Shown here: one piece after another, positions 1-32,000 of the stretch
Numbering within the stretch: position 1 is the first letter of the stretch
Layout of the letters: each line of letters opens with the position of its first letter
Assembly: GCA_963786735.1 (NCBI GenBank)
Contig: CAWBAF010000006.1
Coordinates: forward strand, 304,566 to 336,565
Length of the DNA: 32,000 bases
Direction: 5' to 3'
Source: an uncultured beta proteobacterium
GTDB taxonomy: Bacteria > Pseudomonadota > Gammaproteobacteria > Burkholderiales > Nitrosomonadaceae
Notes under the pieces: model-generated
The model's database searches: none
What the model was told of the DNA's origin: nothing
What the model saw: only the letters and a program-made list of their open reading frames with translations
Translations under genes and position numbers: made by a program

Positions 1-1
1 G

Positions 2-205
2 ATACAGGGACAGGAGTGGGAAACGATTCCGAGTTTGCGCATCAATGCAGTTATACCAGGTCCTGTTCGTTCACCCCAGCGATCCAGGACCCATCCGGGC
101 GAAATCAAGCAAAGCTTGAGACAGCCGGAAGATTTGATGCCCGCCTATCTTTACCTGATGGGTCCGGATAGCAAAGCGACGAGCGGCGAGATTCTGTTTT
201 GCTGA
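2..205 (+). CDS. 3' end of a short-chain dehydrogenase/reductase (YciK-like SDR); the 5' end lies outside the window
   Basis: The frame is open from the window edge to TGA at 203-205. Hand translation gives ...INAVIPGPVRSPQRSRTHPGEIKQSLRQPEDLMPAYLYLMGPDSKATSGEILFC*, which resembles the C-terminal segment of YciK-type SDRs. It is absent from the ORF track because no start codon lies in the window. Confidence 0.55.
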   Translation: MQGQEWETIPSLRINAVIPGPVRSPQRSRTHPGEIKQSLRQPEDLMPAYLYLMGPDSKATSGEILFC

Positions 206-296
206 TTTCTCTCGATCGACCGACGCGCCAGCGCAGTTAGGATCGGCTGATGCAGCGAGGAGAAACAGGTATAATGGATTCGCACTAACAAACGGC

Positions 297-381
<85 letters not shown>

Positions 382-472
382 GGGATTGTCAATGGTACCG
401 GTATAACAATGCGGTATTCTTCACAGTCCCTGGCCCCACGCTGCATGATCTTATCAATTGTCAGGAAATTCA

Positions 473-1798
473 ATGGGAGCAAATGTGGAAGAACTTGGCG
501 CACTGGAGCGCCGGCTCGATGTCTCTATTCCCCAAGAGAAAATCAGAACTGAAGTCGAAAGTCGTCTGAAGCGTTTAGCCCGAACCGCGAAAATACATGG
601 TTTTCGGCCTGGGAAGGTTCCGCTGAAAATCGTGCAGCAGCAGTACGGGCCGCAGGTACGCCAGGAGGTGATAGGTGACGAGCTAAAAAAGAACTTCGGT
701 GAAGCTATACGCGAAAAGAACCTCAGAATTGCGGGTTATCCACGCTTTGAACCAAAAAATATCGAGGAGAATGCCTCTGAGTTTGAATTTAGCGCTACGT
801 TCGAGGTCTATCCCGATATAGTTCTGGGTGATCTTAGTTCAACTCGTGTTGAACGGCCAGTGGTTGGCGTAGCCCAAGGTGATATCGATAAGACGATAGA
901 GACCTTGCGAAAGCAACGAGTCCATTATGAGCCTATGGAGCGGCCTGCTGCAAAGGGTGACCGTATTACTATCGATTATCGCGGTACGATTGGCGGGGAA
1001 GAGTTCGGGGGGAGCAAAGCCGAGAATTTTACCTTGGTGCTGGGTGAAGGCAGATTGCTCAAGGATTTCGAGGAACCGCTTGTCGGCATGAGCGCCGGGG
1101 AGAGCAAAACGTTTGAAGTTACTTTTCCCGAGGACTATCATGGTAAAGAGGCTGCAGGCAAGACGGCGGCTTTTGAAGTGAAGTTGCATGAGGTTAAAGC
1201 ACCCCGGGTGCCGGAAGTCGACTCAGAATTTGCGACGTCCTTGGGAATTGTGGACGGCAATATCGAAAAGTTGCGAGAGGAAATTCAAGCCAATCTCGAG
1301 CGGGAAGTATCGAACAGGGTCAGGGCGCGCATGAAGGAACAGGTAATGCAGTCCTTGCTTGAAACCGCTAAAAGCGAGGCGCCTAAAGCATTGGTGGAGA
1401 GTGAGCGCGAACGGCTGATGGATGACGCGCGGCGTGACCTGGCTGCGCGCGGAATGAACAAAGATGTGCCTTTACCTCAGGAGTTGTTTGATGAGCGGGC
1501 ACAACGACGGGTCAACCTCGGCTTGATTCTGGCAGAAGTGGTCAAGCTGCACGGTTTGAAGCCCAAAGCCGAGCAAGTTCGAGCTGTCGTCGAGGATCTT
1601 GCCGAGAGCTATGAAAACCCGGCCGAAGTTGTCAAGTGGCATTATGCAGCCCCGGAGCGGCTTAACGAGGCGGAATCCCTGGCACTGGAAGAGAACGTTG
1701 TCACTTGGGTGCTGGAAAAGGTTACCGTTGAAGATAAGCCGATGACTTTTGACGAATTGATGGGAAGGGCGCGAAATGATTCAGTGGCAGCAGAATAA
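473..1798 (+). CDS. tig: trigger factor (ribosome-associated chaperone/PPIase)
   Basis: It carries the ribosome-binding signature HGFRPGKVP, an FKBP-type middle domain, and sits upstream of clpP-clpX-lon as expected. I prefer the ATG at 473 (AGGA at 463-466, 6 nt spacing) over the TTG at 458 used in the ORF track. Confidence 0.94.
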
Positions 1799-2411
1799 TC
1801 TCGAACCCCGCGATTTGGGGCTTGTGCCCATGGTTATTGAAACCAGCGGCAGGGGTGAGCGCGCTTACGACATTTATTCACGCTTGCTGAAAGAGCGTGT
1901 GATATTTCTCGTCGGGCCCGTCACCGAGGCATCCGCCAACCTGATTGTGGCCCAACTCCTGTTCCTCGAATCGGAAAACGCGGACAAGGATATCCATTTC
2001 TACATCAATTCACCCGGTGGCCTGGTATCCGCCGGAATGGCCATCTACGATACCATGCAGTATATCAAGCCGGACGTCAGCACGCTTTGCGTCGGCCAGG
2101 CGGCCAGCATGGGTTCCTTATTGCTGGCGGCGGGAGCCAAAGGGAAACGCTTCTGCCTGGCAAACTCACGTATCATGATTCATCAGCCTTTGGGAGGGTT
2201 CCAGGGTCAGGCTTCGGATATTGAGATCCACGCCAGGGAAATCCTTTTCCTGAAAAAACGCCTGAGCGAGCTCATGGCAAACCATTGCGGTCAAAACATG
2301 GAAACGATCGAACGGGATACGGATCGGGATAACTTCATGAGCGGTGACGAGGCTGTTCGCTATGGTCTGGTAGATGCTGTGCTAACCTCTCGAAATCAGG
2401 GCGCGAGTTAA
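1776..2411 (+). CDS. clpP: ATP-dependent Clp protease proteolytic subunit
   Basis: It contains [30 protein letters not shown] and the catalytic Ser context GQAASMGS, His in IMIHQP and Asp in DRDNFM. It overlaps the tig 3' end by 23 nt. Confidence 0.97.
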
Positions 2412-2471
2412 ATATGGGGGATATGAAGTTTACCTTCAGGAGCACGTGCTCATATAACGCGGGATAACACT

Positions 2472-3749
2472 ATGTCAGAGAAAACTGGTGGCGAGAAACT
2501 GCTTTATTGCTCCTTCTGTGGCAAAAGCCAGCATGAGGTAAAAAAGCTTATTGCTGGCCCATCGGTATTCATTTGCGACGAATGTATCGAGCTGTGCAAC
2601 GATATTATTCGTGAGGAAATACAGGGGGCGGAAGCGGCAAAGCTGACAAAGTCGGATTTGCCTGTTCCGCACGAGATTTGCCAGATTCTTGATCAATATG
2701 TGATCGGCCAGGAACAGGCGAAAAAAATTCTCTCCGTCGCTGTATACAATCATTACAAGCGTCTCAGAACCATCAACAAGGCAGGGGAGCCGGATGATAT
2801 CGAGCTGGCGAAAAGCAACATCCTTCTTATTGGGCCGACAGGTTCCGGGAAGACCCTGCTTGCGCAGACGCTTGCGCGCCTGCTCGATGTACCGTTCGTC
2901 ATGGCTGACGCCACAACGCTTACTGAGGCGGGGTACGTAGGCGAGGATGTCGAGAATATCATTCAAAAGCTGCTGCAAAAGTGCAATTATGATGCGGAAA
3001 AGGCTCAGCAGGGCATCGTCTATATTGATGAGATCGACAAGATCTCACGCAAATCGGACAACCCATCGATTACACGCGATGTCTCCGGAGAAGGCGTGCA
3101 GCAGGCATTGCTGAAACTGATCGAAGGAACAGTAGCATCGGTGCCGCCCCAGGGTGGCAGAAAACATCCCAATCAGGAATTTGTACAGGTCGACACTACC
3201 AATATTCTTTTCATTTGCGGGGGTGCGTTTGATGGACTGGATAAGATCATTAGAGCCCGCTCGGAAAAGGGAGGAATAGGTTTCAATGCGAGCGTGAGGA
3301 CGCAGGACAACCGCAAGGACTTCGGTGTATTGCTTAAGGGCGTGGAGCCGGAGGATCTGGTCAAGTATGGCCTCATCCCTGAGTTCGTCGGCCGCCTGCC
3401 AGTCGTCGCGACGCTGGAAGAGCTGGGAGAAGCAGCCTTGATCCAGATCTTGACCGAGCCGAAGAATGCGCTTGTTAAACAGTACCAGAAAATGTTCAGC
3501 ATGGAAGGCGGAGTAGACCTCGAATTTCGGGAACAGGCGCTTAGAGCGATCGCGAGGAAGGCACTCGCGCGCAAAACCGGTGCTCGCGGATTGCGTTCCA
3601 TTCTTGAAAACACGTTGCTCGACACGATGTTCGACCTACCATCCCTTGAAAACGTTGCCAAAGTCGTGATTGATTACGGCTCTGTCAATGGCGACATCAA
3701 ACCTATCCTGATCTATTCAGATAAGCCCAAGGTGGCCAAGAGCTTTTAG
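2472..3749 (+). CDS. clpX: ATP-dependent Clp protease ATP-binding subunit ClpX
   Basis: The N-terminal zinc-binding domain reads CSFCGK...CDECIELC. Walker A is GPTGSGKT, Walker B is IVYIDEIDK, and the sensor region TGARGLRS is present. Confidence 0.98.
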
Positions 3750-3775
3750 CTCAAGTTTCAGGTTCTTCGATTCTC

Positions 3776-3804
3776 CTTGATTTTTCAAGGCAGCGTCCCC
3801 ATAA
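3776..3804 (+). promoter_or_regulatory. candidate sigma32 (RpoH) heat-shock promoter for lon
   Basis: CTTGATT (3776-3782), a 14 nt spacer, then CCCCATAA (3797-3804), compared with the consensus CTTGAAA-N13-15-CCCCATnT. The -35 element lies in a CCTTGA-tttt-TCAAGG inverted repeat at 3775-3790. Confidence 0.5.
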
Positions 3805-3814
3805 CCTTTGCTTG

Positions 3815-3848
3815 TCTTTTTACAGGTGAGTCTTTTTACAGGTGAGTC
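3815..3848 (+). repeat. perfect 16-bp tandem duplication (TCTTTTTACAGGTGAG x2, plus TC) in the lon leader
   Basis: Copies at 3815-3830 and 3831-3846 are identical. Each contains AGGTGA, and the second copy serves as the Shine-Dalgarno for the ATG at 3851. Confidence 0.9.
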
Positions 3849-3850
3849 AA

Positions 3851-6262
3851 ATGCCCTCTCCAGTCAGTGATTCCAACCAGGTTTCCTTACCATTACTGCC
3901 GCTTCGGGACGTCGTCGTTTTCCCGCACATGGTAATTCCTCTTTTCGTCGGACGTCCTAAATCCATTAAGGCCCTAGAAGTCGCGATGGAGTCTGGCAAG
4001 ACTATTTTGCTGGTCGCCCAAAAATTCGCGGCTAAGGATGAGCCAGGTCCGGAAGATCTCTACAATGTGTGCAGTGTTGCGAATCTGCTGCAAATGCTCA
4101 AATTGCCTGACGGCACGGTTAAGGTGCTGGTGGAAGGCAGCCGCCGAGCACGAATCGTGAACGTGGTTGACGACGGGAGCTACTTTTCCGGACAGGCAGC
4201 CATGATTCCCCCTGATGCCGCCGATAATCATGAGATCGAGGCCATGCGTCGGGCAACACTGGCGCAATTCGACCAATATGTGAAGCTCAACAAGAAGATT
4301 CCGCCGGAGGTACTTACCTCGCTCAGCGGAATTGATGAAGCCGGACGTCTGGCGGATACCATAGCAGCACATCTGCCGCTCAAGCTCGAGCAAAAGCAGG
4401 AAGTGCTGGAAATTTTCGAAGTGCCAAAGCGCCTGGAACACTTGCTCGGCTTGCTGGAAACTGAACTCGACATACTTCAGGTGGAAAAGCGCATTCGCGG
4501 AAGAGTCAAGCGACAGATGGAAAAAAGCCAGCGAGACTACTACCTCAACGAACAGGTGAAAGCCATTCAGAAGGAGTTGGGGGAGGGTGAAGATGGCGCC
4601 GATCTGGAAGAGATCGACAAGAAAATCAAGGCTGCTCAGATGTCCAAGGAAGGACGCGCGAAGGCAGAAGCAGAACTCAAAAAATTACGCTTGATGTCGC
4701 CTATGTCTGCCGAAGCCACCGTGGTGCGTAATTATATTGATGCGCTGATAGCCTTGCCATGGAAGAAGAAGAGCAAGATCAGCAAAGATCTGCACTTGGC
4801 CGAATCGGTTTTGGAACAGGATCATTATGGCCTCGAAAAAGTAAAGGAACGTATCGTCGAGTATCTGGCTGTGCAACAGCGGGTCGATAAACTGAAGGCG
4901 CCGATTCTTTGCCTGGTCGGCCCCCCTGGAGTAGGGAAGACCTCGCTCGGTCAATCGATTGCGCGTGCCACGAACCGAAAATTTGTACGCATGTCTCTGG
5001 GCGGTGTTCGCGACGAGGCCGAGGTTCGTGGACACCGTCGCACCTACATCGGCTCAATGCCTGGCAAGATTCTCCAGAACATGACCAAGGTGGGCGTCAA
5101 GAATCCGCTATTCCTGCTGGATGAAGTCGACAAGATGGGTATGGACTTCCGTGGCGATCCATCATCTGCGCTATTGGAGGTGCTTGATCCGGAGCAGAAC
5201 CATTCCTTCGTCGACCATTATGTCGAGGTCGAGTATGATTTGTCCGACGTCATGTTTGTCGCGACGGCCAATACGCTGAACATTCCTCCTGCGCTTCTGG
5301 ATCGGATGGAAGTGATAAGACTGTCGGGCTATACCGAAGATGAGAAGCTTAATATTGCTACCCGTTACCTATTGCCGAAGCAGATAAAAAACCATGGCTT
5401 GGAAGAAAGCGAATTGACGGTTTCTGAATCCGGCTTGAGAGACATTACTCGTTATTACACCCGGGAGGCGGGTGTACGCGCGCTCGAGCGCGAGATTTCC
5501 AAGATATGCCGGAAAGTAGTGAAAGCGCTGCTATTGAAACGGGATCAGAAGAAGATCGTCGTTAGCGGTCGAAATCTTGATAAATATCTGGGCGTCCGGC
5601 GTTACACCTATGGGATTGCGGAGGAGAAAAATCAGGTCGGACAAGTGACCGGTCTCGCGTGGACAGAAGTGGGCGGGGAATTGCTGACGATTGAAGCTGT
5701 CGTGCTGCCTGGCAAAGGAAAGACCATTACAACCGGGAAGCTCGGAGAAGTGATGCAGGAATCGGTTCAGGCAGCGCTGTCGGTAGTTCGCAGCCGCTCA
5801 AGGGCACTAGGCATCGCGGATGATTTTTACCAAAAGAACGATATACATATCCATTTACCGGAAGGCGCTACGCCCAAGGATGGGCCTAGCGCTGGCATTG
5901 GAATTTGTACTGCGATGGTGTCGGCCCTGACGGGAATTGCGGCGCGAGCCGACGTGGCAATGACCGGCGAAATAACGCTGCGTGGAGAAGTATTGCCCAT
6001 CGGCGGGCTTAAGGAAAAACTGCTTGCCGCGAATCGCGGCGGAATAAAGACAGTTCTGATTCCCGAGGATAATGTCAAGGATCTGACGGAAATCCCCGAG
6101 AATATTAAAAACCGCCTGGATATTCATCCCGTCAAATGGATCGACCAGGTGCTGGGCATGGCGTTGGAGCGCAAGCCGGAAGCCCTTCCCGAGACTCCTC
6201 CGGCGGTGCCTGCGCCTGTCAACGTGGAGGGAGATGCAACAGGTACGGTTATCAAGCACTAG
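3851..6262 (+). CDS. lon: ATP-dependent Lon protease
   Basis: It has a LON N-terminal domain, Walker A GPPGVGKTS, the catalytic Ser in PKDGPSAGI and Lys in GGLKEK. The ATG at 3851 has AGGTGA 5 nt upstream, whereas the track's GTG at 3842 lies inside that SD. Confidence 0.97.
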   Translation: MPSPVSDSNQVSLPLLPLRDVVVFPHMVIPLFVGRPKSIKALEVAMESGKTILLVAQKFAAKDEPGPEDLYNVCSVANLLQMLKLPDGTVKVLVEGSRRARIVNVVDDGSYFSGQAAMIPPDAADNHEIEAMRRATLAQFDQYVKLNKKIPPEVLTSLSGIDEAGRLADTIAAHLPLKLEQKQEVLEIFEVPKRLEHLLGLLETELDILQVEKRIRGRVKRQMEKSQRDYYLNEQVKAIQKELGEGEDGADLEEIDKKIKAAQMSKEGRAKAEAELKKLRLMSPMSAEATVVRNYIDALIALPWKKKSKISKDLHLAESVLEQDHYGLEKVKERIVEYLAVQQRVDKLKAPILCLVGPPGVGKTSLGQSIARATNRKFVRMSLGGVRDEAEVRGHRRTYIGSMPGKILQNMTKVGVKNPLFLLDEVDKMGMDFRGDPSSALLEVLDPEQNHSFVDHYVEVEYDLSDVMFVATANTLNIPPALLDRMEVIRLSGYTEDEKLNIATRYLLPKQIKNHGLEESELTVSESGLRDITRYYTREAGVRALEREISKICRKVVKALLLKRDQKKIVVSGRNLDKYLGVRRYTYGIAEEKNQVGQVTGLAWTEVGGELLTIEAVVLPGKGKTITTGKLGEVMQESVQAALSVVRSRSRALGIADDFYQKNDIHIHLPEGATPKDGPSAGIGICTAMVSALTGIAARADVAMTGEITLRGEVLPIGGLKEKLLAANRGGIKTVLIPEDNVKDLTEIPENIKNRLDIHPVKWIDQVLGMALERKPEALPETPPAVPAPVNVEGDATGTVIKH

Positions 6263-6352
6263 CAATACTGGAGAGGAGACCGCAAGGACAGGAAGGTGTA
6301 AATGTCTGTTGCGTTTCCACCACAGGCGCGAGCCATTCACTGACTGGCATGT

Positions 6353-6373
6353 GACCGGCTGAACGGGCCGGTC
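6353..6373 (+). terminator. weak terminator-like hairpin downstream of lon
   Basis: GACCGGC-tgaacgg-GCCGGTC forms a 7-bp stem but is followed by only TT, so there is no proper U-tract. Confidence 0.25.
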
Positions 6374-6641
6374 TTCGAACTATTCCCGGCCCGTGGTTCC
6401 TCATCTCGAACGACGCAACCAGGGGCCGCCAGCCAGCCTGGCTGCACCCCCTTCGCCCGCCACATATTCCCGGATGCTGTTTGTTGTTTATGTGCGCTTC
6501 GGCGCTATATACTATAGCCCATTCCGCGCGTATTGCCCGATAGTCCGGAAAATCACTTCAGTATGCTGCGTGCCAGCTAGATGCGTGCGTTTGGGGGCGT
6601 ACGAGAGCACTGCGGACGTTTTTAAATATTTGCACAATTGC

Positions 6642-6670
6642 TTGACCAAGCCCAAGTGGCTTGATATAAA
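6642..6670 (+). promoter_or_regulatory. candidate sigma70 promoter for hupB
   Basis: TTGACC (6642-6647), a 17 nt spacer, then TATAAA (6665-6670) with an extended -10 TG at 6662-6663. It lies about 55 nt upstream of the hupB start. Confidence 0.55.
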
Positions 6671-6723
6671 ACCAATTGCAGGGTTTTTTGGAGCTCTCTC
6701 TACAATAACGAAAGGGGAATCAC

Positions 6724-6996
6724 GTGAATAAATCTGAACTGATCGATGCCATTGCAAAGTCTTCCGACATTTCCAAAGCGTCTGCAAGCAATGCTCTGGA
6801 TGGAGCGCTGACCGCAATAAAAAACGCATTAAAAAAAGGGCAAACTGTAACACTGGTCGGATTTGGAACTTTCAGGGTTGGCAAGCGAGCAGCCCGCACC
6901 GGTCGTAATCCCCGGACCGGTGCCGCCATCAAGATTGAATCAGCAAATGTTCCCAAGTTTACTGCTGGCAAGGCGCTCAAGGATGCAGTAAACTAG
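6724..6996 (+). CDS. hupB: DNA-binding protein HU-beta
   Basis: The sequence [11 protein letters not shown]...[21 protein letters not shown]...[13 protein letters not shown] is a typical 90-aa HU. It uses a GTG start preceded by AAAGGGGA. Confidence 0.95.
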
Positions 6997-7008
6997 TGCG
7001 CTTTTGAC

Positions 7009-7084
7009 GGGTGCTTAGCTCAGTTGGTAGAGCGTCGCCCTTACAAGGCGAATGTCGGCGGTTCGACCCCGTCAGCACCCACCA
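7009..7084 (+). tRNA. tRNA-Val (anticodon UAC)
   Basis: The acceptor is GGGTGCT/AGCACCC, the anticodon stem is TCGCC/GGCGA with loop CTTACAA, the T-arm is GGTTCGA, and CCA is encoded. Confidence 0.94.
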
Positions 7085-7108
7085 CCAGTAGGATAGCTTG
7101 AATTTGCT

Positions 7109-7185
7109 GGAGTGGTAGTTCAGTTGGTTAGAATACCGGCCTGTCACGCCGGGGGTCGCGGGTTCGAGTCCCGTCCACTCCGCCA
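7109..7185 (+). tRNA. tRNA-Asp (anticodon GUC)
   Basis: The acceptor is GGAGTGG/CCACTCC, the anticodon stem is CCGGC/GCCGG with loop CTGTCAC, the T-arm is GGTTCGAGTCC, and CCA is encoded. Confidence 0.94.
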
Positions 7186-7202
7186 GCTTTCACGTTGAAC
7201 CA

Positions 7203-7227
7203 GGCGAACGTAAGTTCGCCTTTTTTT
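7203..7227 (+). terminator. Rho-independent terminator after the tRNA-Val/tRNA-Asp pair
   Basis: GGCGAAC-gtaa-GTTCGCC forms a perfect 7-bp stem and is followed by TTTTTTT. Confidence 0.85.
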
Positions 7228-7249
7228 ATTCGCTCTCTTAATTTCTGCA

Positions 7250-9139
7250 ATGTTTGATTTTGTTCATAAAAAAAGACGCATAGTCCAGATTATCCTCGGT
7301 CTTGCTACGCTGCCATTTCTGTTCTGGGGCATTGAATCGTACCGCAACGCGGGGGGTGACGATTATGTGGCGTTAGCAGCAGGAGAGAAAATTTCACGAC
7401 AGGAATTCGAACAGGCGCTTCGCAATCAACAGGAAAGCATGCGGTCAACGATGGGAGAGAGGTTTGATGAAGCCTTGCTGGAAAGGCCTGAAGTGCGCGC
7501 GGCGGTACTGGATGGATTGATTCAGCAGCGTCTGCTGAAGCAGGAGGCAGACCGCGTCGGGCTCACGGTTTCAGATCCCCAGTTGATAGAAATGATTCAG
7601 AACATCTCGGCTTTCCAGGAGGATGGAAAATTCTCCAAGAAACGGTACGAAGAATTGCTAAAGGGCCAGGGGATGAGCCCACGAGCTTTCGAAGCGCGTG
7701 TTCGTCAGGAACTTACGCGGCAGCAGCTCATTGCGCCATACGGGGAACACGGTTTTGTTCCGGGTTCGGTCACCGAGAAAATAATGAGACTGAGCGAAGA
7801 GAAGCGGGAGATCAGCCTGGCAAAAGTACAGCCGGAGCAATTTTTATCCCAGGTGAAACCCGATGACAACGCTATCAAAGCATATTATGAGCGTCACCAG
7901 GCCGAGTTCCAGTTGCCCGAGCAGGTTCGCGTTGAATATGTTGTGCTGTCACTCGATGATCTGGCCAAACAGGTGGTGGTCACCGACAATGAGGCTGAAA
8001 AATATTTTGACGAGCATAGGGGCGAATTTGAACAGGCAGAGGAGCGGCGTGCAAGCCACATTCTGATAAGCGCGCCGGAAAGCGCGCCAGAGGCAGAGAA
8101 GTCTGCTGCGCGCGCGAAAGCTGAGCAATTACTGGCGGAAATAAGACAAGCCCCTCAGAATTTCGAAAAATTTGCCAAGGAGCATTCACAGGACCCTGGC
8201 ACAGCAGAGAAAGGCGGCGATCTCGGGTTTTTTTCCCGAAATATGATGGTCAAGTCGTTTGAGGATGCGGTTTTTCAGATGAAATTGAACGAAATCAGTG
8301 ACGTGGTCGAGACAAACCACGGATTTCACATCATCAGGCTTACTGGGATAAAAGCGGGAAAACCAGTGAATTTGAGCGAAGTGAAAGTTCGGGTGGAGGA
8401 GGAGATCAAGAAACAAAAAGCGAGAAAGCTCTTTGACGAAATGGCAGAAGGCTTCAGCAATACGGTTTACGAACAGAGCGACAGCCTGAAGCCCGCTGCG
8501 GAGAAGTTTAACCTGGCTCTTCATCGAAGCGACTGGATTGGAAAAAAAGGCGGCCAACCCCCCTACTTCAGCAATGCAAGACTACTCCAGGCGGTGTTTT
8601 CGGAGGACGCGATCAAGAACAAGCATAATACCGAAGCCGTTGAAGTTGCCCCGAATACTCTTGTCGCAGCAAGGGTGCTGGATTACCGGCCTGCATCGAC
8701 ACCTTCCCTTGCCGAGCTGAAGGACAAGATTAGCGCCTTGGTAACGCGCCAGGAGGCTGCCAGCGCCGCAGTGAGGGAAGGTAAGGACAAGCTTGCGCAG
8801 CTCCGCGAAAACAAGGCAGCAGGTGTTTCCTGGAGTCCTGCCCAACAAGTTTCCCGCCGGGATCCTCAGGGCCTTGATATGGAAACGCTCCGAGCCGTGT
8901 TCAGCGCCGACATGAGCCGCTTGCCAGCTTTTGTCGGACTGCCCAATTTCGAAGGAGGCTTTACCCTTATTCGTATCAGTAAGGTTATCGAGCCTATCCT
9001 CCCGGATACGGCTGCACGCAAGGCTTTTGGCAAACAATTACAGCAGCTTCTCACCCAGGAAGAACTTGCGTCTTATCTCGCAGATATCAGGAAGAGATAT
9101 GACGTATCTGTAAAAGCTGAAAACCTGGAGCGGAAGTGA
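7250..9139 (+). CDS. ppiD: periplasmic chaperone / peptidyl-prolyl isomerase PpiD
   Basis: It has an N-terminal membrane anchor (IVQIILGLATLPFLFWGI), a SurA-like N domain and a parvulin domain (ASHILI...GGDLGFF...GFHIIRL). Its position after hupB matches conserved synteny. Confidence 0.9.
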   Translation: MFDFVHKKRRIVQIILGLATLPFLFWGIESYRNAGGDDYVALAAGEKISRQEFEQALRNQQESMRSTMGERFDEALLERPEVRAAVLDGLIQQRLLKQEADRVGLTVSDPQLIEMIQNISAFQEDGKFSKKRYEELLKGQGMSPRAFEARVRQELTRQQLIAPYGEHGFVPGSVTEKIMRLSEEKREISLAKVQPEQFLSQVKPDDNAIKAYYERHQAEFQLPEQVRVEYVVLSLDDLAKQVVVTDNEAEKYFDEHRGEFEQAEERRASHILISAPESAPEAEKSAARAKAEQLLAEIRQAPQNFEKFAKEHSQDPGTAEKGGDLGFFSRNMMVKSFEDAVFQMKLNEISDVVETNHGFHIIRLTGIKAGKPVNLSEVKVRVEEEIKKQKARKLFDEMAEGFSNTVYEQSDSLKPAAEKFNLALHRSDWIGKKGGQPPYFSNARLLQAVFSEDAIKNKHNTEAVEVAPNTLVAARVLDYRPASTPSLAELKDKISALVTRQEAASAAVREGKDKLAQLRENKAAGVSWSPAQQVSRRDPQGLDMETLRAVFSADMSRLPAFVGLPNFEGGFTLIRISKVIEPILPDTAARKAFGKQLQQLLTQEELASYLADIRKRYDVSVKAENLERK

Positions 9140-9187
9140 ACAGTTCCCGGTGACAGCGGCTCAGAGACAGTAATGGATAAATGGGCC

Positions 9188-9976
9188 TCAGGCTTCGATT
9201 ACGTCGAATGCGACGGTATTGAACCCGGCGTCCACGTGGGTTATTTCACCGGTAACGCCGCTCGCCAGGTCACTGCAGAGAAAAGCTGCGACATTGCCCA
9301 CTTCTAGAATAGAGACATTACGACGTAACGGAGCTACTCTTTCCGTGTAGCCAAGCAATTTACCGAAGTTGGCAATTCCTGAGGCGGCCAGGGTCTTGAT
9401 AGGGCCGGCGGAAATCGCATTGACCCGGATTCCCTTGGGCCCCAGGCTGGACGCCATAAACCGGACGTTTGCTTCGAGACTCGCTTTGGCCAACCCCATC
9501 ACGTTGTAACTAGGCATGACTCGAACCGAGCCAAGATATGTAAGGGTCAGAAGCGAGCCGTTACGACCTTCCATCATGGGGATTCCAGCTTTTGCCAGAG
9601 CAGCAAAGCTGTAAGAACTGACATCGTGCGCGATTCGAAAAGCCTCGCGATTTACACTCTCAAGGAAATCCCCGCTCAGCGCCTCACGCGGTGCGTAGGC
9701 AATCGAATGAACAATCCCGTCGAGACCATTCCAATGCTTTCCCAAGTCCTCGAAACAACGGGTAATCTCAGCGTCACTCGAAACATCGCACGGGAACAGG
9801 AGATCGCTGCCGAATTCCGCAACTGTTTTTGCGACTCGCTCCCGCAGACCTTCGCCTTGATAAGTAAAGGCAAGTTCCGCGCCTTCCCGCCGCATCGCTT
9901 TCGCGATGCCATAAGCGATGGAACGATTGCTGAGCAAACCGGTGATAAGGATGCGTTTGCCGGCAAGTAAACCCAT
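9188..9976 (-). CDS. fabI: enoyl-[acyl-carrier-protein] reductase (NADH)
   Basis: It begins [12 protein letters not shown], contains the Y-x6-K motif in [13 protein letters not shown], and is 262 aa, typical of FabI. Confidence 0.95.
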
Positions 9977-10163
9977 GCGAATTCCTTTAAAAGTAAACGT
10001 GTAATTATAGCCACAAGTAAGAAGCTATAAAATCGCAATATCGATGGCGCCTTGCTGGAACCTCAGGGCGTACATTGACTCCAAATGTTTCCAGTCTTCC
10101 GATTTACTTAAAACGTTCAGTCTTCGGTGCGTCCCTTGATATCCTGTCCTTACCTCTTCTTTA

Positions 10164-12392
10164 ATGCAGCGTCTGTTTGAGTATTGGTGGGTCTTGCTGG
10201 CAGTCCTGGTTAGCGCCTGCAGTGGTAATCCATGGAACAACCCCTATCCTGCTGCGGACGCGGGAAAAAATATCCTCTACAGCGCATTTGCCGAGCGACC
10301 CAAGCATCTGGATCCGGTGCAATCATACAGTTCGAACGAGATTCAATTCACCGCGCAGATCTATGAGCCCCCATTGCAATACCATTATTTAAAGCGGCCG
10401 TACGAGTTGATTCCGCTCGCCGCCGAAGAACTGCCGGAAGCGCGATATTTCGACAAAAAGGGAAACCGTTTACCCGATACGGCAGGAGCCGCGCAGATTG
10501 CCTATACGGTATACGAGATCACCATAAAGCCTGGTATCCACTACCAGCCCCACCCAGCTTTTGCTAAAGACGAACAGGGCGACTTTCTCTATCATCGGCT
10601 GAACGCGAGCGACCTTGCAAGGACTTTCAAACTGAGTGATTTTCCCCGCACCGGTACGCGAGAACTGCGCGCGGAGGACTATGTTTTTCAGATCAAGCGG
10701 CTCGCTCACCCGCGCCTCCATTCACCCATTTTGGGCCTGATGTCGGACTATATCGTCGGCCTTCGGGAATACTCGGAACTACTGCAGACCGTTGCCGTCG
10801 GGCAGCTCCAGGAAAATGCTGGGGAAGCCTATCTGGATTTGAAAAAGTATCCTCTGGAGGGCGTGGAAATCGTCAATTCTCATACCTACCGGATCAAGAT
10901 CAATGGCAAATATCCTCAGTTCATGTACTGGCTGACCATGCCATTTTTCGCACCGATTCCATGGGAGGCTGAGCGGTTTTACAGCCAGAAGAGCTTAACC
11001 AGCAAAAACATCAACCTTGACTGGTATCCCGTGGGTACCGGACCGTACATGCTGACGGAAAACAATCCGAACCGTGTAATGATTCTGGAGAGGAATCCGA
11101 ATTTCCATGGTGAAACTTATCCATCTGACGGAATGCCCGATGATGGGAAGGCCGGTTTTCTCGACGACGCCGGAAAGCCTTTGCCGTTGATCGACAAGGT
11201 GATATTCAGTCGTGAGAGGGAAAGCATTCCGCGCTGGAACAAATTTCTCCAAGGTTATTATGACGCATCGAGCATCGGCTCCGACAGTTTCGATCAGGCA
11301 GTGCAACTGACAGGGCAAGGCGAAGCGACGGTCAGTGAAGGAATGCAGGAGCAGGGCATCCGCTTGGAAACGACGGTGGCGGCAAGCACGAATTATTTAG
11401 GTTTCAACATGCTGGATCCGGTGGTCGGCGGTGTCGGAAAACGTGGGCGAGAGGCCGCTCGGAAGCTGCGCCAAGCCATTTCCATCGCAGTGGATTATGA
11501 AGAATATGTCTCCATATTTGCCAACGGACGCGGTTTGCCCGCACACGGCCCTATCCCGCCGGGAATTTTCGGGCACCGCCAAGGCAAGGAGGGGATAAAT
11601 ACTGTTGTGTACGACTGGGTAAACGGACGCCCCCAGCGTAAATCCATGGAAACCGCCAAGGCTTTATTGGCCGACGCAGGATATCCCGGTGGTGTCGACC
11701 GGAAAACCGGCTCGCAACTGGTGCTTTATTTTGACGTCACTGCCCGCGGGGCGGAGGACAAATCCAGCCTGGACTGGATGCGCAAACAATTCCAGAAACT
11801 CAACATACAGCTGGTAGTCCGCAGTACCGACTACAACCGTTTCCAGGACAAGATACGCCGGGGCAATGCCCAAATTTTCGAGTGGGGGTGGAACGCGGAT
11901 TATCCTGACCCCGAGAACATGCTTTTCCTATTGCACGGCTTGCAGCTTAAAGTTGGCAGCGAAGGTGAAAACGCGGCCAACTATTCCAACGCGGAATACG
12001 ATGCTTTATTTGAACAGATGAAAAATATGGAAAACGGCCCCCAACGGCAGCACATCATCGACCGGATGGTAAATATCCTGCGGCACGACGCACCCTGGTC
12101 GTGGGGATACCATCCCAAGGATTTTGCGCTGTACCATGCATGGTATGACAACGTCAAACCAGACCGGATGGCGAACAATAGCATCAAGTACTTCCGCATC
12201 GATACCGAGTTGCGGGAACAGAAGCGCCGCGAGTGGAACAAGCCGGTGCTATGGCCCATTCTGGCGGGCGTGATCCTGCTGATGGTGATGCTGATCCCCG
12301 CAGCGAATACCTATCGCCGCAAGGTACATGGAGCGGCTTTGGAAGCACGTGACCTGGACGATAGTATCGCGAGAAGTCAAGGTACTTCATGA
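10164..12392 (+). CDS. ABC transporter substrate-binding protein, family 5 (peptide/YejA-like), 742 aa, with a lipobox and a C-terminal TM segment
   Basis: The SBP_bac_5-like body includes WNADYPDPENML and is followed by two DppB/C-type permeases and a double ATPase. The N-terminus MQRLFEYWWVLLAVLVSAC looks like a lipoprotein signal. The C-terminus has a hydrophobic stretch VLWPILAGVILLMVMLIPAA flanked by basic residues. Confidence 0.85.
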   Translation: MQRLFEYWWVLLAVLVSACSGNPWNNPYPAADAGKNILYSAFAERPKHLDPVQSYSSNEIQFTAQIYEPPLQYHYLKRPYELIPLAAEELPEARYFDKKGNRLPDTAGAAQIAYTVYEITIKPGIHYQPHPAFAKDEQGDFLYHRLNASDLARTFKLSDFPRTGTRELRAEDYVFQIKRLAHPRLHSPILGLMSDYIVGLREYSELLQTVAVGQLQENAGEAYLDLKKYPLEGVEIVNSHTYRIKINGKYPQFMYWLTMPFFAPIPWEAERFYSQKSLTSKNINLDWYPVGTGPYMLTENNPNRVMILERNPNFHGETYPSDGMPDDGKAGFLDDAGKPLPLIDKVIFSRERESIPRWNKFLQGYYDASSIGSDSFDQAVQLTGQGEATVSEGMQEQGIRLETTVAASTNYLGFNMLDPVVGGVGKRGREAARKLRQAISIAVDYEEYVSIFANGRGLPAHGPIPPGIFGHRQGKEGINTVVYDWVNGRPQRKSMETAKALLADAGYPGGVDRKTGSQLVLYFDVTARGAEDKSSLDWMRKQFQKLNIQLVVRSTDYNRFQDKIRRGNAQIFEWGWNADYPDPENMLFLLHGLQLKVGSEGENAANYSNAEYDALFEQMKNMENGPQRQHIIDRMVNILRHDAPWSWGYHPKDFALYHAWYDNVKPDRMANNSIKYFRIDTELREQKRREWNKPVLWPILAGVILLMVMLIPAANTYRRKVHGAALEARDLDDSIARSQGTS

Positions 12393-12461
12393 TAAGGCTG
12401 TTGCTGCCCCCTCGCTCCTGGATCCACGATAGGTGTCAGTCTTTTTGCCACTGCTGCCTGA

Positions 12462-13439
12462 ATGCTTAACTATATCGTTCGGCGCGTGTTGTACGCCATT
12501 CCCATTCTCATCGGTGTGAACCTGATTACCTTTACATTGTTTTTTGTTGTAAACACGCCAGATGACATGGCTCGCATGCAGTTGGGCGTCAAGCGTGTTA
12601 CCCCTGCAGCTATTTCCAAATGGAAGCAGGAGCGTGGCTACGACAAGCCACTCATGGTTAACGGGTCTGAGACAGGTATTGCAAAATTTACGCGCACCAT
12701 TTTTTTTGAGAAATCGGCTTCTATGTTCGCGTTCCGGTTCGGACAAGCCGATGACGGGCGAGACATCGCCAAAGAAATCAGGGCCCGCATGATCCCCAGC
12801 CTCGCGATCGCGCTTCCGGTATTTCTCCTGGGGCTCGTCGTTTATGTGGTGTCCGCGCTCGTCATGGTTTTTTTTCGTGCGACCTATGTCGACTTCTGGG
12901 GCGTCGTATTATGCGTGGCCCTCATGTCGATTTCCAGCCTGTTTTACATAATCGGCGGGCAATTTCTCATCAGCAAGCTGTGGCATATCGTGCCCATTTC
13001 CGGGTATGGGGAAGGGCTTAACGTTGCAAAATTTCTTGTCTTGCCTGTCATCGTCGGGCTAATCAGCGGGGCGGGGGCCAACACGCGCTGGTATCGCACT
13101 ATTTTTCTTGAGGAGATGGGGAAAGACTACGTGCGCACTGCCCGCGCCAAAGGCTTGCCCGAAAGACTCGTACTATTCCGGCATGTACTCAAGAACGCAA
13201 TGATTCCCATACTTACGGGCGCGGTCGTCGTCATCCCATTGTTATTTCTGGGCAGCCTTCTGTCGGAATCATTTTTCGGTATCCCCGGGTTAGGCAGTTA
13301 TACGATTGACGCGATCAATTCTCAGGATTTTGCCATCGTTCGCGCAATGGTTTTCCTGGGATCTCTGCTTTATATCGTCGGCTTGGTACTCACTGATATT
13401 TCATACACCTTGGTCGATCCCCGGATCAGGCTGGAGTAA
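12462..13439 (+). CDS. ABC transporter permease (DppB/OppB/YejB-like)
   Basis: The start MLNYIVRRVLYAIPILIGV is typical, the EAA loop reads ARAKGLPERLVLFRHVLKNAMIP, and multiple TM segments are present. Confidence 0.9.
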   Translation: MLNYIVRRVLYAIPILIGVNLITFTLFFVVNTPDDMARMQLGVKRVTPAAISKWKQERGYDKPLMVNGSETGIAKFTRTIFFEKSASMFAFRFGQADDGRDIAKEIRARMIPSLAIALPVFLLGLVVYVVSALVMVFFRATYVDFWGVVLCVALMSISSLFYIIGGQFLISKLWHIVPISGYGEGLNVAKFLVLPVIVGLISGAGANTRWYRTIFLEEMGKDYVRTARAKGLPERLVLFRHVLKNAMIPILTGAVVVIPLLFLGSLLSESFFGIPGLGSYTIDAINSQDFAIVRAMVFLGSLLYIVGLVLTDISYTLVDPRIRLE

Positions 13440-13454
13440 TTATTTGAAAACGCC

Positions 13455-14933
13455 ATGGCTTTCACACCTGTAATCTTCTGGACAGACGCGCTCGTCTATC
13501 TCCTTGTTCTCGTCATCGCCATCTTCGCGTGGCAGGTGCGACGCAGCGAGCATTTTCTGGTGCCGTGGCGGCGTGTGGGCCAGAGCGCAAGCGGCATGGC
13601 CGCAGCGACCGTACTGCTGTTTTTTGTTGTTATAGGCTTGTTGGATACTATTCACATGCGTCCCACGGTCAACAATGGAGGCGTCGGCGAAAAAGCTCGG
13701 AGCGTTGAAGTATTAAGTCTGCTTGATATAATCGCCAGGCCGCTGAAAACTCGGGTTGAAAAAACCTATTCCGCGCCTTTTGCCGCCTATCTGTATGCGA
13801 AAGAAACCATAGAGCTTCCGGATGGTAGCGAGGCGCGGGAATTCCCCCGCCTCGGTTTTGGTGCTGCACACCTGGTCGATCCTAAAGTAGAGTTGTCAGG
13901 AGACGTGGCTTCGCGCGGGCTGCTCGGTGCCGGCCTCGGCCTTCTCCTCTGGTGTATGTTTGCGGCTGCCGTAACCATGTGGCTGGCGCGCCAGGCAGGA
14001 CAGGCGCTCCGATCCACCTGGGCCACGATATGGCGCGGTACAACCGGTGTTCGGTGGAATGCCATACTTATTACGCTTGCATTAATGCTGCTACTTTGGG
14101 GCGCTGCGCTGGCCCTCTGCGGCTATTACCACATACTCGGCACTGACAAGGTAGGCCAGGACGTGTTTTATCTATCGCTGAAAAGCATTCGTACGGGACT
14201 GGTCATTGGAACGCTCACGACACTGATGATGCTTCCCTTCGCGCTTTTTCTCGGGATTACCGCCGGCTATTTCCAAGGATGGGTGGACGATGTGATCCAA
14301 TACCTTTACACCACGCTCAGCTCAATTCCCAGTGTTCTGCTCATTGCGGCCGCAGTGTTGATGATGCAGGTATACATGGAAACCCATCCCGAGCTTTTCG
14401 ACACTATCGGTGCGCGCGCCGATCTGCGTCTGTTATTTCTTTGCATCATACTCGGAGTCACCAGCTGGACCGGTTTGTGCCGCCTGCTACGCGGTGAAAC
14501 CCTGAAGTTGCGCGAGATGGAATATATACAGGCCGCTCACGCATTTGGCGTGTCCCATTGGCGCGTTGTCTCCCGCCACATTTTGCCGAACGTAATGCAT
14601 ATCGTACTTATCACGACCGTCATGGATTTCAGCGGACTCGTTCTTGCTGAGGCAGTGCTTTCATACGTGGGGGTCGGGGTTGATCCTTCCATGATCAGTT
14701 TTGGAACAATGATCAATGCAGCACGGCTTGAAATGGCCCGGGAGCCTATGGTCTGGTGGGCTTTGTTAGCCGCCTTCACTTTTATGTTTACCTTGGTACT
14801 GAGCGCTAATCTGTTCGCGGACGCCGTACAAAACGCGTTTGATCCGAGAATCAGCCTAATCTCGACGAAAGCTGCGATAAAAGAAAGCGGAAACAGCAGG
14901 CAGGAGCCAGCCCAAGCTGGATCTCCCCGGTAA
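13455..14933 (+). CDS. ABC transporter permease (DppC/OppC/YejE-like) with a long N-terminal extension
   Basis: The EAA loop reads AAHAFGVSHWRVVSRHILPNVM and multiple TM segments are present. At 492 aa it is about 150 aa longer at the N-terminus than typical YejE-type permeases. Confidence 0.85.
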   Translation: MAFTPVIFWTDALVYLLVLVIAIFAWQVRRSEHFLVPWRRVGQSASGMAAATVLLFFVVIGLLDTIHMRPTVNNGGVGEKARSVEVLSLLDIIARPLKTRVEKTYSAPFAAYLYAKETIELPDGSEAREFPRLGFGAAHLVDPKVELSGDVASRGLLGAGLGLLLWCMFAAAVTMWLARQAGQALRSTWATIWRGTTGVRWNAILITLALMLLLWGAALALCGYYHILGTDKVGQDVFYLSLKSIRTGLVIGTLTTLMMLPFALFLGITAGYFQGWVDDVIQYLYTTLSSIPSVLLIAAAVLMMQVYMETHPELFDTIGARADLRLLFLCIILGVTSWTGLCRLLRGETLKLREMEYIQAAHAFGVSHWRVVSRHILPNVMHIVLITTVMDFSGLVLAEAVLSYVGVGVDPSMISFGTMINAARLEMAREPMVWWALLAAFTFMFTLVLSANLFADAVQNAFDPRISLISTKAAIKESGNSRQEPAQAGSPR

Positions 14934-14949
14934 AGGCTCAACTATTTTT

Positions 14950-17106
14950 ATGCGTCCCTTATTGCAAGTTAACGATCTCACTACTGTTATCCACACGGAT
15001 GCCGGGCTGGCATGGCCGGTCGACGGGCTCACCCTGCAAATCAATAAAGGCGAAACTTTCGCGCTGCTCGGCGAGTCGGGCAGCGGCAAATCGATAACCG
15101 CACTATCCATTATGCGGCTTTTGCCGGACGCCGCTGCCATTGTCTCGGGCTCTGTGTGTCTCGACGGCGAAGAACTGCTTCTCCTTCCGGAAACCTCTAT
15201 GCGCGGGATTCGGGGGCGACGCATCAGCATGATCTTTCAGGAACCGATGCTAAGCCTGAACCCTGTAATGACGGTCGCGGAACAGATTGGAGAAGTATTG
15301 CAGGGACATTTTGGCTTAGGCGGAGCCGTGGCACAGGAACGCATACTTGAAATATTGAATCAGGTGGGAATACCAGATGCCGCGCGCCGCATGCATGAGT
15401 ATCCCTTTCAGTTTTCAGGGGGAATGAAGCAGCGGATGATGATCGCCATGGCGCTGGCGGGAGAGCCCGAGCTGTTGATTGCTGACGAACCCACTACTGC
15501 ATTGGATGTAACCATTCAGGCCCAGGTACTGGAGCTTATGCGCGGCTTGCAGGAACGCAATGGCATGTCCATCCTCCTTATCACGCACGATCTCGCTGTC
15601 GCTGCGGAAACGGCCCATCAAATAGGAATTATGTACGCAGGTGAGATTGTAGAGACAGCCCCGCGGGATGTCTTTTTCCGCGGCCCTGCCCACCCCTATT
15701 CCAGGAAACTGCTTGCTTCGGTTCCGGGCAGATCTCGGCGGCGCAGCGGGACACGGCTCTCAGCAATCCCGGGGAACGTGCCTTCGCTGTCTCACAAATT
15801 CGCGGGTTGCCGATTTGCGGAGCGTTGCGATCAGGCCTGGGATTTGTGTTACCGGACTGCTCCAGGATGGTCTACTGCAGCCGATGGGCAGCAAGCCAGA
15901 TGCCATTTGCTTGAAATAGATTCCAGCAGCCGGACTCATGGCACCGCCCTGATAAACAAAAAGGTCGAAACGCAAGCGAAGGATTCCGAAAGCCTGGCTG
16001 AGTCAGGCTCAAAAATCGCGACTCTCACTCGGCCAACGGCAGAAGCCGATCCGGATCTGCTGGCCGTTACTCACCTCAAAGTCCACTTTCCGATATACAA
16101 GGGGCTGCTCAAGAAAGTGGCTGGGGTAGTCAAGGCGGTCGATGGCGTCTCGCTAACCCTTCGCCAAGGCAGGACGTTGGCGCTTGTAGGAGAGTCTGGG
16201 TGCGGCAAAACAACAGTAGGCAAGGGCATCCTGCAACTCATTCCCGTAAGCGGAGGTAGCGTAAAGTACAGGGGAATTGAACTGGTCGGGCTGGAACGCA
16301 AACGGTTGCGCCAAATGCGTGCTGAATTTCAGCTCGTGTTCCAGGATCCGTATTCATCGCTCAATCCGCGGATGAGAATCGTCGAGATTATCCAGGAAGG
16401 CATGAATGCGTTAAACATTGAAAACCACGAGAAGAAGGATTTGGGAGTTCGCCAATCGGGCGCCCCGGCAGAGCAGCTCGATCGGTTATTGGAGAGCGTT
16501 GGGTTACGCCCCGAATCCAAGTGGCGTTATCCGCATGAATTCTCGGGCGGCCAGCGTCAGCGTATCGCCATTGCCCGCGCCTTGGCCGTTCATCCGAAGC
16601 TGATCGTCTGTGACGAACCCACGAGCGCCCTCGATGTGTCCGTGCAGGCCCAGATCTTGAACCTGCTCAAGGACTTGCAGGATAGCCTGGGGTTGGCCTA
16701 CCTGTTCATTACACACAATATCTCTGTGGTGGAATACATTGCGGATGAAGTGGCGGTAATGTACCTGGGGAGGATTGTTGAATACGGAAGCGTGGACGAA
16801 GTATTGAAAAAACCCAAGCATCCCTATACACAGGCGTTGCTGTCGGCGGTTCCGGTCATCGAGCTTGAATCGAAGCGGCATGTCATCCGGCTTCATGGCG
16901 ATCTTCCATCACCCTCCAACCCGCCATCCGGATGCCATTTTCATCCCCGATGCATTCATGCAATGCCAATTTGCCGGGAAATCTATCCGTCAACCAGTAC
17001 ATTAAGCCCAACACATCACACGCGATGTCACCTGTATCGGCAGGAACAGGACAGCGGGGATGATGCGAATCAACAAGCACAGGAGTATGTTTATGACGGT
17101 AGGTAA
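14950..17106 (+). CDS. ABC transporter ATP-binding protein with duplicated ATPase domains (YejF-like), 718 aa
   Basis: There are two Walker A motifs (GESGSGKS, GESGCGKT), two signature motifs (FSGGMKQR, FSGGQRQR) and two Walker B motifs (LIADEPTTALD, IVCDEPTSALD). Each half ends in an oligopeptide-type C-terminal Cys motif (GCRFAERC...C, GCHFHPRC...C). Confidence 0.9.
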   Translation: MRPLLQVNDLTTVIHTDAGLAWPVDGLTLQINKGETFALLGESGSGKSITALSIMRLLPDAAAIVSGSVCLDGEELLLLPETSMRGIRGRRISMIFQEPMLSLNPVMTVAEQIGEVLQGHFGLGGAVAQERILEILNQVGIPDAARRMHEYPFQFSGGMKQRMMIAMALAGEPELLIADEPTTALDVTIQAQVLELMRGLQERNGMSILLITHDLAVAAETAHQIGIMYAGEIVETAPRDVFFRGPAHPYSRKLLASVPGRSRRRSGTRLSAIPGNVPSLSHKFAGCRFAERCDQAWDLCYRTAPGWSTAADGQQARCHLLEIDSSSRTHGTALINKKVETQAKDSESLAESGSKIATLTRPTAEADPDLLAVTHLKVHFPIYKGLLKKVAGVVKAVDGVSLTLRQGRTLALVGESGCGKTTVGKGILQLIPVSGGSVKYRGIELVGLERKRLRQMRAEFQLVFQDPYSSLNPRMRIVEIIQEGMNALNIENHEKKDLGVRQSGAPAEQLDRLLESVGLRPESKWRYPHEFSGGQRQRIAIARALAVHPKLIVCDEPTSALDVSVQAQILNLLKDLQDSLGLAYLFITHNISVVEYIADEVAVMYLGRIVEYGSVDEVLKKPKHPYTQALLSAVPVIELESKRHVIRLHGDLPSPSNPPSGCHFHPRCIHAMPICREIYPSTSTLSPTHHTRCHLYRQEQDSGDDANQQAQEYVYDGR

Positions 17107-18700
17107 CGAGGTGGCGCGGAGACGAACTTTTGCCATCATATCTCACCCGGATGCCGGCAAAACCACGCTTACAGAGAAGTTGCTGCTGTTTGCCGGCGCG
17201 ATCCACATCGCAGGCAGTGTCAAGGCAAGAAAGGCGAGTCGCCATGCCACCTCTGACTGGATGGAAATCGAGAAGCAGCGCGGTATTTCCGTCGCCAGTT
17301 CCGTAATGCAAATGGAATATGGAGGCTGCGTTATCAATCTCCTGGATACGCCTGGCCACCAGGATTTTTCGGAGGACACCTATCGTGTTCTGACGGCCGT
17401 GGATGCCGCGTTGATGGTGATTGACGCCGCAAATGGTGTTGAAGCACAGACCTTGCGCTTGCTTGAGGTGTGCCGTGCACGGAACACCCCGATTTTAACT
17501 TTTATAAACAAAATGGATAGGGAGGTGCGCGAGCCGCTCGATCTTATTGATGAGATCGAACGAACGTTGCGCATGACCACCATACCGTTTACCTGGCCCA
17601 TGGGCATGGGTCGGAGCTTTCGGGGAGTATTTGACCTTCGGCGGGATAGCATGCGTGTTTTCCGCCCAGGGGAAGAGAAACTGAACGAGGAGACTGAAAT
17701 TATCGAAGGGTTGGGGAACCCGGCTATTGATGCACGTTTTCCAGCTTTGGCCGATGCTACCCGTCAGGAAATTGAACTGATACGTGGTGCGTCTCCCGAA
17801 TTCGATCATGCTGCCTTCCTTTCCGGCGCGCAGACCCCTGTATTCTTCGGGTCGGCAATAAACAACTTCGGCGTGCGCGAAATTCTTGATTCCTTGGTCG
17901 AGCTTGCGCCGCCACCGGGATCGCGCAGGGCGTTTCAACGCCAGGTGCAACCGGGCGAAACCCGATTCTCAGGGGTGGTTTTCAAGATCCAGGCCAATAT
18001 GAATCCCGCTCACCGCGACCGTATTGCGTTTGTAAGAGTCTGCTCGGGGCGGTTCGAACGTGGAATGAATCTAAGGGTAGTGCGCAACGGAAAAGATCTT
18101 CGCACAAACTCGGTTGTATCATTTCTGTCCCAGCGGCGTGACTTGCTCGATACTGCCTATCCCGGCGATATCATCGGGATTCCCAACCACGGGACGCTGC
18201 AACTTGGAGATACGCTCACCGAGGGTGAGCAGCTTCAGTTTACGGGTTTACCTTTTTTCGCACCCGAGATTTTCCAGACGGTCGAGATTGCCGACCCATT
18301 GCGCAGCAAGCAGCTCAAGCTGGGCCTCATTCAATTAGGCGAAGAGGGCGCGATTCAAGTCTTCCGGCCGCATTCTGGAGGGGCGTTACTGCTCGGCGCT
18401 ATCGGCACGCTGCAGTTTGAAGTTGTGGCGCATCGACTCAAGCATGAATACGGCGTGGCGGCTCGGCTAGCGCCTGCAAAATATCAGCTTGCGAGATGGA
18501 TCACGTCCGCCAATTCGCGCGATCTCAAGCGTTTCATTGAGCTTAATGCCCATCGCATAGCTTACGATGCAGTGGATGCTCCCACATTTTTGGCGTCGTA
18601 TGGCGCGGAGCTCAGCGTAGCGGAAGAGAACTGGGATACCATACAGTTTCATAAAATGCGGGAGCACGCCGGATTGGTCTTTCAGAATCATGCTGCCTAA
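17093..18700 (+). CDS. prfC: peptide chain release factor 3
   Basis: GTPase motifs SHPDAGKTT, DTPGHQDF and NKMD are present. I prefer the ATG at 17093 (AGGAG at 17081-17085, 7 nt spacing; 535 aa) over the track start at 17060. It overlaps the upstream ATPase gene by 14 nt. Confidence 0.93.
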   Translation: MTVGNEVARRRTFAIISHPDAGKTTLTEKLLLFAGAIHIAGSVKARKASRHATSDWMEIEKQRGISVASSVMQMEYGGCVINLLDTPGHQDFSEDTYRVLTAVDAALMVIDAANGVEAQTLRLLEVCRARNTPILTFINKMDREVREPLDLIDEIERTLRMTTIPFTWPMGMGRSFRGVFDLRRDSMRVFRPGEEKLNEETEIIEGLGNPAIDARFPALADATRQEIELIRGASPEFDHAAFLSGAQTPVFFGSAINNFGVREILDSLVELAPPPGSRRAFQRQVQPGETRFSGVVFKIQANMNPAHRDRIAFVRVCSGRFERGMNLRVVRNGKDLRTNSVVSFLSQRRDLLDTAYPGDIIGIPNHGTLQLGDTLTEGEQLQFTGLPFFAPEIFQTVEIADPLRSKQLKLGLIQLGEEGAIQVFRPHSGGALLLGAIGTLQFEVVAHRLKHEYGVAARLAPAKYQLARWITSANSRDLKRFIELNAHRIAYDAVDAPTFLASYGAELSVAEENWDTIQFHKMREHAGLVFQNHAA

Positions 18701-18864
18701 CCTGGAAGCGGTCTGCGCCAGTTTAATCAGGGTTTTTGTTTGTACTCGGTCGTTTTTAACATCCCGGCTGGTGCAAGCACTTGGGCAGCAGTGGCAAGCA
18801 GCGCCGAAGCAGCGGGAAAGGGCTGTCTGCAGCTCCCGCGCTTAGACGAACCTTATACACATTT

Positions 18865-20292
18865 ATGACTAATCCAATAAATGACGAGATGCCGGTTGAA
18901 GCCGGCAAGAGCGCTTGGTCGGGGCGCTTCAGCGAGCCGGTTTCGGAACTGGTGCAGCGTTACACCGCCTCAGTTGGTTTTGACCACAGACTTGCAGAGT
19001 ACGACATTCAGGGGTCACTCGCTCACGCACAGATGCTTTCGGCGAAGGGAATCATAAGCAGCGAGGATCTTGATGCGATAACCCGGGGGTTGGACCAGGT
19101 CCGGCGAGAAATACATAATGGCGATTTCATCTGGCGGATCGAGCTGGAAGATGTGCATCTCAATATAGAGAAACGCCTTACCGCGCTGATTGGGGATGCC
19201 GGGAAACGCCTCCACACTGCGCGGTCGCGGAACGACCAGGTTGCGACCGATATACGGCTGTATTTGCGACATTCAATTGACGATATTGTCAATCTGATCC
19301 ATGCGATGCAAGGAGCGCTGTTGGATCTGGCCGAGAAGCACATCGATACCTTGATGCCCGGGTTTACGCATCTCCAGGTTGCACAACCGGTAGTATTCGG
19401 CCATCACCTTCTTGCCTATTTTGAAATGCTGAAGCGTGATGCGGAGCGTTTACTGGATTGCCGTAGACGTCTAAACAAGCTTCCGCTGGGTGCAGCGGCT
19501 TTGGCGGGAACAAGCTATCCCATTGATCGACATATGGTAGCGGAACGACTCGGGTTCGACGGCGTCTGCGAAAACTCCCTTGATGCGGTCTCAGACCGGG
19601 ATTTCGCTATCGAATTCTGCTCCGCCGGCGCGCTTCTTATGACCCATCTGTCGCGTTTGTCGGAGGAGCTCATTTTATGGATGAGCCCTTCATTTGGTTT
19701 TATTGACTTGGCTGACCGTTTTTGCACCGGTTCATCCATCATGCCTCAAAAGAAAAACCCTGATGTACCCGAGTTGGTACGAGGCAAAGCAGGTCGGATC
19801 AGCGGACACCTGGTTGCCCTGCTCATGCTGATGAAAGGCCAGCCGCTTGCGTACAACAAGGATAATCAGGAAGACAAGGAGCCGGTATTCGATACGGTGG
19901 ATACGCTTACCGACACGCTGCGCATATACGCTGACATGATGACTGGCGTAAAGGTCAATAAGGAAGCAATGCGAACGGCAGCGATGCGTGGTTATGCAAC
20001 GGCCACCGACCTTGCGGATTATCTGGTTAGAAAGGGTGCGCCTTTTCGGGAAGCGCATGAAGCCGTGGCGCAAGCTGTGCGCTTTGCCGCCGAAACCGGC
20101 AGTGATCTCAGCGCGCTCACTTTGCCGGAGCTGCAGAAATTTTCCCCATTGATCGGGGGTGACGTCTTCTCCGCATTGACTCTGGAGGGGTCGATCAATA
20201 GCCGTAACCATATGGGCGGGACCGCGCCGGAGCGGGTCCGGGCCGCCATCCGCACCGCGCGCGAATGGATGAGTGGCCAGGCACGCCAATAG
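18865..20292 (+). CDS. argH: argininosuccinate lyase
   Basis: It carries the fumarate-lyase signature [12 protein letters not shown] and N-terminal WSGRFSEP. The ATG at 18865 gives a typical 475 aa, whereas the track's TTG at 18781 adds an Arg/Ser/Gly-rich, non-homologous-looking extension. Confidence 0.94.
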
Positions 20293-20304
20293 CTTTGCCG
20301 CCGC

Positions 20305-21186
20305 ATGCTCTCCTGGACAGAAATCTCCGCTCAAATTTCCACGTCGCAAGGCTCTCCATTTATTGTCGAAAAAGCCTCTTCGGTCGGTGGTGGTTGTATC
20401 AACCAGGCTTATAAAATAGAAGGAAAGGGCCAACGGTTTTTTGTAAAACTGAACGATCGAAGAAGTTCGGCGATGTTCGAAGCAGAAGCTGCCGGCCTTC
20501 GGGAACTTTATGATTCCGACACCCTGCAAGTGCCTGAGCCAGTTTGCTGGGGTGAGGATAGTTCTGGAAAGTGGCTGGTGATGGAGTACGTTGACATGAC
20601 CGGAGCAGCTTCACCTGACGCCGCCGCGCTTGGCACCGGGCTTGCTGCGATGCATCAACGCACTTCAGACAAGTTCGGCTGGAAGCGCGACAACACGATT
20701 GGTTCAACCGCTCAAATCAACACCCCGACTTACGACTGGGTGCAGTTCTGGCGCGAGTATCGCCTCGGCTATCAGCTAAAGCTGGCCCAAGCCAACGGGC
20801 ACACCGGAAAACTCCTGGTTTCAGGGGATAAACTTCTGGCATCACTGGAGTCCTTTTTCCCTGGAGGAGGCCCTGCCCCTGCGCTGCTGCATGGCGATCT
20901 CTGGAGTGGCAACTACGGTTTTGCCCGGGACGGACGTCCCGTGGTGTTCGACCCCGCCGTATATTATGGTGACCGGGAAACGGATATTGCCATGACTGAA
21001 CTTTTCGGTGGATTTCCTGCTTCTTTTTATGCAGCGTATCGCGAGACCTATCCGCTCGACGCTGGCTATAACATCCGTAAAACTTTATACAACCTCTATC
21101 ACATTCTCAACCATCTGAATTTATTCGGGGGCGGTTATCGCCATCAGGCGGAACAAATGATGGCCAGCCTGCTCTCCGAGATTTGA
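20305..21186 (+). CDS. fructosamine/ketosamine kinase family protein (YniA-like)
   Basis: It contains GGGCINQAYK...FFVKLN and the kinase-like catalytic region LLHGDLWSGN, and is 293 aa. Confidence 0.8.
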   Translation: MLSWTEISAQISTSQGSPFIVEKASSVGGGCINQAYKIEGKGQRFFVKLNDRRSSAMFEAEAAGLRELYDSDTLQVPEPVCWGEDSSGKWLVMEYVDMTGAASPDAAALGTGLAAMHQRTSDKFGWKRDNTIGSTAQINTPTYDWVQFWREYRLGYQLKLAQANGHTGKLLVSGDKLLASLESFFPGGGPAPALLHGDLWSGNYGFARDGRPVVFDPAVYYGDRETDIAMTELFGGFPASFYAAYRETYPLDAGYNIRKTLYNLYHILNHLNLFGGGYRHQAEQMMASLLSEI

Positions 21187-21239
21187 ATTGGTCCACCGGA
21201 CAGGGAGCGCCGGAGTATAAAATTCAGGCGTGTGCCGGG

Positions 21240-23438
21240 TTAGAACTCCAGTGGGTCCACATCCAGTGCCCAGCGGATCTTGTGGGCGGGAAGCGCATCG
21301 AGTCGTGGCCCCCAATCGTTGAGGAATTCCTGCAATCGGGTGCGGGAGCTTGACTGCACCAGCAAGTACGCGCGCTCCATTCCTTTTAGCCGTGCCATTT
21401 GTGCTGGAATCGGATCAAATATCTCGACAACGTGCTGGGGGGCTTGTGCCACTGCCGCGGCATCAGCCAGAAAGGCCAGGGCCGAGGTGATCTTGGTTGC
21501 TTCCGCCCATAATAAAGCCTGATATGTGAAAGGTGGAAATCCCGCAAGTTTCCTCTCGGCCAGCAGCGCCTGTGCCAGGGAATCATAATCGTGCCGTTGA
21601 AGCGCACGATACAGCGGGTGATCCGGAAATTCAGTCTGGATCAGCACTTCTCCCGGCTTTTCGGCCCGGCCGGCTCGCCCGGCAACTTGTATCAGTTGCG
21701 CAAACAGGCGTTCCGATGCGCGAAAATCACAGCTGAATAGGGATGCGTCGGGATTCAAAACGCAAACCAGGGATAAATTCGGAAAGTCATGGCCTTTCGC
21801 GAGTATCTGGGTACCGATCAGCGTATCGACACGATGTTCCCGGATCTCTTTCATCATTGATGGCCAAGCGTCCTTTCGGCGGGTGCTGTCCCGATCAATT
21901 CGCATAATCCTCGCGTCGGGGATGCGCTTGGATAGAGTGGCTTCAATCCTTTGCGTGCCGTGTCCGAACGGCACGATATCCTGATCTCCGCATTCCGGAC
22001 AATGGGTCGGGAAACGCTCCTGATATCCGCAATGGTGGCAGCGCAATATGCTTGCCTTCAGGTGCACCACCAGACGACTCGCGCAGCGCTGGCAAGCGGC
22101 CGTCCATGCACATGATTTGCACAGCAGCACAGGCGCGTAGCCCCGCCGGTTTATAAAAACCAGACTCTGCTGCTTTTCCTTCAGGCATTTTAGCAGGGCA
22201 GCGACAACGGGAGCGGAAAGGCCTTCCTCAGTTTTGGCGATTCGCGTGTCTATGTAGCGGATGACCGGCAGGTCTGCATTTTTAGCTGCCCTGGATGGCA
22301 GGCGCAAAATCCTATAGCGACCGACCCATGCATTGTGGTAACTCTCAAGGGAGGGCGTAGCGGACCCAAGGATGACAGGTACGTTAGCTTGCTTTGCCCT
22401 GAAAATGGCGATGTCTCGGGCGGAGTAGCGCACGCTGTCCTGCTGCTTGAACGACATATCATGCTCCTCGTCGGCAACGATCAGCCCGAGCCGTGGAAGA
22501 GGTGTAAATATCGCAAGACGCGTGCCCAGCACGATGTCAGCGTCTCCACGCAGCGCCCTGACCCAGGCGCCTGCGCGCTCGGAAGGAGAGATGCCGCTAT
22601 GCAGGTTGATCATTCGCGCGGTGGGGAACCGCGTCTTGAAAATCGCTTCCAGTTGCGGAGTCAGGTTGATCTCTGGGACTAATACCAGGCTTTGTCGGCC
22701 CTGCCGCAACATGTGCGCAATCAAGCGGAGGTACACCTCAGTTTTTCCGCTGCCCGTCACGCCATGCAATAGCCACGCATTGAACTCAGTAATCTTTGAT
22801 TGAATCCCCTCGACAGCTTCTTTTTGCGCTGGGGTAAGTGTCCGGCACTCGGCTTCGAGCTCAGCTATGGGATAAGCACCGGCGTGGGGAACCCCCTCAA
22901 CCCACCGTATTGCTTCGAATTCGCTCAACGTGGAGGGTCCTTTGCTCGATAACTGCCTGGCCTCCTGCATCGTTATCGAAATCTTTTCCTTGAGTGTCGC
23001 CAGCAGCCGCCGCCTGACGATATTCCGAGCCGGGATTGCAGAAACATCCATGTCGCGTCCCGTTGCGGTAAGCCGATACCGATGGGCAATATCAGGTTTC
23101 TGTAAAAGCGGCTTCCCGCTTCGCAACCGGGTGGGTAGTCCGTTCATTACAACTTGTCCCAGCGGATGATGATAGTAGGCAGCGCAAAAACGGAACAGAT
23201 CGAGCAAATTTTTTGGCAGCGGTTCCACGTCCCTGAATATGAGAGATGCGCTTTTGAGCTTCTCCGGATGGATTGAGGAGTGACCGCCCACTTCCATAAT
23301 TACCCCCGTTACAACCCGCTTCCCAAATGGGACCCTCACGCGCAGACCGACATCGTGCGCCGTCACATCCTTATCGGGGGCACGGTAGTCGAACAACTTG
23401 TTCAGGGGCACGTCCAGGGCGACACGTAAAATCGGCAT
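21240..23438 (-). CDS. priA: primosomal protein N' (replication restart helicase PriA)
   Basis: It has Walker A GVTGSGKT, DEEHD, a Cys-rich zinc-binding insertion (CKSCAWTAACQRCASRL...CHHCG...CPECG) and helicase motif VI QVAGRAGR. Confidence 0.95.
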   Translation of the reverse strand: MPILRVALDVPLNKLFDYRAPDKDVTAHDVGLRVRVPFGKRVVTGVIMEVGGHSSIHPEKLKSASLIFRDVEPLPKNLLDLFRFCAAYYHHPLGQVVMNGLPTRLRSGKPLLQKPDIAHRYRLTATGRDMDVSAIPARNIVRRRLLATLKEKISITMQEARQLSSKGPSTLSEFEAIRWVEGVPHAGAYPIAELEAECRTLTPAQKEAVEGIQSKITEFNAWLLHGVTGSGKTEVYLRLIAHMLRQGRQSLVLVPEINLTPQLEAIFKTRFPTARMINLHSGISPSERAGAWVRALRGDADIVLGTRLAIFTPLPRLGLIVADEEHDMSFKQQDSVRYSARDIAIFRAKQANVPVILGSATPSLESYHNAWVGRYRILRLPSRAAKNADLPVIRYIDTRIAKTEEGLSAPVVAALLKCLKEKQQSLVFINRRGYAPVLLCKSCAWTAACQRCASRLVVHLKASILRCHHCGYQERFPTHCPECGDQDIVPFGHGTQRIEATLSKRIPDARIMRIDRDSTRRKDAWPSMMKEIREHRVDTLIGTQILAKGHDFPNLSLVCVLNPDASLFSCDFRASERLFAQLIQVAGRAGRAEKPGEVLIQTEFPDHPLYRALQRHDYDSLAQALLAERKLAGFPPFTYQALLWAEATKITSALAFLADAAAVAQAPQHVVEIFDPIPAQMARLKGMERAYLLVQSSSRTRLQEFLNDWGPRLDALPAHKIRWALDVDPLEF

Positions 23439-23601
23439 GCTAGGGAATTAATACGAGGCGGGGGAGCAATGGATTTGCAGGAGGACCCATATTATCCCCG
23501 AAAGCCCGCCCGTTGTTCCCCATGGTTTTGCTGTTTGACACTCGCGACCCCCAACTTGATGACTGGTTCTTACTAGACAGCTCTTGTGACAGTAGGTGTC
23601 G

Positions 23602-23627
23602 ACCGACGGGTTCTGTCGGTTCTTTTT
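23602..23627 (+). terminator. orphan terminator-like hairpin in the priA-amoC spacer
   Basis: ACCGAC-gggttct-GTCGGT forms a 6-bp stem plus one G.U pair and is followed by TCTTTTT. There is no annotated plus-strand gene upstream of it. Confidence 0.3.
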
Positions 23628-23870
23628 ACATATTGTTGCAGAAGGATGAAGGCTTACATTTCAAGCACCGGATTTCAAAAGACATCTTTTTCTGGCACAA
23701 AGCATGCTTAGGACCCAATCGAGCTATCCGGTTGTGCCATTACGGCGAGGGAGTCAGTCGGAAGGTTTGAGATGAAATAAAGATCAGTATTATGCGGCAC
23801 GCCTCTCCCGTAGCCCGTGCTTAGTGGCACAGACAAGCACTCCCAACAGTTATCAGTAAAGTAATTGAAT

Positions 23871-23886
23871 TGGCACGGAAATTGCT
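23871..23886 (+). promoter_or_regulatory. sigma54-type -24/-12 promoter motif facing amoC
   Basis: TGGCAC-GGAAA-TTGCT matches the consensus TGGCAC-N5-TTGCW exactly, about 650 nt upstream of the amoC ATG. A second near-match, TGGCAC-AAAGC-ATGCT, lies at 23693-23708. Confidence 0.35.
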
Positions 23887-24142
23887 GAGGATATTGCTCA
23901 GCTTGCGGGGGTTGGATATTGAAGACAAACCGCTTGACTTGGATGATCTTCGCGGATAGTCTTTATAGGGTTGTGGGTAATGTAACCTATCCGTAATGCC
24001 CGTGTGTTAGGCATGACGGAGGGGTTCATATCCGTAATACAAACGGGTGGATTCTTGTGATGGCGCTTGTGTAAGGGTTTTTTCCACGGGTTTTGGTGGA
24101 TTGGCCTTTTGCAGGAGATTCTTCACAAGAAGACAGGTAAAG

Positions 24143-24219
24143 TAGGCAGGCAAGCTAGGCAGGCAAGGGTAGCTGGGGTAGTGGGGTATACAGGATATTT
24201 TGGGGTATACCGGATATTT
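24143..24219. repeat. cluster of short tandem direct repeats upstream of amoC
   Basis: TAGGCAGGCAAG occurs twice (24143-24154 and 24156-24167). GGGGTA motifs follow. A 19-bp unit TGGGGTATAC(A/C)GGATATTT then occurs twice in tandem (24182-24200 and 24201-24219) with one mismatch. Confidence 0.85.
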
Positions 24220-24316
24220 GGCTGACCCTGAGCGTGCCGGGGATCCGCTGCCAAGCGGAGCCCTGCAGACCAAGTAGATAACGGCTGGCGGTGGAAGTTC
24301 CCGCACGACGGGAAGT

Positions 24317-24346
24317 TTGTCACTGGTTGGTTGGGGGCAGTAAAAA
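24317..24346 (+). promoter_or_regulatory. candidate sigma70 promoter for amoC
   Basis: TTGTCA (24317-24322), an 18 nt spacer, then TAAAAA (24341-24346). It would give a 5' UTR of about 180 nt. This rests on motif inspection only. Confidence 0.25.
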
Positions 24347-24519
24347 GATAGCAGCATGTTTTTGGCAGCAATGCAGGACTGGATAAAGCGTCACCGTTTT
24401 TAGGGAAGGGCAAGTGGAAGTCGTCAGTATTGGAATAGCGGGACAGGCTCCGGGGCTTATGGCCGGGTTTGGGGCCAGAGGAGCTGTTCTTGAAGTTAGC
24501 AGTCCGATTAACGCAATAG

Positions 24520-25347
<828 letters not shown>

Positions 25348-25405
25348 CCGGAAGATGGGGGAACGGAAGGTTGACCCGGGCTGCACGATAAGCTAAAGCC
25401 ACGAG

Positions 25406-25438
25406 AGGCTTCGCCCTCCTTCCTGGAGAGCGAGGCCT
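25406..25438 (+). other. stem-loop in the amoC-amoA intergenic region
   Basis: AGGCTTCGC pairs with GCGAGGCCT (9 bp including one G.U) and has an inner CTCC/GGAG extension. It lies in the 245-nt spacer. Confidence 0.4.
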
Positions 25439-25580
25439 GACCCCCTGGCGGGCAAAGGCACGCAGCGTGCCGAGGTAACAGGCCCACAGGGGGTGAAGGT
25501 GGCAGGGAGGAAGGCAGCCCAAGGGATGAGGGTCACGGAAAGCAGAAGCAACACAAATTGAATGGAACCTAGACTTTTGA

Positions 25581-27676
<2,096 letters not shown>

Positions 27677-27752
27677 GAAGAACCTTGGGGAGCCCCTGCG
27701 GGGTTCCCCCGGGAGAAATCCGGGCAGCAAACACGGAGACTGGAAACACGGA

Positions 27753-27799
27753 CACCGGTCCGCCAACGTCTGAAGACGAAGGTGGATCGGTGTTTTTTT
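27753..27799 (+). terminator. Rho-independent terminator after amoB
   Basis: CACCGGTCCGCC (27753-27764) pairs with GGTGGATCGGTG (27781-27792) as a 12-bp stem with 2 G.U pairs. There is an inner CGTC/GACG stem, and TTTTTTT follows at 27793-27799. A GC-rich hairpin GGGGAGCCCC-tgc-GGGGTTCCCC at 27687-27709 lies just before it. Confidence 0.85.
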
Positions 27800-27824
27800 A
27801 AGTGGATAAAATGAAAATCGGTCC

Positions 27825-27856
27825 TGGAAGCAAAATCACCGCAGTATTTGTATAAT
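27825..27856 (+). promoter_or_regulatory. candidate promoter for amoE-amoD (perfect -10 only)
   Basis: TATAAT lies at 27851-27856, about 100 nt upstream of the amoE ATG. No convincing -35 is present (the best candidate is TGGAAG/AAGCAA). Confidence 0.25.
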
Positions 27857-27958
27857 AGTGGCTTTTTCAAGCAGCCTTTTTTAAGCAATCTTGTCTCTGT
27901 ACCCCGTGACATTTGACAGCGTTGCAATGGAGCGGATCAACCCGCTAGCAGCCAAGCC

Positions 27959-28570
27959 ATGACAGCCACGACAGCCATGACCGTCACCCGCGCGATGCTG
28001 CGGGCAGGCACTGCGATCCTTGTCCTGGCATGGGCTCTGGTCGGAGCCCTTTATGCCGGGGGGGCGGCTGCGCATGGAAAGGAAACCATGGAAGAAGACA
28101 GCTGCAACCGCCGCATTGGCGAGAACATCGTGCACTTGAGCGCCTACCAGCCGCAATTCGACGCCAGCGCCCAATACTGCACCGAAATCCCCAAAGGGGG
28201 AGAAACCTACCTGGTGATCGATCTCATCGACCAGGCCATGCGCGAGATGCCCATTGGCATGCGCGTGATCAAGGGAACGAGCGAAACCGAAGACGAGACG
28301 GTCAGCCTGGTCAAGCCAGACTACCACCCCGACGGCGTGATCCGTGGCGAGTTAAACCTTGACCAGGGGCTCTACACGGTCATCATCACTGCGGAAGGGC
28401 TCCCGCCATTGCGCTACCAGTATCCCCTGCGCGTACAGATGGTCAATTATGCGCAGATATTCCGCACTGCGGTGGTGCCGCTTATCGGCCTGCTGCTGCT
28501 GGCCCTGCTGGGCTACAAGCTCATGAAATCCGAGCGTGTGCGGCGCTGGCGCTCCGCGCGGCGCCCATGA
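27959..28570 (+). CDS. amoE: AmoE (orf4), PmoD/AmoD-family periplasmic protein with signal peptide and C-terminal TM anchor
   Basis: It sits immediately after amoCAB and is a paralogue of the next gene. The two align without gaps over HG-x8-C-x9-H-x3-YQP-x8-C-xx-IP...MP. The C-terminal helix is VVPLIGLLLLALLGY. The start is ambiguous (ATGs at 27959, 27977 and 27995). Confidence 0.85.
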   Translation: MTATTAMTVTRAMLRAGTAILVLAWALVGALYAGGAAAHGKETMEEDSCNRRIGENIVHLSAYQPQFDASAQYCTEIPKGGETYLVIDLIDQAMREMPIGMRVIKGTSETEDETVSLVKPDYHPDGVIRGELNLDQGLYTVIITAEGLPPLRYQYPLRVQMVNYAQIFRTAVVPLIGLLLLALLGYKLMKSERVRRWRSARRP

Positions 28571-28631
28571 GCGCGCGCCCGCTCCTCTTATAGTGAATTT
28601 TATCCTCATCCTCATATAGGCGATTCTGACG

Positions 28632-29213
28632 ATGTTCCAAAAACTCCTGAAACCTGCCCTGCTTAGCCTGCTCCTGTCCATGAGCCTGCCCCATGCAATG
28701 GAGGCGCGCGCCCATGGGGGATTATCCCTGGCCGATGACGTATGCAAACTCACGATAGGCCCCTACACCATGCACTTTACCGGCTACCAGCCGGAAGCCA
28801 CGCAAGAGAAGGAATTCTGCGAAGACATTCCGTTGACCGGGCGCACCGTCGTGGCGCTGGACTACATTGAAGAAGCGCTGCGCCCCATGCCCACCGAAGT
28901 GCGCATCATCCGCGACACCGGCGCACCCGATGTCAAGCCCGCCGATCTGGACAACATTACCATCCTGCACATTCCCCCCAAGGTCTACCCCAACGGCTCC
29001 ATCACCTTCGAATACAACTTCCCGCAACCGGGCAAATTCGTGGGGTTGGTGACCGTAGGCGACAAACAGGAATACGTCTCGCGCTTCCCCTTCTCGGTGG
29101 GTGAACCCAAGGGCACCTCGCCCTTCCTGCTGGGCGCCATCGCGGCCGCGGTGGTGGCCGGGGTGGTATTCTTCCTGCGCGGGCGCAAACCAGCCAAGAT
29201 GAGCACGACCTGA
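28632..29213 (+). CDS. amoD: AmoD (orf5), PmoD/AmoD-family periplasmic protein with signal peptide and C-terminal TM anchor
   Basis: The signal peptide is MFQKLLKPALLSLLLSMSLP. The conserved core reads HGGLSLADDVCKLTIGPYTMHFTGYQP...FCEDIP. The C-terminal helix is FLLGAIAAAVVAGVVFF. It follows amoE in the amoCABED order known from beta-AOB. Confidence 0.87.
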   Translation: MFQKLLKPALLSLLLSMSLPHAMEARAHGGLSLADDVCKLTIGPYTMHFTGYQPEATQEKEFCEDIPLTGRTVVALDYIEEALRPMPTEVRIIRDTGAPDVKPADLDNITILHIPPKVYPNGSITFEYNFPQPGKFVGLVTVGDKQEYVSRFPFSVGEPKGTSPFLLGAIAAAVVAGVVFFLRGRKPAKMSTT

Positions 29214-29324
29214 AAGCTTTTTTGCGAGTCTTTGCTGCGGGCCGGGCCTGGATGCCTGGCGCTGCGGTACCTGAACCATACTGAAGCAAAAGAGTCGAAA
29301 GAATACCTGCGTCGCTTACAGGGA

Positions 29325-29546
29325 CTTGAACTCCCGGGGCTTAAAACCGGGGCTTGAAACCGAGCCTGGCGGATGAACGCTGGCACCCCCCTTGAGGGGT
29401 AGTCCTTGAGGGTAATAAGGGAAGCGGCAGGGGAGGCAACCCAACGAGGAGCAAGAGATGCAATCATGGACAGTTCCCGCCTTGAAGCGGGCAGGTGGCC
29501 AAGGCCAAAGCCGCCAAAGCGGCCAAAGCCCCATTACCGCCTTGAA
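29325..29546 (+). repeat. array of seven CTT(G/A)A(A/G) motifs, including two short tandem repeats, upstream of and inside the copC 5' end
   Basis: Motif starts are at 29325, 29340, 29353, 29391, 29405, 29481 and 29541. CCGGGGCTT(A/G)AAA occurs in tandem (29334-29346 and 29347-29359). CCTTGAGGG occurs twice (29390-29398 and 29404-29412). Confidence 0.7.
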
Positions 29547-29925
29547 AGGAATCACGCTGGGCGCCGGGCTCATCATCGCGCTTGCGGCAGGCCTGCACAG
29601 CCCCCCTGCCGCCGCGCATGCCATGCTCACCAAGGCCGAGCCTGCGCGCCGCGCCCAGCTCACCCGGCCGCCTGCACAGGTGCGCCTCTGGTTCAACGAA
29701 GAGGTTGAAAAGGATTACGCCGCACTCACCGTCATCCAGGGGGACAAGCCGGTTACCGCGGCCAAGCCCAGGGTTGCCGAAGACGACCCCAAGGCCATCG
29801 TCCTGTCCCTGCCGGAACTTTCCCCCGGGAAATACACCGTGAAGTTCCGGGTGCTGTCGGTGGACGGCCACGTGGTTGACTCGTCCTACGACTTTACCGT
29901 AAAGAGCAAAGTGTCGGGCAAATGA
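29458..29925 (+). CDS. copC: periplasmic copper-binding protein CopC
   Basis: The CopC fold signature is ...AAA|HAMLTKAEP...VRLWFNE...YTVKFRVLSVDGHVVDSSYDFTV. The ATG at 29458 has GAGGA 7 nt upstream. An in-frame TTG at 29542 is an alternative start directly before the signal-peptide hydrophobic core. Confidence 0.88.
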   Translation: MQSWTVPALKRAGGQGQSRQSGQSPITALKGITLGAGLIIALAAGLHSPPAAAHAMLTKAEPARRAQLTRPPAQVRLWFNEEVEKDYAALTVIQGDKPVTAAKPRVAEDDPKAIVLSLPELSPGKYTVKFRVLSVDGHVVDSSYDFTVKSKVSGK

Positions 29926-32000
29926 TCGACGTCGTCGCAACGCTGTTTCGCTGGTTACAGCTTGCGTCCAACATGATCCTGGTCGGGGCCTGCGTATTTC
30001 TGGCCATTGCCGGCTTCTTCCATTCACCCTGGGTCACCCGCCTGCAACGCGCCTTGCCCTGGCTGGGCCTCATCCTGCTCATCGGACTGGTGGGCATCCT
30101 GTCCACCACCACCGCCCAGGCCACCGGCATCGGTGAGAATGCCTGGCGGCTGGATGCCTGGCTCGCCCTCATGAAGAATACCCGCATGGGGCAGATCTGG
30201 ATTGCGCGGGCTGCCTGTGGCCTGGTGGTATTCGCCATTGCCTGCTATTTGCGCTACAGTCCCCCGGCGCGCTGGAAATATATCCTGTGCGCGACTGCCG
30301 CATCGCTCACCCTGACGGTGGGCGCGCTGGCCAGCCATTCGGCCGCCGAAGAGCTCTCGGTCATGTCGATTCTGCCCTACGCCTTGCACATCATCATGGC
30401 AAGCGTATGGTTTGGCGCCCTGCCCGCCTTCCTCGCCGTCTGCTTTGCCTGCACCGAACCCGAGAAGAAAGAGCCTGCGCACCCCGGCCTGCAAACGGAA
30501 GCCATTGCCCGCATCCACGCCCTGTTCCAATCGCGCGAACAGGCGATGGCCGCGGGCGCAATAGCGCTCAAGCGCTTCTCCACCATGGCCCTGCCCGTCA
30601 TGCTGGGCGTCATTGCCACCGGCGTCATCATCACCGACCGCATGGTCGACACGAGCTATAGTGGCCTGGTGGCCACCCGTTATGGCTGGTTGCTCGATGC
30701 CAAGCTTGCGTTGCTGGGGGTCGTGCTGGTGATTGCCGCACGGGCGCGCTCCACCTGGCTGCCCCTGCTTGCCCGGACCACCGAGGGCCAGAACGCCCAG
30801 GCTGGCGGAGAAAAGCTGCGCAAATGGGTGAGTTTCGAATTCCTGCTGGCCATGGGCATTGTGCTGCTTGCCACCATCGTGGCCAATACCGTACCTGCCA
30901 AGCACGCCCTCATCCAGGACTGGCCCTACTCCTTCCGCTTTTCGCTCGCGGCGACCTGGGGCGATCCTGTCGTGATGACCCGGGTATACAGCGGGCTGGC
31001 GCTGCTTGCCGCAGCCATTGCCGCGGTGCTGTTCGGACGCAGCCGGGGCTGGACCGGGAAACTGCGCGCGGGCGTGCCGGCCGTGCTGGCGGTTGCCGCC
31101 TTCGCGGTGGGCCTGCCGCCCCTGGCCGTGGATGCCTATCCGGAAACCTATCGCAAGACCCCGGTGCCCTTCGACACCATTTCGATTGCCAACGGCTCAG
31201 GCCTCTTTGCCGAGAACTGCGTGGCCTGCCATGGCCCCCAGGGCAAGGGCGATGGCGTCATGGCCAAGAGCTTTGCCAAGCCGCCGGTGGACATGCTGAC
31301 CGAGCCGCATACCGCCAAGCATACTGCCGGCGACTTCTTCCACTGGCTCACCTTCGGCATACCGGATACCGGCATGCCCCTGTTTGCCGACAAGCTCAGC
31401 GAAGAAGACCGCTGGGATGTGGTCAACTACCTGCACGCCATGTCGCGGGGCTACCAGGCACGGCTGATGAGTCCCACGGTCAAGCCCGAGCAGCCCCAGC
31501 TCAATATGGGACCGCCCAATTTCTCCTATATCGCCCAGGATGGCTCAAGCGGCACCCTCAAGGATTTCCGCGGCCAGAAGAACGTCCTGCTCGTGCTGTT
31601 CTCCTGGCCGCAATCGCGCGAGCGCCTGCAGGAACTGCAAAGCCTCCATTCCCGGCTTGCCCAGGCCAACACCGTGCTGCTGGCCGTGCCGGAAGATGAC
31701 CTGGCCCCGCAGGACCTGGCCCGCATTGCAGAACTTCCCTTCCCGGTGGTTACCCAGGGCTCGCCCGAGATCGTGCAAAGCTACGCCCTGTTTCGCAGGA
31801 CGCTCTCCAAACCCGATCTCCTGGGAGAAGGCACCCTGCCGCGCCACCTGGAGTTCCTGATCGACCGCTTTGGCTATCTGCGCGCGCGCTGGATACCCGA
31901 TGCCGACGGGCCCGCCTGGAACAATACCGACACACTGCTCAAACAGATCGCCCAGCTCAACCGCGAAAAAGAAATACTCCCCCCACCAGGCGACCATGTG
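29922..32000 (+). CDS. copD: CopD-family membrane protein fused to a c-type cytochrome domain and a Cys-free thioredoxin/AhpC-like domain; 3' end beyond the window
   Basis: It is not in the ORF track. The ATG at 29922 overlaps the copC TGA (ATGA). I translated 693 codons by hand with no stop to position 32000. About 10 hydrophobic segments carry CopD-like SHSAAE and LHIIMASVWFGALPAF. The heme motif CVACH lies at 31218-31232 and GMPLF at 31371-31385. A Trx-fold-like segment FSYIAQDGSSGTLKDFRGQKNVLLVLFSWPQS...FLIDRFGYLRARW follows. Confidence 0.88.
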   Translation, partial: MIDVVATLFRWLQLASNMILVGACVFLAIAGFFHSPWVTRLQRALPWLGLILLIGLVGILSTTTAQATGIGENAWRLDAWLALMKNTRMGQIWIARAACGLVVFAIACYLRYSPPARWKYILCATAASLTLTVGALASHSAAEELSVMSILPYALHIIMASVWFGALPAFLAVCFACTEPEKKEPAHPGLQTEAIARIHALFQSREQAMAAGAIALKRFSTMALPVMLGVIATGVIITDRMVDTSYSGLVATRYGWLLDAKLALLGVVLVIAARARSTWLPLLARTTEGQNAQAGGEKLRKWVSFEFLLAMGIVLLATIVANTVPAKHALIQDWPYSFRFSLAATWGDPVVMTRVYSGLALLAAAIAAVLFGRSRGWTGKLRAGVPAVLAVAAFAVGLPPLAVDAYPETYRKTPVPFDTISIANGSGLFAENCVACHGPQGKGDGVMAKSFAKPPVDMLTEPHTAKHTAGDFFHWLTFGIPDTGMPLFADKLSEEDRWDVVNYLHAMSRGYQARLMSPTVKPEQPQLNMGPPNFSYIAQDGSSGTLKDFRGQKNVLLVLFSWPQSRERLQELQSLHSRLAQANTVLLAVPEDDLAPQDLARIAELPFPVVTQGSPEIVQSYALFRRTLSKPDLLGEGTLPRHLEFLIDRFGYLRARWIPDADGPAWNNTDTLLKQIAQLNREKEILPPPGDHV

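Follow-up and report, generated by a model that had tools for sequence, protein, structure and literature searches.

What does the long open frame at the end of an amo cluster encode, and what would a heme domain be doing on a copper permease? The window analysed here, a 32,000-nucleotide stretch of DNA from an uncultured beta proteobacterium, ends within such a frame, which the original prediction had read as a gene missing from the ORF list: a CopD permease joined in one chain to cytochrome c and thioredoxin-fold domains. Translation bore out the open frame at 29922..32000 (plus strand, 693 codons without a stop) and the overlap of its ATG with the copC stop as ATGA. GC content at the third codon position (GC3) is 0.81 in this frame compared with 0.65 and 0.47 in the remaining two. 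The four ORFs listed over the same stretch had rightly been set aside as shadow frames, with an Arg+Gly+Pro content of 0.33-0.41 against 0.19 in the copD frame and a GC peak elsewhere than at codon position 3. Relatives of the product, one of them 98% identical at 694 aa, all terminate in ...PPPGDHVH followed by a stop, whereas the window stops at ...PPPGDHV; therefore only the last codon and the stop fall outside. The frame does lack a stop within the window, as had been said, but it is not substantially truncated, with one codon and the stop missing to judge from the ends of its relatives. Its absence from the ORF list is a window-edge artefact, because the window ends one codon ahead of the stop.

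In Pfam searches of the kind proposed with the prediction, all three domains passed the gathering cut-offs (CopD 32.1, Cytochrom_C 21.3 and AhpC-TSA 26 bits), the product scoring 68.1 bits for PF05425 CopD, 62.9 bits for PF00034 Cytochrom_C and 28.5 bits for PF00578 AhpC-TSA. The last match is marginal at 2.5 bits over its cut-off. The AlphaFold2 model has a mean pLDDT of 94.3 and a pTM of 0.90. The reading as a CopD permease followed by a class I cytochrome c and a thioredoxin fold holds, and it is near certain that the product is an inner-membrane protein of about 694 aa. The genes of the cluster are as follows.

24532-25347, plus strand: amoC, from Pfam and NCBIfam equivalog matches.
25593-26417, plus strand: amoA, from Pfam and NCBIfam equivalog matches.
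26417-27676, plus strand: amoB, from Pfam and NCBIfam equivalog matches.
27959-28570, plus strand: PmoD-family gene in the amoE/orf4 position, from its match to PmoD (PDB 6CPD).
28632-29213, plus strand: PmoD-family gene in the amoD/orf5 position, from its match to PmoD (PDB 6CPD).
29458..29925, plus strand: copC, Pfam CopC 81.4 bits, overlapping copD by 4 bp; predicted periplasmic Cu(II)-binding partner.
29922..32000, plus strand: copD, 693 of 694 codons, the last His codon and the stop lying beyond the edge; from the open frame, GC3, a 98% identical 694-aa database protein, Pfam and AlphaFold2.

The matches of amoC, amoA and amoB to Pfam and the NCBIfam equivalogs have E-values of 1e-112 to 1e-221, and those of the amoE/orf4 and amoD/orf5 genes to PmoD have E-values of 2e-7 and 2e-23, respectively. 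The order on one strand (amoC, amoA, amoB, two PmoD-family genes, copC, copD) is the same in Nitrosovibrio sp. Nv4 and at one further locus and agrees with the operon layout published for beta-proteobacterial ammonia oxidisers (PMC6189053). From amoC to copD the genes share a GC3 of 0.75-0.81, compared with 0.54-0.64 in the rest of the window. The gene does close the amo cluster and follows copC directly, and it is near certain that it is copD, the window's last gene of an amoC-amoA-amoB-amoE-amoD-copC-copD cluster, in an ammonia oxidiser of the Nitrosospira lineage. Named orthologues in Nitrosospira and Nitrosovibrio are 76-98% identical with the gene order kept, and proteomic studies of N. 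europaea and N. multiformis have found the CopD protein (PMC5960693).

The membrane part of the protein was then divided into a core shared with other CopD proteins and an extension.

29922..30884, plus strand: CopD membrane core, TM helices 1-8, aa 1-321; from Pfam PF05425 (aa 215-318), NCBIfam CopD (aa 4-177), hydropathy, loop charges and BLASTP to YebZ.
30336..30389, plus strand: His139 ... His156, putative periplasm-facing, copper-receiving histidine pair, aligned with YebZ His135 and His154.
30885..31133, plus strand: subfamily-specific extension, aa 322-404, a predicted periplasmic loop with TM helices 9 and 10; from hydropathy and AlphaFold2, absent from YebZ.
30903-30905, plus strand: His328 in the loop of the extension, 98% conserved and near-invariant in the family.

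The core matched E. coli YebZ by BLASTP with an E-value of 1e-8. Hydropathy confirmed the roughly ten hydrophobic helices that had been counted, in agreement with the AlphaFold2 model; TM9 and TM10 span residues 354-372 and 385-403 by hydropathy and correspond to helices 349-375 and 380-397 in the model. These two helices are predicted to bring the chain back to the periplasm. Taken by themselves, hydropathy and charges (an even number of ten helices with positive-inside loops) predict an N-out/C-out topology with a periplasmic tail. CopD proteins are recognised by at least eight TM helices and two periplasm-side histidines, and here we find ten helices with His139 and His156, conserved in 97% and 100% of 105 family members, respectively. 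The corresponding residues of YebZ, His135 and His154, are needed for copper uptake (PMC11923076). Against NF033808, the NCBIfam equivalog model for 'copper homeostasis membrane protein CopD', the product scored 81.7 bits, well under the cut-off of 195, and it belongs to a divergent, extended subfamily and is not an equivalog of the eight-helix protein.

The heme domain follows the tenth helix.

31134..31466, plus strand: class I monoheme cytochrome c domain, aa 405-515; from Pfam PF00034/PF13442, invariant ligands and a match to T. paradoxus cytochrome c552.
31218-31232, plus strand: CVACH heme motif, aa 433-437, with Cys433, Cys436 and His437 invariant.
31308-31322, plus strand: His463/His467 pair within the domain.
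31374-31376, plus strand: axial Met485, invariant.

The claimed CXXCH motif with a distal Met is thus present, and Cys433, Cys436, His437 and Met485 are invariant in 105 sequences; the predicted axial ligation of the heme is His437/Met485. A Foldseek search with the modelled domain returned T. paradoxus cytochrome c552 (9VR0) with a target TM-score of 0.82, an rmsd of 1.3 A and 36% identity, so that the model adopts a class I cytochrome fold. This cytochrome (PDB 7O9U, 9VR0) is the closest solved relative of the heme domain, likewise class I monoheme and sharing an H-x-x-x-H-(S/T)-x-G-D segment. It has a solvent-exposed heme with an Em of about +160 mV and His-rich termini, and exchanges electrons with the copper centre of a tri-copper enzyme (PMC9456337). 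It differs in being soluble and stand-alone, with thiocyanate dehydrogenase as its partner, and in accepting electrons from Cu(I), a direction that is the reverse of the one proposed below for copD.

The last segment, described in the prediction as AhpC/TSA-like, comprises the following features.

31467..31964, plus strand: thioredoxin-fold domain without cysteine, aa 516-681; from Pfam AhpC-TSA (28.5 bits), profile matches and Foldseek.
31602-31625, plus strand: SWPQSRER at the active-site position, taking the place of the catalytic segment.
31851-31892, plus strand: conserved strand motif EFLIDRFGYLRARW in the thioredoxin-fold domain.
31965..32000, plus strand: conserved C-terminal tail ...LPPPGDHV(H) with an H-x-H carboxy-terminus, a candidate metal-binding end recognised from family conservation.

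Profile matches of this domain were to AhpE, ResA and TlpA (E-values from 3e-9 to 1e-5; AhpE 3e-9, ResA 6e-7), and Foldseek gave target TM-scores of 0.6-0.78 against ResA, Bcp, AhpE and TlpA. The AhpE/Bcp peroxiredoxins and ResA/TlpA therefore share its thioredoxin-type fold with detectable sequence homology. In contrast to all of these, the domain has its active-site segment deleted, ends in H-x-H and is tethered covalently to a cytochrome and a permease. Neither a peroxidatic cysteine (PxxxTxxC) nor a CXXC active site was found in it; there is no Cys in the product past Cys436, and the catalytic TGIC of AhpE aligns to a three-residue gap found family-wide. In a sample of 20 full-length members, the CXXCH contains the last Cys of the chain in 14, whereas six carry one or two more beyond it. 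The fold and family match of the AhpC/TSA-like segment stand, but a working redox enzyme of that type does not, with the cysteine absent and the catalytic segment deleted family-wide. The catalytic cysteine being lost, the domain cannot be a peroxiredoxin or thiol oxidoreductase. A Sco1/SenC copper chaperone (PF02630) is likewise rejected, as the CxxxC + His site is absent and there is no family match: PF02630 was not matched by the copD product or by the sampled relatives, and no Sco1 chain appeared at E <= 1 in the profile search. Sco1 and this domain have just the general fold in common. A recent paper compares the last domain with Sco1 or with thioredoxin-like proteins (PMC11923076), whereas by profile and fold the one studied here is nearer AhpE, Bcp, ResA and TlpA.

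The carboxy-terminus is strongly conserved. H-x-H ends 129 of 150 family representatives (HVH in 79 of those 129); conservation reaches 97% at His692, and the terminal His hardly varies. A single site formed by His463/His467 together with the terminal H-x-H, and lost as a unit, was rejected: the losses hit different sequences, and there is therefore no sign of one joint copper site.

The original prediction left it open how widely this architecture had been described. It is already known, being machine-annotated in many genomes and noted in a 2025 paper (PMC11923076), according to which about 4% of CopD sequences carry a cytochrome and Sco1-or-thioredoxin-like domains, as in CopD of Methylosinus trichosporium OB3b. 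We found it annotated in Nitrosospira, Nitrosovibrio, comammox Nitrospira, Methylocapsa and Candidatus Binatia, and the layout is common to 104 full-length representatives at 50% clustering. CopD and cytochrome c occur together in 68 of 68 relatives sampled, all of which match PF05425. A single-protein search of genome contigs gave matches in Nitrosospira and Nitrosovibrio only, and the family-profile search was saturated by nitrifier sequences. Of 20 cluster representatives looked up, Methylocapsa alone could be given a name. A tie to amo/pmo operons fails, as five divergent members adjoin CopC with no monooxygenase genes nearby; restriction of the fused copD to such operons was rejected on these counter-examples, and the module of CopC with fused CopD is generic, occurring without amo genes too. 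A literature search for CopD with a cytochrome c domain in ammonia oxidation returned nothing.

Within this module the partner is of one kind. CopC here has a mature N-terminal His and a D-G-H motif, and is without a Met-rich site and without Cys. In all eight loci examined copC lies directly upstream of the fused copD. Each of the eight partners combines an N-terminal His with a D-x-H motif as its Cu(II) site and lacks the Met-rich site for Cu(I); judged by these motifs, all eight are of the Cu(II)-only type. Beside copCD, many loci also encode an unclassified secreted protein with an N-terminal His and a His-rich tail, and this small protein has no relative in Pfam, NCBIfam or PDB. The Cys-less domain with its conserved H-x-H, the Cu(II)-only CopC partners, the kinship of the heme domain and the recurrent His-rich partner are the details that are new here. 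Conservation of the YebZ-type histidine pair and invariance of the heme ligands across the family are further additions of this analysis.

Taken as a whole, an explanation that combines the copD identity with heme-coupled copper redox at import stands, in our estimate, at about an even chance. Heme-mediated redox of copper at the hand-over from CopC to CopD is plausible from the motifs and from the analogy with cytochrome c552. In such a scheme, Cu(II)-only CopC would take up periplasmic Cu(II) and dock on the periplasmic face of CopD, where the tethered heme would exchange one electron with copper at the hand-over site. The likeliest direction would be from Cu(II) to Cu(I), with electrons drawn from the periplasmic cytochrome pool, and reduction would free the copper from CopC for passage via the His139/His156 site into the permease. 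The Cys-less thioredoxin-fold domain would be a structural or docking module and not a thiol enzyme, and the H-x-H tail may serve as a copper-holding arm. In nitrifiers the module is co-encoded with AMO and presumably provides its copper.

Reduction of Cu(II) to Cu(I) at the transporter, raised as one possibility in the prediction, gains circumstantial support from the Cu(II)-only CopC and from the kinship of the heme domain to a cytochrome with a copper partner, and we regard it as plausible. According to the literature, no reductase is known for CopC/CopD importers (PMC13344008). Against it, about 96% of CopD proteins lack a fused cytochrome, and YebZ and YcnJ, both studied experimentally, import copper without one (PMC11923076, PMC13344008); reduction at the transporter is therefore not obligatory. 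We offer only tentatively, and would sooner expect to see overturned than upheld, the further proposal that fused CopD, Cu(II)-only CopC and, in many loci, the His-rich secreted protein form a self-contained periplasmic cupric-reductase/import module.

Of the other explanations, the one that survives best places the tail outside the import step, as a copper-delivery or assembly module for extracytoplasmic cuproenzymes (AMO, heme-copper oxidase, NirK), with the heme serving only to hold copper at the proper oxidation state. In YcnJ, the YtkA domain aids assembly of the cytochrome oxidase CuA site (PMC13344008), the copper-assembly factors Sco and TlpA are built on a thioredoxin fold, with TlpA among the fold and profile matches here, and both the conserved H-x-H and the location of the nitrifier gene in the AMO operon alongside PmoD-type copper proteins would suit such a role. 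However, the CxxxC...H copper site of Sco is absent and no Sco1 chain was retrieved, most divergent members adjoin no cuproenzyme gene, and delivery is compatible with heme-coupled redox at import, not exclusive of it. We consider this explanation unlikely.

It is improbable that the heme is instead a cuprous oxidase, in place of the multicopper oxidase (PcoA/CopA) of classical cop/pco systems. In that role it would withdraw an electron from Cu(I) in the periplasm, either to let the Cu(II)-specific CopC capture the copper or to clear toxic Cu(I). Such a role would fit the closest solved homologue, whose electrons come from a Cu(I) centre (PMC9456337), the restriction of the CopC partners to Cu(II) and the cluster itself, in which there is no multicopper oxidase gene. 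Yet CopC/CopD pairs without other cop genes give copper hypersensitivity, YebZ and YcnJ import (PMC8689200, PMC11923076), and it is hard to see what would be gained by oxidising copper just ahead of its entry into a reducing cytoplasm. Less probable again is a redox sensor or gate, in which the heme domain would tie permease activity to the periplasmic cytochrome pool (respiration or ammonia oxidation) without electron transfer to copper. The arrangement of the domains is fixed (pTM 0.90), and a redox-linked conformational change could therefore reach the membrane domain; copper demand in nitrifiers would also be expected to scale with AMO and electron flux. This is countered by the lack of a PAS domain or labile ligation, the invariant His/Met ligation being of the classical electron-carrier type, and by a homologue that is an electron carrier. 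There is next to no chance that two or three genes were merged by a frameshift or lost stop, or that an active peroxiredoxin forms the last domain. Domain fusions near the ends of contigs are in general open to suspicion as artefacts and the AhpC-TSA match, albeit marginal, is there, but the first is refuted by the confident single-chain model and by the recurrence of the same continuous architecture across several phyla, in independent assemblies that make up more than 100 clusters at 50% identity, and the second is excluded in a domain without cysteine whose catalytic segment is deleted.

Activity of ammonia and methane monooxygenases is limited by copper supply, and bacterial copper entry is poorly understood. 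If the proposal of a self-contained cupric-reductase/import module is correct, this would be the first case in bacteria of a copper importer that carries its own metalloreductase, and would explain how Cu(II) held by CopC turns into transportable Cu(I), in nitrifiers feeding AMO. Whether copper reduction at the transporter is enzyme-catalysed could naturally be tested in a CopD subfamily that has a cytochrome tethered to it. The value of the present analysis is modest, a sharpened testable hypothesis with a few new details, because both the gene and its domain layout had previously been entered in databases and described in print.

Known systems resemble this one to different degrees. The eukaryotic Fre1/STEAP reductases, which supply the Cu(I) transporter Ctr1, would be functional analogues. 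For the R. capsulatus cupric reductase CcoG, too, the analogy proposed is functional only, namely Cu(II) reduction at the membrane before or during transport (PMC13344008). CcoG, Fre1 and STEAP have no sequence or fold kinship with copD and are separate proteins with Fe-S or b-heme/flavin cofactors. B. subtilis YcnJ, a CopC-CopD-YtkA fusion, is likewise a CopD permease with added extracytoplasmic domains, in which Cu(II) is handed from CopC to CopD and the C-terminal domain helps metalate a cuproenzyme. Its accessory domains are YtkA/DUF1775, in contrast to the cytochrome c and thioredoxin fold here. The CopC domain is part of the YcnJ chain but a separate protein in our cluster, and YcnJ is without a redox cofactor. 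E. coli YebZ, the eight-helix importer of the yobA-yebZ-yebY operon, has a homologous core, both of its essential histidines are conserved here, and in both systems the gene just upstream encodes a partner of the CopC type that binds Cu(II); at 290 aa, however, YebZ ends after helix 8 and has no extra helices, heme domain or thioredoxin-fold domain. The closest counterpart is CopD of the beta-proteobacterial amoCABED-copCD operon (N. multiformis Q2Y5C4, N. europaea Q820J3), which is the same gene in the same operon position with the same architecture; nothing essential differs, and the copD described here is a further orthologue.

The frame opening at ATG 29922 stays open through position 32000, as the original prediction held, and comprises 693 sense codons up to the window end. 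Third-position GC reaches 0.81 in this frame, against 0.65 and 0.47 in the two others; frame 29922..32000 is coding. The gene was said to be invisible to a start-to-stop ORF finder, and it is omitted only because ORFs running off the source are not listed. The four ORFs listed inside it, previously read as Arg/Gly/Pro-rich shadow frames, behave as such, with Arg+Gly+Pro fractions of 0.33-0.41 versus 0.19 in the long frame and a third-position GC peak in none of the four. The closest database protein is 98% identical and 694 aa long. Every relative inspected ends in ...PPPGDHVH and the window stops at ...PPPGDHV; truncation by the window edge is trivial. An artefactual gene fusion was excluded as the origin of the long ORF.

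Fused copD ends a cluster in which the following genes lie upstream of it.
amoC, amoA and amoB, same strand, identified with Pfam/NCBIfam
27959-28570, same strand, ORF in the amoE/orf4 position, matching PmoD structure 6CPD
28632-29213, same strand, ORF in the amoD/orf5 position, matching PmoD structure 6CPD
copC, same strand, identified with Pfam

The set from amoC to copD is the extended beta-proteobacterial amo operon of the literature (PMC6189053), and the nearest named relatives of fused CopD, Nitrosospira and Nitrosovibrio proteins with 76-87% identity, are encoded in the same gene order. CopD of the amo operon was found at low abundance in the proteomes of N. europaea and N. multiformis (PMC5960693). 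The remainder of the window carries housekeeping genes, of which all 14 upstream (458-23438) have GC3 values of 0.54-0.64. From amoC to copD (24532-32000), each of the seven genes has a GC3 of 0.75-0.81 and an overall GC of 0.56-0.64; in composition the amo-cop cluster forms a single unit set apart from the genes around it, reflecting either expression-linked codon bias or horizontal origin. The PmoD structure is matched far better by the second PmoD-family ORF (E 2e-23) than by the first (E 2e-7). Both have a His ten residues past the first Cys and lack the Met at +8 of the published Cx7MxH CuA motif, reading C-x7-I-x-H in the first and C-x8-M-H in the second.

The predicted overlap of the copD ATG with the copC stop as ATGA was confirmed (29922-29925). 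This 4-bp overlap is kept across distant lineages, in Nitrosovibrio sp. Nv4 (L005, 8001-8004) and in two Candidatus Binatia-type contigs (L017 and L021, both 9001-9004), and its conservation suggests translational coupling and a fixed CopC/CopD stoichiometry. A break immediately before copC/copD or within the amo cluster is seen in many public Nitrosospira contigs (L002, L007, L008, L009, L011), consistent with assembly collapse at the multi-copy amoCAB repeats; such breaks may explain why fused copD often appears truncated or alone on short contigs.

Five amo-bearing loci, among them that of the window's closest species-level relative, encode a small secreted protein immediately downstream of copD, at a place that falls just past the window's end. 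Its coordinates, those in a non-amo locus included, are as follows.
L001, 4621-5064
L003, ~6794-7351
L004, ~6553-7107
L005, 10118-10780
L020, 11083-11601
L014, 7060-7569
In the non-amo locus it stands immediately ahead of copC (42% identity, E 9e-37); N. multiformis-type loci lack it. The predicted mature N-terminus reads H(T/S)xEY...HGGQ and the C-terminus is His-rich; no Pfam, NCBIfam or PDB relative was found. This protein may be a third copper-handling partner.

All three domains expected in fused CopD scored above their Pfam gathering cut-offs.
Residues 215-318, CopD (PF05425), 68.1 bits, cut-off 32.1
Residues 422-507, Cytochrom_C (PF00034), with Cytochrome_CBB3, 62.9 bits, cut-off 21.3
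Residues 532-655, AhpC-TSA (PF00578), 28.5 bits, cut-off 26

The NCBIfam CopD model scored 81.7 bits on aa 4-177, far under its equivalog cut-off of 195. Hydropathy gives ten helices, where about 10 had been counted by hand, and the loop charges fit the positive-inside rule in an N-out/C-out topology; the 290-residue tail is predicted to be periplasmic, as heme attachment requires. In the membrane core, His139 and His156, conserved at 97% and 100% across the family, align with His135 and His154 of E. coli YebZ, both needed for copper uptake (PMC11923076), showing a predicted CopD-type permease with the functional histidine pair. AlphaFold2 modelling on 105 family sequences gave very high confidence (mean pLDDT 94.3, pTM 0.90), with weakness only in the cytoplasmic loop around aa 181-210, which implies that the three modelled domains would hold a fixed arrangement.

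The proposed class I cytochrome c with CXXCH and a distal Met was upheld: Cys433, Cys436, His437 and Met485 are invariant in the family, the pattern of a canonical His/Met monoheme cytochrome c, whose predicted location is the periplasm. Matches to the heme domain on Xanthomonas euvesicatoria and X. hortorum plasmids (H4-H6, e.g. NZ_CP018464.1 93785-94081, 32% identical) sit within genes annotated 'FTR1 family protein'. These would encode a further metal permease that seems to be joined to a cytochrome c domain, and redox-coupled metal transport may have a parallel here.

The AhpC/TSA-like reading of the last segment stood for homology and fold, with AhpE/Bcp peroxiredoxins, ResA and TlpA as relatives (profile E 3e-9 to 1e-5; target TM-score 0.6-0.78), and failed for peroxiredoxin activity. 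The domain has zero cysteines, SWPQSRER stands at the active-site position, and AhpE's catalytic 'TGIC' aligns to a three-residue gap across the whole family. With no cysteine and the catalytic segment in a gap, a peroxiredoxin or thiol-disulfide oxidoreductase role was excluded; judged by its residues, the thioredoxin fold is redox-dead. The Sco CxxxC site is absent from the domain and no Sco1 chain matched at E <= 1. A carboxy-terminal H-x-H, mostly (D/E)HVH, is present in 129/150 family representatives.

At E <= 1e-30, a search of 1.84 billion cluster representatives with the soluble tail gave 235 clusters, defined at 50% identity, and most full-length members span 630-700 aa and carry the tail C-terminally. 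CopD and cytochrome c were found in 68/68 sampled divergent members and AhpC-TSA was registered in only 15, so Pfam usually misses this domain. The members with names belong to Nitrosospira, Nitrosovibrio and Nitrosomonadales, comammox-type Nitrospiraceae, Methylocapsa palsarum and Candidatus Binatia. CopC lies directly upstream in all loci examined. Whether the fusion is restricted to ammonia and methane oxidisers had been raised earlier; amoCAB adjoins the gene in the nitrifier clade alone (the window, L005 and the amo-bearing L020) and was not found around it in the five loci examined outside that clade, namely Methylocapsa, two Binatia-type loci sharing an LVIVD-rhodanese-copC-copD arrangement, and two further lineages. 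Fused copD is not specific to amo clusters. Among the Binatota genomes analysed in PMC8262859, just 11 have a copper monooxygenase, which makes it unlikely that the fusion is strictly tied to monooxygenase owners. In the Binatia-type contigs (L017 6842-10998, L021 6833-11037), an LVIVD beta-propeller protein, rhodanese, copC and fused copD are conserved and 4-bp overlaps join the last three; a sulfurtransferase here adjoins a copper importer.

A distant stand-alone tail occurs in Burkholderia and Ralstonia. In Burkholderia cenocepacia (L016 4788-5846, NZ_CP091013.1), a membrane-anchored cytochrome c domain is joined to a C-terminal domain related to the CopD tail, and the protein is also found in Ralstonia and B. 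multivorans (matches H2, H3). It is 25-28% identical over >90% of the tail, keeps the LLADRRGWLRAR motif, and neighbours ABC-transporter and NMT1-like genes with no CopD, so the two-domain tail also exists as an independent module.

Each of the eight CopC partners examined begins with His once mature, carries a VLSVD(G/A)H motif, lacks Cys and has <=1 Met in its mature part, which we take to be the Cu(II)-only type of the CopC classification. According to the literature, Cu(II) is handed from CopC to CopD. We propose that the tethered heme and copper would exchange one electron at this hand-over, most likely reducing Cu(II) to Cu(I) and allowing its release and transport, and that the Cys-less domain and H-x-H tail may form a scaffold or copper-holding arm. 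Against such an exchange, most CopDs function without heme. The tail might instead deliver copper to a cuproenzyme, by analogy with the YtkA domain of B. subtilis YcnJ. The heme could also act in the cuprous-oxidase direction; the homologous cytochrome takes electrons from Cu(I), opposite to the Cu(II) reduction proposed here. A last alternative is that the heme serves as a redox gate.

Fused copD is already known, its architecture being both published and machine-annotated, with many members labelled 'putative copper export protein/mono/diheme cytochrome c family protein/peroxiredoxin' by the JGI pipeline; our literature search found no paper testing or discussing the function of the extra domains. 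The original observation is confirmed and its interpretation supported in part. The value lies not in the gene's existence but in the testable idea that an enzyme activity reduces copper at a bacterial importer. Among known systems, YebZ stops after helix 8, whereas fused CopD adds a periplasmic loop, with the near-invariant His328, and then two more helices. Among solved structures, Thioalkalivibrio paradoxus cytochrome c552 is the closest relative of the heme domain of fused CopD (36% identity, target TM-score 0.82). Its heme is exposed, with an Em near +160 mV, and its electron-exchange partner is a tri-copper centre (PMC9456337); the conserved His463/His467 segment of fused CopD is also present in this cytochrome.

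What the first reader, a model, noticed from the sequence alone, without database searches (positions are those of the whole stretch)
31500..32000. Cysteine-free thioredoxin/peroxiredoxin-like domain at the C-terminus of the CopD fusion
The segment PNFSYIAQDGSSGTLKDFRGQKNVLLVLFSWPQSRERLQELQSLHSRLAQANTVLLAVPEDD...FPVVTQGSPEIVQSYALF...RHLEFLIDRFGYLRARWIPD follows the spacing of AhpC/TSA, Redoxin and Sco-type thioredoxin folds. That spacing is beta-strand, 'G-k-x-vvL-vF', active-site turn, helix, 'vlaVs-D', 'fP-l-D' and 'tflID-xG-i'.

At the position where those families carry WCxxC, CxxxC or the peroxidatic Cys, this protein has SWPQSRE. I found no cysteine anywhere in the domain up to the window edge. 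A redox-dead Trx fold fused to a heme domain is unusual. It may be a binding, docking or metal-handling module rather than an oxidoreductase.
Basis: partly seen in the sequence, partly recalled or inferred. Interest (0 to 1): 0.6.

Follow-up and report, generated by a model that had tools for sequence, protein, structure and literature searches.

The report
Cysteine-free peroxiredoxin-like domain on CopD
The last 165 residues of the copper-importer-like CopD protein at the end of this Nitrosospira ammonia-monooxygenase operon form a real peroxiredoxin-type fold that has lost its catalytic cysteine, threonine and arginine, and instead ends in a conserved His-x-His tail, so it is most likely a copper-handling or docking module rather than an enzyme.

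Summary
Residues ~530-694 of the copD product (window 31509-32000) match Pfam AhpC/TSA above its curated cut-off. They fold confidently as a Prx/TlpA/Sco-class thioredoxin fold and contain no cysteine.

The contig ends one base past the window, and only the final His codon and the stop are missing. No hidden cysteines lie beyond the edge.

Profile alignments place Ser565 at the peroxidatic Cys and His642 at the catalytic Arg. The Thr of PxxxTxxC is gone, either deleted (AhpE alignment) or replaced by Trp (BCP alignment).

The loss is family-wide. 232 of 233 full-length homologues have no Cys in this domain and end in H-x-H-COOH. Some lineages carry Met-rich tails instead.

The domain was seen only behind a c-type haem domain, in nearly all cases on a CopD core. 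It is near-universal in Nitrosomonadaceae and common in comammox Nitrospira. It also occurs in Rokubacteria/NC10, Udaeobacter and Acidoferrales.

By sequence it is BCP/AhpE-like, not Sco.

The architecture is already auto-annotated ("…/peroxiredoxin") and is mentioned in one sentence of PMC11923076. This scan noted it earlier on seven other genomes. The Cys-less active site and the HxH arm were not described in anything I found.

Best reading (about 0.5): a non-redox periplasmic copper-handling module. This function is inferred, not shown.

The parts
29922..32000 (+). copD-type gene encoding CopD membrane core, mono-haem cytochrome c and a Cys-free Prx-like domain. It is 693 codons in the window. 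The contig end cuts off the last His codon and the stop.
   Evidence: ORF list; Pfam CopD, Cytochrom_C and AhpC-TSA; contig end; 694-aa orthologue 98% identical
29922..31112 (+). CopD membrane domain, about 10 predicted helices. It holds the invariant His139 (30336-30338) and His156 (30387-30389). I take these as the counterparts of the two YebZ histidines needed for copper uptake, by motif only; no alignment to YebZ was made.
   Evidence: Pfam/NCBIfam CopD; AF2 helices; invariance; YebZ His135/His154 mutagenesis in PMC11923076
31185..31442 (+). Class I cytochrome c domain. CVACH lies at 31218-31232 and the Met485 ligand at 31374-31376. The invariant extra His463 and His467 are at 31308-31322.
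   Evidence: Pfam; conservation; PDB match to T. paradoxus c552
31509..32000 (+). Cysteine-free peroxiredoxin-like (BCP/AhpE-like) thioredoxin-fold domain, residues ~530-694.
   Evidence: Pfam AhpC-TSA residues 532-655; AF2; Foldseek; profile against PDB
31608..31625 (+). Remodelled active-site turn P563-Q-S565-R-E-R568. Ser565 sits at the peroxidatic Cys position. Arg568 sits at the Glu of the Prx C-x-x-E motif.
   Evidence: Alignments to AhpE, 5enu and the genome's own BCP; DNA
31845..31892 (+). Strand-turn-strand H642-L-E644-F-L-I-D648-R-F-G651-Y-L-R654-A-R656-W657. His642 replaces the catalytic Arg. DRxGxxR is retained from Prx.
   Evidence: conservation 94-100%
31980..32000 (+). C-terminal arm P-P-P-G-D-H692-V-(H694). 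The H-x-H-COOH motif is cut by the contig end.
   Evidence: Tails of homologues; contig end
24532..29925 (+). Upstream operon partners: amoC, amoA, amoB, two PmoD-like ORFs (27959-28570 and 28632-29213) and copC (29458-29925, overlapping copD by ATGA).
   Evidence: Pfam AmoC, AMO, Monooxygenase_B and CopC. The two ORFs between amoB and copC have no Pfam match there; the names amoE/amoD are from their position in the published operon layout (PMC6189053)

Best explanation
The domain is a pseudo-peroxiredoxin. It is a BCP/AhpE-derived thioredoxin fold in the periplasm that has lost the peroxidatic Cys (now Ser565), the active-site Thr and the catalytic Arg (now His642). It therefore cannot act as a thiol peroxidase or a disulfide oxidoreductase.

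It is a fixed part of a three-module machine made of the CopD channel, one c-type haem and this domain.

I infer that it serves copper handling. Its rigid PPP-linked C-terminal H-x-H arm (Met-rich in some lineages) would capture copper. His642 and Glu644 in the old active-site pocket may contribute. The arm would present copper next to the haem, which could reduce Cu(II) to Cu(I). Copper would then pass to the two invariant periplasmic His of CopD, or be taken from CopC.

Shown: the fold, the loss of catalytic residues, the conservation, the obligatory fusion and the copper gene context. Inferred: copper binding, the role of the haem and the direction of transfer.
For: **Fold and ancestry.**

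**Catalytic residues replaced.** Cys to Ser565, Arg to His642, Thr lost.

**Family-wide absence of Cys and presence of the H-x-H tail.**
- 232 of 233 full-length homologues have no Cys in the domain and end in H-x-H.
- 109 of 122 representatives (50%-identity clusters) end in H-x-H.
- 368 of 393 soluble modules end in H-x-H.

**Alternative tails are typical periplasmic Cu(I) motifs.** Examples are DMPMG repeats, MGMDMGGMKM and MPMDMHMQMN.

**Tail confidence.** AF2 confidence for the tail rises from 77/54 in the isolated domain to 91/77 in the full-length model, which has pTM 0.81. This suggests the arm docks on another module.

**Obligatory fusion.** The domain was never seen alone. Short hits are gene fragments or frameshift splits.

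**Copper context.**
- copC lies upstream and AMO is copper-dependent.
- A CusF-like gene is the neighbour in Rokubacteria.
- copC is nearby in Acidoferrales.

**CopD histidines.** His139 and His156 are invariant. Mutating the two conserved histidines of the E. coli CopD homologue YebZ reduces or abolishes copper uptake (PMC11923076). That they are the same positions is my assumption from the motif.

**Expression.** CopD orthologues were detected by proteomics in N. multiformis and N. europaea (PMC5960693).
Against: - There is no direct evidence of metal binding.
- The tool gave no AF2 coordinates. The distances between His642, His692/694, His463/467, the haem and CopD His139/156 are unknown.
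- Lineages that lost the H-x-H tail, mainly a Nitrosomonas clade ending ...EYVQ or ...DYVY, keep His642, Glu644 and all the Arg residues. The core therefore has a role that does not need the tail, and no co-loss links them.
- Several invariant core residues can be explained structurally:
  - DRxGxxR is inherited from Prx.
  - Arg568 and Glu644 look like a charge-swapped version of the Prx Glu...Arg pair.
- Three invariant arginines fit an anion or haem-propionate site better than a cation site.
Confidence: 0.5

Rival explanations
1. The domain is a purely structural or docking module. The dead Prx fold packs against the haem domain and the CopD periplasmic face. It may cover an exposed haem edge, with its invariant Arg cluster binding the propionates. 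Alternatively it is the landing pad for a partner such as CopC, AmoD/AmoE or an electron-donor cytochrome. In this reading it binds no metal itself.
For: - The full-length AF2 model has pTM 0.81, and the linker becomes ordered only in the full-length context.
- The invariant residues are mostly Arg, Glu, Asp and Trp: R568, E644, D648, R654, R656, W657 and W666.
- The core is conserved even where the His tail is lost.
- The closest solved relative of the haem domain, T. paradoxus c552, has an unusually solvent-exposed haem.
Against: - It does not explain why the extreme C-terminus is H-x-H in ~95% of sequences.
- It does not explain why the replacements are Met/His-rich copper-type motifs.
- His642 at the old catalytic position is 94-97% conserved.
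Confidence: 0.3
2. The domain is a true Sco1/SenC-type copper chaperone that uses His instead of Cys.
For: - PMC11923076 describes the C-terminal domain of such CopDs as resembling Sco1.
- BsSco is among the Foldseek hits (rank 18).
- hhalign against the genome's own Sco puts His642 on the Sco copper-ligand His, after a 2-residue gap.
Against: - PF02630 does not match the window protein at E<=10, nor any of 22 diverse members at E<=1.
- A PF02630 scan of the genome finds four other loci and not this one.
- hhalign probability is 9.9% for Sco against 74% for BCP.
- The CxxxC motif is absent.
Confidence: 0.04
3. The domain is still catalytic. It could be a haem-assisted or Ser/His-based peroxidase or hydrolase pocket, or a redox domain that borrows a thiol from a partner.
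For: Ser565, His642, Glu644 and Asp648 are conserved near the old active site. The domain is fused to a redox haem.
Against: - I know of no precedent for Cys-independent Prx chemistry.
- Ser565 is only about 76% conserved across representatives. Ala, Thr or Gly replace it in the others.
- No thiol is available in the module.
Confidence: 0.05
4. The domain is a decaying vestige with no function.
For: All catalytic residues are lost.
Against: - About 20 positions are conserved at 90-100% between phyla at 35-45% overall identity.
- The fusion is retained in 119 of 124 good Nitrosomonadaceae genomes.
Confidence: 0.02

Closest known systems
BCP/PrxQ and AhpE peroxiredoxins (Pfam AhpC/TSA, PF00578), e.g. 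M. tuberculosis AhpE (1xvw/1xxu) and S. solfataricus Bcp1/Bcp4
   Same: - They are the best sequence and fold matches.
- The strand and helix order is the same.
- The shared motifs are the FxxD-type start, VLLVFF-like strand 3, fP-v-D and (F/V)LIDRxGxxR..W, including the second conserved Prx Arg (R654).
   Different: - The peroxidatic Cys is Ser.
- The Thr of PxxxTxxC is missing: a 3-residue deletion in the AhpE alignment, Trp in the BCP alignment.
- The catalytic Arg is His.
- The Glu after the Cys is Arg.
- There is an added helix and a PPP-D/E-H-x-H tail.
- The domain is periplasmic and always fused behind a haem domain.
CopD-cytochrome c-'Sco1/thioredoxin-like' fusions noted by Rosenzweig and co-workers (PMC11923076, section 9; they cite M. 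trichosporium OB3b CopD)
   Same: The architecture is the same: CopD core, then a cbb3-type cytochrome c domain, then a C-terminal Trx-like domain. It accounts for ~4% of proteobacterial CopDs. JGI auto-annotation reads 'copper export protein/cytochrome c family protein/peroxiredoxin'.
   Different: The paper gives one sentence and calls the domain Sco1-like. It does not mention the lack of Cys, the residue swaps or the HxH tail. I could not fetch the OB3b sequence to confirm that it belongs to this same family.
Sco1/SenC copper chaperones
   Same: They have a Trx-class fold with an N-terminal hairpin, they are periplasmic, and they handle copper through a pocket at the Trx active site plus a His before the FxxxD-xxG strand. 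His642 lies at or within two residues of that His.
   Different: There is no CxxxC and no PF02630 match. The genome has two real Sco genes elsewhere.
TlpA/ResA/CcmG periplasmic thiol-disulfide oxidoreductases
   Same: Structural matches have TM-scores of 0.60-0.79 when normalised to the target. They are periplasmic and are linked to cytochrome c and CuA maturation.
   Different: The WCxxC position reads SWPQS(R), so no redox-active disulfide is possible.
YcnJ-type CopC-CopD proteins with a C-terminal YtkA/YcnI-like (DUF1775) domain
   Same: This is an analogous design: a CopD channel carrying extra periplasmic copper-related domains (PMC11923076).
   Different: The accessory fold is unrelated and there is no haem.

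Membership tests
Peroxiredoxin (AhpC/TSA, BCP/AhpE type) | Thioredoxin fold of Prx type, recognised by the family model | tested here: met
   PF00578 scores 32.5 bits against a gathering score of 26 and matches 18 of 22 diverse members. AhpE is found at E 1.4e-8. Foldseek probability is 1.00.
Peroxiredoxin (AhpC/TSA, BCP/AhpE type) | Peroxidatic Cys in the PxxxTxxC motif | tested here: not met
   Ser565 lies at the Cys position. The Thr is removed by a 3-residue deletion or replaced by Trp. There is no Cys in the domain in 232 of 233 homologues.
Peroxiredoxin (AhpC/TSA, BCP/AhpE type) | Catalytic Arg on strand beta-6 | tested here: not met
   His642 aligns with AhpE Arg116 and with the Arg of the genome's own BCP.
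Sco1/SenC | Match to PF02630 | tested here: not met
   There is no hit at E<=10 for the window protein. None of 22 members match. The own-genome scan finds four other loci and not this one.
Sco1/SenC | CxxxC copper ligands | tested here: not met
   The sequence reads S-W-P-Q-S.
Sco1/SenC | Conserved His copper ligand before the FxxxDxxG strand | tested here: inconclusive
   hhalign puts His642 on the Sco His only after a 2-residue gap, with probability 9.9%.
TlpA/ResA/CcmG thiol-disulfide oxidoreductases | WCxxC redox motif | tested here: not met
   In the alignment to ResA 4nmu, W is kept, the first Cys is Pro and the second Cys is Arg.
CopD-cytochrome c-Trx-like fusion class (PMC11923076) | CopD core followed by a cytochrome c domain and a C-terminal Trx-like domain | tested here: met
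   Pfam domain order is CopD 215-318, Cytochrom_C 422-507, AhpC-TSA 532-655.
Copper-binding protein | Demonstrated metal site | not testable with these tools
   Only conserved His and Met motifs and gene context are available. The tool gave no model coordinates.

The most novel reading that the evidence does not exclude
The haem c domain, the Cys-free Prx-like domain and its H-x-H arm together form a new kind of periplasmic cupric reductase and metallochaperone. This would be a thioredoxin-fold copper handler that uses His and carboxylate (or Met) instead of Cys. It would take Cu(II) from CopC, reduce it at the haem and feed Cu(I) into CopD. That would supply copper for ammonia and methane monooxygenase assembly in nitrifiers, comammox Nitrospira and NC10.
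Probability: 0.3. Interest if true: 0.75.

Novelty: new variant of a known kind. Interest (0 to 1): 0.5.

Why it matters
How copper reaches ammonia monooxygenase is unresolved. copCD sits at the end of the amo operon in nearly all betaproteobacterial ammonia oxidisers and in comammox Nitrospira.

The oxidation state of the copper that CopD transports is also unknown. In E. coli it could not be assigned (PMC11923076). A CopD with its own haem and a Cys-free Trx-fold domain ending in a His arm offers a direct way to test for coupled reduction and transfer.

The domain is also a clear, widely conserved example of a pseudo-peroxiredoxin. Automatic annotation currently labels it 'peroxiredoxin' or 'redoxin domain-containing protein', which is misleading.

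Tried and rejected
**Steps that failed or gave little.**
- The search for related loci with the 22-member alignment failed because no conserved stretch was found. A closer 8-member alignment worked, but it listed only the 80 best loci, all nitrifiers.
- The listing of cluster members gave almost no organism names for distant clusters.
I have no read-level check of transcription and no extension past the contig end.
- Model coordinates are not exposed. I could not measure distances between the conserved His residues.
- Foldseek of the full-length model found no multi-domain analogue.
- I could not retrieve the M. trichosporium OB3b CopD to test whether the published 'Sco1-like' domain is this same family.

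**Tests with negative results.**
- Stand-alone versions of the domain: the ~165-210 aa hits inspected start inside the cytochrome c domain or at the very start of the Trx-like domain, and the one traced to a long contig is a frameshift split. I found no convincing stand-alone form.
- Co-loss of the HxH tail with His463/His467 or His642: I found none.

**Readings rejected.**
- Sec or stop-codon recoding at the active site: the codon is a plain TCG Ser.
- Sco membership.
Full report
**Where it is**

The window is G000 contig C6:304566-336565, and the contig ends one base after the window. The gene at 29922..>32000 (+) is the last gene of an amo cluster. Pfam identifies amoC, amoA, amoB and copC. 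Two unannotated ORFs lie between amoB and copC (27959-28570 and 28632-29213). By position they correspond to the amoE/orf4 and amoD/orf5 genes of the published betaproteobacterial operon layout (PMC6189053). The closest homologues are Nitrosospira and Nitrosovibrio CopD proteins of 692-723 aa.

**Is the gene complete?**

Homologues end ...ILPPPGDHVH. The protein has 8 Cys. The last two are the haem-binding C433 and C436, and residues 437-692 have none.

**Is it a thioredoxin/peroxiredoxin fold?**

Yes.
- Pfam gives CopD (215-318), Cytochrom_C (422-507) and AhpC-TSA (532-655). AhpC-TSA scores 28.5 bits in the full protein and 32.5 bits for the domain alone, against a gathering score of 26. Redoxin is weaker, and SCO1/SenC does not appear even at E<=10.
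- A profile of 22 diverse domain sequences finds M. tuberculosis AhpE at E 1.4e-8. Bcp4, a Burkholderia BCP, Bcp1 and ResA follow.
- AF2 on a 67-sequence alignment gives pLDDT 88 and pTM 0.86, with the order of strands and helices expected for Prx.
- Foldseek against the PDB gives probability 1.00 for Bcp1/Bcp4, ResA, DsbE, AhpE, BsSco and TlpA. TM-scores are 0.56-0.66 normalised to the query.
- In the organism's own genome this domain is the 12th-ranked PF00578 match. It is not among the four PF02630 matches.
- hhalign of the family profile gives 74% (E 2.8e-5) against the genome's BCP. Against its Sco it gives 9.9% (E 3e-3).

The domain is therefore BCP/AhpE-like and not Sco-like.

**What happened to the active site?**

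Three independent alignments (5enu, AhpE, the genome's own BCP) agree on the following.

| Prx feature | In this protein |
|---|---|
| Peroxidatic Cys | Ser565 (TCG, 31614-31616) |
| Thr of PxxxTxxC | Removed by a 3-residue deletion (AhpE alignment) or replaced by Trp (BCP alignment) |
| Glu three residues after the Cys | Arg568 |
| Catalytic Arg (AhpE Arg116) | His642 |

Fold-determining Prx motifs are kept. These include (F/V)LIDRxGxxR..W, with the second Prx Arg at R654. This is a pseudo-peroxiredoxin.

**Is the loss conserved?**

Yes.
- 114 full-length homologues at >=63% domain identity have no Cys column after the haem motif.
- 121 representatives of 50%-identity clusters show only sporadic Cys. 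One sequence has Cys at each of positions 44 and 46.
- 232 of 233 full-length homologues from two searches have zero Cys in the last 165 residues.
- These positions are conserved at 90-100%, in P0001 numbering: F534, L546, R550, R568, Y621, H642, E644, D648, R649, G651, R654, R656, W657, W666 and E682.

The protein ends in PPP-(D/E/G)-(D/E)-H-x-H-COOH.
- It is present in 232 of 233 full-length homologues.
- It is present in 109 of 122 representatives.
- It is present in 368 of 393 soluble modules.

Where it is absent, two patterns occur.
- Some tails are Met/His-rich, in the style of periplasmic Cu(I) motifs. Examples are ...DMPMGDMPMGNMPMG......MGMDMGGMKM...MPMDMHMQMN and ...DMDMSNMNHDMSDMKM.
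- A mainly Nitrosomonas clade has His replaced by Tyr or another residue (...EYVQ, ...DYVY).

In those sequences the core residues are unchanged. The tail is therefore separable from the core, and I found no co-loss.

In AF2 the tail is poorly defined in the isolated domain. The last two blocks score 77 and 54. In the full-length model of the 98%-identical orthologue P0003 they score 91 and 77. That model has pLDDT 91 and pTM 0.81. This suggests the arm and the linker dock on another module. The tool did not return coordinates, so contacts could not be measured.

**Distribution and architecture**

- A full scan of 1.84 billion representatives gives 393 clusters at E<=1e-3. Among the 150 listed, the 72 sequences of >=600 aa carry the domain at the C-terminus, and 71 of them have a single CxxCH.
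- The short hits inspected are fragments that begin inside the cytochrome domain or at the start of this domain, and one traced to a long contig is a frameshift split. I found no convincing stand-alone form.
- A ~365-375 aa form has two helices, cytochrome c and this domain, without the CopD core. It follows amoAB-orf4-orf5 in one Nitrosomonas MAG.
- 119 of 124 good-quality Nitrosomonadaceae genomes have the domain.
- 534 stretches in species-representative genomes encode it. The best 80 are Nitrosospira, Nitrosovibrio, Nitrosomonas and comammox Nitrospira.
- More distant members are named Rokubacteria, Methylomirabilota/NC10, Udaeobacter, Acidoferrales and Binatia.
- Outside nitrifiers the neighbours are again copper genes. 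A CusF-like gene is next door in Rokubacteria, and copC is nearby in Acidoferrales.

**What is already known**

JGI pipelines name these proteins 'putative copper export protein/mono/diheme cytochrome c family protein/peroxiredoxin'.

PMC11923076 (Commun Biol 2025) covers ~50,000 proteobacterial CopD sequences. [quoted passage not shown] The same paper shows that two conserved periplasmic histidines of the E. coli CopD homologue YebZ are needed for copper uptake. It also reports that the oxidation state during import could not be assigned. His139 and His156 are invariant in this family and I take them as the equivalents by motif, without an alignment to YebZ.

CopD orthologues were detected by proteomics in N. 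multiformis and N. europaea.

My literature searches found no description of the Cys-less active site or of the HxH arm. This scan had already noted the same tri-domain protein on seven other genomes.

**Mechanism**

Shown:
- a periplasmic Prx-derived fold without thiol chemistry (periplasmic because it follows a c-type haem domain with no intervening helix);
- obligatory fusion to a haem, in nearly all cases on a CopD core;
- strong purifying conservation;
- a terminal His or Met arm;
- copper gene context.

Inferred (about 0.5): the domain is a copper-handling module. Its arm, possibly with His642 and Glu644, binds copper next to the haem. The haem could reduce Cu(II) delivered by CopC. The copper then passes to the CopD His pair.

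Main rival (about 0.3): a docking or shielding module. Its invariant Arg cluster (R568, R654, R656) may bind the haem propionates or a partner. Several invariant residues are equally well explained as inherited Prx fold determinants, or as a charge-swapped salt bridge (R568-E644).

A true Sco, a still-active enzyme and a functionless relic are each unlikely, for the reasons given in the Rival explanations section.

**Verdict**

The domain is an uncharacterised but very widespread variant of a known fold in a known fusion class. It is mislabelled 'peroxiredoxin' by pipelines. It is of moderate interest, because it offers a concrete handle on how copper is processed on the way to AMO.

Noticed in passing
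window 31308-31334 (His463, His467, Asp471): The cytochrome c domain carries an invariant P-H-T-A-x-H-T-A-G-D insert, an HxxxH motif conserved at 98%, that is separate from the haem ligands. The closest solved relative, T. paradoxus cytochrome c552, reads E-H-A-P-H-H-S-D-G-D at this place. It is the electron partner of the copper enzyme thiocyanate dehydrogenase, has a solvent-exposed haem and has His-rich termini. This may be a second metal or electron-transfer site.
   Followed up: partly
L100:1-6157 (Nitrosomonas MAG contig, ERZ3422114): Downstream of amoA-amoB-orf4-orf5 there is no copC and no CopD core. There is only a 367-aa gene with two helices, cytochrome c and the Cys-free domain, after a 558-nt gap. 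Its tail lacks the two His (…PPEVYVR).
   Followed up: partly
Proteins P0125, P0140, P0257, P0429 (homologues, not in the window): In these homologues the HxH end is replaced or extended by Met-rich repeats such as DMPMG x6 or MGMDMGGMKM. These are typical of periplasmic Cu(I)-binding segments.
   Followed up: partly
window 32000 / G000:C6:336566: The contig breaks inside the last codon of copD. Relatives often carry 2-3 copies of this gene. The break probably reflects a collapsed repeat of the amo-cop operon, and the assembly shows only one copy.
   Followed up: no
L101:2851-5732: In a long-read metagenome contig the same gene is split by an apparent frameshift into 394-aa and 167-aa calls. 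An IS1595-family transposase follows, and then a second amoCAB.
   Followed up: no
G000:C9:93282-93689 and G000:C6:151354-151749: The genome has two canonical Sco1/SenC genes with CxxxC and His, and at least ten canonical AhpC/TSA-family genes. The usual thiol-based functions are therefore covered elsewhere.
   Followed up: partly
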